Source: Escherichia phage ULINTec6
Sequence record: MZ997840.1
Direction: 5' to 3' (one strand)
Length of the DNA stretch: 44,728 nt
How positions within the stretch are numbered: position 1 is the first letter of the stretch; each line of letters opens with the position of its first letter. The notes beneath the pieces were generated by a model, which saw only the letters and a program-made list of their open reading frames with translations, did no database searches and was not told the DNA's origin. Of this stretch, positions 1 to 44,728 are shown one piece after another. Both the position numbers and the translations under genes were made by a program.

Positions 1-39
1 TTCACTCGCTCACGTGTACCTTATGTTATTCCTTGATGG

Positions 40-160
40 ACAGCTTAGGTTAGCCTTAGTAGGATACCTTAGTTAAAGCCTTAGTGCTTAGCTTAGTATC
101 AACTTAGTAGTGTACCTTAGTTAGTCTTAGTGTCAGACCTTAGTGATTGCATAGCTAAAG
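40..160. repeat. Cluster of about 8 short direct repeats containing CTTAGT, spaced 10-15 bp apart, near the left genome end
   Basis: Repeated ccttagt/cttagtg motifs read directly; comparable to short-repeat arrays flanking terminal repeats in T7-like genomes. Confidence 0.5.
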
Positions 161-290
161 CTATAAGATGCTAATAGGTCGCGGTCGGTAGACCGCTAAG
201 AAGAGTAATAGTAATAAGATGCAGTAGGAGGAACACCAGAAACCTAGCCAACCTAGCCTATCCTAGCTCTGTATCTATTGCTTCTCCTTA

Positions 291-306
291 GTCTCACATG
301 TTAGAC
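291..306. repeat. Degenerate copy (GTCTCACATGTTAGAC) of the dispersed 16-bp palindrome
   Basis: 15/16 match to GTCTCACATGTGAGAC found six times elsewhere. Confidence 0.4.
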
Positions 307-373
307 AGCCTAGGTTTGTCTTAGTAGTTGTGACATGTATCACATAAATAATCTATCTTAGTGAAACTTAGTG

Positions 374-402
374 TTGACACAGGCAATCAACAGGTATACA
401 TT
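374..402 (+). promoter_or_regulatory. Host sigma70-type early promoter (TTGACA-17 bp-TACATT)
   Basis: Perfect -35 TTGACA at 374-379, 17-bp spacer, -10 TACATT at 397-402; upstream of the first early ORFs, as for the T7 A promoters. Confidence 0.6.
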
Positions 403-552
403 AGCAATCACTGAGACGGACCTAGCAAGCTGTCTCAGGTTATAAGCAGGAGAATTGATGCGTAAGCCATAGCTAGTGGATGTAGTCGCATGAAGGCTTG
501 AGTAAGGGGCCGTTCAATACCTTCTTCCTCTGGAGACAACGCTTATAACATT

Positions 553-564
553 GCTCTTTAACAA
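553..564 (+). promoter_or_regulatory. Conserved early-region motif GCTCTTTAACAA, copy 1 (candidate RNase III processing site)
   Basis: Identical 12-mer three times in early intergenic spaces, flanked by inverted repeats. Confidence 0.35.
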
Positions 565-623
565 CTTGCTTAGTGTAACCTATGTATGCCGTGGTTAATC
601 ACTTATTGAATGAGGAATTAACT

Positions 624-755
624 ATGAGTTTAGCAACGCTGAGTTATGAAGAAATGTATGCAGCCTACTACAACGCATTAGATGAAGGAGAAGAAGCATT
701 GACCTTCGCTGAGTTTATGGAGGCTTTATGGAGTTTCTATCATGACTCTAAATAA
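624..755 (+). CDS. Small early hypothetical protein (43 aa)
   Basis: ATG with GAGGAA RBS 7 nt upstream; stop overlaps the start of the next ORF (translational coupling); below the ORF-track size cutoff. Confidence 0.3.
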   Translation: MSLATLSYEEMYAAYYNALDEGEEALTFAEFMEALWSFYHDSK

Positions 756-924
756 CCGTGAACTATCCGTTCTCTTCACTCTGTTATGCTACATGATTCG
801 TAACAACGAATTGCTTACAGATGATGAGTTGGCACTATATCACCGCTTTCTTAACGAAGGTTGGACAGATACAGTTAACCATAAACGTGACTTGATGAAG
901 GAGTTAAGCAATGTATCAGCATGA
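742..924 (+). CDS. Early hypothetical protein (60 aa)
   Basis: ORF track; chain of overlapping early ORFs downstream of the host promoter. Confidence 0.45.
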   Translation: MTLNNRELSVLFTLLCYMIRNNELLTDDELALYHRFLNEGWTDTVNHKRDLMKELSNVSA

Positions 925-1135
925 GGTTTTCTTTGAATCAGCTAAAGAAGCTATTCGTTTGCATGATGATATGAAGTTAGCAGATATGAAGGTTGGCTTG
1001 ACCAGCTTCCTGCTGGATTACAACATGGAATATCACCGAGTTACCTTAGTATCTGAGTATGACAACCAAGTCATTACTGAGTATCTAGGCAGTGAAGATT
1101 ACGATTACGATGAAGTAATCACGACAAATCTCTAA
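911..1135 (+). CDS. Early hypothetical acidic protein (74 aa)
   Basis: ORF track; start overlaps the previous stop by 14 nt. Confidence 0.45.
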   Translation: MYQHEVFFESAKEAIRLHDDMKLADMKVGLTSFLLDYNMEYHRVTLVSEYDNQVITEYLGSEDYDYDEVITTNL

Positions 1136-1143
1136 ATTAACTA

Positions 1144-1172
1144 TTGACAACCACGGCATACAAGGCTACATT
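1144..1172 (+). promoter_or_regulatory. Host sigma70-type early promoter (TTGACA-17 bp-TACATT), second copy
   Basis: Same architecture as the promoter at 374-402: TTGACA 1144-1149, 17-bp spacer, TACATT 1167-1172. Confidence 0.6.
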
Positions 1173-1205
1173 AAGCATCAAGACGGCGACGTCTTTAAAC
1201 ATCCC

Positions 1206-1217
1206 GCTCTTTAACAA
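1206..1217 (+). promoter_or_regulatory. Conserved early-region motif GCTCTTTAACAA, copy 2 (candidate RNase III site)
   Basis: Motif lies inside the inverted repeat atcaagac ... gtcttgat. Confidence 0.35.
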
Positions 1218-1261
1218 TCTGGTTTGTGTCTTGATAGGCTTACTAACAAAGGTGAACTATC

Positions 1262-1426
1262 ATGACTAACGCACAACGTAAACGCTATGATGCATTGCAA
1301 GAGAAACTTGCTGTTGCTTATGCCGCTTGGCAAGCTAACACAGATAAGAGCAAACACGATAAACTTTATAGTAAAGTGGTTGCAATTAATGCTAAAATAG
1401 ATAAACTTGTGAATAGTATCTTATAA
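1262..1426 (+). CDS. Small early hypothetical protein (54 aa)
   Basis: ATG preceded by AAAGGTGA RBS; translated by hand to TAA at 1424-1426. Confidence 0.35.
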   Translation: MTNAQRKRYDALQEKLAVAYAAWQANTDKSKHDKLYSKVVAINAKIDKLVNSIL

Positions 1427-1468
1427 GATAGTTGCTGGCATTAGCCAGCCTATCAAGGCACAAGCCAC

Positions 1469-1480
1469 GCTCTTTAACAA
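1469..1480 (+). promoter_or_regulatory. Conserved early-region motif GCTCTTTAACAA, copy 3 (candidate RNase III site)
   Basis: Motif flanked by cctatc ... ggatag inverted repeat. Confidence 0.35.
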
Positions 1481-1575
1481 TATGGATAGAAGCTTCTTAG
1501 TCTGGATAGGTTAAACCTAGGGTATTCTTTTGAGTACCCTATAATGTAACCTAACTAACTAATGAGGATTAAATC

Positions 1576-1905
1576 ATGGAACGCAATGCTAACGCTTACT
1601 ACAATCTTCTGGCTGCAACTGTTGAAGCATTCAACGAGCGCATCAAGTACGATGAGATTCGTGAAGACGATGATTACTCTGATGCACTGCATGAGGTTGT
1701 AGATAGCATGGTGCCAGTTTATTACAGCGAAATCTTTACTGTGATGGCTGCGGATGGTATTGATGTTGATTTTGAAGATGCTGGTTTGATTCCTGATACG
1801 AAGGATGTAACCAAGATTCTACAAGCTCGCATCTATGAAGCTCTTTATAATGATGTACCAAATGACAGCGATGTAGTTTGGTATGAAGGCGAAGAAGAGG
1901 AATAA
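1576..1905 (+). CDS. ocr: Ocr-like anti-restriction protein (T7 gene 0.3 homologue, DNA mimic)
   Basis: 109-aa highly acidic protein; blocks IKYDEIRED, VPVYYSEIFTVMAADGID, FEDAGLIPDTKDV and ILQARIYE closely match T7 Ocr as I recall it; acidic C-terminus. Confidence 0.8.
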   Translation: MERNANAYYNLLAATVEAFNERIKYDEIREDDDYSDALHEVVDSMVPVYYSEIFTVMAADGIDVDFEDAGLIPDTKDVTKILQARIYEALYNDVPNDSDVVWYEGEEEE

Positions 1906-2013
1906 TAAGATGGAAAGGCAATATAACTTCATATTTTCAGACGGTGTGACCTTAAAATGTTCCTTGCGATTTGCACAGATTCGTGAGGAAGTACTAGGAA
2001 CTACATACAAGCT

Positions 2014-2036
2014 ATTTAGCTGACACTATAAGAGAA
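2014..2036 (+). promoter_or_regulatory. Degenerate phage-promoter-like sequence (ATTTAGCTGACACTATAAGAG)
   Basis: Matches the phage promoter consensus except around the start site (TATAAG instead of TATAG); may be weak or non-functional. Confidence 0.3.
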
Positions 2037-2099
2037 GGCTTAACAAGGCGTTACTACGGTAGCGCCTGATTAAACTTTCATTTATTAGGAGTTGAGATT

Positions 2100-2285
2100 A
2101 TGAAAACCTTGATTGGATGCCTGTTGTTGTCTTCACTTGTCCTTGCTTTTGCTGCAAAGGCTGGCTATGACGCTTACAAGATAGAACAAGCTCAGCAAAA
2201 GTGGGCTGAGAAATACACCTTATGCAGTAAGAGTCATACTTATGAGTACTGCAATAAGGCATTAAAACACCTTTGGAGAGAGTAA
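2100..2285 (+). CDS. Small early protein with N-terminal hydrophobic signal/TM segment (61 aa)
   Basis: ORF track; N-terminus MKTLIGCLLLSSLVLAFAA is signal-peptide-like. Confidence 0.4.
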   Translation: MKTLIGCLLLSSLVLAFAAKAGYDAYKIEQAQQKWAEKYTLCSKSHTYEYCNKALKHLWRE

Positions 2286-2346
2286 CTAGCCTATAGCCTG
2301 CCTGTGTGGGCTATGTGATATTTACTTACACTATAAGGTGATTACT

Positions 2347-3231
2347 ATGACTACTGAAAACGTCCTCCTGTCTGTCCGCGAAGCTGCAACCGCTGAGATT
2401 AAGCAACATTTGGATAATATCGGCACTTCTTACATCAAAGTTGGCGCTTGTCTGAATGAATTACGCGGTGATTTCGAAGGTCAAAAAGACTTTTTAGCTT
2501 ATGTAGAATCAGAGTTCGGCATCAAGAAGGCACAATGCTACAAGCTGATGAGTGTAGCCCGTGTCTTTGAAGGAGACGAACGCTTTAAAGGTGTGGCTAT
2601 GCGTGTAATGCTGGCGCTTGTTCCTTTCGCTGATGAAAATATAATCATGGAGAAGGCCGCAGAACTCGCCGCAGATGGCAAGCTGGACACTAACGCCGTA
2701 AACGCTCTGATTGATCCTAAGAAAGAGACAAAGGCTGAGACGGTACAATCTAAGGCTGAGACAGTAAAACCGCAGGAGAACGCGACTGAGGCCGCAGAAT
2801 CACAGGAAATGCAAGCGCCGCAGGTAGTGCCACCCGCGAGCGAGCAGGAGGCCGACGAATCAGCACCGTGGGAAGAGGAAAGCAAGCCTGAAGCACCGAA
2901 GTCCGCGCCGCTGGATAACACGGCTAATACTGAGAATGCCGCTATTGCCGGTCTGCTGGCACAAATTAAGGCACTGACTGAGCAATTACAGGCAGCTAAT
3001 GACCGCATCGCCTCCTTAAGTAGCGCACGCGAAAGCAAGAAGGCAGCCGCGCCTATGCTGCCGCAATTCAAATCTTCCTGCTTCTATGCTCGCTTAGGTT
3101 TAAGCGCCGAGGAGGCAACGAAGAAAACAGCAGTTAACAAGGCACGCCGCGAACTGGTTAAGCTAGGCTATGGTGAAGGCCATGAAGCATGGGCCTTAAT
3201 ATCTGAGGCAGTAGAAGAATTAACTAAGTAA
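2347..3231 (+). CDS. Early hypothetical protein with globular N-terminal domain and low-complexity A/E/K/P/Q-rich C-terminal half
   Basis: ORF track (start adjusted to ATG 2347 after AAGGTG RBS); occupies the position of T7 gene 0.7 upstream of RNAP but shows no kinase motifs. Confidence 0.55.
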   Translation: MTTENVLLSVREAATAEIKQHLDNIGTSYIKVGACLNELRGDFEGQKDFLAYVESEFGIKKAQCYKLMSVARVFEGDERFKGVAMRVMLALVPFADENIIMEKAAELAADGKLDTNAVNALIDPKKETKAETVQSKAETVKPQENATEAAESQEMQAPQVVPPASEQEADESAPWEEESKPEAPKSAPLDNTANTENAAIAGLLAQIKALTEQLQAANDRIASLSSARESKKAAAPMLPQFKSSCFYARLGLSAEEATKKTAVNKARRELVKLGYGEGHEAWALISEAVEELTK

Positions 3232-3294
3232 CCTTATCGGTGGCATCTTCTTAGGTGTCACCTATTAAGGTTTCTTTCACTAGGAGTAAACAAG

Positions 3295-5922
3295 ATGCAA
3301 GACCTACACGCTATTCAACTTCAACTTGAAGAAGAAATGTTTAACGGCGGTATCCGTCGCTTTGAAGCGGACCAACAACGCCAGATTGCATCCGGTAATG
3401 AATCAGACACGGCATGGAATCGCCGCTTATTGTCCGAACTAATCGCACCTATGGCTGAAGGTATTCAGGCATACAAGGAAGAGTATGAAGGTAAAAGAGG
3501 CCGTGCACCGCGTGCATTGGCTTTCATTAACTGCGTAGAAAACGAAGTGGCAGCATATATCACGATGAAAATCGTTATGGATATGCTGAATACAGACGTT
3601 ACCTTACAAGCTATCGCTATGAATGTAGCGGACCGCATCGAGGACCAAGTACGTTTTAGCAAGCTGGAAGGTCACGCAGCTAAGTACTTTGAGAAAGTAA
3701 AGAAGTCACTTAAGGCGAGCAAGACGAAATCTTATCGTCATGCACACAACGTAGCGGTAGTGGCTGAGAAGTCTGTAGCTGACCGCGACGCGGATTTCTC
3801 CCGCTGGGAAGCATGGCCTAAAGATACCTTGCTGCAAATCGGTATGACCTTGCTCGAAATCTTGGAGAATAGCGTATTCTTCAATGGTCAACCTGTCTTC
3901 CTTCGTACCTTGCGCACTAACGGCGGCAAACATGGTATCTACTACTTACAGACTAGTGAGCACGTAGGCGAGTGGATTACAGCGTTCAAAGAGCACGTAG
4001 CACAACTAAGCCCAGCTTATGCACCTTGCGTTATCCCTCCGCGCCCTTGGGTGTCTCCTTTTAATGGTGGGTTTCACACTGAGAAGGTGGCTAGCCGCAT
4101 CCGCCTTGTTAAAGGCAACCGTGAGCACGTCCGTAAACTGACCAAAAAGCAGATGCCAGCAGTTTACAAGGCCGTTAACGCTTTGCAGGCGACTAAATGG
4201 CAGGTTAACAAGGAAGTATTGCAGGTGGTAGAGGACGTTATACGTCTCGACCTCGGCTATGGTGTACCTTCCTTTAAACCACTAATCGACCGCGAGAACA
4301 AACCGGCTAATCCCGTGCCGTTAGAATTTCAGCACCTTCGCGGACGTGAACTGAAAGAAATGCTTACGCCGGAACAGTGGCAATCCTTCATTAACTGGAA
4401 AGGTGAATGCACCAAGCTGTACACCGCAGAAACTAAGCGTGGCAGCAAGTCGGCGGCTACGGTCCGCATGGTTGGTCAGGCCCGTAAATATAGCCAGTTC
4501 GACGCAATCTACTTCGTGTATGCACTGGACAGCCGCAGCCGCGTCTACGCGCAATCTAGCACTCTCTCACCGCAATCAAACGACTTAGGCAAGGCACTCC
4601 TACGGTTTACCGAAGGGCAGCCGCTAAATAGCGCTGAGGCGCTTAAGTGGTTTTTGGTGAACGGAGCTAATAACTGGGGTTGGGATAAGAAAACTTTCGA
4701 CGTGCGCACCGCTAACGTGCTGGACGGCGAGTTTCAAGACATGTGCCGCGACATTGCAGCGGATCCTCTGACCTTCACTCAATGGGTAAATGCCGATTCC
4801 CCTTATGGCTTCCTTGCATGGTGCTTTGAATATGCGCGTTATCTGGATGCACTGGATGAAGGCACGCAAGACCAATTCATGACGCACCTCCCAGTCCATC
4901 AAGATGGTAGTTGTTCTGGTATCCAGCACTACAGTGCTATGCTACGCGATGCAGTAGGTGCGAAAGCAGTAAACCTTAAGCCCTCTGACTCCCCTCAAGA
5001 TATTTATGGTGCCGTTGCGCAGGTAGTAATTCAGAAGAATTATGCATACATGAATGCAGAGGATGCGGAAACCTTCACTTCTGGCAGCGTGACTTTAACA
5101 GGTGCGGAACTGCGTAGCATGGCTAGTGCGTGGGATATGATAGGAATCACTCGCGGCCTGACCAAAAAGCCCGTAATGACACTACCTTACGGCAGCACAC
5201 GTCTAACCTGCCGTGAGTCAGTGATTGATTATATCGTTGATTTAGAAGAAAAAGAGGCCCAACGGGCTATTGCGGAAGGGCGTACCGCCAACCCTGTACA
5301 TCCTTTTGATAATGACCGTAAGGACAGCCTGACACCTAGCGCAGCTTATAACTATATGACAGCTCTAATCTGGCCTTCTATCTCGGAAGTGGTTAAAGCT
5401 CCTATAGTGGCAATGAAAATGATTCGTCAGCTTGCACGTTTCGCAGCTAAAAGAAACGAAGGCTTAGAATATCCCTTACCAACTGGCTTCATCTTGCAAC
5501 AAAAGATAATGGCTACCGATATGCTCCGCGTATCCACTTGCTTGATGGGTGAAATCAAGATGAGTCTCCAGATTGAAACAGATGTAGTTGATGAAACGGC
5601 AATGATGGGTGCGGCTGCTCCTAACTTCGTCCACGGTCACGATGCTAGCCACCTGATTCTGACTGTATGTGACCTAGTGGATAAAGGTATTACATCCATT
5701 GCAGTCATCCATGATTCTTTCGGTACTCATGCAGGGCGTACCGCAGACCTGCGGGATAGCTTAAGGGGAGAAATGGTTAAGATGTATCAAAACCATAATG
5801 CCCTGCAAAACCTGCTAGATGTGCACGAAGAGCGTTGGTTAGTAGACACCGGAATCCAAGTACCAAAGCAAGGGGAGTTTGACCTTAACGAAATCTTAGT
5901 TTCAGACTATTGTTTCGCATAA
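3295..5922 (+). CDS. Phage single-subunit DNA-dependent RNA polymerase (T7 gene 1 family)
   Basis: 875 aa; C-terminus ...[12 protein letters not shown] matches T7 RNAP ...LRDILESDFAFA; [18 protein letters not shown] and IHDSFGTH catalytic motifs present. Confidence 0.97.
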
Positions 5923-5930
5923 TATTAATA

Positions 5931-5965
5931 GGCCATTCCTTCGGGAGTGGCCTTTCCTTTTACCT
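5931..5965 (+). terminator. Intrinsic terminator after the RNAP gene (9-bp stem, UUCG loop, U-rich tail)
   Basis: ggccattcc-ttcg-ggagtggcc followed by tttccttttacc, immediately after the RNAP stop; analogous to the T7 early terminator. Confidence 0.65.
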
Positions 5966-5995
5966 ACTACCTGTAACATTTCATTAACATAAAGT

Positions 5996-6011
5996 GTCTC
6001 ACATGTGAGAC
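5996..6011. repeat. 16-bp perfect palindrome GTCTCACATGTGAGAC (copy 1), immediately upstream of a phage promoter
   Basis: Read directly; one of six near-identical dispersed copies. Confidence 0.8.
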
Positions 6012-6013
6012 TT

Positions 6014-6036
6014 ATTTACCGGACACTATAGGATAG
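6014..6036 (+). promoter_or_regulatory. Phage RNAP promoter (ATTTACCGGACACTATAGGA)
   Basis: Match to the SP6-type consensus GACACTATAG with upstream ATTTAC. Confidence 0.75.
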
Positions 6037-6186
6037 CCGTCGGAGACGGGAAAGAAAGGGAAGATAAAGGATATAAAGGAAGTAATAGGTATTAAAGGTT
6101 ATATAGGTTATCTAGGAATACCTAGGAATACCTATTACCTTCTTCCTTCCTCTTATTACCACTTAGAGGAAGGGCAGACCTAGGTT
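6034..6186. other. Candidate primary origin of replication (purine-rich/AT-rich segment with inverted and direct repeats between two phage promoters)
   Basis: ggaaagaaagggaagataaagg purine tract, inverted repeat gaagtaataggta ... tacctattaccttc, direct repeat aggaatacct x2; sits between RNAP and gene 1.1 as the T7 primary origin does. Confidence 0.45.
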
Positions 6187-6202
6187 GTCTCACATGTGAG
6201 AC
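6187..6202. repeat. 16-bp palindrome GTCTCACATGTGAGAC (copy 2)
   Basis: Read directly; again followed by a promoter-like sequence. Confidence 0.8.
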
Positions 6203-6207
6203 TTCGT

Positions 6208-6230
6208 ATTTACCGGACAGTATAGATAAG
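6208..6230 (+). promoter_or_regulatory. Phage promoter variant (ATTTACCGGACAGTATAGATAAG)
   Basis: One substitution in the core (GACAGTATAG); precedes the gene 1.1-like ORF. Confidence 0.5.
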
Positions 6231-6255
6231 ACTAACTTACTTTGGAGATTTAACC

Positions 6256-6393
6256 ATGCGTAACGTAGAAAAGATTACCCGTAGAAGCCGTCATGAGTGC
6301 GATGTAGATATTAGCACCCTTAAGAATCGTGCCAAAAAGTGGGTACAACAACGCGGCGGTGTCAATCGTAATATGAAACGTAATTGGAACTAA
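6256..6393 (+). CDS. T7 gene 1.1-like small basic protein (45 aa)
   Basis: MRNVEKITRRSRHE... resembles T7 gp1.1 (MRNFEKMTKRS...) as I recall it; GGAG RBS; directly after RNAP and origin region. Confidence 0.6.
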   Translation: MRNVEKITRRSRHECDVDISTLKNRAKKWVQQRGGVNRNMKRNWN

Positions 6394-6403
6394 AGGGCAG
6401 ACC

Positions 6404-7557
6404 ATGGCTATTATTAATAACATCCCATGTCCTCAATGTCAGAAGAATGGACACGATAAATCAGGCAACCACCTTATGATATTCGAGGATGGTGCTGGGT
6501 ACTGTAACCGTGGTCACTTCCATGATAATGGCAGACCTTACTACCATAAGCCTGAAGGGGGCATCGAGATAACCGAGTTGCCTATTACTGGCAATATCAA
6601 ATATACACCTTCCCAGTTTAAAGAGATGGAGAAGGAAGGGAAGATTAGCGACCCTAAGCTACGCGCCATCGCACTTGGTGGTATGCGTATGAAAGACCGT
6701 TGGGAGGTTATGAATGAGCAAGAAAGGGCAGACCAAGAAACAGAGTGGAAACTTGATGTTGAATGGTTCCTCACGCTTAAGCGTAAGAATCTTGTTTCCC
6801 GACACATTCGCGGCGACATTTGCGCATTGTATGATGTACGGGTCGGACACGATGAAGAAGGTAGAGTCTCACGGCATTACTATCCACGCTTCGAAAAAGG
6901 TGAGCTAGTAGGCGCTAAGTGTCGCACATTACCTAAAGACTTTAAGTTTGGTCATTTAGGTAAACTATTTGGTATGCAAGATCTTTTCGGTATGAATACT
7001 TTGTCTCACGTGTTAGACAAGGGAAGACGAAAGGATTGCTTGCTTATTGTCGGCGGCGAACTGGATGCACTAGCAGCACAGCAAATGCTCCTTGATTCTG
7101 CCAAGGGTACTAAGTGGGAAGGCCAGCCTTACCATGTATGGTCTGTCAATAAAGGTGAGTCTTGCCTTGAAGAGATAGTACAGAACCGTGAACACATCGC
7201 CCAATTTAAGAAGATTATATGGGGTTTTGATGGAGATGAGGTAGGGCAGAAGCAGAATCAGCAAGCGGCTCGCCTGTTTCCTGGCAAATCCTATATCCTT
7301 GAGTACCCTTCTGGTTGCAAAGATGCCAACAAGGCATTGATGGCTGGCAAGGCTAAAGAGTTTGTTGATGCATGGTTTAATGCCAAGTCATCTGATGAAG
7401 TCTTTGGTAGCCAGATTAAATCTATCGCATCTCAAAGGGATAAGCTCAAGGCTGCACGTCCAGAGCAAGGACTATCATGGCCTTGGCCTAAGCTGAACAA
7501 GGTAACGCTAGGTATTCGTAAGAACCAACTTATCATTGTAGGCGCAGGCTCTGGCGT
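6404..7557 (+). CDS. Primase-helicase (T7 gene 4 family), exon 1: zinc-ribbon, TOPRIM primase and start of the helicase P-loop (GAGSGV)
   Basis: IPCPQCQKNGHDKSGNHL...YCNRGHFH zinc ribbon and LLIVGGELDALA / FDGDEVGQ / CKDANKALM TOPRIM motifs match T7 gp4; the reading frame hits a stop 7 codons after GAGSGV. Confidence 0.85.
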
Positions 7558-8344
7558 TAACATTAGCGCCGCCATGTAGTAATACATGGGCAATAATCGT
7601 GTGAACTCAGGGGAAGACTAGAACAGTTAATCCTGAGCCAAGCTAGGCACACCTCAAATTCAAAGGAGGTGTTATGCAATTTAAAGAAGTACCAGATCAC
7701 AGTAATTATATTTGTTATGAGAATGGCACGGTTGTTAATCGTAAGACTGGAAAGGTCTTGAAAGAAGATACAACTAACCGAGGTTATAAGCGGATTACAG
7801 TAAGCAAGGGCAACAAGGTAACACGTTGGAGTGTGCACCGTTTAGTTGCTTTACTGTTTATCCCTAACCCTCATAATTATGAAACTGTTAATCACATATC
7901 GGGAGATAAGACGGATAACTCTGTTAGTAATCTTGAGTGGATGAGCCAAGAACAGAACCAAGCCCATGCTAAATATACAGGACTGTGTCCTAAAGGTGAG
8001 GCTGTTGGCACTAATAAGTTCAAAGAGGCAACTATTCAGCAAGTGTGCAAGCTAATAGAGAAAGGTTTATCTCGCGGTGAAATTATGAAAGCAACGAGCA
8101 TCTCTAAAGCAACCTTTGATGACATTCGTAGAAGGAAGACTTGGAAGCACGTATCTTGTTCATATAAATGGTGACAATCTGGTGTGCCTAGAAGGTGCAA
8201 CGACTATCCCGAAAGGGAGTACAGCCAAGCGGCTGGAAGCGCACGACACCCATCGTGGGTGATGATATAGTCTGGTCTATATGGGGACATATAGCAGTTC
8301 ATAAGAGAACGGGCGTGGCTTAGCGAACCACGTCGAACATAACG
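7558..8344 (+). mobile_element. Putative self-splicing group I intron (787 nt) interrupting the helicase Walker A motif, with an HNH homing endonuclease ORF in the P6 loop
   Basis: Exon end GGCGU 7553-7557 pairs with GCGCC 7566-7570 (P1, U-G at splice site); P-like CTCAGG 7606-7611 pairs with Q-like AATCCTGAG 7629-7637; R-like GTGCAACGACTATC 8195-8208 and S-like GATGATATAGTCTGG 8261-8275 form P7 (GACTA/TAGTC); intron ends with G 8344; splicing restores GAGSGVGKTEF. Confidence 0.75.
7674..8174 (+). CDS. Intron-encoded HNH homing endonuclease (166 aa)
   Basis: HNH motif VHRLVALLFIPNP...VNHISGDKTDNSVSNLEWMSQEQN; own RBS AAAGGAGGTG; C-terminal helix-turn-helix-like region. Confidence 0.85.
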   Translation: MQFKEVPDHSNYICYENGTVVNRKTGKVLKEDTTNRGYKRITVSKGNKVTRWSVHRLVALLFIPNPHNYETVNHISGDKTDNSVSNLEWMSQEQNQAHAKYTGLCPKGEAVGTNKFKEATIQQVCKLIEKGLSRGEIMKATSISKATFDDIRRRKTWKHVSCSYKW

Positions 8345-9170
8345 AGGTAAGACTGAGTTCCTCCGCGAAGTGGTTAAACACCTCATTGAAGAGCACGGTG
8401 AATCTGTAGGCATCATTTCTACAGAAGACCCGATGGTCAAGGTGTCCCGTGCTTTTATCGGTAAGTGGATTGATAAGCGCATTGAGTTACCGCCAACCAA
8501 TGACCCGAAAGAAGACGGATACCGTGAGGTGTTCGACTACACCGAGGAAGAAGCTAACGCTGCCATTGATTATGTGGCTGATACAGGAAAGCTATTTGTG
8601 GCCGACCTAGAAGGCGACTATTCTATGGAGAAGGTAGAGCAAACTTGCCTAGAGTTTGAGGCTATGGGCATTTCTAATATCATCATTGATAACTTAACGG
8701 GGATTAAATTAGATGAGCGTGCTTTTGGTGGGAAGGTTGGTGCACTTGATGAATGCGTCAAACGAATTGGTACTATCAAAGACCGACATGCGGTTACGAT
8801 TTTCCTTGTCTCTCACCTTACACGTCCTCCGGCAAACCGTACCCAACACGAAGAAGGTGGCGAAGTTATCCTTTCTGACTTCCGAGGCTCAGGCGCTATC
8901 GGATTCTGGGCATCTTACGCCTTGGGGATTGAGCGTAATACAAGAGCTGAAACGCTTGATGAAAGGACTACCACGTACATCTCGTGTGTCAAAGACCGCG
9001 ATCAAGGTGTGTGGACTGGCACTAAAGTGAAACTTAAAGGGGATATGACCACAGGTAGGTTATTGGAATGGGAAGATCGTGTTTCTAGATTTGACACAGG
9101 TATACCTAAGGAGCAAAGTGTACCTGATGAAAACACAGGAGAGTTGAATGAAGAAACTTCAGAGTTTTGA
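8345..9170 (+). CDS. Primase-helicase exon 2: remainder of the helicase domain, beginning (A)GKTEFLREV...
   Basis: In-frame upstream extension of the 8370 ORF reads GKTEFLREVVKHL, the second half of the Walker A motif; DnaB-family blocks LVSHLTRP and ILSDFRGSGAIGF match T7 gp4 helicase; no canonical start codon of its own. Confidence 0.8.
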
Positions 9171-9639
9171 GGAAGCAGGATATGTCGTCAAGGAAGACGG
9201 CACGATCTTAAACCCAAAGGGTTTAGTCAGAAAACCATCCTTCGCAGGTAAGAATGTTAAATACTATGTAGTATCTTGGAGGGATAAACATTCTAAGAAA
9301 ACAATCATAGATTTAGTTCACAGATTGGTTGCTAAGAAGTACATACCTAATCCACATGGTTTACCAGAAGTTCATCATAAAGACTTTAATCCTCTTAATT
9401 GTCATAAGGATAATTTGGAATGGACAGATGGGAAAACCAATTGTGAGTATAGTTATTCCAGGGTAGAGGCTGCGCTTGCACGAAGTGCTACCTTACTCTC
9501 ACCTGATGGGGTTAAGCATGAGGTATTTAATGTTCGTAAGTTCTGCCGTGAACATAGCCTCAATCCACCTAGCATATTTGAAGTGCTTAGTGGTAAGCGT
9601 AAATCACACAAAGGATGGACTATTTACCGGACACTATAG
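9148..9639 (+). CDS. Free-standing HNH homing endonuclease (163 aa)
   Basis: HNH motif VHRLVAKKYIPNP...VHHKDFNPLNCHKDNLEW; GGAGAG RBS; overlaps the helicase stop; the last codons are encoded by the phage promoter at 9622-9644. Confidence 0.8.
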   Translation: MKKLQSFEEAGYVVKEDGTILNPKGLVRKPSFAGKNVKYYVVSWRDKHSKKTIIDLVHRLVAKKYIPNPHGLPEVHHKDFNPLNCHKDNLEWTDGKTNCEYSYSRVEAALARSATLLSPDGVKHEVFNVRKFCREHSLNPPSIFEVLSGKRKSHKGWTIYRTL

Positions 9640-9644
9640 AAGAG
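9622..9644 (+). promoter_or_regulatory. Phage RNAP promoter (ATTTACCGGACACTATAGAAGAG)
   Basis: Full consensus match. Confidence 0.8.
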
Positions 9645-9673
9645 ACAAACTTTGAAGATGAACAGGAGTTTTA

Positions 9674-9817
9674 ATGGAAATTATTAAACCAGTATTGAAT
9701 ATCGGTATTGAGATCCTATTCATGCTTGTGATCGCAGATTATGCTGCACGAGTGAAACTTATCGTTGCATCTGGTTTTATGATGTCAATGTTCTTTATTG
9801 TAACACGCCTTATCTAG
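9674..9817 (+). CDS. Small hydrophobic membrane protein (47 aa)
   Basis: AGGAG RBS 6 nt upstream of ATG; predicted protein almost entirely hydrophobic; below ORF-track cutoff. Confidence 0.3.
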   Translation: MEIIKPVLNIGIEILFMLVIADYAARVKLIVASGFMMSMFFIVTRLI

Positions 9818-9834
9818 TGTATTTATCAGGGCTT

Positions 9835-9850
9835 GTCTCACATGTGAGAC
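9835..9850. repeat. 16-bp palindrome GTCTCACATGTGAGAC (copy 3), extended stem gcttgtctcaca/tgtgagacaggc, followed by TCTTATT
   Basis: Read directly; hairpin plus U-rich tail is terminator-like. Confidence 0.8.
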
Positions 9851-9889
9851 AGGCTCTTATTAAGTACATTAAATAACTGGAGATTGATT

Positions 9890-10612
9890 ATGTATAAATT
9901 AGTATTGAATGCAGGTGATTATGTTCGTAACATCAATGAAGCCTCACGTCGTTATCGTTGCCGTGGTGTAGTAGCTCGTGTAAGTGAGAACATGTATCAT
10001 GTAGAATATGATGATGGTATTAAGGCTTCTTATCACAAGAAAACCGCACATAAATATCTTGAAAAGGTTGTAGAGGTAAACAATCAATGTAAGTGCATAC
10101 ATGATGAGGTTTGCGATAAGTGTGCACGTCAGGTAGTTAAAGCCTTTACCTTTGCTCAACGCTATGGTTCTATGTATGGTGCTGGTAACAAGACCCTTGC
10201 AGAAGCAGCTTGGAAGACATTGCAGTTTGAGCGTTCAAATGGACGACGCACCACACTTAAGAAAGAGCGCCGCAATGTAATCACTGGTAAGACTCAAAGT
10301 GAGATGATTAAGCAATATGGCACTGCATTAGGTGTTACACAGTTCAATACTCGTGCATTGGGTAAATCCACAGGGCAAGCTATGGTGAAAATTGGTGAAG
10401 CTATGCTGCACCCAAATGTGCCTGTGCGAATCTTGGATGTTGACCATGCAATCACAGAGCATGGCACACCACGGCGTGTAGCTAATAATCATTTCGCCGA
10501 CACTATAGAAGGCATTATTCATAAGCAAGGGTTGAAAGGTCTTCACATCTTAAATGGTGAAGAATTACTGTACCTACCTATCGTTACTGAAGAAACATAC
10601 GTGAATATCTAA
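9890..10612 (+). CDS. Hypothetical protein (241 aa)
   Basis: ORF track, start adjusted to ATG 9890 after CTGGAG RBS; no confident family assignment. Confidence 0.55.
   Translation: MYKLVLNAGDYVRNINEASRRYRCRGVVARVSENMYHVEYDDGIKASYHKKTAHKYLEKVVEVNNQCKCIHDEVCDKCARQVVKAFTFAQRYGSMYGAGNKTLAEAAWKTLQFERSNGRRTTLKKERRNVITGKTQSEMIKQYGTALGVTQFNTRALGKSTGQAMVKIGEAMLHPNVPVRILDVDHAITEHGTPRRVANNHFADTIEGIIHKQGLKGLHILNGEELLYLPIVTEETYVNI
10491..10512 (+). promoter_or_regulatory. Promoter-like sequence inside a CDS (ATTTCGCCGACACTATAGAAGG)
   Basis: Core GACACTATAGAAG intact, upstream half diverged; within ORF 9890..10612. Confidence 0.35.
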
Positions 10613-10622
10613 GGAGTTAATC

Positions 10623-10841
10623 ATGACTAAGGTATTAATTTATATGCGTGGACCTCATAAATGCTATGCAGTTGTAGCACCAGATGGTGTTAAGACCTAT
10701 GGTACTTCAAAGGGGTTTGCATTAATAGGTGCCCGTCTTAGTGCAAGTTTTCAGATGGAACTTTTCGGTCATTTGACTGAAAAAGAGTTCCGTGAGGATT
10801 TTAAAGTTGTTGGCAGCTTTATGGTGAAACATGCAAAATAA
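10623..10841 (+). CDS. Hypothetical protein (72 aa)
   Basis: ORF track; GGAG RBS upstream. Confidence 0.45.
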   Translation: MTKVLIYMRGPHKCYAVVAPDGVKTYGTSKGFALIGARLSASFQMELFGHLTEKEFREDFKVVGSFMVKHAK

Positions 10842-11040
10842 ACACAGTCTTAAGATGTTTGATGGTCACGAAGATCTGCAAGCACAAATTACTAATCAAG
10901 CCTTCCTGTTTGCACAGTTAACTATGGCTGAAGCAAAGAAGAATAGTCTGACGCGTGAGCAGGTTATCAAGGAGGCAACTTGGGAGCCACACCAAGGTAA
11001 ATATATGGGCCAGAAATTAACTGTAACACGCAGTCGATAA
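10831..11040 (+). CDS. Hypothetical protein (69 aa)
   Basis: ORF track; start overlaps the preceding stop. Confidence 0.45.
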   Translation: MQNKHSLKMFDGHEDLQAQITNQAFLFAQLTMAEAKKNSLTREQVIKEATWEPHQGKYMGQKLTVTRSR

Positions 11041-11050
11041 GTAAAGGGTT

Positions 11051-11066
11051 GTCTCACGTGTGAGAC
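11051..11066. repeat. Palindrome variant GTCTCACGTGTGAGAC (copy 4), extended stem ggttgtctcac/gtgagacagcc, followed by TTTCATCAT
   Basis: Read directly. Confidence 0.7.
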
Positions 11067-11097
11067 AGCCTTTCATCATATTGATTGGAGGTGCATT

Positions 11098-11205
11098 ATG
11101 CCACGTGATTATGATTCTGATTGGGACTATTATGACTCAATGAATCCAAAACCCGAACGTTCAGATGATTACTACGAAACAGAGGCAATGTATGAAGACT
11201 ATTAA
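11098..11205 (+). CDS. Small acidic hypothetical protein (35 aa)
   Basis: GGAGGTG RBS then ATG; below ORF-track cutoff. Confidence 0.25.
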   Translation: MPRDYDSDWDYYDSMNPKPERSDDYYETEAMYEDY

Positions 11206-11410
11206 ATTAAGCAAGGTTTGCTCTTGCGGTAAAGGCTATCGCAGTCGTATTGATGGTAAGTGTGGACATTGTAGGTCTAAGAAAGAGGCTGCTTTGTTTG
11301 ACAAGTACCACAATGAATTAGCCTATAACCACCCACATCTAACACCTAATTCTTTATTAGGACTTGGTTATAGGGCTAAATACTTTGGAGCAATCTATGA
11401 AATCAATTGA
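11192..11410 (+). CDS. Small Cys-rich (zinc-ribbon-like) protein
   Basis: CSCGKGYRSRIDGKCGHC motif; in-frame ATG 11192 with GAGG RBS preferred over the track start at 11165. Confidence 0.45.
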   Translation: MKTIKLSKVCSCGKGYRSRIDGKCGHCRSKKEAALFDKYHNELAYNHPHLTPNSLLGLGYRAKYFGAIYEIN

Positions 11411-13943
11411 TTGGAAGAAGGAAGCAGAAGGCCGTATTCTAGTGATGGATGCGGAAGCTAAAGGCCTCCTTGATGCTATCCGATATGGACACCGCGAAGA
11501 TGTGCATATCATTTGCTGTATGGACTTGCTTACTACCGAGGAGTTCCTCTTCTTCGACCCATATGAGATGCGTGACCCTGAAGCAAGAGAGCGTCTCAAG
11601 GAGTGGGAAGGACACCAAGACGGTGATTTGGTTGACGGTGTTAACTTTCTGAAGTACTGTGAAGCTATTGTGTCACAGAACTTCCTAGGGTACGATGGGC
11701 TTCTCTTTGAGAAAGCATTCCCTGACATCTGGAAGGGCTTTAACTACACCGAGAGGCGCGGCAAGGGCAGACTACGTGCTGACCTGTGCCCTGTTCGAGT
11801 CATGGATACGCTGGTCATGAGTCGCCTATTAAACCCCGATAGACGCCTTCCTCCGCAAGCATATGCCAAAGGTATGGGTAACGTCGCCCCTCACTCAATT
11901 GAGGCGCACGGCATCCGTATAGGCCGCTATAAACCGGAGAACGAGGACTGGTCTAAACTAACTGACCACATGGTTCACCGTGTACGTGAGGACGTGGCGA
12001 TTGGTCGTGACTTGTTCCTCTGGCTCTTTAACGGGGAATGGATGGAGCACAAACGCCGTGGCGTGAATAAACGCACTGGCCTAGGCATTGAGACAGCCTT
12101 CCACATGGAGTCCATTGTGGCGCTGGAGATGAGCCGTCAGGCAGAGCGTGGATTCCGTCTGGATATTGACAAAGCACTAGCGCGATGCGAAGAACTGGAC
12201 GCTAAGATTGATGAGACAGTCGCAGCGTTCCGCCCTCACATGCCTATGCGTATCAAGTCTAAACCTTTTAAACCGGAAGAAAAGAATGAAGTATGCCAAC
12301 GCGCAAATGAGTATGGAGCTAGCAACAATATACCTACTGTCCTTGACCCCTCACACTTTCTTCATGCCGAGAGACGAGGAGATCGCAAGACAGTATGGAG
12401 TGTCACTACTAAGTCTGGTGATTGGTCGGCTAGTGTCAAGAAAGACTTTCCTCACCTTAGAGGAAACCGTAATGACACGCCAAGTATCAAGTGGATTGGC
12501 GCTTACTCGCCTGTTACTTTCGAAGAGATTCCCTTGGGTAACAGGGATACAGTTAAGCAAGTGCTCTATGATTATGGGTGGAAAGGTGTTGAATTTAACG
12601 ATACCGAGCAAGCGCATCTGGATGAGTATGGAGTGTTACCCAAACCTTGGAGTGGGAAGATAAATGAAAAGTCCCTTACTTTATGGCAAGAGAGAGCCGC
12701 ACGTGAAGGTAAAACAGTCCCTGATTGGTGCTTGGGTATCGCTGCATGGTACATACTCGTATCCCGTCGTGGTACGATCCTTAACCGTGGTGACGTTGAA
12801 GCCTTCGACCAGAAGGGGGTGTGGCCTTCGCAAGCTGGTGTACGAAAGTGTCGCGGCCTTGTACCTGTAGCATTTAACAAGGAGTTAGGAATCAATGCGC
12901 AGCAATACTATGAGAGGTATGGGTGTTGGCCTACGTCTGACAAGGATGACGGGGAGTGGCGTGTTCCAGCTATTGCTATTAGTATTGGTACTTCTACGTT
13001 CCGTATGCGTCATCGTAACGTGGTTAATATTCCTGCCCGTGGTTTGTATCCTTTACGTGATTTATTCATAGCAGGTAAAGGTAAGCTAATCCTTGGTTGT
13101 GATGGCGCTGGTCTTGAACTACGTGTACTATCTCACTTCATGAATGACCCTGAGTATCAAGATATTGTACTGCATGGTGATATACATACTCATAACCAGA
13201 TGAAGGCTGGTCTTCCCAAGCGTGACATGGCGAAGACATTTATATATGCCTTCCTATATGGGTCTGGTATAGCTAACCTTGCAGCAGTATGCGGTGTTAC
13301 TGAGGAAGAAATGAAGGAAGTTGTGGCAAGATTTGAGATTGAACTACCATCTCTTGCACGTCTTCGTGAGAATGTTATCGCACAAGGTAACAAGTTTGGC
13401 TATCTACAAGCACCTGATGGGCATTGGGGTCGCATCCGTATGTCTGGTGGTGAACTTAAAGAGCACACTATGCTTAACGTATTGCTCCAGATGACTGGCT
13501 CTCTGTGTATGAAATACGCATTGGTCAGAGCGTTTGCGGTGATGCGCAAGGAAGGTGTGGCTCTAGATAGTATGGGAAACCCTTGCGGTGTGGCTAACGT
13601 GCACGATGAAATCCAAATGGAAGTTCCTGAAGATGAGGTCTTGTATCTCAACTATGACTTGCCTTTCACCTTAGAAGGGTTCGAAACAGAGAAGGCTGCT
13701 GTGAAAGCAGTGTTCGATGCAGAGGAGAAACGTGTTCATGTTGATTCCGAAGGGCGCATGTGGTCTGCTGCAAATCTCATTAGCGTTGATGCTGATGCTG
13801 GTGTACTTCATTGCCAGCGTCGTTATCACCGTGCAGGACATATCATTGCCGATGCAATGACTTGGGCTGGTTATTATTTGAAGATGCGTTGTCCGATGGC
13901 AGGTGAGTATAAGATTGGTGCAAGCTGGAAGGAAACACACTGA
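11397..13943 (+). CDS. DNA polymerase (family A, T7 gene 5-like) with 3'-5' exonuclease domain
   Basis: Motif B-like RDMAKTFIYAFLYGSG, motif C-like VHDEIQMEV, N-terminal exonuclease motif LVMDAEAKGL; start set to ATG 11397 after GGAG RBS. Confidence 0.93.
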   Translation: MKSIDWKKEAEGRILVMDAEAKGLLDAIRYGHREDVHIICCMDLLTTEEFLFFDPYEMRDPEARERLKEWEGHQDGDLVDGVNFLKYCEAIVSQNFLGYDGLLFEKAFPDIWKGFNYTERRGKGRLRADLCPVRVMDTLVMSRLLNPDRRLPPQAYAKGMGNVAPHSIEAHGIRIGRYKPENEDWSKLTDHMVHRVREDVAIGRDLFLWLFNGEWMEHKRRGVNKRTGLGIETAFHMESIVALEMSRQAERGFRLDIDKALARCEELDAKIDETVAAFRPHMPMRIKSKPFKPEEKNEVCQRANEYGASNNIPTVLDPSHFLHAERRGDRKTVWSVTTKSGDWSASVKKDFPHLRGNRNDTPSIKWIGAYSPVTFEEIPLGNRDTVKQVLYDYGWKGVEFNDTEQAHLDEYGVLPKPWSGKINEKSLTLWQERAAREGKTVPDWCLGIAAWYILVSRRGTILNRGDVEAFDQKGVWPSQAGVRKCRGLVPVAFNKELGINAQQYYERYGCWPTSDKDDGEWRVPAIAISIGTSTFRMRHRNVVNIPARGLYPLRDLFIAGKGKLILGCDGAGLELRVLSHFMNDPEYQDIVLHGDIHTHNQMKAGLPKRDMAKTFIYAFLYGSGIANLAAVCGVTEEEMKEVVARFEIELPSLARLRENVIAQGNKFGYLQAPDGHWGRIRMSGGELKEHTMLNVLLQMTGSLCMKYALVRAFAVMRKEGVALDSMGNPCGVANVHDEIQMEVPEDEVLYLNYDLPFTLEGFETEKAAVKAVFDAEEKRVHVDSEGRMWSAANLISVDADAGVLHCQRRYHRAGHIIADAMTWAGYYLKMRCPMAGEYKIGASWKETH

Positions 13944-14041
13944 TGGACAGGCTTGATATTGTTTGCTTATTCTTTACCTTCTTTCTTTCTTATATTCCTT
14001 ATGCTTGCTTGCTATGGAAGTATGCGATTAGATATACCTGA
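13943..14041 (+). CDS. Tiny hydrophobic ORF (32 aa)
   Basis: Hand translation; start overlaps the DNAP stop; speculative. Confidence 0.2.
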   Translation: MDRLDIVCLFFTFFLSYIPYACLLWKYAIRYT

Positions 14042-14062
14042 TGAAGAGGAGGGTTACGATTG

Positions 14063-14161
14063 ATGCAGACATCTTTTATCATTCTTGGGACCATATTATT
14101 TATGGTAGTATTCTGGTCTTTCTCTGGCATTGACCCAGATTGTGATGGTAACTACGACTGA
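14063..14161 (+). CDS. Tiny hydrophobic ORF (32 aa)
   Basis: GAGGAGGG RBS upstream; hand translation; speculative. Confidence 0.25.
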   Translation: MQTSFIILGTILFMVVFWSFSGIDPDCDGNYD

Positions 14162-14229
14162 GTTATACTCAAGGTCACTTACGAGTGGCCTTTATGAATA
14201 ACTTATTCCTACTTATTTTGTCTAACATG

Positions 14230-14252
14230 ATTTACTGGACACTATAGAAGGA
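14230..14252 (+). promoter_or_regulatory. Phage RNAP promoter (ATTTACTGGACACTATAGAAGGA)
   Basis: Full consensus match. Confidence 0.8.
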
Positions 14253-14316
14253 AAGCCTAGGTAATCTAGGTTTATAAGGTAGTATAGGTAATTAAGTAAA
14301 TATAGGAGATATAAAT

Positions 14317-14694
14317 ATGTCTATGGTAACTACTCTGGTATTCGTGGCTCAATACTTTCGTGGTCTGGCTAATAAGTTCAAGTCCAAGGCCATCAAAGCT
14401 ATTGAGGCTCGCATCGAAGCAGTACAGGCAGAGCAAGTTAAAGTTGAAGAACATCGTAGTTCTCAAATGATTGACTGCCACAACCGATACTATGTATCTC
14501 GTGATGACCTTAATGCACGCCAAGTCAAAGAGGTTGAAGATATGATGGCACGTCACCAGCAAGAGCGTGACAGCCTGAAAGCTGAATTTGAAGAGAACAA
14601 GGCATCCATTGCCCTTGTACATCAAGCTGCATCTGACAGTCTGAAGAAAGAGATTGTTATGCTGGAAATCGAACTGGATAACCTGACCAAATAA
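14317..14694 (+). CDS. Hypothetical coiled-coil protein (125 aa)
   Basis: ORF track; AGGAG RBS. Confidence 0.5.
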   Translation: MSMVTTLVFVAQYFRGLANKFKSKAIKAIEARIEAVQAEQVKVEEHRSSQMIDCHNRYYVSRDDLNARQVKEVEDMMARHQQERDSLKAEFEENKASIALVHQAASDSLKKEIVMLEIELDNLTK

Positions 14695-14700
14695 GGAGTT

Positions 14701-15000
14701 ATGATGGAAGAAGTAATTCAAGCTAAACATGTAGGTATCATCTTTCGTGATCTAGAGCAGCGTAAAGTTGCAGGTCATACTCGTCTGGCTAAAGAGGAAG
14801 ACACCGCAATCACTACTGTAGAACAAGCAGACGCCTATCGTGGGCCAGAGTTCACTCAAGGTGAAACTTGTCACCAATTGAGCCTGTCACTTTGTGACAC
14901 TATGGCTATTGTAAATGTGCAAGAAGTCGAAGAAGGTGAGTGTGTCAGTTACATCTACCCTTTAGATACTATTGCACGCATTAAGGTAATCCATAAGTAA
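14701..15000 (+). CDS. Hypothetical protein (99 aa)
   Basis: ORF track; AAGGAG RBS. Confidence 0.5.
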   Translation: MMEEVIQAKHVGIIFRDLEQRKVAGHTRLAKEEDTAITTVEQADAYRGPEFTQGETCHQLSLSLCDTMAIVNVQEVEEGECVSYIYPLDTIARIKVIHK

Positions 15001-15021
15001 TTACTGGACACTATAGAACAA
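14999..15021 (+). promoter_or_regulatory. Phage RNAP promoter (AATTACTGGACACTATAGAACAA)
   Basis: Consensus match. Confidence 0.75.
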
Positions 15022-15162
15022 TAGGTCGGCTTAGTTCGGCCTATGATTGTAAAGTGTTGAACCTTATTGTGCATCTTGCACAACCCGATACCATATCGGG
15101 CTTTCTAGTGAGTACATGCTTGTGCTCAGTACAAAGCTAACTGACAATAGGAGACTAAATAA

Positions 15163-15969
15163 ATGGCACGTGGTGATTTTGATTTTGGTGCTTCCGTATC
15201 TAAAGCTGAAGGTAAAGTTTTTAAGAATCCAGAAGTAGGTGATCATGAAGCAGTAATCTCTGGCATCATTCATGTTGGTTCCTTCCAAGACATCTTTAAG
15301 AAAGGTAATACCACTGAAGTTAAGAAGCCAGCAAACTTTGTTCTGGTTAAGATTGTCCTGATGGGTGACGATGACAAGAATGAAGATGATTCTCGCATGG
15401 AACAATGGATGGCTGTGCCTCTGAAGTCTGGTGATAAGGCAACACTGACTAAGTTCCTGAATGCAGTTGACCCTAAAGAGTTGCTGGGTGGCTTCGACGA
15501 TTTCATTGGTGAATGCCTGACTGCAACGATGGTTGGTTCTGGTGACAAGAATGACGATGGCTCATTCAAGTATGTTAACTGGAAGGGGTTTGGTGGCATG
15601 CCGGACAAACTGAAGAAACTTGTCATTGCTCAGGTTGAAGAAGAGGGTCTGTCTATGACAGGTCACATCACCTTCGACAAGCTGACCAAAGAAATCCTTG
15701 ATGACATCCCAGCTAACTTGGTGCGTCAATACTTCCTGAACGAGACTCCTCGTGGTAAGAACCTGTCTGTTGCTGGTTCTCACGTAGAGGCAATCATTAA
15801 AGCTGCTCGTGAAGAAGACCCAGAGTGGAAGAAGGCTAAGAAGAAAGATGAGGAAGATGCTACCCCAGCTAATCGTAAGTCTCTGGACACTGGTGAGTCT
15901 GTTCCACAGGAAGTGCCGGAAGCAGATAATGCACCTGCACCGGAAATGGATGAAGACGCGGAATACTAA
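15163..15969 (+). CDS. Putative single-stranded DNA-binding protein (acidic C-terminal tail ending in an aromatic residue)
   Basis: 268 aa; C-terminus ...PEMDEDAEY is like the acidic, aromatic-terminated tail of T7 gp2.5; function inferred only from this feature and context. Confidence 0.4.
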   Translation: MARGDFDFGASVSKAEGKVFKNPEVGDHEAVISGIIHVGSFQDIFKKGNTTEVKKPANFVLVKIVLMGDDDKNEDDSRMEQWMAVPLKSGDKATLTKFLNAVDPKELLGGFDDFIGECLTATMVGSGDKNDDGSFKYVNWKGFGGMPDKLKKLVIAQVEEEGLSMTGHITFDKLTKEILDDIPANLVRQYFLNETPRGKNLSVAGSHVEAIIKAAREEDPEWKKAKKKDEEDATPANRKSLDTGESVPQEVPEADNAPAPEMDEDAEY

Positions 15970-15978
15970 GGAGGGCTG

Positions 15979-16197
15979 ATGAAAGTACAAATAGTAACCC
16001 TGCACTGCAAGAAAGGCATCACAACTCTCGGCGGTGGCACTTTCCACTCCTTCTCTGAAGGGGAGATTTATGCTGACCTGCACTACATCTGGCGCGACGG
16101 ACAGCACGTGGTGAACTATAGCGACCCTGCGACTGGTAAACGCCACGGCGTGTCGCTTCCGGCGCACGACATTGCGCAGGTGAACACAGTTTTATAA
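15979..16197 (+). CDS. Hypothetical protein (72 aa)
   Basis: ORF track; GGAGGG RBS. Confidence 0.45.
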   Translation: MKVQIVTLHCKKGITTLGGGTFHSFSEGEIYADLHYIWRDGQHVVNYSDPATGKRHGVSLPAHDIAQVNTVL

Positions 16198-16198
16198 A

Positions 16199-16214
16199 GT
16201 CTCACACGTGAGAC
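16199..16214. repeat. Palindrome variant GTCTCACACGTGAGAC (copy 5), just upstream of a phage promoter
   Basis: Read directly. Confidence 0.7.
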
Positions 16215-16229
16215 AACTAGGTGTCCGGT

Positions 16230-16252
16230 ATTTACTGGACACTATAGAAGAG
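16230..16252 (+). promoter_or_regulatory. Phage RNAP promoter (ATTTACTGGACACTATAGAAGAG)
   Basis: Full consensus match. Confidence 0.8.
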
Positions 16253-16302
16253 AAGAATTTTAATCGGCGATAATGCCATAACCAACAAAAGGAGAATTTA
16301 AT

Positions 16303-16674
16303 ATGTTCGCTATTGAAACTATCGTAAACCGTGTTGTTAAAGGTGCTGCTCTGGTATCCGTTGAGTCTTTCATTATCGTCGATGAAGTTGGCTCTCTGGT
16401 AGCTGGTACTAAGGCCTATGATACCCGTGAAGAGGCGCAGGCTAAGATTGATAGCATGGGTAACTTCGCTGCTGGTCTGGAGTTTGCTCGTGCTTGCTTC
16501 CCTGAGCAGGCTGACAAAGCCCAGATCGGTAAGGCTAACATCGTAGCTGAATACCTGGATTGGATTGCTGCTGGTAAACCAGTGAAAGAAGTTAAGGCTA
16601 CTGAAGAAGCTGAAGCTCCGGCAGCAGAAGTGTCTGCACCGGAAGCTCCGGTTAGCGAAGAGGAAGAGTTTTGA
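16303..16674 (+). CDS. Hypothetical protein with acidic C-terminal tail (...SEEEEF)
   Basis: ORF track; AAGGAG RBS; C-terminal acidic tail ending in Phe, as in T7-type SSB tails. Confidence 0.55.
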   Translation: MFAIETIVNRVVKGAALVSVESFIIVDEVGSLVAGTKAYDTREEAQAKIDSMGNFAAGLEFARACFPEQADKAQIGKANIVAEYLDWIAAGKPVKEVKATEEAEAPAAEVSAPEAPVSEEEEF

Positions 16675-16732
16675 TAATAGCAGGTGTTGCCTCTGTTAGT
16701 CCTAGTTGACTATCACGCTCACCTCATCTAAT

Positions 16733-16766
16733 GCCCTGTCTGCCTTAGTGTAGGCAGGGTCTTTTG
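16733..16766 (+). terminator. Terminator-like hairpin with U-tract (ccctgtctgcc..ggcaggg TCTTTT)
   Basis: Imperfect GC-rich stem followed by tcttttg, downstream of the 16303 ORF. Confidence 0.4.
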
Positions 16767-16791
16767 CGTAATAGTTATTGGAGAATGAATT

Positions 16792-17097
16792 ATGCCGACT
16801 ATTAGATCTCGTTTAGTAGCAGACTATGTTTATGGTCGTGACTTAAAGTTAATGCAAGATTATTTTAAAGTAATTATCTTGCTGGATGGAGAGGTATTTC
16901 ACACTAAAACATTCACCCTACCTGAGTTGTTTGATTTAGGTTATTGGGGTTATACTTATCAGGCCATAGCAGACAAGGTGCTACTCAGTGTGTTAGAGGA
17001 GTGGCCTACATGCGACCAAACTTCGACTTCGGAGCTACAGTATCGGAAGACAATAATCTCATCCTGTGGCCAACTGAAGGTAATAGAATCGCTTTAA
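16792..17097 (+). CDS. Hypothetical protein (101 aa) overlapping the exonuclease start
   Basis: ORF track; GGAGA RBS; the 88-nt out-of-frame overlap with the next gene lowers confidence. Confidence 0.3.
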   Translation: MPTIRSRLVADYVYGRDLKLMQDYFKVIILLDGEVFHTKTFTLPELFDLGYWGYTYQAIADKVLLSVLEEWPTCDQTSTSELQYRKTIISSCGQLKVIESL

Positions 17098-18038
17098 TAG
17101 ATGCTGATATGTTACCTTACATCGTCGGGTACACTATCAGTGACATGACTTATGTGCGAGCCACAACTCGTGTTAAGTCGGGACAAGTCCCATCGATCAA
17201 AGATACACCTGAGTGTAAGCAAGCATGTGACCGTGTGAACTCCTTGCTTAACTCTTGGGTGTATGCAGCAGAGTGTGATGCAGCTAAGCTATTCATGACG
17301 AAATCAGAAGCTAACTTCCGTGTTCGCCTCGCCTTCACCAAGCCTTATAAGGGTCAACGTAAGACCGAGAAGCCTCCATTCTTCTATGAATTGCGAGAGC
17401 ATCTCTTAGAGGTTCACGGTGCAATCTTGGCAGATGGAGAGGAAGCAGACGACCTCATGAGTATCGCACAATGGGACAGCCACCGCCGCTTCCAGCAAGA
17501 TACAGGTAACGAGTTCCCTATCGGTAGTCCAGAGCATAAGGCATTCTCTGACACTTGCATCGTTTCCTTGGATAAGGATTTGATGATTGTCCCCGGTTGG
17601 CACCTACAGCCGGGTCAAGAGAAGAAGTGGGTAGAGCCTATGGGTTGGCTTGAGTTACGCCGCAAAGCTAATGGTCAAGTCAAAGACCTAAAAGGTGCTG
17701 GCCTCATGTTCCATTATGCACAGATGATTATTGGTGATGACATTGATAACTATGCTGGCATACCTAGTCGTGGTGCTAAGTACGCCTATGACCTTCTCAA
17801 AGACTGTAAGACAGAGAAAGAATTGTACATGGCAGTGCTTGGCGCTTACAAGGCTAAGTTCGGACATGGACAAGTTAAGATTAAGAATTACCGAGGTGGT
17901 TATCGTATCGGCAAAGCCTTTGACCTAATGCTTGAATGCGGTCGTCTTGCTCATATGGCAAGGTTCAAAGGGGATATATGGCGAGCCGATAAGAACCCAA
18001 TCTTGTGGGGAGATGATGCGGAATGGTTAGCAAATTAA
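17010..18038 (+). CDS. 5'-3' exonuclease (T7 gene 6 / FEN-like)
   Basis: Blocks ALIDADMLPY, EADD, SLDKDL and IIGDDIDNYAGIP parallel T7 gp6 (ILVMDGDWLVF, EGDD, SCDKDF, IKGDITDGYSGIA); start set to ATG 17010 after GAGGAG RBS. Confidence 0.85.
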   Translation: MRPNFDFGATVSEDNNLILWPTEGNRIALIDADMLPYIVGYTISDMTYVRATTRVKSGQVPSIKDTPECKQACDRVNSLLNSWVYAAECDAAKLFMTKSEANFRVRLAFTKPYKGQRKTEKPPFFYELREHLLEVHGAILADGEEADDLMSIAQWDSHRRFQQDTGNEFPIGSPEHKAFSDTCIVSLDKDLMIVPGWHLQPGQEKKWVEPMGWLELRRKANGQVKDLKGAGLMFHYAQMIIGDDIDNYAGIPSRGAKYAYDLLKDCKTEKELYMAVLGAYKAKFGHGQVKIKNYRGGYRIGKAFDLMLECGRLAHMARFKGDIWRADKNPILWGDDAEWLAN

Positions 18039-18436
18039 AAGCATCGGAGGTGGCAGCTTATAAGAAGGAATTGCTAGATAAGCAAGGATGGAAATGCCCT
18101 CTGTGTGGCGGCAGTCTCAAAGCTGTCACACCTGTAAACCGTGTACTTGACCATGACCATGAGACAGGATTCTGCCGTGCTGTTGTATGCCGAGGCTGCA
18201 ATGGTGCGGAAGGGAAGATTAAGGGTGTTATCTCTGGTTATGGCAAGGCGGGTAATAATCGTTACTTCCAGCTTCAATGGTTAGAGAGATTGTATGAATA
18301 CTGGAAGTTACATAGTACGCCTCAGACAGATAAGTTATATCACAAACATCAAACGGAGGCAGAGAAGCGCGAGGCTAAGAACCGTAAGGCACGCCTTGCT
18401 TATGCAAGAAAGAAGAAGGAGGTTAAAGTTGGGTAA
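18023..18436 (+). CDS. Endonuclease VII-type Holliday-junction resolvase
   Basis: CPLCGG...DHDHETGFCRAVVCRGCNGAEG zinc-binding/catalytic pattern typical of T4 endonuclease VII-family proteins. Confidence 0.75.
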   Translation: MVSKLKASEVAAYKKELLDKQGWKCPLCGGSLKAVTPVNRVLDHDHETGFCRAVVCRGCNGAEGKIKGVISGYGKAGNNRYFQLQWLERLYEYWKLHSTPQTDKLYHKHQTEAEKREAKNRKARLAYARKKKEVKVG

Positions 18437-19436
18437 GCTTCGCAGCTTGTACAAAGACTCCGAGGTACTTGATGCAATCGAGCAAGCTACCGACGAGAAA
18501 GGTAATGTTAACTACAATGAGATGGCACGTGTATTATCGTGTCATCCTGTGGGTAAGAAGATTACCCGCCAGTTGGCTAGATACTGGCATGGTCAATTCA
18601 AGAAGACCAAGAAGAATGGAGAGTACTACCAGACTCTTCTGCAAGAAGATAAGCGTATCAAAGAAGAGCGTAAGCTCAGGACTCCTGACCGCTACGAGGA
18701 TTTGGCTATTGTACCATTGCCTGACTCGCCTCATCGAAGTGTACTGGTAATACCTGACACTCATGCACCTTACGAACACCCAGATACCTTAGAGTTTCTG
18801 GCAGCGGTGGCAGCACGTTACCGTCCAGACACTGTAGTTCATCTGGGTGATGAGGCGGATAAACATGCCTTATCATTCCACGATTCGGACCCCAATCTGG
18901 ATAGCGCTGGCATGGAGTTAGAGAAGGCCCGTGTCTTTATGCATAAATTACACAAGATGTTTCCTGTGATGCGCCTGTGTCATTCTAATCACGGCTCTAT
19001 GCACTTCCGTAAGGCAAGCGCCAAAGGTATTCCTGTACAATATCTGCGTACCTATCGTGAAGTCTTCTTCCCGCAGGGAGGTGGAGATCAGTGGGATTGG
19101 CAGCATACTCATGTGCTTGAGTTGCCGAACGGTGAACAGGTGGCATTCAAGCATCAACCTGCTGGCTCTGTCTTAGCAGATGCAGCGCATGAGCGTATGA
19201 ACCTGGTGTGTGGTCACTTGCACGGTAAGATGTCTGTGGAGTACGCACGTAATACACATGAACAGTATTGGGCTGTGCAGGGTGGCTGCTTAATTGATGA
19301 GTCATCCCGTGCATTTGCCTATGGGCGTGAGTCTAAATACAAGCCAGCATTAGGTTGTGTGGTTATTCTGGAAGGTGTGCCTCATATTGTCCCGATGCAA
19401 ACCAATAGCGACAACCGTTGGATTGGCAAGATTTAG
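18429..19436 (+). CDS. Calcineurin-like metallophosphoesterase
   Basis: Motifs VIPDTHAPY (DxH), HLGDEADKH (GDxxD), CHSNHG (GNH-like) and GHLHG; start uncertain (TTG 18429 after AAGGAGG, or in-frame ATG near 18518). Confidence 0.65.
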   Translation: MGKLRSLYKDSEVLDAIEQATDEKGNVNYNEMARVLSCHPVGKKITRQLARYWHGQFKKTKKNGEYYQTLLQEDKRIKEERKLRTPDRYEDLAIVPLPDSPHRSVLVIPDTHAPYEHPDTLEFLAAVAARYRPDTVVHLGDEADKHALSFHDSDPNLDSAGMELEKARVFMHKLHKMFPVMRLCHSNHGSMHFRKASAKGIPVQYLRTYREVFFPQGGGDQWDWQHTHVLELPNGEQVAFKHQPAGSVLADAAHERMNLVCGHLHGKMSVEYARNTHEQYWAVQGGCLIDESSRAFAYGRESKYKPALGCVVILEGVPHIVPMQTNSDNRWIGKI

Positions 19437-19453
19437 TTGACACTATAGAACAA
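19431..19453 (+). promoter_or_regulatory. Phage RNAP promoter (ATTTAGTTGACACTATAGAACAA)
   Basis: Close to the classical SP6 promoter form; followed by a 9-bp inverted repeat (aagggctag ... ctagccctt) in the leader. Confidence 0.75.
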
Positions 19454-19536
19454 AGGGCTAGGTAAGACTTTATCGGCTGGCGTATCCAAATGATATTGCA
19501 CTAGCCCTTGATTGTATAGTGAATGGAGGGTTCAAT

Positions 19537-20040
19537 ATGTCACACTATGAATGTAAGAAGTGTCATAAGCGTTATGATTACTGTACTTGTGGTCAAGAGA
19601 AAACATCTTTTAAAGTTGGAGACAAGGTATTTCGTAATGAAAAAGATTCTATTCCTTGGAATCAATACTGCAAAGAAGCTGGTATTGACCCTGATAGCCC
19701 TGTAACCATAGATGATATTGATGGCATTAACTTGTGCTTTCGTGAGGTGAGGGGTACAGGTTGGGATTCCAAAAAATTCAAACTTGCATCTGATAAGTTA
19801 GACAACAATATGGTAACTCAGCCTAAGCACTACGAGTTCTTTGATGGTGTAGAGGCAATCACTATCATTGCCCGCAGTATGACTGAAAAGCAATTCGCTG
19901 GGTACTGCATGGGTAATGCCCTTAAGTATCGCCTGCGTGCAGGTAAGAAGTTCAATACTGAAGAAGACTTGAAGAAGGCAGACTATTATAAAGAGTTATT
20001 CCAGAAGCATCGTCACGAATGTATTGATGAGGATATTTAA
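19537..20040 (+). CDS. Hypothetical protein with N-terminal Cys cluster (CKKCHKRYDYCTCG)
   Basis: ORF track, start adjusted to ATG 19537 after GGAGGG RBS. Confidence 0.55.
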   Translation: MSHYECKKCHKRYDYCTCGQEKTSFKVGDKVFRNEKDSIPWNQYCKEAGIDPDSPVTIDDIDGINLCFREVRGTGWDSKKFKLASDKLDNNMVTQPKHYEFFDGVEAITIIARSMTEKQFAGYCMGNALKYRLRAGKKFNTEEDLKKADYYKELFQKHRHECIDEDI

Positions 20041-20041
20041 T

Positions 20042-20215
20042 ATGGAAGGTAAACTGTATAGAGGGTACTTCGGTAACTTATATAAAGTAAGCTCTCGCGG
20101 TTTTGTATTGACCTCTGATGATGAAGGTGCAATGTGGCACCTAAGTGCATATGGTTCTAACTTAGCACACTTTAAAGAGGCAATAGTCAAAGGTGTGATG
20201 AAGGAGGTGAAATGA
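20042..20215 (+). CDS. Hypothetical protein (57 aa)
   Basis: In-frame ATG within the track ORF 20024..20215; overlaps neighbours at both ends. Confidence 0.4.
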   Translation: MEGKLYRGYFGNLYKVSSRGFVLTSDDEGAMWHLSAYGSNLAHFKEAIVKGVMKEVK

Positions 20216-21159
20216 ACATCTTCCAATTCCTAGGTCTTCCAGAAGACCACCGCAATCATCCATTCATGCTGGTGAAGCATCGCGGTGAAGTTCCTGAGAA
20301 GAAACTTACTTTTCCATGTTATGCACAGGTGAAACGAGATGGAATATTCAGTGCTGTTGTGGTGCGCAATGATGGTGCTGTTGCCGTCTTTGGTCGTACT
20401 GGTAAGAAGCTCTCAAATGTTGAAGCCTTGGAAAAGACATTTAGTGTATTTCCTGTCGGGTTGTATCTTGGTGAGTTGCAATCTATGGCTGTTGATGTTT
20501 ATCTTGAAGCTCTGTCAGGAGTGGTAAACCCTAATCGTACAGAGCCACTTGACTTCATAGGCCAGCAGATTAAAGACAACCTGTATATCGACTTCTTCGA
20601 TATGTTAACTATTAAGGCATTCCATGATGGATTCACTGATGTTTCTTATCTCAAACGTTACGATGCTTTACATCGTCGTATCGGCACTCATCTTAGCGGG
20701 TGCAACGCTATCCTTCCTATCACTCCTTGCCATAATGAGCGAGAAGTTGAAGCGTTTGCGCAAGAGCAAATAGATGCAGGACGTGAGGGTGCTGTATTCA
20801 AACTGGACTGCGATTATGAAGCAGGACACAAAGGTTATCGTCAGACTAAAGAAGTCCGTAAGGTAACTTATGACCTTACTTGTATTGGCTTTGAAGAAGG
20901 TAAAGGTAAATACAAAGGTAAGGTAGCTAACCTCATTTTCAAGTGGAAAGGGGGCAAGACAATCAAAGCTATGCTCGGTAAAGGGTGGACTCATGCAGAT
21001 GCAGAACAGATGTTCCACGATATTAAACATGGCGGACGGTTGAATGTCATTGGTAAAATCTTTGAAGTCAAAGGTCTTCAGGATTCAAGCAAGGGCAACA
21101 TTCGTCTGCCCAAAGCGGGAGAATTAAGACATGACAAAGATGAACCAGATTTCTTTTGA
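20212..21159 (+). CDS. ATP-dependent DNA ligase
   Basis: Adenylation motif I AQVKRDGIF (KxDG); size similar to T7 ligase; GGAGGTG RBS. Confidence 0.85.
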   Translation: MNIFQFLGLPEDHRNHPFMLVKHRGEVPEKKLTFPCYAQVKRDGIFSAVVVRNDGAVAVFGRTGKKLSNVEALEKTFSVFPVGLYLGELQSMAVDVYLEALSGVVNPNRTEPLDFIGQQIKDNLYIDFFDMLTIKAFHDGFTDVSYLKRYDALHRRIGTHLSGCNAILPITPCHNEREVEAFAQEQIDAGREGAVFKLDCDYEAGHKGYRQTKEVRKVTYDLTCIGFEEGKGKYKGKVANLIFKWKGGKTIKAMLGKGWTHADAEQMFHDIKHGGRLNVIGKIFEVKGLQDSSKGNIRLPKAGELRHDKDEPDFF

Positions 21160-21346
21160 TAGCATGAAGGCAACTCGTGCAGTTGAGGTAGCAGAAGCTA
21201 TCTTTGAAACTTTATCATGTGGCATGGAAGTGCCATATACTTTACTTGCTGATGCAGAAGAACTTGGTCTTTCTGTAGAAGCTATCCAAGAGAAGGTTGA
21301 CGAATTATATGGTACAGACGAAGAAGAAACCGACGATTTCATTTGA
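21131..21346 (+). CDS. Hypothetical acidic protein (71 aa)
   Basis: ORF track. Confidence 0.4.
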   Translation: MTKMNQISFDSMKATRAVEVAEAIFETLSCGMEVPYTLLADAEELGLSVEAIQEKVDELYGTDEEETDDFI

Positions 21347-21475
21347 AGGAATGGAGATGCTTGAGATGATTCTCAAGCCTTCTTCTCCGAAGGTGACTAA
21401 GACTCATGAAGAGTTAATCGTTGATGAAGTGAAGCGTTACATCATGGATTGTGTCAGAGCACAACTGGTGGTCCA

Positions 21476-21937
21476 ATGATACGTCCAGCTTCCTTCCTAG
21501 ATATTCCTGAGATTATAAACCTTGGGAATAAATATGTGGAAGAGGAAGTCAAGGTAGTGGCCCATCACTCAGCATCATGGAATGCAGAACAAAGCGCACA
21601 TAACCTTTGCGCATCTCTTAGTAGAGAAGATTTATTCCTATGGGTTGCTGTAGATGAAGGGCGGATTGTAGGGTTCCTGTGGGCTGGCTATCACGAGTTG
21701 GCCCCTTGGACACCTGTAAGGGTTGCCTCTGACATTCTCTTTTATATTATACCAGAGAAGCGAGGAACCCTACTTGGTATGCGTCTCATCAAAGCCCTAA
21801 AGCAATGGGCTAGTGATAATGAATGCTCTGAGGTTCGCCTGTCTATCGCCTCTGGTATTAATGAAGAACGTGTCGGACGTATGTATAAGCGACTTGGCTT
21901 TGAACCGTTTGGCACTGTGTACAACCTGAAGTTCTAA
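21476..21937 (+). CDS. GNAT-family N-acetyltransferase
   Basis: Acetyl-CoA-binding-like core RIVGF...IIPEKRGTLLGMRLIKAL...RVGRMYKRLGFEP; start set to ATG 21476. Confidence 0.6.
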   Translation: MIRPASFLDIPEIINLGNKYVEEEVKVVAHHSASWNAEQSAHNLCASLSREDLFLWVAVDEGRIVGFLWAGYHELAPWTPVRVASDILFYIIPEKRGTLLGMRLIKALKQWASDNECSEVRLSIASGINEERVGRMYKRLGFEPFGTVYNLKF

Positions 21938-21946
21938 GGAGATAAC

Positions 21947-22156
21947 ATGGGTGTTGTAAAGAAAGCATTTAAGGCTATCGGTCTTGCTCAAGATGCACCA
22001 CGTATTGAAGCCAAAGTCCCAGCACAGCAGCTTGAGCGTAAGCCTGAGACTGAAGCTGAAGATATTCAAATTGGTGCAGGTGGTGATGATTCGACTGCAT
22101 CTGCAAAAGGTAAGCGCGGCCTTGTCCGTCCGGTAGCTTCTAGCTTGAAGGTGTAA
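21947..22156 (+). CDS. Small hypothetical protein upstream of portal (69 aa)
   Basis: ORF track; AAGGAG RBS. Confidence 0.5.
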   Translation: MGVVKKAFKAIGLAQDAPRIEAKVPAQQLERKPETEAEDIQIGAGGDDSTASAKGKRGLVRPVASSLKV

Positions 22157-22157
22157 T

Positions 22158-23708
22158 ATGAAACAGAGCACAGATTTGGAGTATGGAGGTAAGCGGTCTA
22201 AGATACCTAAGCTATGGGAGAAGTTCTCCACTAAACGTAGCTCTTTCCTTGATAGGGCGAAGCATTACTCCAAATTAACCTTGCCCTATCTGATGAATGA
22301 CAAAGGTGATAACGAGACTTCGCAGAATGGATGGCAAGGTGTAGGTGCTCAGGCAACCAACCATCTAGCCAACAAGCTAGCGCAAGTACTATTCCCTGCA
22401 CAGCGTTCCTTCTTCCGTGTAGACTTAACTGCACAAGGTGAGAAGGTTCTTAATCAGCGTGGCCTGAAGAAGACAGAGCTAGCTACTATCTTCGCTCAAG
22501 TGGAAACACGGGCAATGAAAGAGTTAGAGCAACGTCAATTCCGGCCTGCTGTAGTGGAAGCATTCAAGCATCTTATTGTTGCTGGTAGCTGTATGCTATA
22601 CAAGCCGAGCAAAGGTGCAATCAGTGCTATCCCAATGCATCACTATGTAGTTAACCGTGATACCAATGGCGACCTGTTAGACATTATCTTACTGCAAGAG
22701 AAAGCCTTACGCACATTTGACCCAGCCACACGTGCTGTAGTTGAGGTCGGCTTGAAAGGTAAGAAGTGCAAGGAAGATGACAGAATTAAGCTGTACACAC
22801 ATGCTAAGTATCTTGGTGATGGATTTTGGGAACTCAAGCAATCTGCTGATGATATCCCTGTTGGTGAGGTAAGTAAAATCAAATCAGAAAAGTTACCATT
22901 TATCCCACTGACTTGGAAGCGAAGCTATGGTGAAGATTGGGGTCGTCCTTTAGCAGAGGATTACTCTGGTGATTTATTCGTTATCCAATTCTTATCTGAA
23001 GCGGTTGCCCGTGGTGCTGCACTGATGGCAGATATCAAGTACCTGATTCGTCCAGGTGCTCAAACTGATGTTGACCATTTTGTTAACTCTGGCACTGGTG
23101 AGGTTGTCACTGGTGTAGAAGAAGATATCCATATTGTACAGTTAGGTAAGTACGCAGACCTCACACCTATTAGCGCGGTTCTAGAGGTGTACACTCGCCG
23201 TATCGGTGTCGTCTTCATGATGGAGACAATGACACGCCGTGACGCCGAACGTGTTACTGCTGTAGAAATCCAGCGAGATGCGCTAGAGATTGAGCAGAAC
23301 ATGGGCGGTGTATACTCCCTCTTTGCTACTACTATGCAATCGCCAGTAGCGATGTGGGGTCTGCTGGAGGCTGGTGACTCATTCACAAGTGACCTAGTTG
23401 ACCCTGTGATTATAACAGGTATTGAAGCACTAGGCCGCATGGCTGAATTGGATAAACTGGCAAACTTCGCGCAGTATATGTCGCTACCTCTGCAATGGCC
23501 TGAGCCTGTCTTAGCTGCTGTGAAATGGCCTGACTATATGGATTGGGTACGTGGTCAAATCTCTGCTGAGCTGCCATTCCTTAAATCGGCTGAAGAGATG
23601 GAACAAGAACAGGAAGCACAAATGCAAGCACAGCAAGCACAGATGCTTGAAGAAGGTGTGGCTAAAGCCGTGCCGGGTGTAATTCAACAAGAACTTAAGG
23701 AGGCGTAA
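22158..23708 (+). CDS. Portal (head-to-tail connector) protein, T7 gene 8 family
   Basis: 516 aa; GWQGVGAQATNHLANKLAQVLFP parallels T7 gp8 TPWQAVGARGLNNLASKLMLALFP; Gln/Ala-rich C-terminus; precedes scaffold and capsid. Confidence 0.9.
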   Translation: MKQSTDLEYGGKRSKIPKLWEKFSTKRSSFLDRAKHYSKLTLPYLMNDKGDNETSQNGWQGVGAQATNHLANKLAQVLFPAQRSFFRVDLTAQGEKVLNQRGLKKTELATIFAQVETRAMKELEQRQFRPAVVEAFKHLIVAGSCMLYKPSKGAISAIPMHHYVVNRDTNGDLLDIILLQEKALRTFDPATRAVVEVGLKGKKCKEDDRIKLYTHAKYLGDGFWELKQSADDIPVGEVSKIKSEKLPFIPLTWKRSYGEDWGRPLAEDYSGDLFVIQFLSEAVARGAALMADIKYLIRPGAQTDVDHFVNSGTGEVVTGVEEDIHIVQLGKYADLTPISAVLEVYTRRIGVVFMMETMTRRDAERVTAVEIQRDALEIEQNMGGVYSLFATTMQSPVAMWGLLEAGDSFTSDLVDPVIITGIEALGRMAELDKLANFAQYMSLPLQWPEPVLAAVKWPDYMDWVRGQISAELPFLKSAEEMEQEQEAQMQAQQAQMLEEGVAKAVPGVIQQELKEA

Positions 23709-24628
23709 TGTCTTTCTCATTTAATGAACCGTCAACCACTCACCCTACTGCTGAAGCGAATCCGGCAGAAACCAAGGAGGTAACAACTAATGCTGCTACT
23801 ACTGATGTTCCTGCTGACGCTGGCACTGATGTACAAGATGACAATGCTGGTGCACAACCTATTGAAGACGCCGGAGGAGAAGCTTCTGGACAGCCTTCAG
23901 AAGAAGGAGACAATGGCGGAGAGAATGGTGAATCTAAGCCAGATGATACCACGACCGACACTGAGGAAGTGCAATACTTCTTTGGAGAGCATGAAGTAAC
24001 AGTAGACATCCCACAGGATGTAACTGATAGTCTTAAAGAGAAAGGCATTGATGCTAAGCAGGTTGCCAAGGAACTCTATGCCAAAGATGGCAAGTTTGAA
24101 CTGTCCGATGCAACCAAGCAGAAGCTATATGATGCCTTTGGCAAGTTTGCAGTAGATGCCTACCTTTCTGGCCTTAAGGCACAGAACGAGGCTTTCTTCC
24201 TGAAGGAAGCCAATGCTGCTAAGGAACTGGAAGCAGCTAACACTCAGCGCTTCTCTGATGTTTCTAAGGAAGTTGGTGGTGAAGAAGGTTGGTCCCGTCT
24301 TGAGGCGTGGGCGCTTGAAGCACTGTCCGATGATGAACTCACAGCCTTCAATGCTGTGATGGAGTCTGGCAACCAGTACCTACAGCAGTACGCTGTGCGT
24401 GAACTGGAGAGCCGCCGTAAGGCTGCACAAGGTGATGACAAGCCAAACCTGATTGAACCCTCTGCACCTGCTGCTGCATCTGAAGATAACGGCCCTCTCT
24501 CGCGTGAGCAATACCTGCGTGAGATGATGACCCTTAGCTCTCGCTTCGGCACAGACAAGAAAGCTGCTGCTGAGTATCAGGCTAAACTGGATGCTCGCCG
24601 CCGCGCTGGTATGGCTCGCGGATTATAA
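23708..24628 (+). CDS. Capsid scaffolding (assembly) protein
   Basis: Acidic, low-complexity 306-aa protein between portal and major capsid genes (T7 gene 9 position). Confidence 0.75.
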   Translation: MSFSFNEPSTTHPTAEANPAETKEVTTNAATTDVPADAGTDVQDDNAGAQPIEDAGGEASGQPSEEGDNGGENGESKPDDTTTDTEEVQYFFGEHEVTVDIPQDVTDSLKEKGIDAKQVAKELYAKDGKFELSDATKQKLYDAFGKFAVDAYLSGLKAQNEAFFLKEANAAKELEAANTQRFSDVSKEVGGEEGWSRLEAWALEALSDDELTAFNAVMESGNQYLQQYAVRELESRRKAAQGDDKPNLIEPSAPAAASEDNGPLSREQYLREMMTLSSRFGTDKKAAAEYQAKLDARRRAGMARGL

Positions 24629-24633
24629 TCAGT

Positions 24634-24656
24634 ATTTACTGGACACTATAGAAGGG
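24634..24656 (+). promoter_or_regulatory. Phage RNAP promoter driving the capsid gene (ATTTACTGGACACTATAGAAGGG)
   Basis: Full consensus; transcript starts with the stem-loop gggagaaatgtctccc, analogous to the T7 gene 10 leader. Confidence 0.85.
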
Positions 24657-24704
24657 AGAAATGTCTCCCTAAATTATCAATTTGATTTATAAGGAGGTTT
24701 ATTA

Positions 24705-25910
24705 ATGTCTACACCGAATACTCTGACCAACGTTGCAGTCTCCGCTTCCGGTGAGGTAGACAGCCTGCTCATTGAGAAATTCAATGGTAAGGTGAATGAG
24801 CAGTACCTGAAAGGTGAGAACATCATGTCCTACTTCGATGTTCAGACTGTTACTGGTACTAACACGGTAAGCAACAAATACTTGGGTGAAACAGAGTTGC
24901 AGGTTCTGGCACCGGGCCAGTCTCCGGCTGCAACCTCTACTCAGGCCGATAAAAACCAGCTGGTAATTGATGCCACTGTTATCGCTCGTAACACCGTTGC
25001 ACACCTGCATGATGTACAGGGTGATATTGACAGCCTGAAACCGAAGCTGGCTACCAACCAAGCTAAGCAGCTTAAGAAGATGGAAGATGAAATGCTGATT
25101 CAGCAGATGCTTCTGGGCGGTATTGCTAACACTCAGGCTAAACGTACCAATCCGCGTGTGAAGGGTCATGGCTTCTCTGTCAACGTAGAGGTCAATGAAG
25201 GAGAAGCACTGGTTAACCCACAGTATGTAATGGCAGCTGTAGAGTTTGCTCTGGAGCAGCAGCTTGAGCAGGAAGTTGATATCTCTGATGTAGCTATCCT
25301 GATGCCGTGGCGCTACTTCAACGTACTGCGTGATGCGGATCGTATCGTTGACAAGAGCTACACCATTAGCCAGTCTGGTGCAACCATTCAGGGCTTCGTA
25401 CTGTCTTCCTACAACTGTCCAGTTATCCCATCTAACCGATTCCCGAAATTTGCTCAAGGCCAGAAGCATCACCTGTTGTCTAACGAAGACAACGGCTACC
25501 GCTATGACCCTATTGCAGAAATGAACGGCGCGATTGCTGTACTGTTCACTGCCGATGCACTGTTGGTGGGACGCTCTATTGATGTTACTGGTGATATCTT
25601 CTATGAGAAGAAAGAGAAGACCTACTACATCGACACCTTTATGTCTGAGGGTGCAATCCCTGATCGTTGGGAAGCAGTTTCTGTTGTGACCACTAAGCGT
25701 AATGTCACTACTGGTGCTGCTGACAGTACCGCTGCTGCACAGCATACTCAGGTTCTGAACCGTGCACAGCGCAAAGCTGTATACGTCAAGAGTGCTGCTC
25801 CGGCAGGTGATGCCGCTGCTGCTACTCTTTCTGCTGAAGACTTGGTTGCTGCTGTCCGTGCTGTAATGGCAAATGACATTAAGCCGACTGCAATGAAACC
25901 TACTGAGTAA
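24705..25910 (+). CDS. Major capsid protein
   Basis: 401 aa, strong AAGGAGG RBS, downstream of scaffold with its own strong promoter and followed by a terminator (T7 gene 10 arrangement). Confidence 0.9.
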   Translation: MSTPNTLTNVAVSASGEVDSLLIEKFNGKVNEQYLKGENIMSYFDVQTVTGTNTVSNKYLGETELQVLAPGQSPAATSTQADKNQLVIDATVIARNTVAHLHDVQGDIDSLKPKLATNQAKQLKKMEDEMLIQQMLLGGIANTQAKRTNPRVKGHGFSVNVEVNEGEALVNPQYVMAAVEFALEQQLEQEVDISDVAILMPWRYFNVLRDADRIVDKSYTISQSGATIQGFVLSSYNCPVIPSNRFPKFAQGQKHHLLSNEDNGYRYDPIAEMNGAIAVLFTADALLVGRSIDVTGDIFYEKKEKTYYIDTFMSEGAIPDRWEAVSVVTTKRNVTTGAADSTAAAQHTQVLNRAQRKAVYVKSAAPAGDAAAATLSAEDLVAAVRAVMANDIKPTAMKPTE

Positions 25911-25915
25911 TACCT

Positions 25916-25950
25916 ATGCCCTATCTACCCTGCGTAGGTAGGGTTCTTTT
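25916..25950 (+). terminator. T-phi-like terminator after the capsid gene
   Basis: Hairpin ccctatctacc-ctgcgta-ggtaggg followed by TTCTTTTT. Confidence 0.55.
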
Positions 25951-25964
25951 TGTTAGGAGGGTTC

Positions 25965-26702
25965 ATGCCTGTAATTAGACAAACCAGTAAAGTAGGACAT
26001 ATGATGGAAGATGTGGCCTTCCAGATTATTGATAGTAAGCTGGAAGCGGTAAACTTGTGTATGCGAGCTATTGGTCGTGAGGGTGTGGACTCTCTCGACT
26101 CAGGTGACTTGGACGCAGAAGACGCAAGCAAGATGATCGACATCGTATCCCAGAGGTTCCAGTACAACAAAGGAGGTGGCTGGTGGTTCAATCGTGAACC
26201 AAACTGGCAGATTGCACCTGATACCAATGGTGAAGTCAATTTACCTAACAACTGCCTAGCAGTATTGCAGTGTTACGCTTTGGGTGAGAAGAAAGTGCCC
26301 ATGACTATGCGAGCAGGTAAGCTCTACTCTACATGGAGTCATACCTTTGATATGCGTAAGCATGTGAATGCTAACGGTATGATTCGTCTTACCTTACTCA
26401 CCTTACTTCCATATGAGCATCTACCTACTAGTGTAATGCAGGCTATTGCCTATCAAGCTGCTGTAGAGTTTATTGTGTCTAAGGATGCAGATCAGACTAA
26501 GTTAGCCACTGCACAGCAGATTGCCACTCAGCTTCTTATGGATGTGCAATCAGAACAAATGTCACAAAAGCGATTGAATATGCTTGTGCATAATCCTACG
26601 CAGCGTCAGTTCGGTATTATGGCTGGTGGTTCTCAGAATGTACCTGCTTACTCTCATTCACCATATGATAGTTGGACTCTTCGTCCGTGGGAGGATCGGT
26701 AA
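25965..26702 (+). CDS. Tail tubular protein A (T7 gene 11 family)
   Basis: Synteny directly after capsid; AGGAGG RBS then ATG 25965; size near T7 gp11. Confidence 0.75.
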   Translation: MPVIRQTSKVGHMMEDVAFQIIDSKLEAVNLCMRAIGREGVDSLDSGDLDAEDASKMIDIVSQRFQYNKGGGWWFNREPNWQIAPDTNGEVNLPNNCLAVLQCYALGEKKVPMTMRAGKLYSTWSHTFDMRKHVNANGMIRLTLLTLLPYEHLPTSVMQAIAYQAAVEFIVSKDADQTKLATAQQIATQLLMDVQSEQMSQKRLNMLVHNPTQRQFGIMAGGSQNVPAYSHSPYDSWTLRPWEDR

Positions 26703-29104
26703 TGGAAGTACAAGGTTCATTAGGGAGGCAAATCCAAGGGATTAGCCAGCAACCTCCAGCAGTACGTCTTGATGGTCAATGCACGACTATGGTGAACATG
26801 GTTCCCGATGTAGTGAATGGGACTCAATCCCGCATGGGTACAACTCACATTGCTAAGCTCTTGGATGAAGGTACAGATAATATGGCAACGCACCATTATC
26901 GCAGGGGCGAGGGGGATGAAGAGTATTTCTTCACCTTAAAGAAAGGGCAAGTGCCAGAGATATTTGATAAGCATGGACGCAAGTGCAATGTCGTCTCTCA
27001 AGATGCACCTATGACCTACCTTTCTGAAGTTGTCAGCCCTAGGGAAGATGTGCAATTCATGACTATAGCTGATGTTACTTTTATGCTTAACCGTAGGAAA
27101 GTGGTTAAAGCTAGTAATAGGAAGTCACCTAAAGTCGGAGATAAAGCCATTGTGTTTTGTGCATATGGTCAATATGGTACATCTTATTCTATCATAATTG
27201 ATGGAACTACAGCTGCTAGTTTTAAAACACCAGACGGTGGAAGTGCAGAACATGTTGAACAAATCCGAACGGAACGTATCACTTCTGAGTTATATTCCAA
27301 GTTACAGCAATGGAGTGAGGTAGGTGACTATGAAATACAAAGAGATGGTACGAGCATATTTATAGAGAGACGCGATGGTACAAGTTTCACAGTAACAACT
27401 ACCGATGGTGCAAAAGGTAAGGATTTAGTGGCTATCAAGAATAAAGTTAGCTCTACTGACCTACTCCCTTCTCGTGCGCCTGCTGGCTATAAAGTGCAAG
27501 TGTGGCCTACTGGCAGCAAACCTGAGTCTCGTTACTGGCTGCAAGCTGAGCCTAAAGAGGGAAACCTTGTGTCTTGGAAAGAAACAATAGCTGCTGATGT
27601 ATTACTTGGGTTTGATAAAGACACCATGCCTTACATTATTGAACGTACAGGTATTATTGACGGCATAGCTCAATTCACGATAAGACAAGGTGATTGGGAA
27701 GATCGTAAAGTAGGGGATGACTTGACCAACCCTATGCCCTCTTTTATTGATGAGGAAGTGCCCCAGACAATAGGTGGAATGTTCATGGTGCAGAACCGCC
27801 TATGCTTTACAGCAGGTGAAGCGGTTATTGCTTCTCGTACATCATACTTCTTCGATTTCTTTCGTTATACGGTTATCTCTGCATTGGCAACTGATCCATT
27901 TGATATTTTCTCAGATGCGAGTGAAGTCTACCAGCTAAAACATGCAGTAACCTTAGATGGCGCTACCGTGTTGTTCTCTGATAAGTCACAATTCATTTTG
28001 CCAGGAGATAAACCGCTAGAGAAATCCAACGCCCTACTCAAGCCTGTCACAACATTTGAAGTCAACAATAAAGTTAAACCAGTGGCTACTGGTGAGTCTG
28101 TAATGTTTGCTACGAATGACGGTGCTTACTCTGGTGTCCGAGAGTTCTATACAGACTCTTATAGTGACACTAAGAAGGCACAAGCAATCACAAGTCATGT
28201 GAATAAACTTATCGAAGGTAACATTACCAACATGGCAGCAAGTACCAATGTCAACCGATTGCTTGTCACTACAGATAAATATCGTAACATAATTTACTGC
28301 TACGATTGGTTATGGCAAGGCACAGATCGTGTACAATCAGCATGGCATGTATGGGAGTGGCCTATGGGTACAAAGGTGCGAGGTATGTTTTACTCTGGTG
28401 AATTACTTTATCTACTCCTTGAGCGAGGCGGTGGCGTCTATCTGGAGAAGATGGACATGGGGGATGCACTAACCTATGGTTTGAATGACCGCATCCGAAT
28501 GGATAGGCAAGCAGAGTTGATCTTCAAGCATTTTAAAGCAGAAGATGAGTGGGTATCTGAACCACTTCCTTGGACTCCTACTAACCCAGAACTTTTGGAT
28601 TGCATCTTAATAGAAGGGTGGGATTCATATATTGGAGGTTCTTTCCTATTCAAATATAACCCTAGTGATAATACCTTGTCTACAACCTTTGATATGTATG
28701 ATGATAACCTCGTAAAAGCGAAGGTTATTGTTGGGCAGATTTACCCTCAAGAGTTTGAACCTACACCTGTAGTCATCAGAGACAGGCAAGACCGTGTATC
28801 CTATATTGATGTACCTGTTGTGGGATTAGTTCACCTTAATCTTGATATGTATCCTGATTTCTCCGTGGAGGTTAAGAATGTGAAGAGTGGTAAAGTACGC
28901 AAGGTGCTAGCGTCAAACCGTATAGGTGGTGCTCTCAACAATACAGTAGGTTATGTTGAACCAAGAGAGGGTGTCTTCAGATTCCCACTGAGGGCTAAGA
29001 GTACGGATGCTGTTTATCGTATTATTGTAGAATCACCTCACACATTCCAGCTCCGCGATATTGAGTGGGAAGGGAGCTACAATCCAACCAAAAGGAGGGT
29101 CTAA
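26702..29104 (+). CDS. Tail tubular protein B (T7 gene 12 family)
   Basis: N-terminal GISQQPP and C-terminal FRFPL...WEGSYNPTKRRV parallel T7 gp12 (GISQQPD ... YRFPV...WEGNYLRRSSGI). Confidence 0.88.
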   Translation: MEVQGSLGRQIQGISQQPPAVRLDGQCTTMVNMVPDVVNGTQSRMGTTHIAKLLDEGTDNMATHHYRRGEGDEEYFFTLKKGQVPEIFDKHGRKCNVVSQDAPMTYLSEVVSPREDVQFMTIADVTFMLNRRKVVKASNRKSPKVGDKAIVFCAYGQYGTSYSIIIDGTTAASFKTPDGGSAEHVEQIRTERITSELYSKLQQWSEVGDYEIQRDGTSIFIERRDGTSFTVTTTDGAKGKDLVAIKNKVSSTDLLPSRAPAGYKVQVWPTGSKPESRYWLQAEPKEGNLVSWKETIAADVLLGFDKDTMPYIIERTGIIDGIAQFTIRQGDWEDRKVGDDLTNPMPSFIDEEVPQTIGGMFMVQNRLCFTAGEAVIASRTSYFFDFFRYTVISALATDPFDIFSDASEVYQLKHAVTLDGATVLFSDKSQFILPGDKPLEKSNALLKPVTTFEVNNKVKPVATGESVMFATNDGAYSGVREFYTDSYSDTKKAQAITSHVNKLIEGNITNMAASTNVNRLLVTTDKYRNIIYCYDWLWQGTDRVQSAWHVWEWPMGTKVRGMFYSGELLYLLLERGGGVYLEKMDMGDALTYGLNDRIRMDRQAELIFKHFKAEDEWVSEPLPWTPTNPELLDCILIEGWDSYIGGSFLFKYNPSDNTLSTTFDMYDDNLVKAKVIVGQIYPQEFEPTPVVIRDRQDRVSYIDVPVVGLVHLNLDMYPDFSVEVKNVKSGKVRKVLASNRIGGALNNTVGYVEPREGVFRFPLRAKSTDAVYRIIVESPHTFQLRDIEWEGSYNPTKRRV

Positions 29105-29826
29105 TGGCTATAGGTTCAGCCGTTATGTCTGGTATGTCTTCTATTGGTAGTATGTTTGCAGGCAGCGGTGCAGCAGCCGCTGCTGGAGGCACTGCCGCAG
29201 GTGGCGGAGGTTTGCTAGGTTCACTAGGTGGATTCCTAAGTGGTTCCACTGCTGGCTTCTCTAATGCTGGCCTCCTTGGTGCTGGCCTTCAAGGTTTAGG
29301 CTTGATTGGTGATCTCTTTGGTGGAAGTGATGAAGCCAAGGCAATGAAGAAAGCACAAGAAGAGCAATGGCGGCAGCAGCTTATTGCTACACAAGAGGCG
29401 TACAAGACAGTGGCAGACGCAGAGCGTTCTGCTGCTAAACAATATCATGCAGATGCAATAAGCAATCAGGCTTCACTACTACAGCAGCGAGCACAGGTTG
29501 CATTACTAGCAGGTGCTACTGGTACTGGTGGTAACTCTGTATCTTCTATGCTGAATGACTTAGCAGCAGAGGGCGGAAGGAACCAGAGTACAATTATTGA
29601 TAACTATGAGAATCAGAAGATTAACTTCACTAATCAGCTTAAGTCCATCCAGCGAGGTGGGCAAATGCAGATGCGTGAGTTTAAGAAACCTTCTGCTGTG
29701 AGCACCTTGGTTCAAGGTATCCCAAGTCTGGCTTCTGCTTATGTAACTGGTAGCAAGTCGGGTATGGCTTTAGGTAAAGCTCTAACGGATTCTCGTACAT
29801 ATTCATCTGGAACAAGAGGTATTTAA
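29104..29826 (+). CDS. Internal virion protein (Gly/Ala-rich)
   Basis: Position after the tail tubular genes; Gly/Ala-rich N-terminus; AGGAGG RBS then ATG 29104. Confidence 0.65.
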   Translation: MAIGSAVMSGMSSIGSMFAGSGAAAAAGGTAAGGGGLLGSLGGFLSGSTAGFSNAGLLGAGLQGLGLIGDLFGGSDEAKAMKKAQEEQWRQQLIATQEAYKTVADAERSAAKQYHADAISNQASLLQQRAQVALLAGATGTGGNSVSSMLNDLAAEGGRNQSTIIDNYENQKINFTNQLKSIQRGGQMQMREFKKPSAVSTLVQGIPSLASAYVTGSKSGMALGKALTDSRTYSSGTRGI

Positions 29827-32774
29827 TGGCAATTGAGCGACAAGCAGTACAAGGTCTGCCACAAGTGCAGGCCACTTCTCCTAATGTCATGACCTTTGCA
29901 CCTCAGCAAGTTGGAGGTGTGGAGGCTGGCGTAGCTTCTACCTCCGGTAGTCGATTTATCGAAGACCTTATTCGAGCAGCCAGTAGTGTAGCTGATGTAA
30001 CCACTGGTATCCTTAATCAAAAGATTGAGGAAGATAAGGTTGTTCAAATGGAACGGGCATATAATGGACTGATGCCTTCTGAGGATGCAACTCGTGGTGG
30101 CGCTCGTGCTAACATGCTTGTCAAAGCTCAACTGCTAGCTAATGATGAAGCAGCACGAATGAAAGACATGGCTACTCGTTTCCAAGGAACAGATGACGAG
30201 TGGACACAACTCATGGTTGACTCTCGTAATGAGATGCAGAATAAGCTGTTCCAGCAATACCCTGAGTTGCAAGGTGACAAAGATACTATGCGTATGGTCA
30301 CTAATGTCTTCCAAGAACAGCAGCCGCAGATTTGGGCCACACGAACCCAGCATAAACTTGACCGTGAACAAGCAGACCGAGAAGATACATTCGATGGGCG
30401 AGTGGCCTCCACTTGGGATTCTAGTATTGACCCAGAAGCATCGGGATATGCTTTACAGGAACGAATCCGTGAAGGTCTTACCCAAGGTTTGCTTCCAGAA
30501 CAGATGCATAAGAAGCTAGTTGAACGGGCTATCTCTCTTGCACAAGGCGGTGATATCAGCATGGCTGAAGCCTTGAAATATGTTAAGGATGACAAGGGTG
30601 TTTCTGTATATGCAAAGAACCCGCAGCTTATCACAGCTATCACTAATGGTAATGCAGCTTGGGCTAGAAATAATGTAGCTGATGTAACTCGTATGTCTTT
30701 CGAAGTTAAAGAGTCCTACCTTGCAGGTGATTTAACTGATGAAGAATTATTGGAACGAGCACAGCACATTAATAGTCTGACAGGTAACTCTGTGTTCTCT
30801 AATCCAGAACTTGAAGCACTCATGCGTCAAAGAGCTAAACAAAATGCAGAGCTAGGTGCAATGCAGGATATGCGACGTGAACTTTACTCTGACCGCATGA
30901 CTGGCTTCCAAGGTAAGACAGATAAAGAGAAGAAAGCCTACATTGATGTTATCAAACAGGATAGTCAACTCTATGCAGACCAGCAAATTAAGCAACGAGG
31001 TTTGGACCCTTACAGCCAAGAGGCTGAAGCTATCCGTGGTGCAGTAGAAGTGCAGCGCCTGCAATTCATGAACTCCAAAGGCTTAGTGGATGATACTTTT
31101 GAGTCTCGTATCAAAGCCATGGAGTCTATGCTATCACCTGAGCACTTCGCTAAAGGCGAACCACAGGAGTTAATGACTATTCGTCAGTTGTGGGAACAGT
31201 TACCAGAAGAAAGCCGAGGTGTCTTTGGTGATACGGTGAATGGCTATATGGATAACTACAACACTGCATTACAAATGGGAGAGACGCCTTTGCAGGCTGC
31301 AAGGTTTGCCCGTGAAGCACAGCAGAAATTCTCTCGTACTGAGAAAGAAACCAAGAAGTTCAACTCAGCTATTGGAGATGCACTGGATGAGGTATCGGGT
31401 GCTGGCTGGTTTGATGGTAAAACCGAAGTGTCTGACTTAGGTAAATCTATTGCAGAAGAAGAGTTACGAGCTAAGGCCAATATGCTGTGGTCTAGCGGTA
31501 TGCGTAACATGGATTCCATCAAGAAGGCTTTAATTACTTGGGGCAATAAACGCTACACTCAATCAGAGGATGCAAAGACTTCCGGTGGTTATTTCATTAA
31601 AGGTGATTACACTTCTGCATCTGACATGCTTATGTCTGTTGGGAAAGGTGTAAACCCTACCGATGTACCTCTGGCGCTTGGTAGGTATGTAGAAACACAA
31701 ATGCCAGAATTGAAGAAGGAACTTCAAGAGTGGGAAACTAAGGATGATGTATACATTGATTACAATGAACAGAAAGGTACTTTCGTGATTCGTGCTGGTG
31801 CAGCAGGTCGCCCTCTTTCTGGAGTAATCCCTGTCACCTCTTTAGATACCACTTCACTGCTAGACTCTGCCTATCAGAAGAAAGTAGAAGAACGAGATAA
31901 AGGTGAATATGTTCACCCATATCGTACAGATATCGGTGCACAAGAACCCATGCCAGCTAAGCCAACTGCCAAGGATATTGGTAAATTTGGACTAGCTAAT
32001 TTCCTCATGTCTTCTGCCTTTGCTTCTGGTGAGAATCTACCTTCTAACTTCGAGATTAACTATAGAGGCAATATGCAACAATTCTATGACAAGCTAGCTA
32101 TGGCTGAGAATGGCGATAAGCTGGGCTTCAACAAAGCCACAGGAACCTTCACACCGTACAAAGATGCACATGGCGAGTCGGTAGGCTACGGTCACTTCCT
32201 TACGGAAGAAGAAAAGAGAAATGGGTACATTAAGATTGGCGACGAACTGGTTCCGTATCGCGGCTCTATGTCTCAGCTCACTGAGAGTAAGGCCCGTGCT
32301 CTTATGGAACAAGATGCCAAGAAGCATGTACCTCCAACTCGTGATTGGAAAATCCCATTCGACCAGATGCATCCGGCACAGCAGCGCGGTTTAATGGATT
32401 TAACCTATAACTTAGGTAAAGGTGGAATCCAGAATGCACCGCGTGCTCTTGCTGCATTCAAGGCAGGTAAGCTTACAGAAGGCTTTATCGAAATGCTGGG
32501 TACTGCATCCAGTGAAGGTAAGCGTATTCCTGGTTTACTGAAGCGACGCGCTGAGGCTTACAATATGGCATCTGCCGGTGGTGTACCTAAGATTACCGAA
32601 GTAGAGACTCGTGAAGATGGGTCTATGTGGGTTAAGTTCGGTGGACCTATGCCAGCAGGTTCTGTATCTGCATGGACTCATAAACGTATTGGCGCTGATG
32701 GCTGGTATCAGGTTTATGAGGCTGCACCTACCAAGTTAGCTAAAGGCTCTAAGGTAGGTAAAGTTAAGTTGTAG
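29826..32774 (+). CDS. Internal virion (ejection/core) protein with C-terminal lysozyme-like domain
   Basis: 982 aa; C-terminal GESVGYGHFLT and QQRGLMDLTYNLGKGG resemble the T4-lysozyme (GH24) fold signature (TEGYYTIGIGHLLT ... ALINMVFQMGETG). Confidence 0.75.
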   Translation: MAIERQAVQGLPQVQATSPNVMTFAPQQVGGVEAGVASTSGSRFIEDLIRAASSVADVTTGILNQKIEEDKVVQMERAYNGLMPSEDATRGGARANMLVKAQLLANDEAARMKDMATRFQGTDDEWTQLMVDSRNEMQNKLFQQYPELQGDKDTMRMVTNVFQEQQPQIWATRTQHKLDREQADREDTFDGRVASTWDSSIDPEASGYALQERIREGLTQGLLPEQMHKKLVERAISLAQGGDISMAEALKYVKDDKGVSVYAKNPQLITAITNGNAAWARNNVADVTRMSFEVKESYLAGDLTDEELLERAQHINSLTGNSVFSNPELEALMRQRAKQNAELGAMQDMRRELYSDRMTGFQGKTDKEKKAYIDVIKQDSQLYADQQIKQRGLDPYSQEAEAIRGAVEVQRLQFMNSKGLVDDTFESRIKAMESMLSPEHFAKGEPQELMTIRQLWEQLPEESRGVFGDTVNGYMDNYNTALQMGETPLQAARFAREAQQKFSRTEKETKKFNSAIGDALDEVSGAGWFDGKTEVSDLGKSIAEEELRAKANMLWSSGMRNMDSIKKALITWGNKRYTQSEDAKTSGGYFIKGDYTSASDMLMSVGKGVNPTDVPLALGRYVETQMPELKKELQEWETKDDVYIDYNEQKGTFVIRAGAAGRPLSGVIPVTSLDTTSLLDSAYQKKVEERDKGEYVHPYRTDIGAQEPMPAKPTAKDIGKFGLANFLMSSAFASGENLPSNFEINYRGNMQQFYDKLAMAENGDKLGFNKATGTFTPYKDAHGESVGYGHFLTEEEKRNGYIKIGDELVPYRGSMSQLTESKARALMEQDAKKHVPPTRDWKIPFDQMHPAQQRGLMDLTYNLGKGGIQNAPRALAAFKAGKLTEGFIEMLGTASSEGKRIPGLLKRRAEAYNMASAGGVPKITEVETREDGSMWVKFGGPMPAGSVSAWTHKRIGADGWYQVYEAAPTKLAKGSKVGKVKL

Positions 32775-32791
32775 TACCTAACTCAAGGCTT

Positions 32792-32807
32792 GTCTCACAT
32801 GTGAGAC
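32792..32807. repeat. 16-bp palindrome GTCTCACATGTGAGAC (copy 6), extended stem, followed by TCTTTAT
   Basis: Read directly; between two internal virion protein genes. Confidence 0.8.
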
Positions 32808-32838
32808 AGGTCTTTATGATAGGCACTATGGAGGAACT

Positions 32839-35800
32839 ATGGAACAAGATATTAATACTAATTGGGCTGGTTATGTCCAGTCTACTCCTGAGCCGTTTTC
32901 TATTGAGGCGGCTCCGGTATCGGCTCCTACGATACGCCAGCGTAATGAGCTACAAGAGCAAGTCCTTGAAGCTAAAGCAGACGCGGATATCTTAGGTGCT
33001 ATAGGTGCTGCCTTCCAGAATGAGTGGCTGGCATTCGGAGGTAAGAGATGGTATGACCGTGCCACTGCTGACTTCACACCTCAACCTGACTTTGAAATCC
33101 AACCAGAGCAACGTGAAGCTCTTCGCTTCAAATACGGAACGGATATGATGCAGACAATCACTGAGGGTGTTAGGTCCGAGGATGAATTAAACTTCCGTAT
33201 TCAGAACGCTGATGAAGACCTTGAGCGTAATAAACGTATTGCGCAGGCTGGCTGGGCTGGCTCTGTGGCAACGATTGGCGCTGCTGTGCTTGACCCAGTG
33301 GGTTGGGTTGCCTCTATCCCAACTGGCGGTGCAGCCAAAGCCGGCCTCGTAGGTCGTGCCGTGCGTGGCGCTATCGCCGCTGGCGTGAGCAATGCCGCTA
33401 TTGAATCCGTGTTAGTACAAGGCGACATGACTCGTGATTTAGATGACATTATGGTAGCACTAGGCTCCGGTATGGCTATGGGTGGCGTTATTGGCGCTGT
33501 AGCGCGTGGTAGGGCCACTAAGCTCAGTGAGCAAGGGGATGACAGGGCTGCGAGTGTTGTGCGCAGTGCAGACGCAGGTGATCAGTATGTCCGTGCCGTT
33601 GCCGATGACAGTATAGGTGCGATGCGTGTTAAGGACGCAGAGGTACTCACTGAGGGTGCATTTGATATCTCTAGTAAAGGTGAAGACTTGCTGAAAACAT
33701 TGCAGAGGGAAGGGAACGCTATTGACATGACCCCTCGCCGCTGGGCCGGAACTCTGTCTGCCCTTGGTACTGTCGTACACTCCTCTCAGGATGCAAGTGT
33801 ACGCGGTCTTGGTGCTCGCCTGTTTGAGTCCCCGCAAGGCTTAGGTGCACAGAAGGCATCGGCTAGTCTCATGCAGAATACTAACTTGAACCGTCTGAAA
33901 TCTGCTGATATGAATCGTTTCAACGATGGGTTCGATTTATGGCTCAAAGAGAATAATATCAATCCGGTTGCAGGTCATACTAACTCTCACTATGTGCAGC
34001 AATATAATGAGAAGGTATGGGAAGCGGTACGCATCGGTATGAATGAGTCTACGCCTAAGTCTATCCGTATGGCAGCAGAGGGGCAGCAAGCTATGTATCG
34101 TGAAGCCTTAGCATTACGTCAACGCTCTGGTGAAGCTGGGTTTGAAAAGGTTAAAGCAGATGATAAGTACATGCCTGATATTTTTGACAGTATGAAGGCT
34201 CGTCGTCAATTCGGTATGCACGATAAAGAGGACATCATTGAGCTATTCTCTCGTGCATACCAGAATGGTTCTCGTAAGGTTCCAAAGGAAGTGGCTGATG
34301 ATATTGCACGTGCACAAGTAAACCGCGTGGCTGATGCCACCCTGACTGGACAGCTTAGCTTTGAAAAGGCCATGTCTGGTCAAACCAAAGCAGAATATGA
34401 AGCACTCATGCGCAAGGCAGGCTTCAGTGATGAAGAAATTGAAAAGATGGTAGAAGCTCTGGATAATAAAGAAACCAGAGATAATATCTCTAACCGAGCT
34501 AAGATGAGTTTAGGCTTAGATGTTACTCAAGAGTACAATGGCATTCGTATGCGTGACTTTATGAATACTAACGTGGAAGAGTTAACAGATAACTACATGA
34601 AGGAAGCGGCAGGTGGTGCTGCCTTGGCTCGTCAAGGTTTCTCTACCTATCAGGCTGCACTTAGTGCAATTGACCTTGTAGAGCGAAATGCACGAAATGC
34701 AGCTAAAGATACAAAAGCACACGCACAATTTGAAGCGGAGTCGGCTAAGATTCGTCAATCAGAGCCTGATTACAAGAAGGCACAAGAGAAGATTGAAGAG
34801 TTAAAGAAGCAACTTAAATTGAAAGAGAAAGATGAAGCAGCGGGTCTGGCTATTGATGAAGAAATCCGTCAGATGCGAGAAGGGCTTCGCTTGATTATGG
34901 GTAAATCTATCGATTCAAACCCACAAGATTTGTCTACTAAAATGCTGCGTCGTGGGCGTGACATTACAGGTGTACTTCGCTTAGGTCAGATGGGCTTCGC
35001 ACAGCTAGGTGAACTTGCTAACTTCATGGGTGAGTTTGGTATTGCTGCAACCACCATAGCTTTAGGTAAGCAATTCCGCTTTACATCTAAGGCTTTGCGG
35101 AGCGGTGATGGCTTCTTCCGAGATAAGAACTTGGCAGAAGTAGAGAGGATGGTAGGTTACATTGGTGAGGATAACTGGCTAACAACCAAGGGTGCACGTC
35201 CAGATGAGTTTGGTGATGTAACCACAGTAAGAGGGATGATGGTTCACTTTGACCAATCCATGAACTCAATACGTCGTGCTCAGACCAACCTATCACTCTT
35301 CCGCATGGCACAGGGTTCTCTGGAGCGAATGACCAATAGGCAAATAGCCTTGTCTTTCATTGACCACCTTGAAGGCAAGAAGGTTATTCCTCAGAAGAAA
35401 CTGGAGGAACTTGGTCTTACTCAGGAGTTCATGACTAATCTACAGAAGCACTATGATGCTAACTCTAAAGGTTCTGGCTTGCTTGGATTTGATACAATGC
35501 CTTATGCCATGGGTGAAACTTTAGCTAATGCCATTCGTCGTAAGTCAGGTCTAATTATCCAACGTAACTTCATTGGTGATGAAGGGATCTGGATGAACAA
35601 AGCGCTTGGTAAAACTTTTGCACAGCTTAAGTCTTTCTCTTTGGTATCTGGTGAGAAGCAATTTGGTCGAGGCATTCGCCACGATAAGATTGGTCTTGCT
35701 AAGAAGACAGCCTATGGGTTCGCTTTAGGTTCAATAGTATATGCAGCGAAAGCTTATGTGAACTCTATTGGACGAGAAGACCAAGATGAATATCTGGAAG

Positions 35801-36147
35801 AGAAACTATCCCCTAAAGGGTTGGCTTTTGGTGCTATGGGTATGATGAGTACAACTGCTGTGTTTAGCTTAGGTGGAGACTTCTTAGGCGGCCTAGGTGT
35901 TCTCCCTTCTGAGTTAGTACAATCCCGTTATGAGGCTGGCTTTCAGACTAAGGGTTTGATAGACCAAATACCACTAGTAGGTGTTGGTCAAGATGCATAT
36001 CGTTTAGCAGATTCTATAACTAAATATGCAGAGGGTGATACAGAAGGTGTAGATGTGGCACGTAGGGCTTTACGCTTAGTGCCTCTAACTAATGTAATAG
36101 GAATCCAGAACGCATTGCGTTATGGCTTAGATGAACTGGAGGATTGA
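32839..36147 (+). CDS. Large internal virion (core) protein
   Basis: 1102 aa, largest structural protein, at the position of T7 gene 16. Confidence 0.75.
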   Translation: MEQDINTNWAGYVQSTPEPFSIEAAPVSAPTIRQRNELQEQVLEAKADADILGAIGAAFQNEWLAFGGKRWYDRATADFTPQPDFEIQPEQREALRFKYGTDMMQTITEGVRSEDELNFRIQNADEDLERNKRIAQAGWAGSVATIGAAVLDPVGWVASIPTGGAAKAGLVGRAVRGAIAAGVSNAAIESVLVQGDMTRDLDDIMVALGSGMAMGGVIGAVARGRATKLSEQGDDRAASVVRSADAGDQYVRAVADDSIGAMRVKDAEVLTEGAFDISSKGEDLLKTLQREGNAIDMTPRRWAGTLSALGTVVHSSQDASVRGLGARLFESPQGLGAQKASASLMQNTNLNRLKSADMNRFNDGFDLWLKENNINPVAGHTNSHYVQQYNEKVWEAVRIGMNESTPKSIRMAAEGQQAMYREALALRQRSGEAGFEKVKADDKYMPDIFDSMKARRQFGMHDKEDIIELFSRAYQNGSRKVPKEVADDIARAQVNRVADATLTGQLSFEKAMSGQTKAEYEALMRKAGFSDEEIEKMVEALDNKETRDNISNRAKMSLGLDVTQEYNGIRMRDFMNTNVEELTDNYMKEAAGGAALARQGFSTYQAALSAIDLVERNARNAAKDTKAHAQFEAESAKIRQSEPDYKKAQEKIEELKKQLKLKEKDEAAGLAIDEEIRQMREGLRLIMGKSIDSNPQDLSTKMLRRGRDITGVLRLGQMGFAQLGELANFMGEFGIAATTIALGKQFRFTSKALRSGDGFFRDKNLAEVERMVGYIGEDNWLTTKGARPDEFGDVTTVRGMMVHFDQSMNSIRRAQTNLSLFRMAQGSLERMTNRQIALSFIDHLEGKKVIPQKKLEELGLTQEFMTNLQKHYDANSKGSGLLGFDTMPYAMGETLANAIRRKSGLIIQRNFIGDEGIWMNKALGKTFAQLKSFSLVSGEKQFGRGIRHDKIGLAKKTAYGFALGSIVYAAKAYVNSIGREDQDEYLEEKLSPKGLAFGAMGMMSTTAVFSLGGDFLGGLGVLPSELVQSRYEAGFQTKGLIDQIPLVGVGQDAYRLADSITKYAEGDTEGVDVARRALRLVPLTNVIGIQNALRYGLDELED

Positions 36148-37109
36148 TGAGTTATACTTTCACAGAACATATAGCCAACGGTACGCAAGTAACCTATCCC
36201 TTTAGCTTTGCTGGTAGGGATAAAGGTTATCTTCGTGCCTCAGATGTGATAGTGGAATCTCTTCAAGGTAACACTTGGATTGAGGTTACATCTGGCTGGC
36301 AACTAACTGGCACGCACCAGATTACTTTTGATGTAGCACCAGTTGCAGGTTTGAAGTTCCGTATTCGAAGGGAGGTACAAAAGGAATATCCATACGCTGA
36401 GTTTGACCGTGGTGTTACCTTGGATATGAAGTCTTTAAATGGTTCTTTCATTCATATACTGGAGATTACACAGGAGTTACTTGACGGGTTTTATCCAGAA
36501 GGATACTTCATTAAACAGAATGTAAGCTGGGGCGGCAATAAGATTACTGATTTGGCTGATGGCACAAATCCGGGAGATGCAGTAAATAAAGGGCAGCTTG
36601 ATGCCATTGACAAGAAGCATACAGATTGGAACACCAAACAGGATATTGAGATTGCTGGCCTTAAAGCAGGTATGACTTCTGGTATTGCGCACAGAACTAT
36701 CCCTTGGTACACGATCGCCCAAGGAGGTGAGGTTTCCGTAAAACCTCCTTATGAATTTCAAGATGCACTAGTTTTCCTTAATGGGGTCTTGCAACACCAA
36801 ATCATAGGCGCATACTCTATAAGCAGCAACACTATCACTTTCGCAGAGCCACTTGTGGCTGGCACAGAGGTGTATGTGCTGGTTGGTAGTCGTGTGGCTA
36901 CATCTGAACCTAATATTCAGTTAGAGTTGAACTTTGACTTAGTAGAAGACCAACAAGTAGTACAGATTGGCTCTGCATTTAAGTACATTGAGGTCTACCT
37001 TGATGGATTATTACAACCTAAACTTGCTTATCAGGTAGACGGTGACATTGTTACTTTCTCAGAAAGAGTACCAGAATGCCGGATGACTGCTAAGATTATC
37101 ACAGCATAA
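36147..37109 (+). CDS. Tail fibre adapter protein (homologue of the N-terminal tail-attachment domain of T7 gp17)
   Basis: N-terminus YTFTEHIANGTQVTYPFSFAGRDKGYLRASDVIV and ITDLADGTNPGDAVNKGQLD parallel the T7 gp17 N-terminal domain; no long receptor-binding region. Confidence 0.7.
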   Translation: MSYTFTEHIANGTQVTYPFSFAGRDKGYLRASDVIVESLQGNTWIEVTSGWQLTGTHQITFDVAPVAGLKFRIRREVQKEYPYAEFDRGVTLDMKSLNGSFIHILEITQELLDGFYPEGYFIKQNVSWGGNKITDLADGTNPGDAVNKGQLDAIDKKHTDWNTKQDIEIAGLKAGMTSGIAHRTIPWYTIAQGGEVSVKPPYEFQDALVFLNGVLQHQIIGAYSISSNTITFAEPLVAGTEVYVLVGSRVATSEPNIQLELNFDLVEDQQVVQIGSAFKYIEVYLDGLLQPKLAYQVDGDIVTFSERVPECRMTAKIITA

Positions 37110-37118
37110 GGAGGTGGG

Positions 37119-37313
37119 ATGATTAACTCCGAACTGGTAGATAGTGGTGTGAAGCTTGCGCCACCTGCATTAGTCTCAGGTGGGTACTTCCTCGGTATCA
37201 GTTGGAATGATTGGGTTCTTATAGCTACATTCATTTATACTGTATTACAAATTGGCGATTGGTTTTATGTAAAATACAAAGCTAGGAGAGATAAGCGTGA
37301 GCGTACACAATAA
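37119..37313 (+). CDS. Putative holin (small membrane protein with charged C-terminus)
   Basis: 64 aa with hydrophobic segments and a highly charged tail (KYKARRDKRERTQ); at the T7 gene 17.5 position. Confidence 0.55.
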   Translation: MINSELVDSGVKLAPPALVSGGYFLGISWNDWVLIATFIYTVLQIGDWFYVKYKARRDKRERTQ

Positions 37314-37596
37314 ACATGCAGCTACAGAGGACGAGGTTGGCATTCTGCATGGTGCTATTACCAAAATCTTTAATAAGAAAGCACAGGCAATACTGGACAC
37401 TATAGAAGGAGATCCAGATGCAGCACTGCATTTAGTGTCTGGTAAAGACATTGGAGCTATGTGTAAGTGGGTTCTTGATAATGGTATTACCGCTACACCT
37501 GCTGCACAGCAGGAAGAGTCCAAGTTATCTAAGCGCCTCAAGGCTATCCGAGAGGCATCCAGTGGTAAGATAATTCAATTCACTAAGGAGGGCTGA
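37297..37596 (+). CDS. Terminase small subunit
   Basis: 99 aa, immediately upstream of and overlapping the large terminase; GTG start after AGGAGAG RBS; assignment by position. Confidence 0.6.
   Translation: MSVHNKHAATEDEVGILHGAITKIFNKKAQAILDTIEGDPDAALHLVSGKDIGAMCKWVLDNGITATPAAQQEESKLSKRLKAIREASSGKIIQFTKEG
37389..37410 (+). promoter_or_regulatory. Phage promoter embedded in the small terminase CDS (AATACTGGACACTATAGAAGGA)
   Basis: Near-full consensus inside the coding sequence. Confidence 0.55.
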
Positions 37597-39494
37597 TGGC
37601 TAAGGCAAGAGAGTCACAAGCGGAGGCTCTTGCCAGATGGGAGATGCTACAGGAGTTACAGCAGACCTTTCCGTACACATCGGAAGGTTTGCTTCTCTTT
37701 GCAGACACAGTTATCCATAACTTGATTGCAGGCAACCCTCATCTGATTCGTATGCAGGCTGACATCTTGAAGTTCCTATTCTACGGACATAAGTATCGCC
37801 TCATCGAAGCGCCTCGTGGCATCGCTAAGACAACATTATCAGCAATCTATACAGTCTTCCGTATCATACATGAACCTCACAAACGTATCATGGTGGTATC
37901 CCAAAATGCTAAGCGAGCAGAGGAAATCGCAGGTTGGGTAGTTAAAATCTTCCGTGGCTTAGACTTTCTTGAGTTTATGCTGCCGGATATCTACGCTGGG
38001 GACCGTGCATCCGTTAAGGCGTTCGAGATTCATTACACCCTACGTGGTAGTGATAAGTCTCCCTCTGTATCCTGTTACTCAATCGAAGCAGGTATGCAGG
38101 GTGCTCGTGCTGATATTATTCTAGCGGATGACGTAGAGTCGATGCAGAATGCTCGTACGGCAGCGGGCCGTGCCTTGCTTGAGGAACTGACTAAGGAGTT
38201 TGAATCTATCAACCAGTTTGGGGATATCATTTACCTTGGTACGCCTCAGAACGTAAACTCTATCTACAACAACCTACCTGCTCGTGGTTACTCTGTTCGT
38301 ATCTGGACTGCGCGTTATCCTTCAGTAGAGCAAGAGCAATGTTATGGTGACTTCCTTGCACCTATGATTGTTCAAGATATGAAGGACAACCCAGCACTTC
38401 GCTCAGGGTACGGGTTGGATGGTAATAGTGGTGCACCTTGTGCCCCTGAAATGTATGATGATGAAGTCCTGATTGAGAAGGAAATCTCTCAGGGTGCGGC
38501 TAAGTTCCAGCTTCAGTTCATGCTTAACACTCGCATGATGGATGCAGACCGCTACCCGCTTCGCTTGAACAACCTTATCTTCACTTCATTCGGTACTGAG
38601 GAAGTCCCTGTGATGCCTACGTGGAGCAACGACTCCATCAACATCATTGGAGATGCACCGAAGTATGGCAATAAACCTACAGACTTCATGTATAGACCTG
38701 TGGCCCGTCCTTATGAATGGGGGGCTGTTACCCGCAAGATTATGTATATCGACCCAGCGGGTGGTGGTAAGAACGGAGATGAAACAGGCGTGGCTATAGT
38801 CTTTCTGCACGGCACATTCATTTACGTGTATCAGTGCTTCGGTGTGCCAGGCGGATACCGTGAATCGTCCCTGAATCGCATTGTGCAGGCCGCAAAGCAG
38901 GCGGGTGTTAAAGAGGTATTCATTGAGAAGAACTTTGGTCATGGCGCGTTTGAGGCCGTTATAAAGCCATACTTTGAACGAGAGTGGCCTGTAACTCTGG
39001 AAGAGGATTACGCCACAGGACAGAAAGAGTTGCGTATCATTGAGACGCTGGAGCCACTCATGGCGGCCCACAGGCTCATCTTTAACGCAGAGATGGTGAA
39101 ATCGGACTTTGATTCGGTACAGAACTATCCGCTTGAGCTACGCATGTCCTACAGTCTTTTCAATCAAATGTCGAACATCACGATTGAGAAGAACAGCCTC
39201 CGGCACGATGACCGCCTAGACGCTCTGTATGGCGCTATACGGCAATTAACTTCTCAGATAGACTATGACGAGGTTACACGGATTAATCGCCTCAGAGCGC
39301 AGGAGATGCGCGATTACATCCATGCTATGAACACACCTCACCTCCGTAGGGCTATGCTCTATGGAGATTATGGCACTGAGCGAAGAGTAACCAACACTTC
39401 CGTGGCTATGCAGCAAAGAGTGTACGGTCAGAATTACAGGAGTAAATCGGCCAACCGAAATACACTTTCTGCAAGGATTTCAAGGACTTATTAA
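37596..39494 (+). CDS. Terminase large subunit
   Basis: 632 aa; Walker A-like EAPRGIAKTT; late position as for T7 gene 19. Confidence 0.9.
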   Translation: MAKARESQAEALARWEMLQELQQTFPYTSEGLLLFADTVIHNLIAGNPHLIRMQADILKFLFYGHKYRLIEAPRGIAKTTLSAIYTVFRIIHEPHKRIMVVSQNAKRAEEIAGWVVKIFRGLDFLEFMLPDIYAGDRASVKAFEIHYTLRGSDKSPSVSCYSIEAGMQGARADIILADDVESMQNARTAAGRALLEELTKEFESINQFGDIIYLGTPQNVNSIYNNLPARGYSVRIWTARYPSVEQEQCYGDFLAPMIVQDMKDNPALRSGYGLDGNSGAPCAPEMYDDEVLIEKEISQGAAKFQLQFMLNTRMMDADRYPLRLNNLIFTSFGTEEVPVMPTWSNDSINIIGDAPKYGNKPTDFMYRPVARPYEWGAVTRKIMYIDPAGGGKNGDETGVAIVFLHGTFIYVYQCFGVPGGYRESSLNRIVQAAKQAGVKEVFIEKNFGHGAFEAVIKPYFEREWPVTLEEDYATGQKELRIIETLEPLMAAHRLIFNAEMVKSDFDSVQNYPLELRMSYSLFNQMSNITIEKNSLRHDDRLDALYGAIRQLTSQIDYDEVTRINRLRAQEMRDYIHAMNTPHLRRAMLYGDYGTERRVTNTSVAMQQRVYGQNYRSKSANRNTLSARISRTY

Positions 39495-39516
39495 TTACTG
39501 GACACTATAGAAGGAA
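39494..39516 (+). promoter_or_regulatory. Phage RNAP promoter after the terminase (AATTACTGGACACTATAGAAGG)
   Basis: Full consensus; followed by an AT-rich repeat region and an 8-bp perfect hairpin (gggtgtac-tcct-gtacaccc). Confidence 0.8.
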
Positions 39517-39654
39517 GGCCCAGATAATAAGAGAAATAACAAGGATAATATAGGTTAACCTAGGGTATATAGGTATGCCTTAGTATGGGTGTACTCCTGT
39601 ACACCCTATTCCTTACTTCCTTACTATACTCACATAATAGGAGAGAGAAAAAAA

Positions 39655-39933
39655 ATGTCTAATAGTTATAGCACACAACCCCTTACAGGTAAGTCTGCTC
39701 GTAAGCAGATACAACCTGTGAGTGAAGCCCTGATGCTTCCTGTAGTTTACGAGGACACTGTTGAGAAGAAAGGTGATGTTATTAATGATGCCACCAAATC
39801 AGGTAAGCAGAAAGGAGCCATGGTGTGTCTTGATACACATGATACACTGGTTATTGCTATCGCAGTTGATGGCAAAGAAGATTCCAATTGGCTGACCACG
39901 TTATTAGCGGTCACTACTATTACCCCAGCTTAA
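39655..39933 (+). CDS. Hypothetical protein, member A of a tandem paralogous pair
   Basis: AGGAGAG RBS then ATG 39655; shares MSN..TG...SGKQKG.MV...L.IAIA...TP.A pattern with the next gene. Confidence 0.55.
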   Translation: MSNSYSTQPLTGKSARKQIQPVSEALMLPVVYEDTVEKKGDVINDATKSGKQKGAMVCLDTHDTLVIAIAVDGKEDSNWLTTLLAVTTITPA

Positions 39934-39945
39934 GAGGAGAATTAC

Positions 39946-40233
39946 ATGTCTAATTATGGAAACGCAGGTACTGTTACTGGTCAAGCTTTTCGAGTAAAAA
40001 CTGTACAAACCACTGCAACGGCAATCCCTTTGCCTATTGTTGCTGAAGCAGACCTTAAGAAGAAAGATCACCCTATCAACATTAAACACCTATCTGGCAA
40101 ACAGAAAGGCTCCATGGTTGCTGTAGAGAAAGCAGACAACTCCTTGTACATCGCTATTGCACGTGGTAGTGAACCAACTGACCCTTGGGATGCAACCACT
40201 ATGGAGGAGACACCTGTAACCCCTATAGCTTAA
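39946..40233 (+). CDS. Hypothetical protein, member B of a tandem paralogous pair
   Basis: GAGGAG RBS; clear similarity to 39655..39933. Confidence 0.55.
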   Translation: MSNYGNAGTVTGQAFRVKTVQTTATAIPLPIVAEADLKKKDHPINIKHLSGKQKGSMVAVEKADNSLYIAIARGSEPTDPWDATTMEETPVTPIA

Positions 40234-40242
40234 TTGTAACAG

Positions 40243-40599
40243 ATGAGGTCGGTGGTGCTTAATAGATACTTCAAGCGACGCGAGTTCGCTTGCCGTTGTG
40301 GATGCGGTACATCCACTGTTGATGCTGAGTTACTACAGGTAATCACAGATGTGCGTGAGCACTTTGGCGCACCTGTAGTTATTACCTCTGGTCATCGCTG
40401 TGCAAAGCACAATGCCAACGTAGGTGGAGCAAAAGGTTCCATGCATCTTACTGGTAAGGCTGCTGACATTAAGGTACAAGGTATTACACCTTACCGTGTA
40501 TGGTCTTACCTAACAGCACGATACCCTAATAGGTATGGTATTGGGTCTTACCCTAACTTCACTCACATTGATGTACGAGATGGGTGTGCACGATGGTAA
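40243..40599 (+). CDS. Peptidase M15-type zinc peptidoglycan hydrolase (putative endolysin)
   Basis: SGHRCAKHN, SMHLTGKAADI and FTHIDVRD motifs typical of M15 D-Ala-D-Ala carboxypeptidase / L-Ala-D-Glu peptidase-like enzymes. Confidence 0.7.
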   Translation: MRSVVLNRYFKRREFACRCGCGTSTVDAELLQVITDVREHFGAPVVITSGHRCAKHNANVGGAKGSMHLTGKAADIKVQGITPYRVWSYLTARYPNRYGIGSYPNFTHIDVRDGCARW

Positions 40600-40707
40600 G
40601 ATGTATTGAATGGTGCGAGCGCATGGTTACTCAAGCTGCCGAGGATGGCAACTATGATGACTGGAAGAATTACTCTGACTTGTTAGCTCAATGGAAAGGG
40701 AGATGCA

Positions 40708-40857
40708 ATGAAAAAGCTGTTTAAGTCTAAGAAAGTGGTAGGTGCGCTGGTTGCACTGGTGATTGCTCTTGTTTCTGTAGGTCTTGGCGTAGACCTAGGT
40801 GGAGGTACGGAAGGTTCCGTCACTGACGTGGTATGCCAAGTAATCACCTGTGAATAA
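40708..40857 (+). CDS. Small single-pass membrane protein (49 aa; holin/antiholin-like)
   Basis: GGAG RBS; MKKLFKSKKVVGALVALVIALVSVGLG; below ORF-track cutoff. Confidence 0.35.
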   Translation: MKKLFKSKKVVGALVALVIALVSVGLGVDLGGGTEGSVTDVVCQVITCE

Positions 40858-41071
40858 GGTGCTTGAGGTGGTGGCAGGCCTTATTGGCCTGCTGCTTGCC
40901 GCTAAGAATAAGAAGGAAGAGAAGGAGGCACAAAGTGAGGCGAATCATGCTAGCGACAATCCTGCTGATTGGTTCGCTGATCACTTCAGGGTGTCAGACG
41001 GCGTTACCAGAGAATCCAAAGGTAAAGCCCCTGAAGCCGACGCTGACGGCAGTTTACGAGGTGGACGATAA
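40850..41071 (+). CDS. Putative i-spanin (Rz-like)
   Basis: N-terminal TM helix VLEVVAGLIGLLLAA then charged domain; contains the o-spanin start in the +1 frame; exact start uncertain. Confidence 0.5.
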   Translation: MNKVLEVVAGLIGLLLAAKNKKEEKEAQSEANHASDNPADWFADHFRVSDGVTRESKGKAPEADADGSLRGGR

Positions 41072-41144
41072 AGTCTGCTTCAGTAAGCCTGACGCTACAA
41101 AATTAGGTCTGTACATTCTCTCGCTAGAAAGCGGGTATAATTAA
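40947..41144 (+). CDS. Putative o-spanin (Rz1-like outer-membrane lipoprotein)
   Basis: Lipoprotein signal with lipobox LITSGC, proline-rich mature part QTALPENPKVKPLKPTL; starts inside the i-spanin ORF in another frame and extends past it. Confidence 0.6.
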   Translation: MLATILLIGSLITSGCQTALPENPKVKPLKPTLTAVYEVDDKVCFSKPDATKLGLYILSLESGYN

Positions 41145-41173
41145 TACATAGTTTTATGTATCAGTGTCTTACG

Positions 41174-41196
41174 ATTTACTGGACACTATAGAAGAG
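41174..41196 (+). promoter_or_regulatory. Phage RNAP promoter upstream of the tailspike module (ATTTACTGGACACTATAGAAGAG)
   Basis: Full consensus. Confidence 0.8.
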
Positions 41197-41275
41197 ATAA
41201 GATAGTGCCGTTCTTTTGAGCGGCCTATTACTAGCCAATCTTCATAGTGAGGGTTGGGAAGTAATAGGAGATTAT

Positions 41276-41611
41276 ATGGCTAAGTTAACTAAACCAAAGA
41301 CAACTGGCTTACTACACGGAGACACTGTACTAGCTACATTGTTAGATAATTTACTATCTAAAAGGCGTGTTACCTTTGAAGGTGTAGTTACAAGTGAAGA
41401 TACTAAAATTGAGATAGAAGTACCTTCAACGGGAGATTTAGATTCTTCGTGGGCATCGCTTGTATCACTAAGTACACCTGCACTTTGTACAGCTTGGATC
41501 ACTAAAGTGTCAGATACAAGATTAGAAGTACATGTGTTCCATACAGCACAAGTTGAAATAGACATAGAGGTAGATGTTTACGTCCTAGGTAAACACACTG
41601 TCAGTGCGTAA
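41276..41611 (+). CDS. Hypothetical protein (111 aa) upstream of the tailspike
   Basis: AGGAG RBS then ATG 41276; no recognisable motifs. Confidence 0.5.
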   Translation: MAKLTKPKTTGLLHGDTVLATLLDNLLSKRRVTFEGVVTSEDTKIEIEVPSTGDLDSSWASLVSLSTPALCTAWITKVSDTRLEVHVFHTAQVEIDIEVDVYVLGKHTVSA

Positions 41612-41678
41612 GCACTGCTTTTCGCGCAACTTTTCTTAAAGGTTATCATGATGGTAGCCTTTCAGAAAAGGAGGTTAC

Positions 41679-44114
41679 ATGATTCAAAGACTAGGTTCTT
41701 CATTAGTTAAATTCAAGAGTAAAATAGCAGGTGCAATCTGGCGTAACTTGGATGACAAGCTCACAGAGGTTGTGTCGCTTAAAGACTTTGGAGCCAAAGG
41801 CGATGGTAATACAAACGACCAAGATGCAGTAAATGCAGCGATGGCTTCAGGTAAGAGAATTGACGGTGCTGGTGCTACTTACAAAGTATCATCTTTACCT
41901 GATATGGAGCGGTTCTATAATACACGTTTCTTATGGGAACGTTTAGCGGGTCAACCTCTTTACTATGTGAGTAAAGGTTTTATCAATGGTGAACTCTATA
42001 AAATCACGGATAACCCTTATTACAATGCTTGGCCTCAAGACAAGGCGTTTGTATATGATAATGTGATATATGCACCTTACATGGGTAGCGACCGTCACGG
42101 TGTTAGTCGTCTGCATGTATCATGGGTTAAGTCTGGTGACGACGGTCAAACATGGTCTACCCCAGAGTGGTTAACTGATCTGCATCCAGATTACCCTACA
42201 GTGAACTACCATTGTATGAGTATGGGTATATGTCGCAACCGTCTGTTTGCCATGATTGAAACACGTACTTTAGCCAAGAACGCACTAACCAATTGTGCAT
42301 TGTGGGACCGCCCTATGTCTCGTAGTCTGCATCTTACGGGTGGTATCACTAAGGCTGCAAATCAGCGATATGCAACAATACATGTACCAGATCACGGACT
42401 ATTCGTTGGCGATTTTGTTAACTTCTCTAATTCTGCGGTAACAGGTGTATCAGGTGATATGACTGTTGCAACGGTAATAGATAAGGACAACTTCACGGTT
42501 CTTACACCTAACCAGCAGACTTCAGATTTGAATAACGCTGGAAAAAGTTGGCACATGGGTACTTCTTTCCATAAGTCTCCATGGCGTAAGACAGATCTGG
42601 GTCTGATCCCTCGTGTCACAGAGGTGCATAGCTTTGCTACTATTGATAATAATGGCTTTGTTATGGGCTATCATCAAGGTGATGTAGCTCCACGAGAAGT
42701 TGGGCTTTTCTACTTCCCTGATGCTTTCAATAGCCCATCTAATTATGTTCGTCGTCAGATACCATCTGAGTATGAACCAGATGCGTCAGAACCATGCATC
42801 AAGTACTATGACGGTGTATTATACCTTATCACTCGTGGCACTCGTGGTGACAGACTTGGAAGCTCTTTGCATCGTAGTAGAGATATAGGTCAGACTTGGG
42901 AGTCACTAAGATTTCCACATAATGTGCATCATACTACTTTACCGTTTGCTAAGGTAGGAGATGACCTTATTATGTTTGGTTCAGAACGTGCAGAAAACGA
43001 ATGGGAAGCAGGTGCACCAGATGATCGTTACAAGGCATCTTATCCTCGTACCTTCTATGCACGATTGAATGTAAACAAATGGAATGCAGATGATATTGAA
43101 TGGGTTAACATCACAGACCAAATCTATCAGGGTGACATTGTTAACTCCAGTGTAGGGGTAGGTTCTGTTATAGTTAAAGACAGCTACATTTACTATATCT
43201 TTGGTGGTGAAAACCATTTCAACCCAATGACTTATGGTGACAACAAAGATAAAGACCCATTTAAAGGGCACGGACACCCTACTGATATATACTGCTATAA
43301 GATGCAGATTGCAAATGACAATCGTGTATCTCGTAAGTTTACATATGGTGCAACTCCTGGTCAGGCTATACCTACTTTCATGGGTACTGATGGCATCCGA
43401 AATATTCCTGCACCTTTGTATTTCTCAGATGACATTGTTACAGAGGATGCTAAAGTTGGACACTTAACACTTAAAGCAAGCACAAGTGCCAATATACGGT
43501 CTGAAGTGCAGATGGAGGGTGAGTATGGCTTTATTGGCAAGTCTGTTCCAAAGGATAACCAAACAGGTCAACGTTTGATTATTTGTGGTGGCGAAGGTGC
43601 TTCATCTTCTTCAGGTGCACAGATAACTTTGCACGGCTCTAATTCGAGTAATGCTAAGCGTATCACTTATAACGGAAATGAGCACCTATTCCAAGGTGCA
43701 CCAATCATGCCTGCTGTAGATAACCAGTTTGCTGCCGGTGGACCTAGTAACCGATTCACTACCATCTACCTAGGTAGTGACCCTGTTACAACTTCAGATG
43801 CTGACCACAAGTACGGTATCTCTAGTATTAATACCAAGGTGTTAAAGGCTTGGAGTAGGGTTGGTTTTAAACAGTATGGTTTGAATAGTGAAGAAGAGAG
43901 GAACCTTGATAGCATACACTTCGGTGTCTTGGCTCAGGATATTGTAGCTGCTTTTGAAGCTGAAGGATTGGATGCCATTAAGTATGGAATTGTGTCCTTC
44001 GAAGAAGGTAGGTATGGTGTAAGGTATAGTGAAGTTCTAATCCTAGAGGCTGCCTATACTCGCCATCGTCTTGATAAATTAGAGGAGCTGTATGCCACTA
44101 ATAAAATCAGTTAA
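41679..44114 (+). CDS. Tailspike protein with Asp-box (sialidase-like) motifs and C-terminal intramolecular chaperone domain; likely capsule-depolymerising endosialidase
   Basis: 811 aa; Asp boxes SGDDGQTWS and SRDIGQTWES; N-terminal DFGAKGDGNTNDQDAV; C-terminal SDADHKYGISSINTKV...IHFGVLAQDIVAAFEAEG resembles the autocleaving chaperone domain of phage tailspikes/endosialidases. Confidence 0.8.
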   Translation: MIQRLGSSLVKFKSKIAGAIWRNLDDKLTEVVSLKDFGAKGDGNTNDQDAVNAAMASGKRIDGAGATYKVSSLPDMERFYNTRFLWERLAGQPLYYVSKGFINGELYKITDNPYYNAWPQDKAFVYDNVIYAPYMGSDRHGVSRLHVSWVKSGDDGQTWSTPEWLTDLHPDYPTVNYHCMSMGICRNRLFAMIETRTLAKNALTNCALWDRPMSRSLHLTGGITKAANQRYATIHVPDHGLFVGDFVNFSNSAVTGVSGDMTVATVIDKDNFTVLTPNQQTSDLNNAGKSWHMGTSFHKSPWRKTDLGLIPRVTEVHSFATIDNNGFVMGYHQGDVAPREVGLFYFPDAFNSPSNYVRRQIPSEYEPDASEPCIKYYDGVLYLITRGTRGDRLGSSLHRSRDIGQTWESLRFPHNVHHTTLPFAKVGDDLIMFGSERAENEWEAGAPDDRYKASYPRTFYARLNVNKWNADDIEWVNITDQIYQGDIVNSSVGVGSVIVKDSYIYYIFGGENHFNPMTYGDNKDKDPFKGHGHPTDIYCYKMQIANDNRVSRKFTYGATPGQAIPTFMGTDGIRNIPAPLYFSDDIVTEDAKVGHLTLKASTSANIRSEVQMEGEYGFIGKSVPKDNQTGQRLIICGGEGASSSSGAQITLHGSNSSNAKRITYNGNEHLFQGAPIMPAVDNQFAAGGPSNRFTTIYLGSDPVTTSDADHKYGISSINTKVLKAWSRVGFKQYGLNSEEERNLDSIHFGVLAQDIVAAFEAEGLDAIKYGIVSFEEGRYGVRYSEVLILEAAYTRHRLDKLEELYATNKIS

Positions 44115-44241
44115 GCAATCTGCTGTACGCCAGAACACAGAAGAACTTATTCAATCAGGACGTGACCCTAAGCAGGCTTATGCCATTGCCAAGGGTATAC
44201 AACGTCGTGCCTTGAATAAACCTTCTGCATCTTCTGCTTAA
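44092..44241 (+). CDS. Small basic ORF (49 aa) overlapping the tailspike 3' end
   Basis: GAGGAG RBS 5 nt upstream of ATG; hand translation; speculative. Confidence 0.25.
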   Translation: MPLIKSVKQSAVRQNTEELIQSGRDPKQAYAIAKGIQRRALNKPSASSA

Positions 44242-44640
44242 GCAGGTTAATATCTTAGTGTACACAAGGGCAGACTTAGGTTTGCTCTTAGTGTCATCAA
44301 AGGAGGTTGTAGGTATGTTATCGTTGTTGTGTATACTCAGTGATGTCCTAGGTCGTAAGAGGTACATTCTTAGTGAAGACCAAATAAGGGACGAGAAGAT
44401 ACGGAGGTCGCTCACAAAGTAACCAAAGTCAAAATTTTGATATAGGCGTGTGTGGGGTGTCTCGCCCTCGCCCTCGCCGGGTTGCCCCCATAGGGTGGCC
44501 TGAGGGAATCCGTCTTCGACGGGCAGGGCTGATGTACTCCTTGGATAGTACAAGGGAGGCGGAGGGAACGCCTAGGGAGGCCTAGGAATGACTTAGTGGT
44601 GGACAAGGTGATTACCTTAGTGAAGCCTCTTAGTGCATTC
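44240..44640. repeat. Right-end region with CTTAGTG short repeats and a GC-rich CGCCCT tandem motif
   Basis: cttagtg at about 44247, 44283, 44594, 44617 and 44628; cgccctcgccctcgcc at about 44462; same motif family as the left end. Confidence 0.45.
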
Positions 44641-44728
44641 CTGAGGCCATTCAGGGCGTTTATGAGGTATTGACAGGGTGGATGGGTGTGGGCTATCTGT
44701 TCGTTTCGTTCACTCCGCTTGCGCTACG

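Follow-up and report, generated by a model that had tools for sequence, protein, structure and literature searches.

A probable mobile, self-splicing group I intron of IA2 type in the Walker A codons of the primase-helicase gene of Escherichia phage ULINTec6

Introduction

The group I introns (IA2) of orf142 in Staphylococcus phage Twort reportedly self-splice, and a crystal structure of their ribozyme is reported (PDB 1Y0Q; work attributed to Landthaler and Shub in 1999 and to Golden et al. in 2005). These introns and the one described here, from Escherichia phage ULINTec6, possess the same P3-P9 core with P7.1/P7.2 and both match the Rfam family RF00028. The Twort R and S elements are near-identical to those of ULINTec6 (GUGCAACGACUAU / GAUAUAGUCU), and the orf142 intron is 73% identical to the ULINTec6 core over 128 columns. 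The Twort introns, found in a myovirus of Gram-positive bacteria, are ORF-less or contain other ORFs and interrupt a structural gene, whereas the ULINTec6 intron carries an HNH ORF in P6a and lies in a primase-helicase gene, its phage being a podovirus of E. coli.

The DNA-polymerase intron of Bacillus phage SPO1 likewise belongs to group I and interrupts a gene for replication; its product, I-HmuI (PDB 1U3E), is an HNH endonuclease from the family to which the predicted ULINTec6 protein belongs. The match of the ULINTec6 protein to I-HmuI spans residues 1-106, with ~35-40% identity in the N-terminal half, and the two proteins are only distantly related. Host gene and host phylum differ, and I-HmuI is a nicking enzyme.

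DNA-polymerase introns of T7-like phages are said to have been described by Bonocora and Shub in 2004. The introns of T7/SP6-type podoviruses resemble that of ULINTec6 in that their phages too belong to Autographiviridae and in that an essential gene houses a group I intron which itself bears a homing-endonuclease gene; they differ from it in host gene and site, which in ULINTec6 are the primase-helicase gene and its Walker A loop. Phage K1F has a putative DNA-polymerase intron (PMC4925675) and K1E a large-terminase intron (PMC4246154). Podoviruses of Acinetobacter, Pectobacterium and Klebsiella have related cores in their DNA-polymerase genes.

Results

Host gene and intron boundaries

All coordinates are positions in the window, i.e. 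the whole 44,728-nt stretch of MZ997840.1 (ULINTec6). A sequence-only reading of this DNA had spoken of an SP6-like phage; the kinship with SP6 stands, although SP6 is a relative and not the same phage, ULINTec6 being placed in Vectrevirus (K1E/K1-5 group, Molineuxvirinae). The interrupted gene is composed as follows:

6404..7557, + strand: exon 1 of the primase-helicase gene (ORF list; Pfam Toprim_2; colinear with K1E gp9 and T7 gp4)
7558..8344, + strand: group I (IA2-type) intron, 787 nt (K1E/K1-5 alignment; RF00028 matches; covariation; MFE fold)
8345..9170, + strand: exon 2 of the primase-helicase gene (Pfam DnaB_C; colinear with K1E gp9 and T7 gp4)

Exon 1 encodes the primase part (zinc-binding and TOPRIM domains), then the linker and the opening half of Walker A (...VGAGSGV), and its final bases are bases 1-2 of a Val codon. 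Exon 2 opens with the third base of that codon, continues with GKTEF... and encodes the DnaB-like helicase domain. The insertion thus splits a codon for Val in the Walker A loop. Alignment with the intron-less alleles of K1E and K1-5 (GGTGT/AGGTAAG, within a target region that contains CTGGTGTAGGTAAGACTGAG) places the boundaries at 7558-8344 with zero positional ambiguity: ULINTec6 reads GGCGT-[787 nt]-AGGTAAG, U7557 precedes the insert, and the last inserted base relative to both K1E and K1-5 is G8344. These are the splice sites and the terminal G that had been proposed from the letters of the sequence.

It had also been noticed that the primase ORF ends shortly after GAGSGV and that the helicase frame resumes with no start codon of its own. 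The ORF (6404-7579) does stop there, after NISAAM, i.e. six codons and UAG (7577-7579) past Val; the open helicase frame begins no earlier than 8343, reading R-GKTEFLREV, and its first start codon is GTG 8370. Joining 7557 to 8345 gives the predicted continuous reading frame of 1980 nt and 659 aa with GAGSGVGKTEF. This predicted product (~74 kDa) is colinear with intron-less K1E gp9 and T7 gp4; the peptide across the exon junction is GAGSGVGKTEFLR, the junction lies where T7 gp4 SGSGMGKST aligns with AGSGVGKT, and Walker A is intact (AGSGV/GKT, the slash marking the junction).

Ribozyme fold

The predicted secondary structure comprises the following elements:

7552..7571, + strand: P1, exon UGGCGU (7552-7557) and intron UA (7558-7559) paired with UAGCGCCG (7564-7571); MFE fold
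7572..7589, + strand: P2 hairpin, CCAUGUA-GUAA-UACAUGG; ORF analysis, MFE fold
7597..7639, + strand: 5' half of the core, with P3 5' strand (7597-7603), P4 (7606-7612 with 7631-7637), P5 (7616-7619 with 7625-7628) and P6 5' strand (7638-7639); covariation alignment, MFE fold
7643..7653, + strand: P6a 5' strand, CUAGGCACACC, paired with 8181-8191 and closing the ORF-bearing loop (duplex -22.5 kcal/mol)
8181..8195, + strand: P6a 3' strand, GGUGUGCCUAG (8181-8191), and P6 3' strand, GG (8194-8195); covariation, MFE fold
8200..8273, + strand: 3' half of the core, with P7 5' strand (8200, 8202-8206), P7.1 (8207-8218, UCCC-GAAA-GGGA), P7.2 (8222-8235), P3 3' strand (8240-8246), P8 (8248-8260) and P7 3' strand (8268-8273); Rfam alignment, covariation (P7.1, P7.2 and P8 all covary)
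8277..8344, + strand: P9 (8277-8294), P9.1 (8297-8310), P9.2 (8312-8334) and the 3' tail to G8344; covariation, MFE fold

The pairing of GGCGU (7553-7557) with GCGCC (7566-7570), which had been proposed as P1 with a U7557·G7566 wobble at the 5' splice site, is lengthened in the MFE fold to UGGCGUUA/UAGCGCCG and is identical in the intron of Klebsiella phage Z1. P4 (CTCAGG/CCTGAG) and P7 (GACTA/TAGTC) lie where they had been located by eye. P2 holds the in-frame UAG (7577-7579) that would terminate translation of unspliced RNA. In relatives P6a has another sequence with complementarity kept. When the ORF is deleted, the MFE fold of the intron recovers P1-P5, P6a, P7.1, P7.2, P8, P9, P9.1 and P9.2. 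Two additional hairpins, P7.1 and P7.2, separate the 5' strand of P7 from the 3' strand of P3; this is the mark of IA2, and the Twort intron has the same layout. For P10, fold analysis of the P1 loop against the 3' exon gave no meaningful pairing, so that this helix is essentially absent.

Covariation was assessed on 27 ORF-deleted cores of related introns (alignment A1). Paired cells amount to 96.6%, compared with 29.5-43% in slid controls, two-sided (compensatory) changes occur in 35 out of 58 pairs, and none of 500 shuffles reached the observed value on any of five measures. All cells of P3 are paired (100%), with compensatory changes in 5 of its 7 pairs; P9.2 shows them in 7/7 pairs, and P7 is invariant across 27/27 sequences. 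The alignment supports a conserved P3-P9 core with the P3/P7 pseudoknot and the guanosine site in P7.

A search with covariance models, one of the checks suggested at the outset, found matches of RF00028 (Intron_gpI; gathering cut-off 50 bits) to both halves of the intron, and this was the sole Rfam family matched in the whole window; the refuting outcome named with that check, the lack of a significant match, did not occur. The 3' half (8011-8294) scores 38 bits (E = 8e-8 locally, 2.7e-6 window-wide) and the 5' half (7549-7911) gives a separate match of 17.9 bits. The 38 bits fall below the cut-off, which is attributable to the 501-nt ORF that interrupts the match within the P6a loop: relatives that share this core reach 84.7, 75.5 and 70.4 bits when ORF-less and 31-47 bits when ORF-bearing, and the Twort introns ~100 bits. 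No further group I intron (for example in the terminase gene as in K1E, or in the DNA polymerase gene) was detected in the window at E ≤ 0.01. Both halves of the core match 889 phage records, the Twort introns among them, and share ~80% identity with group I introns from hundreds of phage sequences. Judged by this core identity and by the covariation-backed fold, the intron arrangement is far beyond chance.

The intron-encoded HNH protein

The loop closed by P6a contains an ORF with its own ribosome-binding site (GGAGGTGT, 7665-7672, one base before the ATG), as the sequence-only reading had stated:

7674..8174, + strand: intron ORF, 166 aa, I-HmuI-like HNH homing endonuclease (Pfam, PDB match, homologue in Z1)
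7665..7672, + strand: Shine-Dalgarno region, GGAGGUGU, of this ORF; local pairing with 7649-7655 (hairpin -10.5 to -11.7 kcal/mol)

The protein matches Pfam HNH_3 with 33.8 bits (cut-off 24.8) and PDB 1U3E (I-HmuI) with E = 7.7e-12, His and Asn of the HNH motif being aligned. The exact protein is absent from public assemblies according to an exact protein look-up. Sigma-70-type promoters and intrinsic terminators, which could concern the HNH ORF or the primase transcript, occur in 7300-8600 in numbers at chance level.

The anti-Shine-Dalgarno segment ACACCUC (7649-7655) overlaps the P6a 5' strand. Comparable pairing occurs in ~9 of the 17 ORF-bearing introns analysed, i.e. it is recurrent and not universal, and its z-scores relative to shuffles are modest (-1.5 to -3), for which reasons it is kept as a mere side observation.

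The endonuclease is presumably active. We consider it improbable that the intron splices while the HNH gene is inactive for homing, the element then being immobile and vertically inherited, or the protein having another role such as that of a maturase. Three features speak for such inactivity: the catalytic His is preceded by Asn (VNH) in place of the Asp found in I-HmuI (VDH), the putative C-terminal helix-turn-helix (Pfam HTH_7) scores 23.2 bits, just under the cut-off of 23.8, and there are two carrier phages only, of the same lineage. However, the VNH variant is frequent among related intron ORFs and is therefore probably not inactivating. Moreover, the ORF is full length and 99.4% identical to that of ULINTec7, and Klebsiella phage Z1, from another genus, has at the same site an ORF with 59% identity over 100% of the length, in which the residues of the HNH motif are conserved. 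Homing, which presumably takes place in ULINTec6 too, is the simplest explanation for two genera sharing the site.

Distribution and relatives

Among 116 related phage records a single carrier was found, ULINTec7, whose intron is 99.9% identical; such sporadic carriage fits a mobile element. In its GenBank record the intron ORF is labelled 'HNH homing endonuclease # Phage intron' and two 'primase/helicase' CDSs flank the HNH gene, the second one starting at an ATG that corresponds to position 8433 of the window. Both ULINTec phages have the 5'-exon variants -29A, -14C and -2C, all absent from K1E and K1-5; -2C converts a U·G pair of P1 to C-G. These common variants could mean shared phage ancestry rather than co-conversion.

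Introns with a homologous ribozyme are present in gp4-type primase/helicase genes of six other phages: Klebsiella vB_Kp_Z1, Salmonella PVP-SE1 (gene 13), E. coli W70, Pseudoalteromonas HP1, KZY1 (Zobellviridae) and Klebsiella Asterion. Every insertion is within the P-loop codons, at three points within ~12 nt: after GAG in W70; inside the Val codon in ULINTec6, HP1 and Z1, the intron and ORF of the latter being at the identical codon position (GAGTGV/GKTE); and between G and K of GK[ST] in PVP-SE1, KZY1 and Asterion. Some of these introns are ORF-less, and overall nucleotide identity to the ULINTec6 intron is at most 69%. The PVP-SE1 intron, which parts G from K in the P-loop, is represented in GenBank by a joined CDS.

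The initial estimate of how novel a self-splicing intron in an essential replication gene of such a phage would be was too high: there is ample documentation of HNH-bearing group I introns in the replication genes of phages, T7/SP6-type ones included, GenBank already contains this very intron (ULINTec7), and the P-loop intron of PVP-SE1 is annotated as a join. A literature search (ULINTec7, Vectrevirus introns, Autographiviridae primase introns, helicase Walker A introns) found no description of the ULINTec6 intron in the searchable literature.

Discussion

It is very probable that 7558-8344 is a mobile self-splicing phage group I intron of IA2 type in the Vectrevirus primase-helicase gene. 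The analysis establishes the exact insertion, the fold with its covariation and the homology of ribozyme and ORF, and shows that excision would restore the reading frame and that carriage among related phages is sporadic. Alignment, fold and covariation bear out the original interpretation of splice sites, P1, P4 and P7, ORF in the P6 loop and spliced product. We infer that splicing occurs.

A permanently split gene with a non-splicing insert, whose separate primase (391 aa) and helicase (~266 aa) would assemble after translation, is very unlikely. Genes in pieces are known, an example being nrdA of Aeromonas phage Aeh1, which is split by mobE, and primase and helicase are separable domains in T7 gp4. 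HNH insertions without splicing have been documented (PMC7344957), and GenBank presents ULINTec7 as two CDSs around an HNH gene. Against this, the break falls inside the P-loop and not at a domain boundary. Neither candidate start of the helicase frame, GTG 8370 or the ULINTec7 ATG at 8433, has a Shine-Dalgarno sequence and both are past GKT; a separate helicase would therefore be without Walker A. In addition, the ribozyme core is intact, with P7 invariant and all helices paired, which is unexpected for a decaying intron. The intact ribozyme and a downstream fragment without a complete P-loop or a start before 8370 do not fit an arrangement of the Aeh1 nrdA/mobE type.

The idea that the insert is an intein, or an artefact of assembly or chimera formation, has nothing specific in its favour and negligible probability, given a 99.9%-identical 787-nt insert in an independently sequenced phage and boundaries base-exact relative to intron-less alleles; an intein is excluded because the host frame stops at UAG 7577-7579.

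In the self-splicing intron that we favour, one pre-mRNA would be transcribed from the whole gene, and P1 would form between the exon end UGGCGU and the internal guide GCGCCG. Exogenous guanosine bound in P7 would attack after U7557, the freed exon 1 would then attack after the terminal G8344, and ligation of 7557 to 8345 would produce the mRNA for the 659-aa gp4-type primase-helicase. On unspliced RNA, ribosomes would halt at UAG 7577-7579 and release a 391-aa primase-only product. In a mixed infection, the HNH endonuclease would introduce a break or a nick into the intron-less allele close to CTGGTGT/AGGTAAGACTGAG (the slash marking the insertion point), and recombinational repair would copy the intron and nearby exon markers into that allele.

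Two further proposals, which taken jointly we regard as speculative and rather unlikely, concern the choice of site and the timing of endonuclease synthesis. First, the ~12-nt P-loop region of gp4-type genes may be a multi-site hot spot in which one ribozyme lineage has come to occupy three adjacent positions, its hosts spanning at least four groups of phages (Autographiviridae, Zobellviridae, Vequintavirinae and unclassified marine phages). Second, according to the predicted energies, in ULINTec6 and roughly half of the ORF-bearing relatives the P6a 5' strand can alternate between two partners, pairing first with the local Shine-Dalgarno region (~-11 kcal/mol) and then with the distal P6a 3' strand (~-22 kcal/mol). 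The finished ribozyme fold would free the ribosome-binding site, and endonuclease translation would be delayed until the core has been transcribed. With a primase-only protein also arising from unspliced RNA, the efficiency of splicing could moreover set the primase-to-helicase ratio.

The ULINTec6 intron is a known kind of mobile element in a host gene rarely discussed for such introns, and it overturns nothing in current understanding. For annotation, it means that the primase-helicase of ULINTec6, ULINTec7 and several other deposited phages is now split into two or three CDSs, of which the downstream pieces are mis-started and without a P-loop; joining across the intron is warranted. Replication genes with phage group I introns include those for DNA polymerase, ribonucleotide reductase, thymidylate synthase and terminase; the Walker A codons of gp4-type primase-helicase genes join this list of intron-colonised sites. 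The P-loop is a target used across phage families, which parallels the known clustering of inteins at P-loops. Phages of the K1E/K1-5 type are candidates for phage therapy, and an intron-borne homing endonuclease can skew which markers are inherited when phages infect together or are combined in cocktails.

Insertion point in the primase-helicase gene

The phage is a K1E/K1-5-like Vectrevirus (Autographiviridae, subfamily Molineuxvirinae), and the region 6404-9170 is 93–98% identical to that of many K1E/K1-5-like phages. Three reading frames are relevant here:

6404-7579, + strand: primase half of a gp4-type primase-helicase, C-terminus ...VGAGSGV-NISAAM-stop
7674-8174, + strand: HNH ORF of 166 aa, with GGAGGTGT 1 base upstream
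from 8343, + strand: helicase frame, open only from this point and reading R-GKTEFLREV...

The earliest possible start in the helicase frame is a GTG at 8370, past GKT. The intron-less genes of K1E and K1-5 (gp9 in both phages) read ...GGCTCTGGTGT|AGGTAAGACTGAG..., and the window reads ...GGCTCTGGCGT + 787 nt + AGGTAAGACTGAG... at the same site. The left junction is followed by T instead of A and the right junction is preceded by G instead of T, which fixes the insertion at 7558-8344 and leaves no room for sliding; it is preceded by U and its last base is G. Joining 7557 to 8345 produces 1980 nt coding for 659 aa. This protein is colinear with K1E gp9 and can also be aligned with T7 gp4 through both domains, primase and helicase (E = 1.5e-23). 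In this alignment IIVGAGSGVGKTEFLRE faces T7 IMVTSGSGMGKSTFVRQ, the Walker A/H1 motif, and the break therefore lies within the Val codon of AGSGV|GKT. A sequence-only reading had described a group I intron with an HNH ORF splitting this P-loop: its coordinates and motifs are all present as it gave them, alignment with intron-less genes confirms the site and the continuous product that it had predicted, and both the observation and its interpretation are supported.

Fold and covariation of the ribozyme

The same reading had proposed a search with group I covariance models as a check; both halves are matched, at scores under the gathering score of 50 bits. RF00028, the sole Rfam family matching in the whole window, aligns with the 3' half (8011-8294; 38 bits, E = 8e-8) and, separately, with the 5' half (7549-7911; 17.9 bits). 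These values are low because the model must skip the ORF, as is visible in the alignments. ORF-less relatives with cores about 80% identical exceed the cut-off (Acinetobacter phage L009, 84.7 bits; Pseudoalteromonas HP1, 75.5; Escherichia coli phage W70, 70.4) and Twort introns reach about 100 bits; ORF-bearing relatives score 31–47 bits, as for the window.

The MFE fold of the ORF-deleted intron independently gives P1, P2, P3, P4, P5, P6a, P7.1, P7.2, P8, P9, P9.1 and P9.2. P1 pairs UGGCGUUA with UAGCGCCG and places U7557·G7566 at the splice site; P10 pairing in this intron is negligible. The presence of P7.1 and P7.2 indicates an IA2 architecture, typical of phage introns, and a Twort orf142 intron shares 73% core identity with the window intron over 128 columns.

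Relatives for a structural alignment were collected from GenBank phages (889 records matching one or both core halves) and IMG/VR (39 loci). After removal of the P6a insert, 27 distinct cores were aligned and pairs were counted for the structure drawn on the window sequence. Standard pairs occupy 96.6% of 1563 cells, versus 29.5–43.0% when partners are slid by 1–3 columns; 35 of the 58 pairs show changes on both sides, and none of 500 shuffles reached the observed value on any measure. P3 is paired in 100% of cells, with compensatory changes in 5 of its 7 pairs. Such changes affect 4 of 7 pairs in P9 and every pair in P7.1, P7.2, P8 and P9.2. As expected of the helix that binds guanosine, P7 does not vary. 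The weakest helix is P8 (73% paired), probably because a hairpin of variable length is difficult to align.

The HNH ORF within P6a

The intron ORF matches Pfam HNH_3 (33.8 bits; cut-off 24.8) and, at its C-terminus, HTH_7 slightly below the Pfam cut-off; residues 1-106 match the I-HmuI structure 1U3E (E = 7.7e-12). Homologues were found by tblastn in 1352 phage records, the closest being those of ULINTec7 (99.4% identity) and, at 59% along the whole protein, Klebsiella phage vB_Kp_Z1. The whole ORF is contained in the loop that caps P6a, and an 11-bp helix (CUAGGCACACC, 7643-7653, with GGUGUGCCUAG, 8181-8191; −22.5 kcal/mol) closes this loop. In relatives, the P6a helices around ORFs differ in sequence and are equally complementary.

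Two mutually exclusive pairings are open to the P6a 5' strand (7643-7672, 8181-8191): with the Shine-Dalgarno (SD) region of the HNH ORF (ACACCUC 7649-7655 with GAGGUGU 7666-7672, about −11 kcal/mol) or, at about −22 kcal/mol, with the distal 3' strand of P6a. Of the 17 ORF-bearing introns analysed, about 9 show a comparable overlap (7 nt or more, SD duplex −11 to −16 kcal/mol) and the others have none; this dual pairing could act as a translational delay switch. The window ORF ends 6 nt upstream of the P6a 3' strand. In five related loci (L013, L014, L021, L027 and L049) the endonuclease ORF extends 39–135 nt beyond J6/7 into the 3' core half, so that coding sequence and catalytic RNA overlap.

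Distribution and flanking exons

ULINTec7 is the sole carrier of the insert (99.9% intron identity) among the 116 phage records that match the gene. A homologous intron occupies the identical position (GAGTGV|GKTE) in vB_Kp_Z1, of the genus Gajwadongvirus, with the same P1 (GGCGU/GCGCC). Three 5'-exon variants (-29A, -14C and -2C) are common to the window and ULINTec7 and not found in K1E/K1-5; the T-to-C change at -2 turns a U·G pair of P1 into C-G. These variants fit co-conversion or selection on P1, and shared ancestry explains them equally well.

The exon differences adjoining the intron (7528-7555, 8363-8393) are synonymous. At +19, +22, +28, +34 and +49 the window alone differs and ULINTec7 agrees with K1E, which suggests that either the window phage or ULINTec7 has a recombination breakpoint just 3' of its intron. 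Further downstream (region 9041-9639), a second, free-standing HNH ORF (9148-9639, 163 aa; HNH_3 20.6 bits, under the cut-off) overlaps the helicase stop codon. It is not in K1E, K1-5 or ULINTec7 and is found in Vectrevirus NIC06P3 and PDP21P3; in Salmonella phage BP12B a 77% identical copy adjoins the primase/helicase gene. The final ~230 nt of the window's helicase gene show 46 mismatches per 100 nt against K1E, K1-5 and ULINTec7, far above the rest, and look like a flank imported along with this second gene.

Predicted splicing and homing

The insertion point, fold, covariation, homology and frame restoration are shown by the sequence analysis; established group I chemistry predicts guanosine attack after U7557 and exon ligation after G8344. 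On unspliced RNA, ribosomes would stop at UAG 7577-7579, within P2, after making a 391-aa protein with the primase part alone. By analogy with the I-HmuI family, and in view of how sporadically the intron is distributed, its HNH protein may cut or nick intron-less alleles near the insertion site and drive homing; that the endonuclease is inactive is unlikely, and would leave the identification unaffected. A split gene that does not splice is highly improbable, given a break within the P-loop, a downstream piece without a proper start and an intact ribozyme. The evidence rules out both an intein and an assembly artefact.

Related introns and annotation

Group I introns are known in Autographiviridae from the K1F DNA polymerase (a putative intron; PMC4925675) and the K1E terminase (PMC4246154), and prefer DNA-metabolism genes in general (PMC12350094, PMC3984707). 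The ULINTec7 paper makes no mention of an intron, and a literature search turned up no account of an intron in a Vectrevirus primase-helicase gene. The element type is already well known and this intron is a further example, so its significance is modest.

In practice the finding mainly calls for corrected annotation, with the exons joined. The GenBank record of ULINTec7 lists two 'primase/helicase' CDSs and an 'HNH homing endonuclease # Phage intron'; the downstream primase/helicase CDS starts at an internal ATG (window 8433) past the P-loop. Intron-bearing primase-helicase genes were deposited as 2–3 separate CDSs in L001 (ULINTec7, MZ997841, 1501-4276), L004-L007 and L011 (W70), the downstream pieces starting at arbitrary internal codons. 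The only join annotation in the set is that of PVP-SE1 (GU070616), where both exons are joined.

Other members of the ribozyme lineage reside in DNA-polymerase genes, and related ribozymes split gp4-type primase-helicase genes of other phages, repeatedly inside P-loop codons:

after GAG (GAG|VKMGKS): E. coli phage W70
within the Val codon (GSGV|KMGKS): Pseudoalteromonas HP1 and 2 IMG/VR contigs
between G and K: Salmonella PVP-SE1 (GPSGGG|KST); Zobellviridae KZY1, Klebsiella Asterion and 5 IMG/VR contigs (GAAQKMG|KSE and similar)

Three adjacent Walker A positions are used (L004, L006, L007, L008, L010, L011, L021, L024, L027, L030, L045, L047 and L048), and the families concerned differ (Gajwadongvirus, Zobellviridae, Vequintavirinae/Seunavirus and marine viral contigs). 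Erwinia VL73 (L005, ~2480-3202) and Vibrio JSF38 (L012, ~1480-2206) each have an intron of this ribozyme lineage whose HNH ORF is a different one; it lies further upstream, in the primase part (...FVDA|...), and leaves Walker A intact in exon 2. Two group I introns lie close together in one gene or region in L009 (1451-1666, 2413-2635) and L010 (HP1; 1446-1716, 2220-2501), and appear almost back to back in L031 (~419-1372). Biologically, the chief result is that this intron lineage has repeatedly targeted the Walker A codons of phage primase-helicase genes.

Follow-up and report, generated by a model that had tools for sequence, protein, structure and literature searches.

The locus

The stretch of DNA analysed here, which we call the window, comprises 44,728 nucleotides of Escherichia phage ULINTec6 (record MZ997840.1). 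It encodes an 875-aa single-subunit RNA polymerase, a primase/helicase and a DNA polymerase, and it is 90-98% identical to the Vectrevirus phages K1E, K1-5 and ACG-C91 (Autographiviridae, Molineuxvirinae). The features at the 3' end of its primase/helicase gene are these:

8345..9170, plus strand: primase/helicase exon 2, which together with 6404..7557 encodes a 659-aa protein; Pfam DnaB_C match
9009..9128, plus strand: divergent helicase 3' tract travelling with the HNH gene (co-converted or donor-derived flank), marked by a switch from ACG-C91-like to NIC06P3-like sequence
9129..9170, plus strand: surrogate helicase C-terminal tail ENTGELNEETSEF and TGA, with no promoter, replacing the LPDTIEETTFDDEQEF and stop of HNH-less relatives
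9137..9141, plus strand: Shine-Dalgarno AGGAG of the HNH gene, inside the replacement-tail codons and 6 nt 5' of the ATG, as read from the sequence
9148..9639, plus strand: putative I-HmuI-like HNH homing-endonuclease gene, 163 aa (PHROG 59, 1U3E, AF2/Foldseek, invariant residues, dN/dS)
9622..9644, plus strand: K1E-type phage RNA-polymerase promoter, one of seven pattern matches where none is expected, at a constant position in relatives
9624..9674, plus strand: vestigial original helicase tail LPDTIEETNFEDEQEF and stop, near-identical to the translated ACG-C91/K1E tail
9674..9817, plus strand: gp9.5 homologue, 47 aa, the first gene served by the promoter (PHROG 15806, E 3.3e-28; annotated gp9.5 in K1E)

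An I-HmuI-like HNH gene

The initial annotation described a second, free-standing HNH gene that overlaps the helicase stop, and both points were borne out. The ORF is present at 9148..9639, starts with ATG and has 23 nt in common with the helicase ORF, which stops with a TGA at 9168-9170; as described below, the HNH ORF also shows the insertion polymorphism of a homing-type element. Its 163-aa product carries the motif VHRLVA..IPNPH..VHHKD..NLEW. When it was aligned with the product of the other HNH ORF, 7674..8174, the VHRLVA/IPNPH/NLEW core proved common to both, with 30% identity overall.

Domain profiles gave a mixed picture. The Pfam HNH_3 match (E 3.4e-4, 20.6 bits) is below the gathering score of 24.8, and the I-HmuI_NUMOD-like profile reached 15.6 bits against a threshold of 27. 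The sub-threshold HNH_3 score is compensated by a match to PHROG 59 'HNH endonuclease' (E 8e-25) and by the sole PDB sequence match, I-HmuI (1U3E, E 3.6e-8), which extends over residues 56-159 and covers the HNH motif and the C-terminal helix-turn-helix. Structure prediction agreed: when an AlphaFold (AF2) model with a pLDDT of 86.7 was compared with the PDB by Foldseek, 1u3e_M alone had an E below 0.001 (E 1.3e-11, 160 columns, 28% identity). On alignment the HNH catalytic residues are not absent but invariant, H58, H77, N89, W92 and N98 being the same in 18 homologues; in the 1U3E sequence alignment, H76-H77, N89 and N98 correspond to D74-H75, N87 and N96 of I-HmuI, in our own indexing of that alignment. 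Finally, pairwise dN/dS was 0.04-0.24 among nine intact orthologues (0.42 for one near-identical pair), which implies that the encoded protein is under selection. These data lead us to conclude that the ORF evidently encodes a real protein under purifying selection, and that this protein is a putative I-HmuI-like HNH endonuclease whose catalytic residues appear intact.

I-HmuI, the intron-encoded HNH nicking homing endonuclease of Bacillus phage SPO1, is thus the sole significant match in both sequence and fold. The two proteins share a domain order of N-terminal beta-sheet, HNH motif and C-terminal helix-turn-helix or NUMOD-like domain. They differ in that the gene in the window is free-standing rather than within an intron, and in that Asp74 of I-HmuI is His76 here.

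The other HNH gene has a different setting. It had been proposed that two HNH genes flank gene 4, a picture that must be redrawn: a group I intron (7558..8344) inside the helicase gene carries the first, and the second is within that gene's 3' end. The intron interrupts the P-loop codons, and its removal restores one ORF with the P-loop GAGSGVGKTEF; the spliced product is 97% identical to the ACG-C91 helicase over the first 620 residues. The Rfam group I intron match of 7558..8344 is itself sub-threshold (38 bits against a gathering score of 50, E 1.6e-7). This insert was absent from all five relatives first compared, and it is 99.9% identical to one in ULINTec7, a phage without the second HNH gene. 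The location of the intron in the P-loop codons, and the lack of the second gene in ULINTec7, imply that the two HNH genes are independent elements in one host gene. Although both enzymes (the intron HNH being that of 7674..8174 and of ULINTec7) belong to the same PHROG 59 / HNH_3 family, the first is made harmless by splicing and the second by the replacement tail that comes with it.

The promoter lies within the helicase tail of HNH-less phages

The 23-mer ATTTACCGGACACTATAGAAGAG at 9622..9644 is one of seven matches to the promoter pattern in the window, all on the plus strand; with up to three mismatches allowed, 100 shuffles gave 0.00 expected matches. Six of the seven have ATTTAC[CT]GGACACTATAG in common, and the site at 6208 reads GGACAGTATAG. 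Comparison with SP6 predicts the +1 G at 9639.

Where does this promoter sit in phages that do not have the HNH gene? We examined 11 of these (K1E, K1-5, ACG-C91, vB_EcoP_C, CrRp3, SP6, Kenya-K30, IME184, SE29, Pm5460 and POP72), which represent five named genera and one unassigned Klebsiella phage. In every one the promoter is inside the primase/helicase CDS, where it encodes L-x-x-T-I-E of the C-terminal tail. The helicases of ACG-C91 and K1E end in VPD-LPDTIEETTFDDEQEF and a stop, with the promoter embedded in the tail codons as gAT TTA CCG GAC ACT ATA GAA GAG, and that of SP6 ends in VPDE-LGDTIEENTQEFNG and a stop, with the promoter AATTAGGTGACACTATAG embedded. The tails of Proteus phage Pm5460 and Pectobacterium phage POP72 read LETTIEE and LGRTIEQ, respectively, and in the GenBank record of Pm5460 the depositors had annotated the promoter inside the helicase CDS. 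All these tails are acidic and end in EF (EFNG in SP6). Because the promoter is dual-coded in the tail, residues at two tail positions vary with promoter specificity, giving LPD, LGD, LET and LGR. Since the embedded promoter is found in 11 HNH-less phages from five named genera, we regard it as apparently the ancestral arrangement across the subfamily Molineuxvirinae. Over all loci inspected, with or without the HNH gene, a promoter lies at the helicase 3' end in 21 of 21.

It follows that the promoter was already coding before the HNH gene was inserted. The initial annotation had the insertion in an intergenic promoter region; the site is instead within the helicase CDS of HNH-less relatives, and in the window the ORF overlaps the helicase by 23 nt.

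The HNH ORF ends inside the promoter

The end of the HNH ORF is read as TGG ACT / ATT TAC CGG ACA CTA TAG. The 18-nt promoter core ATTTACCGGACACTATAG (9622-9639) encodes I159-Y-R-T-L163 and the TAG stop, and the codons for W157 and T158 lie upstream of it. The earlier statement that the last seven codons (WTIYRTL) come from the promoter is therefore right in that the 3' end is promoter-encoded, and wrong in its count, which is five codons (IYRTL) and the stop.

The same relationship is seen with other promoters. In phages with K1E-type promoters the HNH protein ends in GWT-I-YRTL, with the TAG at promoter positions -2 to +1. In BP12B, which has the SP6-type promoter ATTTAGGTG, the ORF ends in GWTI, four codons earlier than in the window, and in L093, with a third promoter type (ATTTAAGGGCTACTATAG), it ends in GWHI; SP6-type and ATTTAAGGG-type promoters thus both stop the ORF directly after the isoleucine. 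The ORF always ends inside the promoter, in one of three ways: I-YRTL and a stop, I and TAG, or I and TAA. What the three promoter types have in common is only that their first three bases form the Ile codon ATT and that they provide the stop. We considered YRTL as a functional C-terminus and rejected it, since it is missing from BP12B (WTI) and L093 (WHI), where the promoter bases give an earlier stop; the YRTL extension appears to be incidental. The idea that promoter sequence has been co-opted as coding sequence consequently needs qualification: the 3' end of the HNH gene is indeed read from the promoter, but the promoter was coding already, as helicase tail, and YRTL does not behave as a functional C-terminus.

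The insert brings its own helicase tail

Relative to ACG-C91, the window has 495 nt (9129..9623) inserted between CCTGAT and TTACCGG, with boundaries that are ambiguous by the dinucleotide AT. The insert falls exactly between the helicase codons for VPD and the promoter; it takes away the last 16 helicase codons and provides 13 replacement codons. In all 10 HNH-containing loci the replacement tail is acidic and Phe-terminated, ending in EF and a stop. Three types can be distinguished: E[NS]TGELNEE[TA]SEF; EVV[DN]KG[GD]F[IN]ADEVEEF; and EGEVTGADETQEF or VEEGGIFADETEEF. A Shine-Dalgarno sequence of the GGAG type and a start codon (ATG, TTG or GTG) are found in each of them, and at all orthologous loci a GGAGG or AGGAG precedes one of these start codons. 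Replacement tails match native ones in length, with 14 or 17 residues after VP, and can be aligned with them at the common EF end, which suggests that the replacement tails derive from the native tail with the promoter erased. The T7 primase-helicase needs its acidic tail and terminal Phe to interact with the DNA polymerase (PMC12230644). By analogy with T7, the replacement tail would keep the helicase working with the polymerase.

The original tail is still present, at 9624..9674, downstream of the HNH stop and in frame with the helicase. Cut off from helicase translation, it now serves as the transcript leader of the next gene, gp9.5, to which its QEF-stop codons supply an AGGAG Shine-Dalgarno sequence and a TAATG junction. 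In some HNH-containing relatives this old tail is decaying: that of L094 is interrupted by a stop, and that of L092 is deleted. Rfam detected no structured RNA in the HNH cassette; its sole match nearby, mir-753 at 9822-9863, was dismissed as spurious, being a terminator hairpin.

Distribution of the HNH gene

At the junction of the helicase and downstream genes, the ORF is present in some SP6-like relatives and absent from most, rather than conserved in all. Among 103 phage records matching window positions 8600-10200, three cover the ORF (NIC06P3 and two of PDP21P3); the others align in two pieces that skip it, so that about 97% lack the gene. Both flanks and the insert were not found together, at high identity to 8600-10200, in any record of the phage collection. 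DNA searches and tblastn of the phage records found orthologues above 60% identity in six only: NIC06P3, PDP21P3 (two), and the Salmonella phages BP12B (two) and GRNsp03. In all six the gene is at the helicase 3' end, at the same junction and with the same architecture, and the proteins are 77-93% identical to that of the window; none of these phages has the helicase intron of the window. One orthologue database cluster is already named 'HNH endonuclease' (P0008), whereas BP12B_11 is annotated only as a hypothetical protein.

A large protein database yielded about 13 orthologue clusters. In six of six metagenomic or assembly contigs that were retrieved, the HNH gene overlaps the end of a 659-662-aa primase/helicase by 23-26 nt. 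IMG/VR had no new close orthologue beyond BP12B. One copy, in L094 (SRR27143269), is frameshifted after WTDGK, and in Era103 the helicase is followed by a distant homologue (33% identity). The HNH gene occupies one and the same site in three promoter-specificity lineages.

A mosaic patch in the helicase gene

The HNH gene lies within a foreign patch of about 615 bp, in a backbone that is 97-100% identical to HNH-less phages. The window follows ACG-C91, including its private SNPs, through 9002 and is NIC06P3-like from 9009, which places the left breakpoint at 9003-9009. Divergence from K1E changes accordingly: the helicase core has a dN of 0 and a dS of 0.069, whereas the last 156 nt have a dN of 0.27 and a dS of 1.2. 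The same left break is seen in both genera when PDP21P3 is compared with K1E, and BP12B with SP6; in this 3' tract PDP21P3 is nearer to the Salmonella phage BP12B (dN 0.076) than to K1E (dN 0.26). Among 50,697 phage records, the tract of the type found at 9009..9128 occurs only in NIC06P3, which carries the HNH gene, and none of the same records shows a loss scar, that is, an HNH-less genome that keeps the HNH-linked tract or the replacement tail. To the right of the promoter the window is 98-100% ACG-C91/K1E-like and only 87% NIC06P3-like, with ACG-C91-like sequence regained no more than about 60 nt past the promoter.

Recombination has also shaped the HNH gene: over the first ~250 nt it is 96-100% NIC06P3-like, and the final ~100 nt match PDP21P3 exactly. 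This led us to discard the idea that an ACG-C91-like backbone was invaded in one clean homing event; the cassette is a mosaic of two HNH alleles, and its history is not one event.

We also looked in the helicase for a base or residue, outside the tail, that separates all HNH-containing from all HNH-less alleles, and found none. A candidate target discriminator, TTAATGGAACCACAA (RLMEPQ), held for K1E, ACG-C91 and SP6 against three HNH-containing allele types and failed when more loci were added, because the M codon varies in HNH-less phages and L093, which has the HNH gene, keeps EPQARTR. The sole universal difference in the helicase is whether or not the promoter is in the tail.

Origin of the cassette

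Taken together, these data make it likely that a free-standing I-HmuI-like HNH homing-endonuclease gene was copied by recombination into the primase/helicase 3' end of a K1E/ACG-C91-like Vectrevirus. The insert has three working parts. A promoterless acidic tail ending in Phe would restore a complete helicase C-terminus; a Shine-Dalgarno sequence and start codon inside that tail would allow the HNH gene to be translated from the helicase transcript; and the ORF runs into the resident promoter and borrows its stop codon there. The promoter stays intact and would still drive the downstream genes, the displaced old tail serving as their untranslated leader. During co-infection the enzyme would nick or cut the DNA of HNH-less phages at the junction of helicase tail and promoter or close to it. 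With the HNH-containing genome as template, repair would then copy the cassette with about 120 nt of upstream helicase sequence, and the promoter, with whatever lies downstream, would act as the right-hand homology arm. By the pattern of its occurrence, the HNH gene appears to be mobile.

Could the gene instead be an ancient resident, inherited vertically and lost many times, so that the window merely retains a copy and has seen no recent invasion? The depth of HNH divergence speaks for such a history. Between Salmonella and E. coli phages it is saturated (dS 1.6 to above 3), comparable to or greater than the between-genera helicase dS of about 0.8, and the distant homologue in Era103 also follows the helicase. 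Because divergence between genera is this deep, with dS above 1.6, the element is old, and losses rather than gains could account for part of its distribution. Nevertheless, the HNH-containing Vectreviruses hold both a replacement tail and an original one that is in frame and near-identical, which is the footprint of an insertion, and loss would have to restore the in-frame fusion precisely. The flanks in the window are 97-100% identical to those of HNH-less ACG-C91/K1E (helicase core dS 0.05-0.07), yet the cassette is closest to that of NIC06P3, whose helicase core differs by a dS of 0.34; and the tail-embedded promoter of the 11 HNH-less phages, in five named genera, points to that arrangement as ancestral. 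We consider long residence of this kind unlikely.

Insertion by recombination is also favored over two readings that concern the protein rather than its history. It is quite improbable that the nuclease is domesticated, serving the phage in competitor exclusion, degradation of host DNA or the processing of replication intermediates with the helicase, and is not selfish. Purifying selection, translation tightly coupled to the helicase gene and a place in the replication module would all suit such a role, but the gene is sporadic among near-identical phages, is pseudogenised in L094 and sits in a cassette with patchy recombinant boundaries. Marker exclusion of competitors is a normal by-product of homing. 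The L094 frameshift is itself expected from the life cycle of homing endonuclease genes. That degenerate copy, with the sub-threshold Pfam score, might also be taken to mean that the window ORF is an inactive relic and its promoter overlap meaningless; this we think most improbable of all, as the ORF is full-length with all the invariant HNH residues H58, H77, N89 and N98, an I-HmuI-like fold is predicted with confidence, dN/dS lies well below 1, and the Shine-Dalgarno sequence and start codon are conserved.

Discussion

Free-standing endonuclease genes are known to spread with co-conversion of their flanks and must leave neighbouring promoters undisturbed (PMC2988022), and endonuclease genes are located at recombination boundaries (PMC10448857). 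The co-conversion, boundary position and cycle of gain and decay that we deduce here from sequence comparison match the behavior of phage homing endonuclease genes (PMC2988022, PMC10448857). The closest parallels in genomic setting are the free-standing HNH and GIY-YIG genes of T4-like phages, such as mobE and segG, which are also sporadic and adjoin an essential replication gene, are expressed from upstream host-gene transcripts, co-convert their flanks and preserve a downstream promoter (PMC2988022). Those elements are described as intergenic, whereas the gene in the window lies within its neighbour's coding sequence, which it overlaps by 23 nt; it replaces that neighbour's C-terminal tail and takes its stop codon from a promoter.

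A bolder reading, which we put forward tentatively and would rate somewhat below an even chance, is that the cassette is a homing element adapted to an essential gene without the help of an intron or intein. It would combine a surrogate polymerase-interaction tail, translation signals of its own hidden in that tail, and a promoter used both as stop codon and as downstream recombination arm, and its recognition site would be the helicase-tail/promoter junction that its insertion disrupts. This junction is conserved throughout the Molineuxvirinae; if it is the recognition site, that would explain how the element crosses between promoter-specificity lineages.

In literature searches that did not extend to the first genome papers on SP6, K1-5 and K1E, this arrangement was nowhere described, and only generic remarks on 'extra HNH' genes came up. 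The cassette belongs to a known kind of mobile element, of which it is an ordinary if well-documented case, with an unusually tidy residence in an essential gene. For annotation, the promoter should not be called intergenic, and the vestigial tail should not be called a gene. The HNH enzyme is a candidate site-specific nickase, and those who engineer K1E-like or SP6-like phages for therapy should expect a recombination hot spot at the helicase 3' locus. Overall, the locus offers a natural example of how an essential replication gene can host a free-standing homing endonuclease gene in its coding sequence and apparently pay little for it, as the displaced C-terminal peptide is replaced and the embedded promoter left intact. 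It also brings out a feature of the whole subfamily, a late-region promoter that is dual-coded in the acidic tail of the helicase.

A recombinant HNH gene and a decaying copy

Comparison of the window with the corresponding loci of two other HNH-bearing Vectreviruses, NIC06P3 and PDP21P3, leads us to conclude that the HNH gene at the 3' end of the helicase gene (9148..9639, + strand) is a product of recombination. Over the first ~250 nt it is NIC06P3-like, at 96-100%; the middle falls to 76-82% identity to NIC06P3; and over the final ~100 nt it matches PDP21P3 at 100%. This final stretch also shows 91-96% identity to that of Salmonella phage BP12B, even though the gene as a whole has a dS above 1.6. 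An orthologous gene was found in an HNH-bearing contig:

L094 3001..3519 (contig from SRR27143269): orthologous HNH gene, frameshifted after WTDGK

The same contig has acquired a stop in the vestigial helicase tail, the displaced original tail that lies 3' of the HNH gene. The L094 HNH gene is a copy of the element in decay.

Directly upstream of the hypervariable, HNH-linked tract of the helicase gene lies a block of ~150 nt (~8850..9002) with 93-100% nucleotide identity, even between Vectrevirus and Zindervirus, as against 82-88% between these genera in the adjoining sequence. In another HNH-bearing contig, L091, almost every synonymous site is recoded within the inspected part of the block. 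Its conservation could reflect homogenization by repeated gene conversion, or constraint at the nucleotide level.

The promoter and the downstream region

[quoted passage not shown] The tail residues vary with promoter specificity: ATTTACCGGAC gives LPD, ATTTAGGTGAC LGD, AATTAGAGACC LET and ACTTAGGGCGG LGR.

The small membrane-like protein gp9.5 (9674..9817) carries an in-frame 18-bp deletion at ~9729/9730, leaving 47 aa in place of the 53 aa found elsewhere; among seven aligned genomes, only the window has this deletion. The gp9.5 gene is followed by a hairpin:

9822..9863: GC-rich hairpin cagggcttgtctcacatgtgagacaggctc, 3' of gp9.5, annotated as a terminator in relatives, for example R4596

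An Rfam match of this hairpin to mir-753 was below threshold and was rejected as spurious.

Other HNH genes

Another HNH ORF lies within the helicase gene, in an intron-like insert:

7558..8344: 787-bp insert with HNH ORF 7674..8174, splitting the helicase P-loop codons GAGSGV|GKTEF

Exact excision of the insert restores a 659-aa helicase ORF. Its match to the Rfam group I intron model was sub-threshold (38 bits against a threshold of 50; E 1.6e-7). Phage ULINTec7 carries an insert of 99.9% identity, and the insert is missing in all five relatives compared (K1E, ACG-C91, NIC06P3, PDP21P3 and BP12B).

Several Vectreviruses (Sem1-4, ULINTec4/7, LL11, T147P9 and contigs L093 and L094) carry a third HNH paralogue directly 5' of the DNA polymerase gene, with 40-49% identity to the 9148..9639 gene; this ORF is absent upstream of the window's DNA polymerase gene (11364..13943). 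A more distant homologue was found in Erwinia phage Era103:

L007 3001..3486 (Era103): HNH homologue, only 33% identity, starting at the helicase stop (TAATG)

It has a similar C-terminal ending (...RKQWKGWTL...). Era103 has an intact helicase tail, and the end of the ORF does not lie in a promoter. The association between helicase and HNH genes in this phage may be an older form, or one that arose independently.

Follow-up and report, generated by a model that had tools for sequence, protein, structure and literature searches.

Acidic, aromatic-tipped C-terminal tails in the replication region of Escherichia phage ULINTec6: a probable single-stranded DNA-binding protein and a putative accessory protein

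The Locus and Its Genes

Escherichia phage ULINTec6 is a K1-5/SP6-like coliphage (Vectrevirus). The DNA analysed here is a single stretch of 44,728 nucleotides (record MZ997840.1; hereafter, the window), in which two genes between those for the DNA polymerase and the 5′–3′ exonuclease encode proteins with acidic C-terminal tails that terminate in an aromatic residue. These proteins are referred to by their K1-5 names, gp16 and gp18 (Table 1). The ends given for them in a preliminary description of this DNA, ...EMDEDAEY for the longer and ...SEEEEF for the shorter, were found as described and at the stated coordinates (...APEMDEDAEY and ...APVSEEEEF, respectively), and both open reading frames (ORFs) are preceded by good Shine–Dalgarno sequences. 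The two genes had also been called adjacent; because a 72-aa ORF intervenes, they are not strictly so, and the interval also contains a palindrome and a phage promoter. The phrog_8057 family, to which the 72-aa ORF has a weak match, is the family of a 99-aa ORF at 14701–15000.

Tails were scored as positive if the final eight residues included four or more D/E but neither K nor R, and if the protein ended in F, Y or W. Among the 51 non-nested plus-strand ORFs that were scored, only gp16 and gp18 were positive, compared with an expectation of 0.04 tails per genome under a residue-shuffle null (probability of two or more, about 5e-4). The hairpin that follows the gp18 stop codon has a predicted RNA folding energy of −18.3 kcal/mol (z = −3.7), and none of 200 shuffled sequences was as stable. 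As gp18 has its own promoter and this hairpin 3′ of its stop codon, it can be regarded as a self-contained promoter–gene–terminator unit. For the DNA polymerase, translation probably begins with the ATG at 11397.

Table 1. Features of the gp16–gp18 locus and of the other replication genes discussed, with positions in the window.
Feature	Position	Strand	Basis
Primase-helicase, C-terminal (helicase) part, ending ...ELNEETSEF	8370..9170	+	DnaB_C match
Family A DNA polymerase (ORF as listed)	11364..13943	+	DNA_pol_A match
SP6/K1-5-type phage RNA polymerase promoter, 5′ of gp16	15000..15019	+	One of an eight-copy family, ...ATTTACTGGACACTATAGAAG...
gp16-like protein, 268 aa (K1-5 gp16, SP6 gp18)	15163..15969	+	ORF; phrog_862 (function unknown); AF2, Foldseek
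gp16 N-terminal disordered peptide MARGDFDFGASVS	15163..15216	+	pLDDT 31–38, residues 1–18
gp16 disordered tail, residues 222–268	15826..15966	+	pLDDT <50 at residues 230–254; net charge −7
72-aa ORF between gp16 and gp18 (K1-5 gp17)	15979..16197	+	phrog_5791; weak phrog_8057 match
Palindrome AGTCTCACACGTGAGACAA ahead of gp18 promoter	16198–16216		Repeat families D1, D2, D3
Phage promoter directly 5′ of gp18	16230..16252	+	Repeat families D1, D2, D3
gp18-like protein, 123 aa (K1-5 gp18, SP6_20)	16303..16674	+	ORF; phrog_4429 only
gp18 acidic tail, residues 93–123	16579..16671	+	pLDDT <50 at residues 98–123; 10 D/E, 2 K/R
Terminator-like hairpin, 11-bp stem, then CTTTTG, right after gp18 stop	16733..16770	+	Terminator scan
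5′–3′ exonuclease, 342 aa from ATG at 17010, N-terminus MRPNFDFGATVSE	17010..18038	+	5_3_exonuc match; K1-5 annotation
ATP-dependent DNA ligase, ending ...RHDKDEPDFF	20212..21159	+	Ligase domains

gp16, a Probable Single-Stranded DNA-Binding Protein

Four regions can be distinguished in gp16: a disordered peptide with a conserved motif at the N-terminus, a predicted OB core (residues ~19–146), a helical subdomain (residues ~147–221), and the acidic tail. In the AF2 model, the core has a pLDDT of about 90, and its elements follow one another in the order β1–3, helix, β4–5, which is the topology of an OB fold. When this model was compared with the PDB using Foldseek, the best matches were PrgE (E 2e-4) and RPA (E 6e-3), followed by SSB and PriB, all of which are OB-fold proteins that bind single-stranded DNA (ssDNA). 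The TM-scores of these matches were modest (0.25–0.48), and T7 gp2.5 (1JE5) was absent from the top 50. In BFVD, the matches included DUF669 proteins (E about 2e-5) and one protein annotated as an SSB.

At the level of sequence, searches of Pfam, NCBIfam, PHROGs and the PDB with gp16 returned only PHROGs of unknown function and a weak match to NF046043, which NCBIfam names “phage replication initiation protein, NGO0469 family”; no solved structure was matched among the PDB sequences, either by the single sequence or by the profile. Neither gp16 nor any of 58 relatives matched the Pfam SSB profile (PF00436) or, using hmmscan with E-values up to 5, DUF669 (PF05037). Comparison with T7 gp2.5 gave a probability of 0.07 in hhalign with one gp16 alignment (A1) and no match in hmmsearch with a second (A2).

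The match to NF046043 covers residues 20–107 of gp16 (18.9 bits, E 9e-4), and as the curated cutoff is 75 bits, gp16 lies outside that family proper. The same profile matches 55 of the 58 distant relatives of gp16 (best E 3e-54), a homology at the level of the superfamily, and an exhaustive search with the gp16 profile, which yielded 78 representatives, recovers true members of NF046043. These true members end in ...DDE[IV]PF, a tip of the SSB type, and the distant members of the gp16 family end in ...DLDDDIPF, ...DDEIPF or ...DDEVPF, the first of which contains the literal tip of E. coli SSB, DDDIPF.

The tail of gp16 is composed of a basic stretch (WKKAKKK), a linker rich in Pro and Ala, and the tip PAPEMDEDAEY. 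A tyrosine or phenylalanine following acidic residues is found at the ends of 44 of 46 family members, down to 35% identity, and the logo of these tails, PAPx[ML]D[ED][DE]x[EP][YF], has the register of the E. coli SSB tip, FDDDIPF. MDEDAEY of gp16 and DDDIPF share a register and differ in residues. Throughout the gp16 and gp18 families the linkers have drifted in sequence and in length while the tip has been retained.

The gene order DNA polymerase, gp16-like protein, exonuclease, endonuclease VII has been kept in the Molineuxvirinae, in the Colwellvirinae, and in phiKMV, of which gp21 is the match to gp16 (E 2e-29). There is no other annotated candidate for an SSB in these related phage genomes, and a literature search found no assignment of an SSB in SP6, K1-5 or phiKMV-like phages. 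From the sequence, its conservation, the predicted fold and the synteny, we infer that gp16 binds ssDNA, and it is very probably the replicative ssDNA-binding protein of the phage, with a divergent OB fold. The net charge of the core, which at −10 is acidic, was counted against this assignment.

gp18, a Conserved Small Protein with a Phenylalanine-Tipped Tail

The model of gp18 (AF2, pLDDT about 88) contains a small α/β domain in residues 1–92, with a β-hairpin (residues 3–26) and three helices (residues 42–89), ahead of the tail. This folded domain of 92 amino acids is well conserved and has four invariant residues (D27, K72, K77 and N79). It had no fold match in the PDB (Foldseek, best E 0.9), and the sequence had none in Pfam, NCBIfam or the PDB sequences, where the best profile match (E 0.06) looks spurious; in PHROGs, only phrog_4429 was found. 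Two possible origins were considered and rejected: gp18 is not a paralogue of gp16 (hhalign probability about 0.1, the C-terminal half of gp16 included), nor a relative of T7 gp5.3, gp5.5, gp5.7 or gp5.9 (all E >0.2 in hmmsearch and hhalign).

The end of the tail is highly conserved. All 120 sequences of a near set end in EEEF; of the 119 in a far set, 105 end in F or Y and another 12 have F at a sub-terminal position; and 98% of the unique tails in the family have a terminal F. One homologue (L059) has no tail whatsoever, which implies that some family members can do without it. The genus ranges of gp16 and gp18 are nearly identical, with homologues in 215 and 212 phage records, respectively, every one of which is labelled “hypothetical” in GenBank. 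The gp18 gene is a syntenic core gene of two subfamilies, whose hosts include Vibrio, Pseudomonas, Marinomonas, Erwinia and Ralstonia.

Because gp18 is itself acidic (pI 4.3 overall), a role as another SSB is unlikely. We tentatively regard it as a replisome accessory docked by its tail, an assignment whose chances fall a little short of even.

Similar Tips on Other Replication Proteins

The preliminary description had taken the presence of two such proteins to indicate an SSB and an accessory or regulator that mimics its tail. By computation, the first half of that proposal is supported, gp16 being SSB-like in its predicted OB fold and in its conserved acidic tail with an aromatic end; the count of two is incomplete, as the primase-helicase is a third protein with a tail of this kind, acidic and ending in E[FY] in all of the related phages that were checked. 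The ligase is a possible fourth, with a terminal D[FY] kept in most related phages. Since the primase-helicase, and probably also the ligase, have similar tips, the acidic aromatic tail looks like a general docking code of several replisome proteins, as in T7, rather than a single case of mimicry, and gp18 would be a further client of that code.

The tips are not identical. Those of gp16 and the helicase conform to one motif, with a hydrophobic residue at −7 and D at −6 followed by [DE][DE]xE[FY], and this differs from the tip of gp18, which is a plain EEEEF. In Uliginvirus, both gp16 (...EFGE) and gp18 (...SFEG) have shifted to a sub-terminal phenylalanine, a joint shift that counts as one phylogenetic event. 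A three-way co-variation that would include the helicase was rejected: Uliginvirus helicases keep a terminal Y, except in phage uligo. In phiKMV, gp18 is missing, and the gp16 homologue and the helicase are both without acidic tips.

By analogy, the receptor of the acidic tails is presumed to be the DNA polymerase, which is 34% identical to T7 gp5 across palm and fingers. The basic patch at the front of the T7 polymerase is not conserved in SP6-like polymerases, from which that segment is missing; these polymerases have a different conserved basic loop, WGRIR[KR]xGxK.

A Peptide Motif Shared by the N-Termini of gp16 and the Exonuclease

The N-termini of gp16 and of the 5′–3′ exonuclease have in common the motif F[DN][FY]G[AG]x[VI], in which F6, G9 and A10 of gp16 are invariant (alignment A1). 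In the six translated frames of the window, the FDFGA motif is found at these two places and nowhere else; it is retained in both proteins of every related phage, where the two copies co-vary. A repeat or promoter element at the level of the DNA was rejected as its explanation on account of synonymous codon differences, and these same differences imply that selection has acted on the peptide. The idea that gp18 is the obligatory receptor of this motif was weakened by one contig of only 2.5 kb (L060), in which the N-termini of the SSB-like protein and the exonuclease co-vary without an intervening gp18 gene.

Proposed Model and Alternative Explanations

In the model proposed here, the OB core of gp16 would coat ssDNA, doing the work that gp2.5 does in T7 and SSB in E. 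coli, while the tip of its flexible tail, PxMDEDxEY, would dock onto other replication proteins, of which the DNA polymerase and the helicase are, from the analogy with T7, the likely receptors. The acidic tail of gp18 with its terminal phenylalanine would attach to the same replisome, making gp18 an accessory or adaptor subunit, and the C-terminal [D/E][F/Y] on the primase-helicase, and probably on the ligase, would belong to a common docking code. The model in its entirety, with gp16 as the SSB, gp18 as a tail-docked accessory and the tips as a shared code, is modestly favoured.

The model can be extended to a two-part peptide code in the replisomes of SP6-like phages and Colwellvirinae, composed of the acidic-[F/Y] tip at the C-terminus (helicase, gp16, gp18, ligase) and FD[F/Y]G[A/G] at the N-terminus (SSB, exonuclease). 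There, gp18 would be an adaptor or hub joining its clients, the exonuclease and the SSB, to the polymerase or helicase, and would organise the replisome as sliding clamps with PIP or clamp-binding motifs do in cells; we consider this extension doubtful. Another possibility is that the peptide at the N-terminus serves as a cooperativity element like that of T4 gp32, copied by the exonuclease to ride on SSB-coated DNA.

It is rather unlikely, although several observations fit, that gp18 is a mimic or regulator whose tail competes with those of the SSB and the helicase for the basic site of the polymerase, so that gp18 would promote exchange or regulate negatively and would not be a stable subunit. 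Competition of the gp18 tail for the same site as the other tails is plausible in itself. In favour of this reading, the gp18 tail is of the type found on gp16 and the helicase, descriptions of T7 have the tails of gp4 and gp2.5 binding to the same patches of the polymerase, the strong independent transcription unit of gp18 suggests abundance, and the acidity of its folded domain makes DNA binding unlikely. However, the tip of gp18 does not have the hydrophobic(−7)-D(−6) signature of the gp16 and helicase tips, a conserved domain of 92 amino acids implies a role beyond the display of a peptide, and a homologue without a tail is known.

Somewhat less likely again is a role directed at the host, with gp18 as an acidic decoy of the C-terminus of host SSB or of DNA that would sequester ExoI, RecQ, PriA and the like, or a nuclease or defence system. 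Host SSB is recognised by its partners through an acidic tail that ends in phenylalanine, and the overall acidity of gp18, the signals for high expression at its gene, and the position of the gene just 5′ of the exonuclease gene, like that of T7 gene 5.9, would all suit a decoy. Its tip, however, is without the IPF of host SSB, there is no similarity to gp5.9, gp5.5 or gp5.7, and the gp18 tail shifts jointly with the gp16 tail in Uliginvirus; moreover, a syntenic core gene found over two subfamilies and many host genera is unlike anti-defence genes, which turn over fast.

For gp16, it is improbable that the protein is something other than an SSB, such as a replication initiation or primase-like protein, or mainly a single-strand annealing or recombination protein. 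T7 gp2.5 is annotated as an annealing protein too, and the matches of gp16 and its distant relatives to NF046043 favour an initiator. However, the NGO0469 label goes back to an in-silico annotation of 2007, based on matches to a nanovirus Rep (26% identical across 109 aa) and to a phage “primase” (32% identical across 87 aa), for which the literature search found no experiment, and the members of NF046043 have SSB-type tips. Furthermore, gp16 has a predicted OB fold and is without Rep, primase or ATPase motifs, and the phage already encodes a Toprim primase-helicase. The name of NF046043 is probably a misnomer.

Acidic disordered ends are common, and others in the window are without a terminal aromatic residue (an Ocr-like ORF ending ...YEGEEEE and another ending ...EEETDDFI), but that the tails are generic low-complexity ends with no docking role, alike by chance, is very improbable given the excess over the shuffle null, a last residue that is almost invariably aromatic in hundreds of sequences whose linkers drift, the tips of gp16 and gp18 that change together in Uliginvirus, and the joint absence from phiKMV of gp18 and of the tips on the gp16 homologue and helicase.

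Significance

SP6 RNA polymerase comes from phages of the SP6, K1-5 and K1E types, which also find use in phage therapy. These phages have no annotated SSB, and the assignment of gp16 would fill this gap in annotation; it would complete the essential replication set in two subfamilies of the Autographiviridae and, by homology, would extend to phiKMV gp21. It also flags a probably wrong family name in NCBIfam.

Comparison with Known Systems

Phage SSBs with acidic tails are well known, and nothing described here is surprising in kind. E. coli SSB (...PPMDFDDDIPF) resembles gp16 in its OB fold, as judged from weak Foldseek matches to the gp16 model, and in the register of its tail, which is hydrophobic(−7)-D(−6)-acidic-acidic-x-x-aromatic in both; unlike bacterial SSBs, gp16 has a tip that ends in EY rather than IPF, and it has no match to the Pfam SSB profile. 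PrgE, an OB-fold protein of plasmid pCF10 with a structure solved with DNA bound (8S4S, 8S4T), is the top match of the gp16 model among solved structures (probability 1.0, TM-score normalised to the target 0.46–0.48), although it is plasmid-encoded, has only 130 amino acids, and is 12–14% identical to gp16 over the OB part only. NF046043, the NGO0469 family, is a remote homologue of gp16 with tips of the SSB type. The DUF669/phage N4 SSB group has been described as OB-fold phage SSBs that are highly diverged, have an acidic tail at the C-terminus and occur where a phage has no known SSB (Kazlauskas et al. 2016, PMC4889955); it resembles gp16 in structural matches to the model and differs in that there is no profile match.

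The closest parallel in organisation is T7, and the precedent that the preliminary description had drawn from it is valid: gp2.5 ends in ...DGDF and gp4 in ...DTDF (...SNDTDF), and the tail of gp2.5 binds the basic patch of the polymerase as well as the helicase, and is required for stimulation of the gp6 exonuclease. Both phages belong to the Autographiviridae; gp2.5, like gp16, combines an OB core (predicted in the case of gp16) with a disordered acidic tail that ends in an aromatic residue, and the helicases have tails of the same kind (...DTDF in T7, ...TSEF in ULINTec6). In contrast, gp16 has no detectable sequence homology to gp2.5, its gene lies between those for the polymerase and the exonuclease instead of at the position of gene 2.5, and it has a helical subdomain and the conserved N-terminal FDFGA peptide in addition; gp18 has no counterpart in T7. 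For the T7 replisome, the textbook minimal one, a natural comparison is offered by a sister lineage that has the same logic of docking by tails, an unrelated SSB core, an extra tailed protein in gp18 and a second, N-terminal motif, and this comparison can reveal how short linear motifs organise replisomes.

The gp16-gp18 Locus

The window phage belongs to the K1-5/K1E-like coliphages (Vectrevirus, Autographiviridae, Molineuxvirinae), and positions 14000-18100 share 93-95% identity with K1-5, K1E, ULINTec4 and others. The preliminary description drew attention to two adjacent proteins with acidic C-terminal tails ending in an aromatic residue, here given their K1-5 names, gp16 and gp18. Both ORFs, with the C-termini described, are borne out, as are the tails, but strict adjacency is not: a 72-aa ORF, a palindrome and a phage promoter intervene.

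Features of the gp16-gp18 locus and of associated replication genes
Feature	Position	Strand	Remarks
99-aa ORF (K1-5 gp15.5, phrog_8057)	14701-15000		
SP6-type phage promoter of gp16	15000-15019		
gp16 (K1-5 gp16)	15163-15969	+	268 aa, end ...EMDEDAEY; Shine-Dalgarno sequence
72-aa ORF (gp17, phrog_5791)	15979-16197		between gp16 and gp18
Palindrome	16198-16216		between gp16 and gp18, 5′ of gp18 promoter
Phage promoter of gp18	16230-16252		between gp16 and gp18
gp18 (K1-5 gp18, also SP6_20)	16303-16674	+	123 aa, end ...SEEEEF; Shine-Dalgarno sequence
Hairpin, 11-bp stem and T-run	16733-16770		directly 3′ of gp18 stop; -18.3 kcal/mol, z = -3.7
5′-3′ exonuclease	ATG at 17010		
DNA ligase	20212-21159		end ...RHDKDEPDFF

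The gp17 protein also matches phrog_8057, the family of gp15.5, at E 0.004, and the two appear to be distant paralogues. The palindrome is one of eight copies of a perfect 19-nt element, TGTCTCACATGTGAGACA (at 290, 5995, 6186, 7002, 9834, 11050, 16198 and 32791), several of which sit just 5′ of phage promoters, as before gp18; the element may serve in RNA processing or termination or act as an operator.

Acidic Tails of gp16 and gp18

When a positive tail is defined by at least four acidic residues and no basic residue in the last eight, together with a terminal aromatic residue, gp16 and gp18 are the only positives among the 51 non-nested + strand ORFs; residue shuffling predicts 0.04 such tails per genome and a probability of 5e-4 for two or more. 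Conservation is a stronger argument than this statistic for the tails being real: Y or F follows acidic residues at the end of 44 of 46 gp16-family proteins, EEEF ends all 120 close relatives of gp18, and F or Y ends 105 of its 119 distant relatives (with a sub-terminal F in 12 more). The tail linkers differ in sequence and length among relatives.

An exhaustive profile search with gp16 gave 78 representatives at 50% clustering, the nearer ones ending ...EEF or ...EEY and the distant ones ...DLDDDIPF, ...DDEIPF, ...DDEVPF or ...DDEIPY. The latter carry the canonical bacterial SSB tip, as in E. coli SSB (...PPMDFDDDIPF), and the family logo, P-A-P-x-[ML]-D-[ED]-[DE]-x-[EP]-[YF], has the same register as F-D-D-D-I-P-F.

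gp16 as the Predicted SSB

In every GenBank record gp16 is "hypothetical"; it matched nothing in Pfam or, by sequence, among solved structures, and in PHROGs only the function-less family phrog_862. An AlphaFold2 model built from 28 homologues (mean pLDDT 79, core about 90) has strands at residues 26-47, 50-53, 57-66 and 80-86, helices at 94-102 and 111-114, and strands at 118-129 and 135-144, which is the order of secondary structure in an OB fold, followed by a helical subdomain (148-230); residues 1-18 and 230-254 are disordered. The top Foldseek matches of this model in the PDB were all OB-fold ssDNA binders, led by PrgE of pCF10 (E 2e-4) and RPA subunits (E 6e-3 to 3e-2), then SSBs and PriB, with modest TM-scores (0.25-0.48); T7 gp2.5 was missing from the best 50. 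Among predicted viral structures, the matches were uncharacterised podovirus proteins, DUF669 proteins and one annotated SSB. A direct repeat within the gene (15359-15388 and 15530-15559) encodes two similar acidic loops, GDDDKNEDDS (residues 68-77) and GSGDKNDDGS (residues 125-134), which lie in the two β-hairpin loops of the predicted fold, and in which D71, N73, D75, S77 and G133 are near-invariant.

In Molineuxvirinae, Colwellvirinae, unclassified metagenomic relatives and phiKMV, a gp16-like gene lies between the DNA polymerase gene and those for the 5′-3′ exonuclease and endonuclease VII, and no other SSB is annotated in genomes carrying it. By the family profile, the phiKMV counterpart, gp21 (6043-7092 of locus L018; 349 aa, hypothetical), is a clear homologue (E 2e-29). 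Highly diverged OB-fold SSBs with acidic tails were described in phages without a known SSB by Kazlauskas et al. 2016 (PMC4889955); their description fits the gp16 family, in which the DUF669 profile itself has no match. The reading of the 268-aa protein as an SSB is well supported computationally, by the modelled OB fold, the SSB-type tips in its family and the conserved gene position, and gp16 is, with good confidence, predicted to be the SSB of the phage.

A different label comes from NCBIfam NF046043, "phage replication initiation protein, NGO0469 family", which gp16 matches weakly (18.9 bits; cutoff 75) and which 55 of 58 distant relatives match, some far above cutoff. The family name goes back to a 2007 in-silico annotation of the Neisseria prophage gene NGO0469, for which the grounds were similarity to a nanovirus Rep (26% identity over 109 aa) and to a phage "primase" (32% over 87 aa); the label was restated as a prediction in a 2025 paper. 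The bona fide members are exactly those proteins tipped ...D-D-E-[IV]-P-F (relatives P0201, P0207, P0215, P0239 and P0242). Because of the weak BLAST basis, these SSB-type tips and the homology to the OB-fold model, "replication initiation" is probably a misnomer for an SSB family, to which gp16, judged by its profile score, is remotely related but does not belong.

An N-Terminal Motif Shared with the Exonuclease

The N-termini of gp16, MARGDFDFGASVS (15163-15216), and of the exonuclease, MRPNFDFGATVSE (17010-17051), are the only two places in the six frames of the window with F[DN][FALY]G[AD]; the conserved form is F-[DN]-[FY]-G-[AG]-x-[VI]. Its codons differ synonymously, showing that the peptide is what selection maintains. 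The motif is at both N-termini in essentially all related phages (loci L005-L012, L019-L057, L059, L060 and L063), in neither phiKMV counterpart, and changes in parallel in the two proteins: FDFGA in Vectrevirus-like phages, FDYGG in Colwellvirinae, YNYGA and FNYG in L059, FNYNSGLE and FDVFQGLD in L060. In gp16 it falls within the disordered N-terminus of the model. Both proteins may use this peptide for docking or for cooperativity. A shared partner would account for the common motif; alternatively, both peptides would dock on the gp16 core in the fashion of the T4 gp32 N-terminus.

gp18 as a Possible Replisome Accessory

The gp18 model (65 sequences; folded part pLDDT about 88) comprises a β-hairpin (3-26), helices (42-51, 55-65 and 71-89) and a disordered tail (98-123), with D27, F61, K72, K77 and N79 among the invariant residues. 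It resembles no PDB fold significantly (best E 0.9), and the sequence matched nothing in Pfam, NCBIfam or the PDB, and phrog_4429 alone in PHROGs. Kinship with T7 genes 5.3 to 5.9, equivalent in position, was rejected for want of similarity, and paralogy with gp16 on comparison with the gp16 family. As the folded part is acidic (net charge -4), a second SSB is unlikely.

The promoter and the 3′ hairpin with its T-run suggest, from sequence, high expression. The genus distributions of gp18 (212 records) and gp16 (215) are nearly alike. In Uliginvirus (Pseudomonas phages), both have a sub-terminal Phe (...EEQEFGE in gp16, ...EESFEG in gp18), a shift that counts as one evolutionary event because the phages form a single clade. 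One metagenomic relative has a tail-less gp18-like domain of 84 aa, and the gene is missing from SSB-like loci that are more remote and have I-P-F tips. A metagenomic T7-supergroup phage carries, between its gp18-like gene and the exonuclease, a 184-aa Gad2-family ORF (Pfam PF26128; L063 9432-9986, L064 1768-2322) ending ...KEDKYEF.

Our preference, held tentatively and at slightly less than even confidence, is that gp18 is a tail-docked accessory of the replisome. The pure competitor for tail-binding sites that had been proposed earlier is unlikely, and a host-directed decoy somewhat more so.

Tips of Other Replication Proteins and Comparison with T7

Every primase-helicase examined among the relatives has an acidic stretch and an F/Y end (...NEETSEF in the window, ...FDDEQEF in ULINTec4, ...VDDTQEF in AS51), as does T7 gp4 (...SNDTDF). 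A hydrophobic(-7)-D(-6) signature is common to the gp16 and helicase tips, the gp18 tip being a plainer E-E-E-E-F. In the window, the primase-helicase gene (region with ORFs at 6404-7579, 7674-8174 and 8370-9170) is interrupted by an HNH endonuclease ORF (HNH_3 and HTH_7), and a further HNH_3 ORF lies at 9148-9639. In ULINTec4 the primase-helicase is a single 662-aa CDS, and it is the DNA polymerase that an endonuclease interrupts, a difference that suggests movement of homing endonucleases between almost identical phages.

In most relatives the C-terminus of the DNA ligase reads ...RHDKxxxD-[FY] and may be a fourth replisome docking tip. Its terminal D-[FY], five residues past motif VI (RxDK), is kept in most SP6-like phages and Colwellvirinae and not in phiKMV. 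The latter has no gp18, a helicase without an acidic tip, and a gp21 whose long tail is rich in Pro, Ala and Val and is not acidic (some relatives, a subgroup, end PPGFxYDPATNSF); phiKMV-type phages may have a different docking solution.

In T7, the literature confirms the binding of the gp2.5 tail to DNA polymerase and helicase cited in the preliminary description: the tail binds a basic patch of the polymerase as well as the helicase, and is needed for stimulation of the gp6 exonuclease. By analogy, the polymerase would be the likely receptor of the window-phage tails, although the front basic patch of T7 polymerase lies in a segment missing from SP6-like polymerases. Acidic-tailed phage SSBs with tail-mediated replisome contacts are a known principle, seen here in an unannotated form with a predicted SSB unrelated in sequence, an extra tail-bearing protein of unassigned fold (gp18) and a second shared motif.

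Follow-up and report, generated by a model that had tools for sequence, protein, structure and literature searches.

Does the metallophosphoesterase (MPE) encoded in the DNA-metabolism region of a K1-capsule phage act on DNA, on a protein or on a nucleotide signal? We addressed this question for the gene at 18429..19436 of Escherichia phage ULINTec6 (MZ997840.1), whose stretch of 44,728 nt is here called the window. The phage is a Vectrevirus, a podophage of the K1-5/K1E/SP6-like type. As a feature the gene is ordinary and already annotated: dozens of public Vectrevirus genomes label it 'metallo-phosphoesterase', and a PHROG is dedicated to it. Our literature search found no functional study of the SP6, K1-5 or KP34 protein.

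Gene and neighbourhood

The MPE open reading frame is real and intact. It runs from a TTG start at 18429 to a stop codon ending at 19436, and its Shine-Dalgarno sequence falls within the 3' end of the endonuclease VII gene. A longer frame from an in-frame ATG at 18294 is unsupported, since the homologues are 335 aa long and begin with MGK or MAK. The surrounding features are as follows:

17010..18038, plus strand: 5'-3' exonuclease, T7 gp6-like (Pfam 5_3_exonuc 21.1 bits, below cut-off; 'exonuclease' in ULINTec4)
18023..18436, plus strand: endonuclease VII (Pfam Endonuclease_7 47.6 bits), whose last 8 nt are shared with the start of the MPE gene
18416..18422, plus strand: Shine-Dalgarno AAGGAGG of the MPE gene, read from the sequence, with a 6-nt spacer to TTG
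18429..19436, plus strand: MPE gene, homologue of K1-5 gp22 (335 aa, TTG start; open reading frame and translation)
19437..19450, plus strand: SP6-type phage RNA-polymerase promoter core TTGACACTATAGAA, first base directly after the MPE stop codon
19537..20040, plus strand: DUF3310/T7 gp1.7-like gene (Pfam DUF3310 88.4 bits; 'nucleotide kinase' in ULINTec4)
20212..21159, plus strand: ATP-dependent DNA ligase (Pfam DNA_ligase_A_M, DNA_ligase_OB_2)

The protein shares 99.4% of its residues (96% of nucleotides) with a 'phosphoesterase' of ULINTec4. Vectrevirus records contain a gene of equal length, likewise placed after endonuclease VII, with 94-96% nucleotide and 98-99% amino-acid identity. PHROG 221 ('metallo-phosphoesterase') matches MPE over its full length (E 3.1e-105; residues 1-334 against profile positions 16-358 of 367), and K1-5 gp22 and the SP6-like, KP34-like and related Autographiviridae orthologues in this PHROG are the same gene with no substantive difference. 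Some GenBank records label the homologues 'protein phosphatase 2A-like', and in record KY435490 (K1E) an apparent frameshift splits the gene.

The SP6-type promoter core has 11 matches, against 0.5 expected by chance. Since the copy listed above starts directly after the MPE stop codon, the MPE gene closes a unit apparently begun at the promoter at 16236. The exonuclease gene lies in the same apparent unit, and the gp1.7-like gene opens the next one. This middle (DNA-metabolism) transcription unit probably supplies MPE along with the 5'-3' exonuclease and endonuclease VII. An earlier note on this DNA had placed the gene between endonuclease VII and DNA ligase. The endonuclease VII gene indeed overlaps it, but the ligase is set apart by the promoter, the DUF3310 gene and a 63-aa open reading frame.

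Nor is a ligase the neighbour of the homologous gene in the regions of phages F19, 11b, Nitrincola phage and Bxb1 that we examined. The homologue of Klebsiella phage F19 follows the DNA polymerase, and that of Flavobacterium phage 11b is upstream of erf. In the Nitrincola phage it has exonuclease, HNH and MazG genes on one side and ribonucleotide reductase genes on the other, while Bxb1 gp47 and D29 gp54 are located between polymerase and primase. In every phage examined, the MPE or gp47 gene lies in a DNA-metabolism context.

Domain architecture, metal-binding motifs and distribution

The AF2 model of MPE (pLDDT 82) and the alignments show two domains, a helical one at the N-terminus and a catalytic core that contains all the motifs:

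18429..18728, plus strand: N-terminal helical domain, aa 1-100 (AF2, pLDDT ~82; alignment)
18729..19433, plus strand: catalytic MPE core, aa 101-335 (PF00149, Foldseek, hhalign to the gp47 family)
18756..18764, plus strand: motif I, D110-T-H112, followed by the family-specific A-P114-Y-x-H117 (alignments)
18846..18866, plus strand: motif II, G140-D-E-A-D144-K-H146 (22-homologue alignment)
18846..18911, plus strand: motif II with the invariant family-specific loop H146...S149, H151, S153, P155, L157, S159-A-G161 (alignment, AF2)
18984..18995, plus strand: motif III, S186-N187-H188-G189, GNH-like with Ser for Gly and Gly for D/E
19152..19154, plus strand: motif IV, H242 (alignments)
19212..19223, plus strand: motif V, G262-H263-L-H265 (alignments)

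The DxH, GDxxD, GNH-like and GHxH motifs that the earlier note had read in this protein are present, and H242 adds motif IV. All five motifs are invariant in 22 homologues (lowest identity 48%) that include the SP6-like, KP34-like and related branches; a loss of metal ligands on proper alignment was looked for, and the ligands are intact. The motif residues are also invariant in a 19-sequence set reaching to ~30% identity, except the D/H pair of motif I and D144. The PF00149 (Metallophos) match is marginal, with 21.5 bits at a cut-off of 21.5 and covering residues 105-189 alone, and several homologues carry precomputed PF00149 matches. In Foldseek, 27 of 27 PDB matches at E<=1e-3 are metallophosphoesterase folds (LpxH, Vps29, GpdQ, YydD-YydB and Mycoplasma phosphatase), and YmdB, polymerase B-subunits and Dbr1 follow with weaker E-values. 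Sequence searches of the PDB with the protein and with the family profile gave nothing significant. Together, Pfam, PHROG 221, the AF2/Foldseek comparison and the invariant motifs bear out the superfamily membership proposed earlier. MPE is predicted to be a catalytically competent two-metal (Mn/Fe/Zn-type) phosphoesterase. In the AF2 model, confidence is low for the loop at residues 143-153.

The N-terminal domain is modelled as three main helices followed by a basic linker, with L36, L49, Y52 and W53 invariant. It is confined to the SP6-like/KP34-like lineage and missing from homologues of ~235 aa; the core occurs alone at about this length in thousands of phage proteins. Pfam, PDB sequence (profile) and Foldseek searches with aa 1-100 returned nothing significant. 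The best Foldseek E-value for this domain alone is 2.8, at which the finding that five of its six top matches are winged-helix DNA-binding proteins is not evidence. Some distant members have an N-terminal HTH domain by Pfam (HTH_24, 28.7 bits; HTH_8, 22 bits).

To analyze the breadth of the family, we used tblastn, which matched MPE in 644 phage records; the protein matches form 3060 50%-identity clusters at E<=1e-3. Given these numbers and the PHROG 221 match (E 3e-105), the motif conservation is far beyond chance. MPE belongs to a large clade nearly restricted to phages. A scan of bacterial genomes with the 22-homologue alignment identified only 4 loci, all on phage-looking MAG contigs, and thus gives no sign that the full-length form resides in cellular genomes. 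MPE had no match in PADLOC. Some homologues contain intein-like insertions within motifs I and II. Pfam finds a LAGLIDADG domain in homologue P0158 only; in P0121 and P0131 it recognises no intein, and the call there comes from the insertion boundaries alone.

Relationship to Bxb1 gp47

The only characterised branch of the MPE clade comprises the proteins Bxb1 gp47, L5-D29 gp54 and A10ZJ24 gp48 of cluster A mycobacteriophages. Profile comparison indicates that the MPE core is specifically homologous to the Bxb1 gp47/D29 gp54 family. With hhalign, the two family profiles align at 98.8% (E 8e-17) over 208 columns, which is the whole core, and the MPE profile aligns with the single sequences of Bxb1 gp47 and D29 gp54 at 97.3% and 97.9%. 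The same profile gave 0.5% for LpxH, 13.6% over 43 columns for SbcD, 49.5% over 81 columns for lambda phosphatase and 0.9% for D29 gp66, which served as controls. Both families have D-T-[H/Q]-x-P-[Y/F] as motif I, GDxxD, NH and GHxH, and both carry G-x-x-V-G-x-L-[IM]-[DN] after motif V. When the two families are aligned, D10, D41 and H175 of A10ZJ24 gp48 align with D110, D141 and H263 of MPE. Both groups are also encoded in the replication module close to an endonuclease VII gene, and both carry inteins or intein-like insertions at conserved motifs (PMC5050341 and the insertions in the MPE homologues).

However, the identity between MPE and gp47 is ~20%. gp47 consists of one 255-aa domain and lacks the N-terminal helical part of MPE, its motif I carries Q at the position of H112, and past motif II its loop reads P-Q-P-S-R-W...G-E-F-E-G where MPE has HALSFHDSDPNLDSAG. 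In view of the extra 100-aa domain, the D-T-H and the different loop, we regard MPE as belonging to a sister clade of gp47 rather than as a member, and at ~20% identity the function of the SP6-like branch may have diverged. For its directionality function gp47 depends on a serine integrase, and none was seen in the window.

The published data on the gp47 family contradict one another. PMC11795197, where it cites Savinov 2012, gives Bxb1 gp47 as required for phage DNA replication, and the same paper reports a limited or weak Mn/Mg-dependent 3' exonuclease activity of gp47, whereas according to PMC12287305 gp47 is without phosphoesterase activity. For A10ZJ24 gp48, phosphodiesterase activity is reported as well as in vitro breakdown of DNA in linear, plasmid and genomic form, and phages deleted for it fail to replicate their DNA in M. 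tuberculosis (PMC12287305). With the D10G substitution gp48 neither acts as a phosphodiesterase nor degrades host DNA, none of the mutant proteins assayed is an active nuclease in vitro, and toxicity is lost in D10G, D41V and H175D alike (PMC12287305). Ghosh 2006 (PMC1470463) reported no DNA binding by gp47, which acts as a recombination directionality factor by protein-protein interaction (PMC1470463).

Since its core is homologous to a family that the literature ties to DNA replication and cleavage (PMC11795197, PMC12287305), we propose that MPE serves the replication-recombination module as a metal-dependent nuclease/phosphodiesterase of DNA, with a probability of roughly 0.5. We infer the DNA substrate, as well as the biological role and the binding partner of the N-terminal domain. 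In the proposed model, MPE would most likely act on DNA as a metal-dependent phosphodiesterase, either endo- or exonuclease. It may trim or open replication and recombination intermediates or aid the breakdown of host DNA, and as a result phage DNA replication could proceed. The aa 1-100 domain would probably anchor MPE on DNA or on a partner in the replisome.

Two further observations count for such a role: intein-like insertions, which have been reported chiefly in conserved enzymes of replication and packaging (PMC5050341), favour a replication function, and the HTH domains of distant members favour DNA. On the other side, the top Foldseek match, LpxH, is a pyrophosphatase and not a nuclease, and no DNA-binding fold matches the N-terminal domain significantly. 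There is also no obvious nuclease gap, since the phage already has a 5'-3' exonuclease, endonuclease VII and probably an exonuclease domain in its polymerase. The earlier note had left the choice open between protein phosphatase, nucleotidase, nuclease and degradation of signals. From this list, homology to the gp47 family favours the nuclease or DNA role and the absence of PPP signatures disfavours the protein phosphatase, while the degradation of signalling nucleotides gained no positive support.

Mre11/SbcD and PolD DP1 nucleases are the models invoked for gp47 (PMC11795197), and MPE has its superfamily and its five-motif two-metal site in common with Mre11/SbcD and archaeal PolD DP1. MPE is not itself a member of the Mre11/SbcD group: E. 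coli SbcD aligned at 13.6% over 43 columns, and Mre11 is outside the top 50 Foldseek matches. Among the 49 annotated features viewed in ULINTec4, which is 96% identical at the MPE gene, there is no gene for a Rad50/SbcC-like ATPase.

It is also conceivable, although doubtful, that MPE is a widespread replication-accessory nuclease of non-T7 Autographiviridae (SP6-like, KP34-like, Phimunavirus and others; the 644 records), functionally equivalent to gp47, needed for replication and docking through its N-terminal domain on DNA or the replisome. The MPE family and gp47 would then form a phage-specific class of two-metal nucleases working without a Rad50/SbcC partner. The family is conserved in >600 sequenced phages, many of which infect Klebsiella, E. 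coli K1, Pectobacterium or Proteus and have been put forward as therapeutic or biocontrol agents. The link to gp47 and gp48 offers a testable hypothesis, a Mn-dependent DNA nuclease for replication or host-DNA breakdown. If this is correct, the gene is probably no dispensable "accessory" slot for payload insertion in phage engineering.

Alternative activities

One alternative is that MPE is a phosphodiesterase of nucleotides or second messengers, which would act on cyclic (oligo)nucleotides or on other nucleotide signals or pools and so blunt host defence or shift the nucleotide supply. Metallophosphoesterases include class III cyclic-nucleotide phosphodiesterases such as CpdA, Rv0805 and GpdQ, the last of which appears at ranks 24-25 of the Foldseek list (E ~1e-4, target TM-score ~0.4), and the best PDB structural match is LpxH, a nucleotide-sugar (UDP-2,3-diacylglucosamine) pyrophosphatase (E 6e-7, target TM-score ~0.5). 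The nucleotide-kinase-type gp1.7-like gene next to MPE and the MazG and ribonucleotide reductase genes beside the Nitrincola phage homologue point in the same direction, as does the reported use of cAMP by D29 gp66, another phage metallophosphoesterase (PMC12287305). However, neither LpxH nor gp66 reached 1% in hhalign, the gene is part of the middle DNA-metabolism unit rather than of the early region that holds ocr, the characterised relatives act on DNA (PMC12287305, PMC11795197), and HTH domains occur in some distant members. We consider this activity unlikely. MPE is no LpxH by hhalign (0.5%) or by motif III, which is SNHG against G-N-R-D in E. coli LpxH; a lipid A enzyme would also have no evident place among phage replication genes. 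MPE could also heal ends, as a 3'-phosphatase or 2',3'-cyclic phosphodiesterase that cleans broken DNA or RNA for the phage ligase much as bacterial Pnkp does with its phosphoesterase domain. In Pnkp of Clostridium thermocellum the phosphatase domain belongs to the calcineurin-type phosphoesterases, an ATP-dependent ligase gene lies ~800 nt downstream of MPE, and the ligase-associated PdeM (TIGR04123) gives a weak local match around motifs I-II. That NCBIfam match scores 19.2 bits, where the cut-off is 150, and extends over 33 residues only, so that MPE is not identified as PdeM, and the helicase and exonuclease partners of the PdeM operon are absent here. A promoter and two genes separate MPE from the ligase, the other regions examined have no adjoining ligase, and no polynucleotide kinase domain was found among the window ORFs scanned, which makes end healing quite unlikely.

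MPE might also proofread in trans for the phage DNA polymerase, as a 3'-5' exonuclease resembling PolD DP1; this was proposed for Bxb1 gp47, for which a weak 3' exonuclease activity is reported (PMC11795197). Among the Foldseek matches at ranks 28-50 are eukaryotic polymerase B-subunits, relatives of DP1, the homologue in F19 follows the DNA polymerase, and a Pfam search of the first 540 aa of the window's polymerase reveals no exonuclease domain. Residues 147-234 of this polymerase nevertheless align with the T7 gp5 exonuclease domain (89-175, E 0.001), and a D-x-E (MDAE) stands near its N-terminus. The polymerase therefore probably proofreads in cis, and we find proofreading by MPE decidedly improbable. 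That MPE is a Ser/Thr/Tyr protein phosphatase like lambda NinI, a phage-encoded metallophosphoesterase of the PPP family, is most improbable of all to us, despite the '2A-like' label in some records and the second-best hhalign value of five comparators (49.5%) for the lambda enzyme. Only motifs I-III, in the N-terminal 81 columns, can be aligned, and motifs IV-V cannot. The PPP signatures are replaced (DTHAP for GDxHG, GDEADKH for GDxVDRG, SNHG for GNHE), which places MPE outside that family, and PDB sequence searches yield no phosphatase. Finally, MPE might be a mainly non-catalytic scaffold or regulator that binds a partner protein, as gp47 does in its protein-protein mode of directionality control (PMC1470463), and the inactive metallophosphoesterase folds Vps29 and polymerase B-subunits are among its structural matches. 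This is very unlikely: every metal ligand is invariant in the SP6-like, KP34-like and related branches, no integrase was seen in the window, and the related records are those of lytic Autographiviridae podophages.

Gene and genomic setting

The 44.7-kb sequence is essentially a complete Vectrevirus genome (Autographiviridae, Molineuxvirinae; K1-5/K1E/SP6 group), with the gene order of the annotated ULINTec4 record. Around the phosphoesterase gene, the DNA is 96% identical to Escherichia phage ULINTec4 and 94% identical to K1-5. Its endosialidase tailspike identifies the phage as specific for the K1 capsule.

Features of the window
1576-1905: ocr DNA mimic gene (109 bits)
9628, 10497, 14236, 15005, 16236, 19437-19450, 24640, 37394, 39499, 41180, + strand: SP6-type promoters
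18429-19436, + strand: metallophosphoesterase gene
21449-21937: GNAT acetyltransferase gene, directly ahead of the portal gene
40243-40599: M15 peptidase endolysin gene
41679-44114: endosialidase tailspike gene (739 bits)

The phosphoesterase ORF begins with a TTG codon at 18429, preceded by AAGGAGG at 18416-18422, and its stop codon ends at 19436, which confirms that the ORF is real and that the earlier note had its limits right. A longer ATG frame from 18294 was rejected as the start, since the homologues are uniformly ~335 aa and begin with MGK or MAK. The protein matches PHROG 221 "metallo-phosphoesterase" end to end (E 3e-105), while Pfam Metallophos covers residues 105-189 and passes only at its threshold (21.5 bits). 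As an annotation the gene is thus already known (K1-5 gp22, PHROG 221).

The + strand has ten SP6-type promoters, where chance alone would give 0.5 matches. The sequence TGGACACTATAGAA is present in seven and CGGACAC/CCGACAC in two; TTGACACTATAGAA occurs only in the promoter directly after the phosphoesterase stop codon (19437-19450). The gene had been placed between endonuclease VII and DNA ligase. The endonuclease VII gene (18023-18436) indeed overlaps the gene start, but the ligase gene follows only after the promoter from 19437 (the base after the stop codon), a DUF3310/T7 gp1.7-like gene and a 63-aa ORF. By promoter positions alone, a unit begins at promoter 16236, includes the genes for the 5'-3' exonuclease and for endonuclease VII, and ends with the phosphoesterase gene. 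The DUF3310 protein (19537-20040) has an N-terminal Cys-rich stretch (CKKCHKRYDYCTC) before its core, and related proteins in GenBank are labelled nucleotide kinase.

Elsewhere the link to ligase is not conserved, whereas the link to DNA metabolism is. The phosphoesterase gene follows the DNA polymerase gene in Klebsiella phage F19 (KP34-like), lies upstream of erf in Flavobacterium phage 11b, and is flanked by exonuclease/HNH/MazG genes and ribonucleotide reductase genes in Nitrincola phage 1M3-16; in Bxb1 and D29 the family gene has polymerase on one side and primase on the other, and endonuclease VII is close by. Tblastn found the gene in 644 phage records, and most of these are Autographiviridae that infect Klebsiella, Escherichia, Pectobacterium, Pseudomonas, Aeromonas, Vibrio or Proteus. 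A bacterial scan with one genome per species returned only four loci, all on metagenome-assembled contigs, one of which is podophage-sized (41.7 kb), and the full-length form therefore appears restricted to phages.

Active site, fold and domain layout

The metallophosphatase motifs read from the sequence in the earlier note are all present: D110-T-H112, G140-D-E-A-D144-K-H146, S186-N-H188-G and G262-H-L-H265. Together with H242, a further metallophosphoesterase motif, they are invariant among 22 homologues (alignment A1, to 48% identity), and G140, D141, N187, H188, H242, H263 and H265 are still invariant among 19 diverse homologues (alignment A3, to ~30% identity). A1 also contains an invariant, family-specific loop after motif II (H146, S149, H151, S153, P155, L157, S159-A-G161), which probably contributes to the substrate site and is the lowest-confidence part of the AlphaFold2 model.

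The model, built on A1, has a mean pLDDT of 82 and a pTM of 0.73. Every PDB structure that Foldseek matched to it significantly has a metallophosphoesterase fold. LpxH ranks first (E 6e-7, target TM-score ~0.5), and after it come Vps29, GpdQ, a YydD-YydB model, YmdB, the B-subunits of eukaryotic polymerases delta/zeta/alpha, and Dbr1. Sequence searches of the PDB, profile included, detected no chain, and the matches in a viral structure library are other uncharacterised phage phosphoesterases.

An exhaustive profile search yielded 3060 clusters (50% identity) at E<=1e-3. Since most of the more distant clusters are ~235-aa proteins that match only query residues ~100-335, the protein has two parts, with residues 101-335 forming a predicted catalytic core that also occurs by itself. 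Residues 1-100 are an N-terminal add-on common to the SP6-like and, in modified form, the KP34-like lineages. A separate model of the add-on shows, with good confidence, a small domain of helices (10-20, 29-37 and 47-55) and, after it, a basic linker; neither structure nor sequence gave a significant match. Very distant members have other N-terminal extensions, some of which are helix-turn-helix domains according to Pfam (HTH_24, 28.7 bits; HTH_8, 22 bits), a result that is suggestive for the family and proves nothing for the window protein.

Motif I (18756-18764) varies in distant members while the other metal ligands are invariant, both in A3 and in an alignment that includes the gp47 family (A6). 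Three such members (P0163, P0212, P0172) have C-x-H, which resembles Dbr1, and two others (P0270, P0220) share D-T-Q with the whole gp47 family. Metal preference or chemistry may differ between branches.

Relation to the gp47 family and possible function

Because a paper on mycobacteriophage inteins (PMC5050341) describes the recombination directionality factor of cluster A as a calcineurin-like phosphoesterase, we compared Bxb1 gp47 and its relatives with the family profile.

Comparison with the A3 profile (hhalign probability, E value, aligned columns)
Bxb1 gp47: 97.3%, 2.5e-11, 196
D29 gp54: 97.9%, 4.9e-13, 213
gp47 family profile (n=15): 98.8%, 8.2e-17, 208 (whole core)
E. coli LpxH: 0.5%, 0.12, 88
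E. coli SbcD: 13.6%, 0.002, 43
lambda NinI phosphatase: 49.5%, 1.7e-4, 81
D29 gp66 (other cluster A phosphoesterase): 0.9%, 0.065, 78

The narrower, SP6-like A1 profile still gave 88.9% with gp47. The relation is remote (~20% identity), yet specific and over the whole domain. Shared peculiarities support it: in either family motif I reads D-T-[H/Q]-x-P-[Y/F], and a few of the short relatives of the window protein have exactly the D-T-Q of gp47; a stretch G-x-x-V-G-x-L-[IM]-[DN] also follows motif V in both. What sets the window protein apart is its extra domain, H for Q in motif I and another post-motif II loop, and it lies outside the gp47 family proper. This core homology is stated in none of the papers searched, and it gives the K1-5 gp22-type gene a testable function.

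Bxb1 gp47 was first identified through its role as directionality factor for a serine integrase, and its homologues in the polymerase-primase interval of phages with other integration systems led to the suggestion that it takes part in replication (PMC1470463). Later work showed that the phage cannot do without gp47 in DNA replication (Savinov et al. 2012, as cited in PMC11795197). In the presence of Mn2+ or Mg2+, the purified protein acts to a limited extent as a 3' exonuclease, and its predicted structure is similar to Mre11 and the PolD DP1 proofreading subunit (PMC11795197). The orthologue A10ZJ24 gp48 is a phosphodiesterase that degrades linear, plasmid and genomic DNA in vitro, is toxic and lowers host genome integrity; without it, A10ZJ24 does not replicate its DNA in M. 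tuberculosis (PMC12287305). In gp48, the D10G substitution removed both the phosphodiesterase activity and the breakdown of host DNA, none of the mutant proteins tested acted as a nuclease in vitro, and toxicity was lost in D10G, D41V and H175D alike (PMC12287305). These residues align with D110, D141 and H263 of the window protein. However, gp47 itself has been reported to be without phosphoesterase activity (PMC12287305), and a 2006 study found no DNA binding by gp47 (PMC1470463).

We then propose that the window protein is an active two-metal phosphodiesterase, probably expressed together with the exonuclease and endonuclease VII. Judging from homologues and context, its substrate would be DNA, in the processing of replication or recombination intermediates or in host-DNA breakdown, and its action would support phage DNA replication, with the N-terminal domain probably serving in targeting. 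We give this reading a probability of about 0.5; what the analysis itself establishes is the gene with its active site, fold, domain layout, homology and context. A phosphodiesterase of small molecules or cyclic nucleotides has generic superfamily support only and seems unlikely. Less likely again is end healing together with the ligase, for which the basis is a sub-threshold PdeM match and a neighbourhood that is not conserved.

Proofreading in trans, as a separate exonuclease, is slightly more doubtful still, and is weakened by the phage polymerase itself. Pfam found no domain in the first 540 residues (11364-12983) of this 859-aa protein even at E<=10; signs that it has a 3'-5' exonuclease domain of divergent type are limited to a weak BLASTP alignment of aa 147-234 with T7 gp5 89-175 (E 0.001), within the T7 gp5 exonuclease domain, and a D-x-E near the N-terminus (aa 29-31). 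A purely non-catalytic role is hard to reconcile with the invariant metal ligands and is improbable, and least probable is a PPP-type protein phosphatase, whose signature motifs the protein lacks.

Interrupted genes in the family and in close relatives

Some homologues contain intein-like insertions of ~300 aa exactly within the catalytic motifs. In P0121 (635 aa) and P0131 (512 aa), motif II is split as GDE|C...N|CD(N/G)H, corresponding to window nt ~18855, after E142. In P0158 (595 aa), the insertion follows motif I as DLH|C...N|CPYHH (nt ~18765, after H112) and contains a LAGLIDADG_3 domain (30 bits). The viral structure library also holds a 637-aa Proteus phage homologue. The same insertion pattern has been published for mycobacteriophage gp47-type proteins (PMC5050341).

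In K1E record KY435490 (1501-2507), the phosphoesterase is annotated as two CDS of 237 aa and 104 aa, which indicates a frameshift ahead of motifs IV-V, either a sequencing error or a sign of possible gene loss in the laboratory.

The window primase/helicase is split into a Toprim ORF (6404-7579) and a DnaB_C ORF (8370-9170), with an HNH_3 + HTH_7 homing-endonuclease ORF (7674-8174) in between; another HNH-like ORF (9148-9639) comes after the DnaB_C ORF. ULINTec4 has its primase/helicase in one intact piece (663 aa), but endonuclease genes interrupt its DNA polymerase, whereas the polymerase of the window (11364-13943) is intact. Homing endonucleases are inserted in different replication genes of close relatives.

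Follow-up and report, generated by a model that had tools for sequence, protein, structure and literature searches.

A GH24 lysozyme domain on the gp15-like ejection protein of Escherichia phage ULINTec6

We found that a 982-amino acid (aa) internal virion protein of Escherichia phage ULINTec6 (MZ997840.1) carries a GH24/T4-lysozyme-type domain. Very probably, this is a gp15-type ejection protein bearing a GH24 muramidase that opens the peptidoglycan at DNA entry. The window, by which we mean the whole 44,728-nucleotide stretch of DNA that was analysed, is the genome of a Vectrevirus, a K1-5/K1E-like podophage. A lysozyme domain on a gp15-like ejected protein is real but ordinary and already published, because reviews list the 98%-identical K1-5 protein and that of SP6 as virion-associated lysozymes. 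Our own additions are small: E761 as the likely catalytic residue, the alignment of D780 and S785, an insertion of ~10 residues, and a conserved but unmatched C-terminal tail (Table 1).

A sequence-only reading of this DNA had described a plus-strand open reading frame (ORF) of 982 aa with two blocks reminiscent of T4 lysozyme. The ORF is present exactly at the positions given, and the blocks were located as GESVGYGHFLT (residues 783-793, nt 32172-32204) and QQRGLMDLTYNLGKGG (residues 852-867, nt 32379-32426); by Pfam, phmmer, profile and hhalign comparisons, their likeness to T4 lysozyme is not due to chance. The protein is an ortholog of K1-5 gp35 (YP_654136.1), K1E gp35 and SP6 gp36, and PHROG 4290, "lysozyme domain-containing protein", matched it over its full length; NCBIfam returned no model for it. 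At the nucleotide level, the gene is 96.9% identical to that of Escherichia phage ULINTec7. Querying a large protein collection with the full-length protein yielded 29 homologs; the C-terminal 252 residues alone retrieved only 4 fragments from the same collection. Minus-strand ORFs of 66-171 aa within the gene were dropped, as the coding region that contains them is conserved over its full length and nothing supports them.

Table 1 Features of the lysozyme-bearing gene and of related genes in the window
Feature	Coordinates	Strand	Support
gp15-like internal virion (ejection) protein gene with lysozyme domain	29826..32774	+	single ORF, ATG start, 982 aa
N-terminal, nearly all alpha-helical region (residues ~1-735), T7 gp15-like fold	29826..32030	+	AF2, Foldseek
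GH24/T4-lysozyme-like muramidase domain (residues ~746-915)	32061..32570	+	Pfam, AF2 model, Foldseek
Codon of E761, proposed catalytic general acid (T4 lysozyme E11 counterpart)	32106..32108	+	invariance, helix position in model
D780 (nt 32163-32165) and S785 (nt 32178-32180)	32163..32180	+	HMMER and hhalign alignments to T4 lysozyme
Conserved ~65-residue beta-rich C-terminal tail (916-982) and stop codon	32571..32774	+	model, homolog alignment
Nozzle gene	26672..29104		PF25675
Upstream gp14-like internal virion protein	29065..29826	+	Pfam PF24072 T7_gp14 E=1.4e-32; PHROG 805
Downstream gp16-like internal virion protein, 1102 aa	32839..36147	+	PHROG 342 E=4e-244
Holin	37119..37313		Pfam PF10746 E=4.8e-25
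Candidate endolysin, Peptidase_M15_3, 118 aa	40243..40599	+	Pfam PF08291 E=1.6e-31
Rz-like spanin ORF	40863..41144		PHROG 8971

The lysozyme domain and its putative active site

An HMM comparison of the C-terminal region with lysozyme families, proposed in the sequence-only reading, gave a significant match. Pfam PF00959 (Phage_lysozyme, GH24) aligned with residues 776-910 (nt 32151-32555) over profile positions 9-124 of 125, with E=1.6e-9 and a score of 38.6 bits, above the gathering cutoff of 22.3 bits. The same family was above threshold in the orthologs SP6 gp36 and Era103 gp41. Searching the PDB with phmmer retrieved T4 lysozyme at E=7e-4, and a 13-sequence profile (HMM) reached it at E ~1e-6; this profile matched 519 distinct PDB sequences at E<=0.01, and among the 60 matches listed, nearly all were T4 lysozyme entries. 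Aligning the domain with T4 lysozyme by hhalign gave E=5e-6.

The AF2 model of the 248 C-terminal residues had a mean pLDDT of 84, with block means of ~63-93 in the lysozyme region. Its top Foldseek matches in the PDB were DLP12 endolysin, R21, EC340, T4 lysozyme and P22 lysozyme (prob ~1, TMt 0.55-0.63), and in the full-length model the lysozyme region matched the GH24 muramidase 8b2s_A. Every Foldseek match to this region was either a GH24-type enzyme or a construct with fused T4 lysozyme (prob ~1, TMt 0.5-0.64), although their E-values were modest (1e-3 to 0.3). The predicted domain thus has the T4-lysozyme fold, whose two lobes are an N-terminal one of a helix and a beta-sheet and a helical C-terminal one. 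It had been placed in the C-terminal ~170 residues; the domain is indeed present, but it spans residues ~746-915 and is followed by a separate tail.

Within the domain, E761 and N762 were invariant in all 30 homologs, with identities down to 38%. In the AF2 model, the domain's first helix (H746-762) has E761 at its C-terminal end, the place that E11 occupies in the first helix of T4 lysozyme. The phmmer, 13-sequence HMM and hhalign alignments did not reach E11 but began at T4 lysozyme residue 15-17, and a MAFFT alignment put the gap in the wrong place, because relative to T4 lysozyme there is an insertion of ~10 residues (residues ~763-774, a beta-hairpin in the model) right after the putative catalytic Glu. 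The assignment of E761 is therefore based on its invariance and its helix position in the model, which suggest that it is the likely catalytic acid, equivalent to E11. Inside the motif YKDxxGxxxxGxGH, D780 aligned with T4 lysozyme D20 and S785 with T26, the two residues that position the attacking water in that enzyme. D780 was kept in 28 of the 30 homologs, and position 785 was S in 24, T in 3 and N in 3.

The gp15-like carrier and its neighbours

The full-length AF2 model had an overall pLDDT of 75, with low confidence for residues 1-91. For the ~700 N-terminal residues, the top Foldseek matches were the T7 gp15/core protein chains 9jyy_G (E=6.2e-7), 7k5c_A (1.5e-6), 6yt5_A (1.2e-5) and 7eyb_A, with prob 1.00 and 680-730 aligned columns. 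Global TM-scores against T7 gp15 structures were low (0.21-0.29), as one would expect of a flexible helical protein that switches conformation. The relationship to gp15 gave no match at the sequence level, and Pfam found no family even for T7 gp15.

The genes are ordered nozzle, gp14-like, lysozyme-bearing gp15-like and gp16-like. The T7 gp15 fold, together with the position between the gp14-like and gp16-like genes, identifies the carrier as an internal virion protein, in agreement with the sequence-only reading. The stop codon of the gp14-like gene shares one base with the ATG of the lysozyme-bearing gene, forming the junction TAATG. At its other end, the gp14-like ORF was assigned a GTG start at 29065 by the tool; 240-aa orthologs suggest an ATG at 29104, and the K1-5 ortholog is 723 nt long.

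The match of the gp16-like protein to PHROG 342 covered profile positions 162-1227 only, and its BLASTP match to T7 gp16 was confined to the C-terminal part (E=1e-7). In Pfam searches at E<=1, the SLT domain (PF01464) was absent from the 1102-aa protein and from its first 254 residues; in T7 gp16, our positive control, it was detected at residues 15-127 with E=1.7e-31. These results, with the PF00959 match on the gp15-like protein, uphold the earlier proposal that the lysozyme is fused to the core protein in place of an N-terminal transglycosylase of the T7 gp16 kind.

Comparison with known virion-associated lysozymes

The closest described proteins are Escherichia phage K1-5 gp35 (YP_654136.1, locus tag EPKV1_gp38) and K1E gp35, which share the length of 982 aa, 98% aa identity, the gene order and the Pfam domain; the K1-5 protein is annotated as "lysozyme domain-containing protein". 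Only ~2% of residues differ, and no functional difference is detectable. Salmonella phage SP6 gp36 (AAP48775.1 / NP_853596.1; 978 aa) is homologous over its whole length and has PF00959 at residues 770-905 (E=6.6e-10), but its identity is 43% overall and ~65% over the C-terminal 252 residues. The gp16 homolog of SP6 is longer (1270 aa vs 1102 aa here) and likewise has no SLT match. In the table of a 2017 review (PMC5380687), K1-5 YP_654136.1 and SP6 gp36, an internal head protein, appear among the virion-associated lysozymes, with Moak & Molineux 2004 as the source. According to a 2022 review, K1E/K1-5 gp35 is homologous to gp15 and bears the lysozyme activity found on gp16 in T7 (PMC8954989). 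Packaging in the virion core and ejection into the periplasm are stated in the reviews for SP6 gp36 and K1E/K1-5 gp35 (PMC5380687, PMC8954989).

A similar layout occurs in Pseudomonas phage phiKMV gp36, with its C-terminal lysozyme gp36C, and in gp42 of the phiKMV-like phage Ar-KM; both are internal virion proteins at the gp15 position with a C-terminal T4-lysozyme-like domain. According to a cryo-EM study, the domain of Ar-KM gp42 (residues 740-881) faces outward on a predicted tunnel (bioRxiv 10.64898/2026.05.18.726046), and the muralytic activity of phiKMV gp36C was shown biochemically, as cited in a review (PMC5380687). The motif YKDAxGxSVGxGH lies at residues 760-774 of phiKMV gp36 and at 778-792 here, and BLASTP detected no similarity between the two proteins beyond these 15 residues. 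As phiKMV gp36 also had no Pfam match at E<=0.1, a direct family link to gp36C was not demonstrable by sequence. The two proteins differ in that the putative catalytic Glu of phiKMV gp36 precedes the Tyr by 7 residues, as in T4 lysozyme, compared with 17 here, and phiKMV gp36 has no additional tail at its C-terminus.

In Pectobacterium phage ΦM1, the ejectosome includes an outer ejection protein (OEP) whose lysozyme-like domain (G718-S903), resolved by cryo-EM, is correspondingly placed, although it is of another subfamily (PMC11440229). The gp16-equivalent of ΦM1 bears a second endolysin-like domain, whereas Pfam detected none in the gp16-like protein here. The N-terminal lytic transglycosylase of T7 gp16 (SLT, PF01464) is likewise an ejected muralytic domain that opens peptidoglycan for DNA entry (PMC8954989). 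It differs in enzyme family (SLT/GH23-type vs GH24), in carrier (gp16 vs a gp15 homolog) and in the end of the carrier at which it lies (N- vs C-terminal). T7 mutants in this transglycosylase are delayed at low temperature or on stationary-phase cells. T4 lysozyme (gene e) and the lysozyme domain that T4 gp5 carries in the virion and uses at entry share the fold and the D20/T26-region motif; the Ar-KM preprint also draws the comparison with T4 gp5. Identity to T4 lysozyme is, however, ~16-20%, the insertion after the putative catalytic Glu sets the domain apart, and the T4 lysozymes are free or on a myovirus tail spike, whereas here the carrier is a podovirus ejection protein.

The case is an example of how modular podovirus ejection proteins are known to be: a peptidoglycan-opening enzyme, of differing families, is carried by a gp15-type or a gp16-type protein. 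Reviews and recent cryo-EM studies have already made this point (PMC8954989, PMC11440229, bioRxiv 10.64898/2026.05.18.726046), and the importance here lies mainly in correct annotation. The labels "endolysin" and "baseplate hub" on several GenBank records are misleading.

Proposed role of the domain and the C-terminal tail

We propose that the gene product is the middle of three ejection (internal core) proteins. By analogy with T7, its gp15-type part would be stored in the capsid core atop the portal, would leave through the tail once the gp14-like outer-membrane protein has passed, and would then refold into a tube spanning the periplasm. Carried along with this tunnel protein, the GH24 domain would locally cut the glycan strands of peptidoglycan, which would allow the tunnel and the gp16-like protein to reach the inner membrane and DNA to enter. 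The cell-wall-opening role of the T7 gp16 N-terminal lytic transglycosylase would thereby be kept, through another enzyme family on another ejection protein. Muralytic activity in virions is cited from reviews for the K1-5 and SP6 orthologs and is predicted for the ULINTec6 protein.

The insertion in the loop that follows the presumed catalytic Glu, and the lack of an alignment directly tying E761 to E11, might suggest that the domain is catalytically inactive and purely structural, serving as a peptidoglycan-binding tunnel anchor or giving the core its shape for DNA spooling. We regard this as very improbable. The conservation of E761, D780 and S/T/N at position 785 is what a functional GH24 site should show, the gp16 homolog offers no muralytic domain in its place, and the SP6 and K1-5 orthologs are tabulated in a review as virion-associated lysozymes, citing Moak & Molineux 2004 (PMC5380687). 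A structural role in the core would also be compatible with catalysis and is thus no true alternative. Scarcely credible, too, is that the domain acts chiefly late in infection, as an endolysin or its helper, instead of at entry. PHROGs places the family under "lysis", some GenBank records say "putative endolysin", and a genomics paper points out that the endolysin role of the M15 peptidase of SP6, K1E and K1-5 is a suggestion that lacks biochemical evidence (PMC4837284). Against this, the orthologs are listed as virion-associated enzymes (PMC5380687), and within the internal-virion-protein operon the domain forms one polypeptide with a gp15-like structural part of 735 residues. The window also contains separate genes for a holin, an M15 peptidase and a spanin, and lysis from within thus does not require the GH24 domain; the M15 peptidase is likely the true endolysin of the phage. 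With a separate lysis cassette present and the domain fused to a structural protein, we rejected an endolysin assignment for it.

Lysozyme-fold enzymes include transglycosylases such as lambda R, and sequence alone does not fix whether the chemistry is that of a hydrolase or of a lytic transglycosylase. The domain might accordingly yield 1,6-anhydro-MurNAc, as T7 gp16 and lambda R do, although we consider this improbable. The best-matching family is PF00959/GH24, and the positions aligned with the water-positioning D20 and T26 of T4 lysozyme are kept as D and S/T/N. A preprint loosely uses "transglycosylase domain" for the analogous phiKMV-type domain (bioRxiv 10.64898/2026.05.18.726046), whereas the SP6 and K1-5 orthologs are called "lysozyme" in a review (PMC5380687).

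Pfam found no family for the tail, its sole match in PHROGs was its own family, PHROG 4290, and a fold search of the PDB and a viral structure library returned nothing beyond an Erwinia phage ortholog, no PDB match covering the tail. That the insertion and the tail together make up a regulatory or targeting module not described before seems doubtful; such a module might silence the enzyme while it is in the capsid, attach to peptidoglycan or, once the tunnel has assembled, hold the domain against the gp16-like protein. In the AF2 model, the tail comprises strands at residues 923-928, 934-938, 960-964 and 978-981 (pLDDT ~83-92), and D931, G932, S933, M934, F938, I955, G959, W960, V963, L971 and G978 were invariant among the homologs. 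The insertion and the tail are the features that separate this subfamily from T4 lysozyme and phiKMV gp36C.

The lysozyme domain and its gp15-like carrier

The gene for the 982-amino acid internal virion protein is one unbroken ORF of 982 codons starting with ATG. This ATG and the stop codon of the preceding gene have one base in common (TAATG), an overlap usual in tightly packed operons. The N-terminal ~735 residues were modelled as nearly all helical, and the best four Foldseek matches of the full-length model were T7 gp15 or T7 core protein chains (9jyy_G, 6.2e-7; 7k5c_A, 1.5e-6; 6yt5_A, 1.2e-5; 7eyb_A, 9.5e-4; probability 1.00 and 680-730 columns each). This predicted helical fold, together with the agreeing gene order, indicates that the protein is the equivalent of gp15, the ejectosome component that forms the periplasmic tunnel, consistent with its assignment as an internal virion protein in the sequence-only reading.

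The likeness of its C-terminal region to lysozyme is real. Both blocks on which that reading had relied were located, GESVGYGHFLT at residues 783-793 and QQRGLMDLTYNLGKGG at residues 852-867. The HMM search against lysozyme families that it had proposed matched residues 776-910 to Pfam PF00959 (Phage_lysozyme, GH24/T4-lysozyme family; E=1.6e-9), with 38.6 bits against a curated cutoff of 22.3 bits and profile positions 9-124 of 125 covered. Against PDB sequences, phmmer found T4 lysozyme at E=7e-4, and a profile of 13 family members found it at about 1e-6; with a cutoff of E<=0.01, this profile retrieved 519 different PDB sequences, the best 60 of which were almost all T4 lysozyme entries. Comparison with T4 lysozyme by hhalign gave E=5e-6. 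The AlphaFold model of residues 735-982 (mean pLDDT 84) matched DLP12 endolysin, phage 21 R21, EC340, T4 lysozyme and P22 lysozyme in Foldseek (probability ~1.0, target-normalised TM 0.55-0.63), and the fungal GH24 muramidase 8b2s was among the matches of the full-length model. The domain itself was thus recovered, but not strictly in the last ~170 residues, where it had been placed, because in the model it spans about residues 746-915.

All Molineuxvirinae homologs that were compared carry, behind the domain, a further ~65 residues that are conserved and modelled with confidence as a separate, beta-rich tail. Pfam gave no family for this tail and the PDB no similar fold, and it has no aligned counterpart in phiKMV gp36.

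Features in and around the gp15-like gene and other loci of the window
Feature	Coordinates	Strand	Match or remark
Nozzle protein	26672..29104		Pfam PF25675
gp14-like protein (T7_gp14 family)	29065..29826		PF24072, E=1.4e-32
gp15-like lysozyme-bearing gene	29826..32774	+	Between gp14-like and gp16-like genes
Insertion	32109..32150		Residues ~762-775
C-terminal tail	32571..32771		Residues 916-982
gp16-like protein, 1102 aa			Downstream of the 982-aa gene; PHROG 342, E=4e-244
T7-type holin	37119..37313		
ORF, 114 aa	39589..39933		PHROG 2725, N-terminal ~100 positions
ORF, 95 aa	39946..40233		PHROG 2725, N-terminal ~100 positions
Peptidase_M15_3 protein	40243..40599		E=1.6e-31
Rz-like spanin ORF	40863..41144		
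Small ORF, 131 aa	41216..41611		PHROG 15083
Tailspike	41679..44114		End_beta_propel, E=9e-223; S74 chaperone domain

The gp14-like ORF was called mechanically from a GTG (253 amino acids), running into the end of the nozzle gene; its K1-5 and K1E orthologs have 240 amino acids, so the true start is likely the ATG at 29104.

Putative catalytic residues and alternative readings

In all alignments (phmmer, hhalign and the 13-member profile), D780 pairs with D20 of T4 lysozyme and S785 with T26. Across 30 homologs, with identity down to 38%, D780 is kept in 28, and position 785 is S in 24, T in three and N in three. No alignment to T4 lysozyme extends to E11, all stopping at T4 residue 15-17, because ~10 inserted residues, which the model folds into a small beta-hairpin at residues ~763-774, separate the first helix from the YKD strand: from Glu to Tyr there are 7 residues in T4 lysozyme and phiKMV gp36, whereas this family has 17. 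The E761-N762 pair is invariant (30/30 sequences) and closes the modelled helix 746-762, a place which we take to be equivalent to that of E11, at the end of the first helix. We propose E761 as the putative catalytic acid because of this invariance and helix-end position.

A catalytically dead, purely structural domain is the less likely reading of a region in which E761 is invariant and D780 so widely kept, and lytic-transglycosylase instead of hydrolase chemistry is also less likely for this GH24-matching domain. Action mainly as an endolysin is less likely too: the window has its own holin, Peptidase_M15_3 and Rz-like spanin genes, so the domain is not required in that role, and that it is fused to a structural protein speaks for a function during entry.

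The sequence-only reading had contrasted this arrangement with the N-terminal transglycosylase of T7 gp16. The gp16-like protein matched the C-terminal part of T7 gp16 by BLASTP (E=1e-7), and its PHROG 342 match starts at profile position 162, thus skipping the T7 transglycosylase region. Pfam searches found no SLT in this protein even at E<=1, nor in its first 254 residues scanned alone, whereas T7 gp16, the positive control, gave SLT at E=1.7e-31 (residues 15-127). Judged from these profiles, the T7-type transglycosylase is absent, and both the observation and the interpretation of that reading are correct.

Relatives, prior reports and proposed mechanism

Among 64 matching phage records, nearly all Escherichia phages of the genus Vectrevirus (K1-5/K1E group), 61 showed 92-97% nucleotide identity to the gene, the best being ULINTec7 (96.9%). 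The protein shares 98% identity with K1-5 YP_654136.1, which carries the annotation "lysozyme domain-containing protein", and its match to the identically named PHROG 4290 covers its full length. Homologs are found across the Molineuxvirinae: SP6 has one, as do phages of Proteus, Klebsiella, Pectobacterium and Erwinia. GenBank records of related phages label the counterparts variously as 'putative endolysin', 'baseplate hub', 'baseplate hub subunit / lysozyme', 'internal virion protein B' or 'hypothetical protein'; for an ejection protein of a podovirus, the names that refer to a baseplate hub or an endolysin are misleading.

A lysozyme on the gp15-like protein is nothing new: near-identical phages have one that experiments have characterised in part. 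A review of virion-associated enzymes, crediting Moak & Molineux 2004, lists SP6 Gp36 as an internal head protein and lysozyme and K1-5 Gp38 (YP_654136.1) as a 109 kDa lysozyme, and cites biochemical characterisation of the analogous phiKMV gp36 lysozyme (PMC5380687). A review of ejection proteins assigns to the gp15-like gp35 of K1E and K1-5 the lysozyme activity that T7 carries on gp16 (PMC8954989). A genomics paper credits Dobbins 2004 and Scholl 2004 with noting that the C-terminus of SP6 gp36 resembles lysozyme (PMC4837284). Hardies et al. described internal virion proteins as variable hosts of tail lysozyme domains (PMC4819975). Cryo-EM revealed the same layout in ΦM1 (PMC11440229) and in the phiKMV-like phage Ar-KM (bioRxiv 10.64898/2026.05.18.726046). 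For the insertion after the putative catalytic Glu and the conserved tail, small additions only, we found no description in the literature consulted.

By analogy with T7 and phiKMV-like structures, and with everything between packaging and tube assembly inferred from homologs, several copies of the gp15-like protein would sit stacked in the core, above the portal. Upon adsorption, the gp14-like protein would exit first and make an outer-membrane pore; the gp15-like protein would follow, refolding into a periplasmic tube whose outward-facing GH24 domains, at cell-wall height, could locally hydrolyse MurNAc-GlcNAc bonds. The gp16-like protein would then finish the channel to the cytoplasm.

Other loci in the window

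The tailspike is a K1-type endosialidase, and the 131-amino acid ORF lies just upstream of it; according to a review, the place of K1-5's K5 lyase is taken in K1E by a second tailspike that is small and probably truncated (PMC5380687). The two adjacent ORFs matching PHROG 2725, labelled acetyl-CoA acetyltransferase, look like one short gene duplicated in tandem.

Follow-up and report, generated by a model that had tools for sequence, protein, structure and literature searches.

Adapter–tailspike module of Escherichia phage ULINTec6 and the origin of its short gp46 protein

Genes and features of the region

The window analysed here, the whole 44,728-nucleotide stretch of record MZ997840.1 from Escherichia phage ULINTec6, is a near-complete Vectrevirus genome of the K1E/K1-5 group. 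It shares 92-96% DNA identity and synteny with K1E, K1-5, Mt1B1_P10 and ULINTec7, and its gene order is collinear with that of these four phages and of ULINTec4. The SP6/K1E-type succession of adapter, holin, terminase, lysis genes, promoter, gp46, gp47 and genome end is present in full. In K1E a homing endonuclease interrupts the large-terminase gene, which is intact in ULINTec6. The features that concern host recognition are as follows.

36147..37109, plus strand: adapter gp37, 320 aa (ORF; Pfam, PHROG and PDB matches), with a T7-gp17-like N-terminal half (aa 1-160) for tail attachment
36627-37106, plus strand: C-terminal half of gp37, aa 161-320, of K1-5 type
41174..41196, plus strand: phage (SP6/K1E-type) RNA polymerase promoter, ATTTACTGGACACTATAGAAGAG, exact match to the 16-nt core
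41276..41611, plus strand: short gp46, 111 aa, homologue of K1E gp46
41276-41296, plus strand: gp46 docking peptide MAKLTKP
41602..41670, plus strand: spacer between gp46 and gp47, with two conserved hairpins in its RNA fold
41602-41617, plus strand: spacer hairpin 1, with a GUAA loop, followed by CUUUUC
41630-41670, plus strand: spacer hairpin 2, whose 3' arm extends to the gp47 Shine-Dalgarno sequence
41679..44114, plus strand: endosialidase tailspike gp47, 811 aa (Pfam, PDB, identity to gp47 of K1E, K1-5 and Mt1B1_P10), with catalytic residues H140, R339, E371, R386 and R437 by residue mapping to K1F
41679-41711, plus strand: gp47 docking peptide MIQRLGSSLVK
42132-42155, plus strand: gp47 Asp box SGDDGQTW, aa 152-159
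42876-42899, plus strand: gp47 Asp box SRDIGQTW, aa 400-407
43794-43796, plus strand: Ser706 of gp47, with predicted self-cleavage after it
43797-44111, plus strand: gp47 chaperone domain, aa 707-811
44092..44241, plus strand: gp48, conserved 49-aa ORF (PHROG 2423, E 1.3e-21)

The adapter and the endosialidase tailspike

The original prediction had described a modular cassette of separate adapter and terminal tailspike; both ORFs are found where it placed them and its reading is correct. The coordinates of the adapter ORF stand, whereas its length of 321 aa had counted the stop codon and becomes 320 aa. An upstream TTG at 36144 would yield 321 aa; the ATG at 36147, which shares 1 nt with the gp36 stop, is the start annotated in K1E, K1-5 and other relatives. 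A T7 gp17-like tail-attachment domain was recovered as a match of aa 3-153 to Pfam PF03906, which lies narrowly above threshold (27.5 bits against a cut-off of 25.2), and direct pairwise alignment of the N-terminus with K1F gp17 gave no match. The protein also matches Pfam DUF4183, PHROG 2710 (E 9e-147) and, over its full length, the 'tail adaptor protein' of PDB 7Y22 (E 5e-81). This last match and an identity of 97.5% to K1-5 gp37 bear out its stand-alone nature; identity is 98.8% to Mt1B1_P10 and 74% to K1E. Taken by halves, gp37 is 97.5% identical to its K1E counterpart in the N-terminal half but only 49% in the C-terminal half, the latter being 99.4% identical to that of ULINTec7 and about 60% to that of SP6.

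After the gene of the tailspike gp47, no large gene remains ahead of the terminal-repeat region; gp48, for which K1-5, ULINTec7, ULINTec4 and ACG-C91 have an annotation in the corresponding place, overlaps its final 23 nt. The tailspike carries all four endosialidase Pfam domains (End_N_terminal, End_beta_propel, End_beta_barrel and End_tail_spike; PF12217, E 9e-223; PF12195, 2e-47; PF12219, 2e-84; PF12218, 4e-34), which form the propeller, barrel and stalk set, and it is 97-98% identical to gp47 of K1E, K1-5 and Mt1B1_P10. Against the K1F endosialidase endoNF (PDB 1V0E/3GVL, 1325 bits), the catalytic part is 83.9% identical, and the K1F catalytic residues H350, R549, E581, R596 and R647 (PMC12632334) map to the five listed above with identity at 5/5. 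Both Asp boxes that had been noted in the tailspike (pattern S-x-D-x-G-x-T-W) were located in gp47 and are kept in K1F, as is the cleavage serine, S706 aligning with S911. The suspected C-terminal chaperone-like domain was likewise found, by Peptidase_S74 (PF13884; aa 706-763, E 5.5e-10) and by the K1F chaperone structure 3GW6 (E 7e-58). Unlike gp47, the K1F enzyme is fused to its own T7-type N-terminal anchor (1064 aa) without a separate adapter, and its chaperone domain is only 35% identical. On this homology gp47 is a K1 endosialidase, as had been proposed.

Both docking peptides defined in PMC6872550, the heptapeptide MAKLTKP and the undecapeptide MIQRLGSSLVK, occur verbatim, the former at the start of gp46 in the first slot and the latter at the start of gp47 in the second. 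Hence, the region is very probably the receptor-recognition apparatus of a K1-capsule-specific Vectrevirus, an adapter–tailspike system of the SP6/K1E type, and nothing in the analysis contradicts the identification of adapter and endosialidase. This reading of the host-recognition module is correct and already textbook; it is not new, because the same system has been published for K1E, K1-5 and SP6 (PMC6966330, PMC6872550, PMC5380687). The closest layout is that of K1E (NC_007637), which has the same gene order, a gp47 97.3% and a gp46 91.9% identical, and an identical promoter and spacer, and which differs in the adapter C-terminal half. SP6, considered together with the solved adaptor 7Y22, shares the adapter-plus-two-spikes architecture, with spikes that target O-antigen and not capsule (PMC6966330). 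K1-5 (AY370674) and ULINTec7 represent the dual-specificity form, with K5 lyase and endosialidase; they share the adapter described above, a gp47 97% identical, the docking peptides, the promoter and the spacer, but carry a 632-aa K5 lyase in the first slot, where ULINTec6 has the 111-aa protein. ULINTec6 is therefore predicted to have a host range of K1 only.

By analogy with the K1E and K1-5 literature, from which the structural steps are taken and in which reviews of the cryo-EM work describe gp46 and gp47 as attached to gp37, trimeric gp37 would bind the tail with its T7-gp17-like N-terminal half and offer two docking sites, gp46-type proteins docking through MAKLTKP and gp47-type spikes through MIQRLGSSLVK. 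As an endo-alpha-2,8-sialidase whose folding would be aided by a C-terminal intramolecular chaperone, freed by the predicted self-cleavage after Ser706, gp47 would degrade the polysialic-acid K1 capsule and so allow the phage to reach the outer membrane.

A shared promoter and conserved borders

The tailspike had been placed behind its own promoter, and this part of the prediction falls: this region has a single phage-type promoter, which precedes the 111-aa ORF, and a search of the gp46-gp47 interval for phage-type and sigma-70-type promoters found neither. The 16-nt promoter core occurs 12 times in the window, always on the plus strand, where chance would give 0.5, with flanks that fit a common consensus; the copy at 41174-41196 is invariant in K1E and kept in the distant relative L006. 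The promoter is common to gp46 and gp47 and does not belong to the tailspike alone, and the two genes are co-transcribed from it.

The spacer between them folds with -29.9 kcal/mol (z -3.47) and is 100% identical in K1E and ULINTec4, 94-96% in two-spike phages and 89.6% in L006; the records of LL11 and KAW1A4500 annotate a terminator at its position. DNA homology to the two-spike phages is lost some 9-11 codons after the gp46 start and regained roughly 29 nt ahead of the gp46 stop, and in L006 the gp46 ORF is only 73.5% identical against 90-92% for the borders. These conserved non-coding borders flanking the gp46 body are, from the alignments, likely substrates for cassette exchange.

Origin and role of the short gp46

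Comparison with relatives confirmed that the 111-aa ORF occupies their second-tailspike site, which holds a 632-aa K5-lyase-type spike in K1-5, ULINTec7, LL11 and VEc3 and a 479-aa spike in Mt1B1_P10. The gp46 family is small, with only 4 clusters among 5.8e9 proteins, and falls in PHROG 15083, where its function is unknown; no enzymatic domain was found in gp46 by searches that included Pfam. In gp46 the docking peptide is followed by a short helix and then, at aa ~26-104, by a beta domain of five strands, as seen in an AF2 model of moderate confidence (pLDDT 63). The suggestion that the ORF might be a remnant was apt in so far as it is remnant-like and sits in a second-spike slot.

According to reviews, which refer to a suggested truncation of kflA, K1E gp46 is 'small and probably truncated' (PMC6966330, PMC5380687); on this view the ORF would be a functionless, C-terminally truncated K5 lyase left when a K5 phage gained the endosialidase. 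The ORF does lie in the same slot as the lyase, it shares 41% identity with the lyase N-terminus over its first ~45 aa, and its sole PDB match is 2X3H (E 0.007). However, this likeness is limited to the docking peptide and helix common to all first-position spikes, including the unrelated ones of Mt1B1_P10 and P0005. The gp46 HMM matches lyases at positions 1-45 only, and for residues 46-111 neither tblastn (E up to 10) nor tblastx found anything similar in the lyase genes of K1-5 and ULINTec7, whichever frame was read. With purifying selection, an ORF length kept at 58% identity and a body whose match lies at the C-terminus in a different family of spikes also against it, a KflA remnant is largely refuted at the sequence level and has only a slim chance of being correct.

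That different family is represented by P0005, a 493-aa first-position spike (Logan contig L015) in the gp46 slot of an SP6-like cassette, whose N-terminus begins MSKLTKPTTTGILH and whose phage carries the K1E-type adapter allele. P0005 has the same docking peptide and helix type as gp46 and a putatively homologous C-terminal beta domain of ~85 aa; unlike gp46, it has a pectate-lyase-like beta-helix of ~380 aa between anchor and C-terminal domain. An exhaustive gp46 HMM search matched it with E 3.3e-5, in an N-terminal domain of 14.7 bits and a C-terminal one (aa 405-490) of 23.5 bits, while none of 1000 shuffles exceeded 7.9 bits. In hhalign (probability 93%, E 2.8e-7), gp46 residues 21-105 align to the P0005 C-terminal domain at a remote 22% identity, and all five predicted gp46 strands coincide in this register with strands of that domain, which is confidently modelled by AF2. 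The relatives P0007-P0012 gave no plain-HMM score above shuffles. Hence, from one full-length protein and a profile–profile score, the gp46 body appears homologous to the C-terminal beta domain of a P0005-type spike. Because gp46 keeps the docking peptide and a body like this domain of a full-length spike, internal deletion rather than K5 lyase truncation is suggested as its origin, the direction of the event (deletion as opposed to insertion) being inferred. As a predicted non-enzymatic mini-spike, gp46 would join docking peptide and helix directly to the P0005-like C-terminal beta domain, the central beta-helix depolymerase missing, and would most likely fill the first adapter docking site without adding host range.

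Whether such a protein is still of use can be addressed by its substitutions. For all pairs compared, and for each half of the protein, dN/dS is 0.17-0.44, and a 58%-identical homologue, at a dS of about 0.7, is also exactly 111 aa and adjoins a different second spike. Because of these ratios and the length kept at such divergence, gp46 is read as under purifying selection and functional, not decaying. The 111-aa frame is intact in three metagenomic contigs and in 16/18 distinct phage genomes, being broken in mutPK1A2 and uncertain in SHAK7704 (match listed under an unrelated name). A decaying, dispensable leftover of whatever origin, persisting between conserved regulatory borders, would be in keeping with the tiny family and the missing enzymatic domain, and with independent 1-nt frameshifts in A-runs in two lab-propagated relatives, mutPK1A2 and a K1A fragment, that cut gp46 after ~44-48 aa and remove the body; the depositor of mutPK1A2 annotated that 'deletion ... 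results in premature termination'. These frameshifts mean that gp46 may be dispensable. Set against the selection and the intact frames, including the divergent copy, a leftover is nevertheless unlikely.

Small chaperone genes beside fibre genes are common in phages, and gp46 lies directly upstream of the spike with which it is co-transcribed, so that a non-structural, tailspike-associated factor acting off the virion, such as an endosialidase assembly chaperone, may be considered. Yet gp46 has the N-terminal docking peptide of virion-bound first-position spikes and is placed on gp37 by reviews of the K1E cryo-EM work; reviews further credit Leiman et al. 2007 with its reported incorporation in the virion. 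Moreover, the endosialidase already has its own intramolecular chaperone, K1-5 lacks the short gp46 despite the same endosialidase, and in L006 the protein is accompanied by an unrelated 663-aa second spike. We regard such a factor as highly improbable.

What is new in this otherwise ordinary module is the combination of genes and the revised origin of the small gp46. ULINTec6 pairs the short gp46 with a K1-5-type adapter C-terminal half, whereas all other public short-gp46 genomes found with an assayable adapter (18 distinct phages and one assembled contig) have the K1E-type half. The short gp46 can thus combine with the other adapter allele, which is a new point.

It is tempting to speculate, as a reading that is itself doubtful, that gp46 is no inert plug but a selected non-enzymatic mini-fibre, in which an internal deletion within a depolymerase spike has left the docking peptide and a lectin-like C-terminal tip. 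If so, it could add reversible secondary-receptor binding or stabilise the adapter complex, its universal docking peptide would let it move freely between both adapter alleles, and ULINTec6 would provide its first occurrence with an adapter of K1-5 type.

An adapter with interchangeable spikes is the standard model of capsule-specificity switching in podoviruses. It also offers a blueprint for redesigning the host range of phages and for therapeutics based on depolymerases against neuroinvasive E. coli K1. The ULINTec6 window adds one more natural isolate that confirms this design, together with a short second-site protein that apparently comes from a non-lyase family of spikes by internal deletion and is kept under selection. 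The origin of gp46 and its combination with the other adapter allele refine the picture of cassette recombination without changing it.

Genome context and the endosialidase tailspike

The ORF map, a megablast comparison with 50,697 phage records and the annotation of the best matches identify the window as a near-complete Vectrevirus genome (Autographiviridae, Molineuxvirinae), from the group that includes K1E, K1-5, ULINTec7 and Mt1B1_P10. The best matches reach ~94-96% identity across ~90-93% of the query, and no identical record was found among the 50,697. Sliding comparison revealed 36-44.7 kb to be a patchwork in which the nearest relative changes segment by segment.

In the known system, the adapter gp37 joins two spikes to the tail (PMC6966330, PMC6872550, PMC5380687), first-slot proteins docking via the peptide MAKLTKP and second-slot spikes via MIQRLGSSLVK (PMC6872550). 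Both peptides occur verbatim in the window, which carries the same adapter and two-spike system as that reviewed. The original prediction's overall interpretation is thus supported: what it described exists and was read correctly, and the system itself is already known.

Features of the tail cassette
36147-37109, + strand: gp37 adapter, ORF of 320 aa starting at ATG 36147
41174-41196, + strand: phage promoter, consensus match upstream of gp46
41276-41611, + strand: short gp46, 111-aa ORF, 92% identical to K1E gp46
41679-44114, + strand: gp47 tailspike, 811-aa ORF with Pfam and crystal-structure matches

Sequence evidence supports the predicted K1-type endosialidase identity of gp47: each of the four Pfam domains specific to endosialidases is present (E 4e-34 to 9e-223), and the crystal structures of the K1F endosialidase, 1V0E/3GVL, align with it at 1325 bits. 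The two Asp boxes are likewise present (SGDDGQTW, aa 152-159; SRDIGQTW, aa 400-407), as is the C-terminal chaperone domain, recognized as Pfam Peptidase_S74 and by its match to the chaperone-domain structure 3GW6. The key catalytic residues of K1F are H350, R549, E581, R596 and R647 (PMC12632334); alignment with K1F gp17 places H140, R339, E371, R386 and R437 of gp47 opposite them, all five identical. In the same alignment the K1F cleavage serine S911 corresponds to S706, the exact start of the Pfam chaperone domain. The stretch of the gene encoding the stalk end and chaperone domain (43400-44000) is just 67-70% identical to that of ULINTec7, the remainder being 95-100% identical, which points to module exchange within the tailspike gene.

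Elsewhere in the late region, the large terminase gene (37596-39494, 632 aa) is unbroken, unlike that of K1E and SE29, where a homing-endonuclease gene splits it; the window also lacks the extra HNH gene that separates the small from the large terminase gene in Mt1B1_P10, VEc3 and L010. The ~93-aa products of gp41 (39652-39933) and gp42 (39946-40233) are tandem paralogues, 39% identical, both belonging to PHROG 2725 and neither having a Pfam match; their 'acetyl-CoA acetyltransferase' label in RefSeq relatives looks like a propagated mis-annotation. The right end (44440-44728) is non-coding and contains a GC-rich stretch, (GCCCTC)x3; part of this end resembles the direct terminal repeat annotated in Mt1B1_P10 (76-88% identity). 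No duplicated repeat lies inside the window and the left end has no copy, so that the terminal repeat is present at most once.

Origin and maintenance of the short gp46

The 111-aa ORF does sit, as proposed, where related phages carry a second spike: K1-5, ULINTec7, LL11 and VEc3 have a 632-aa K5-lyase-type spike at this position. Mt1B1_P10 has a 479-aa spike in this first slot, whereas the window has gp46. The K1E homologue has been described as small, 'probably truncated' and non-enzymatic, with truncation of kflA proposed as its origin (PMC6966330, PMC5380687). DNA homology with the two-spike phages extends through the promoter, the leader and no more than the first ~9-11 codons of gp46, returning ~29 nt before the stop codon. 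Searches of the 111-aa gene for lyase remnants against the first-spike genes of K1-5, ULINTec7 and Mt1B1_P10 (blastn at word size 7, tblastx, tblastn) gave nothing past the first ~24-45 codons, and residues 46-111 matched the lyase genes in no reading frame. HMM matches to the K5 lyase and to the first spikes of LL11, VEc3 and Mt1B1_P10 were similarly limited, covering positions 1-23 up to 1-45, a region comprising the docking peptide and a helix common to all first-slot proteins.

When 1.84 billion representatives were searched exhaustively with HMMER, one informative relative emerged, P0005 (E 3.3e-5), a 493-aa protein occupying the gp46 slot in an SP6-like cassette. Its N-terminus, MSKLTKPTTTGILH, is followed by a pectate-lyase-like beta-helix, and its final ~85 residues align with gp46 residues 21-105. 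The HMM domain scored 23.5 bits, whereas none of 1000 shuffles exceeded 7.9 bits, and hhalign profile-profile comparison returned a probability of 93% (E 2.8e-7). The full-length AF2 model of P0005 was poor (pLDDT 47) and structural comparison used its C-terminal domain only (pLDDT 74-89), on whose strands all five strands of the gp46 AF2 model fall in the same register; both proteins share a helix at about residues 19-25. We therefore consider it reasonably likely that gp46 corresponds to a P0005-type spike that lacks its enzymatic body and consists of the anchor and C-terminal domain, a grading set by the remoteness of the homology (22% identity, one full-length relative). Such an origin would make gp46 the product of an internal deletion and not a truncated lyase. 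Another search match, the He_PIG Ig-repeat protein P0006 (E 3e-4, six stretches), was discarded as a repetitive beta-rich match.

Fold searches with the gp46 model found nothing significant in the PDB (best E 0.38). In BFVD the sole match at E <= 0.001 was a member of its own family, followed by a pair of uncharacterised phage proteins (E 1.9e-3); further resemblances to H-type lectin and fibre-tip domains were weak and recurring (TM about 0.5-0.6). Since Pfam gave no lectin signal at E up to 10, these hints from modelling are kept as a lead only.

The short gp46 family comprises 4 clusters in 5.8 billion proteins and occurs in 27 phage records, all of K1 phages; the exact gp46 sequence of this phage was absent from the contig index. 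Every pairwise comparison, in both gene halves, gave a dN/dS of 0.17-0.44, and a homologue at 58% identity (P0004), which precedes another type of second spike (663 aa), has the same length of exactly 111 aa. By these sequence measures the gene appears not to be decaying. In two related laboratory phages, independent 1-nt A-run frameshifts truncate gp46 after ~44-48 aa: mutPK1A2 (L013 301-632), where the depositor annotated a real deletion, and the K1A fragment (L014 297-630). These two copies suggest that the beta domain forming the gp46 body is dispensable in laboratory culture.

Transcription of gp46 and gp47

The window contains 12 matches to the phage promoter consensus ATTTACTGGACACTATAGAAGAG, all of them on the + strand, where chance would give 0.5. 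A promoter private to the tailspike had been predicted; the regional copy in fact sits upstream of gp46, at 41174-41196. The interval between gp46 and gp47 contains neither a phage promoter nor a surplus of sigma-70-like sites, so that the pair makes up a single transcription unit. Across 41-44.7 kb, sigma-70 promoter and terminator counts did not exceed those of shuffles. Promoter-core matches with 2 mismatches each, at 37395-37410 (within the small-terminase gene) and 39500-39515 (directly downstream of the large-terminase gene), point to several internal promoters in the late region.

The 67-nt spacer between gp46 and gp47 folds into two hairpins (RNA fold, z -3.47), both invariant in K1E and ULINTec4. 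The first has been annotated as a terminator by other groups in LL11 and KAW1A4500, and the second adjoins the gp47 ribosome-binding site. Candidate roles would include attenuation, RNA processing or translational control.

Adapter alleles and the docking code

The stand-alone adapter was correctly placed, although its length is 320 aa, the predicted 321 having included the stop codon. Its T7 gp17-like domain is borne out by the Pfam T7-tail N-terminal domain, marginally above threshold (27.5 bits, cut-off 25.2), and gp37 matches the solved 'tail adaptor protein' 7Y22 over its full length (E 5e-81). Two adapter alleles exist, differing only in the C-terminal half, where identity is ~50%. The half in the window (36627-37106) is of the K1-5 type, being 99.4% identical to ULINTec7, 97.5% to Mt1B1_P10 and 95.6% to K1-5.

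All 24 genome records with a short gp46 (18 distinct phages), together with one assembled Logan genome, carry the K1E-type half, and none of the 43 records with the K1-5-type half has a short gp46; a full-length first spike accompanies the K1-5-type half in each of the six phages (seven records) whose annotation was examined. The pairing of a K1-5-type half with a short gp46 in the window is a new combination. The idea that one adapter allele is adapted to a short partner was rejected, because K1E-type adapters accompany full-length first spikes in SE29 and the Logan contig L015; the pairing of allele and first-slot protein thus reflects ancestry and not adaptation to size. On the sequence comparisons, the window is most readily explained by recombination between lineages, which fits the pervasive mosaicism.

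SP6-like metagenomic cassettes also encode uncharacterised second-slot spikes of 663 aa (contig L006, 557-2548) and 626 aa (L015, 9633-11513), whose N-termini, MLQRLSSKLVR and MALQRLGSSLVK, are variants of MIQRLGSSLVK. These variants show how much change the docking code tolerates.
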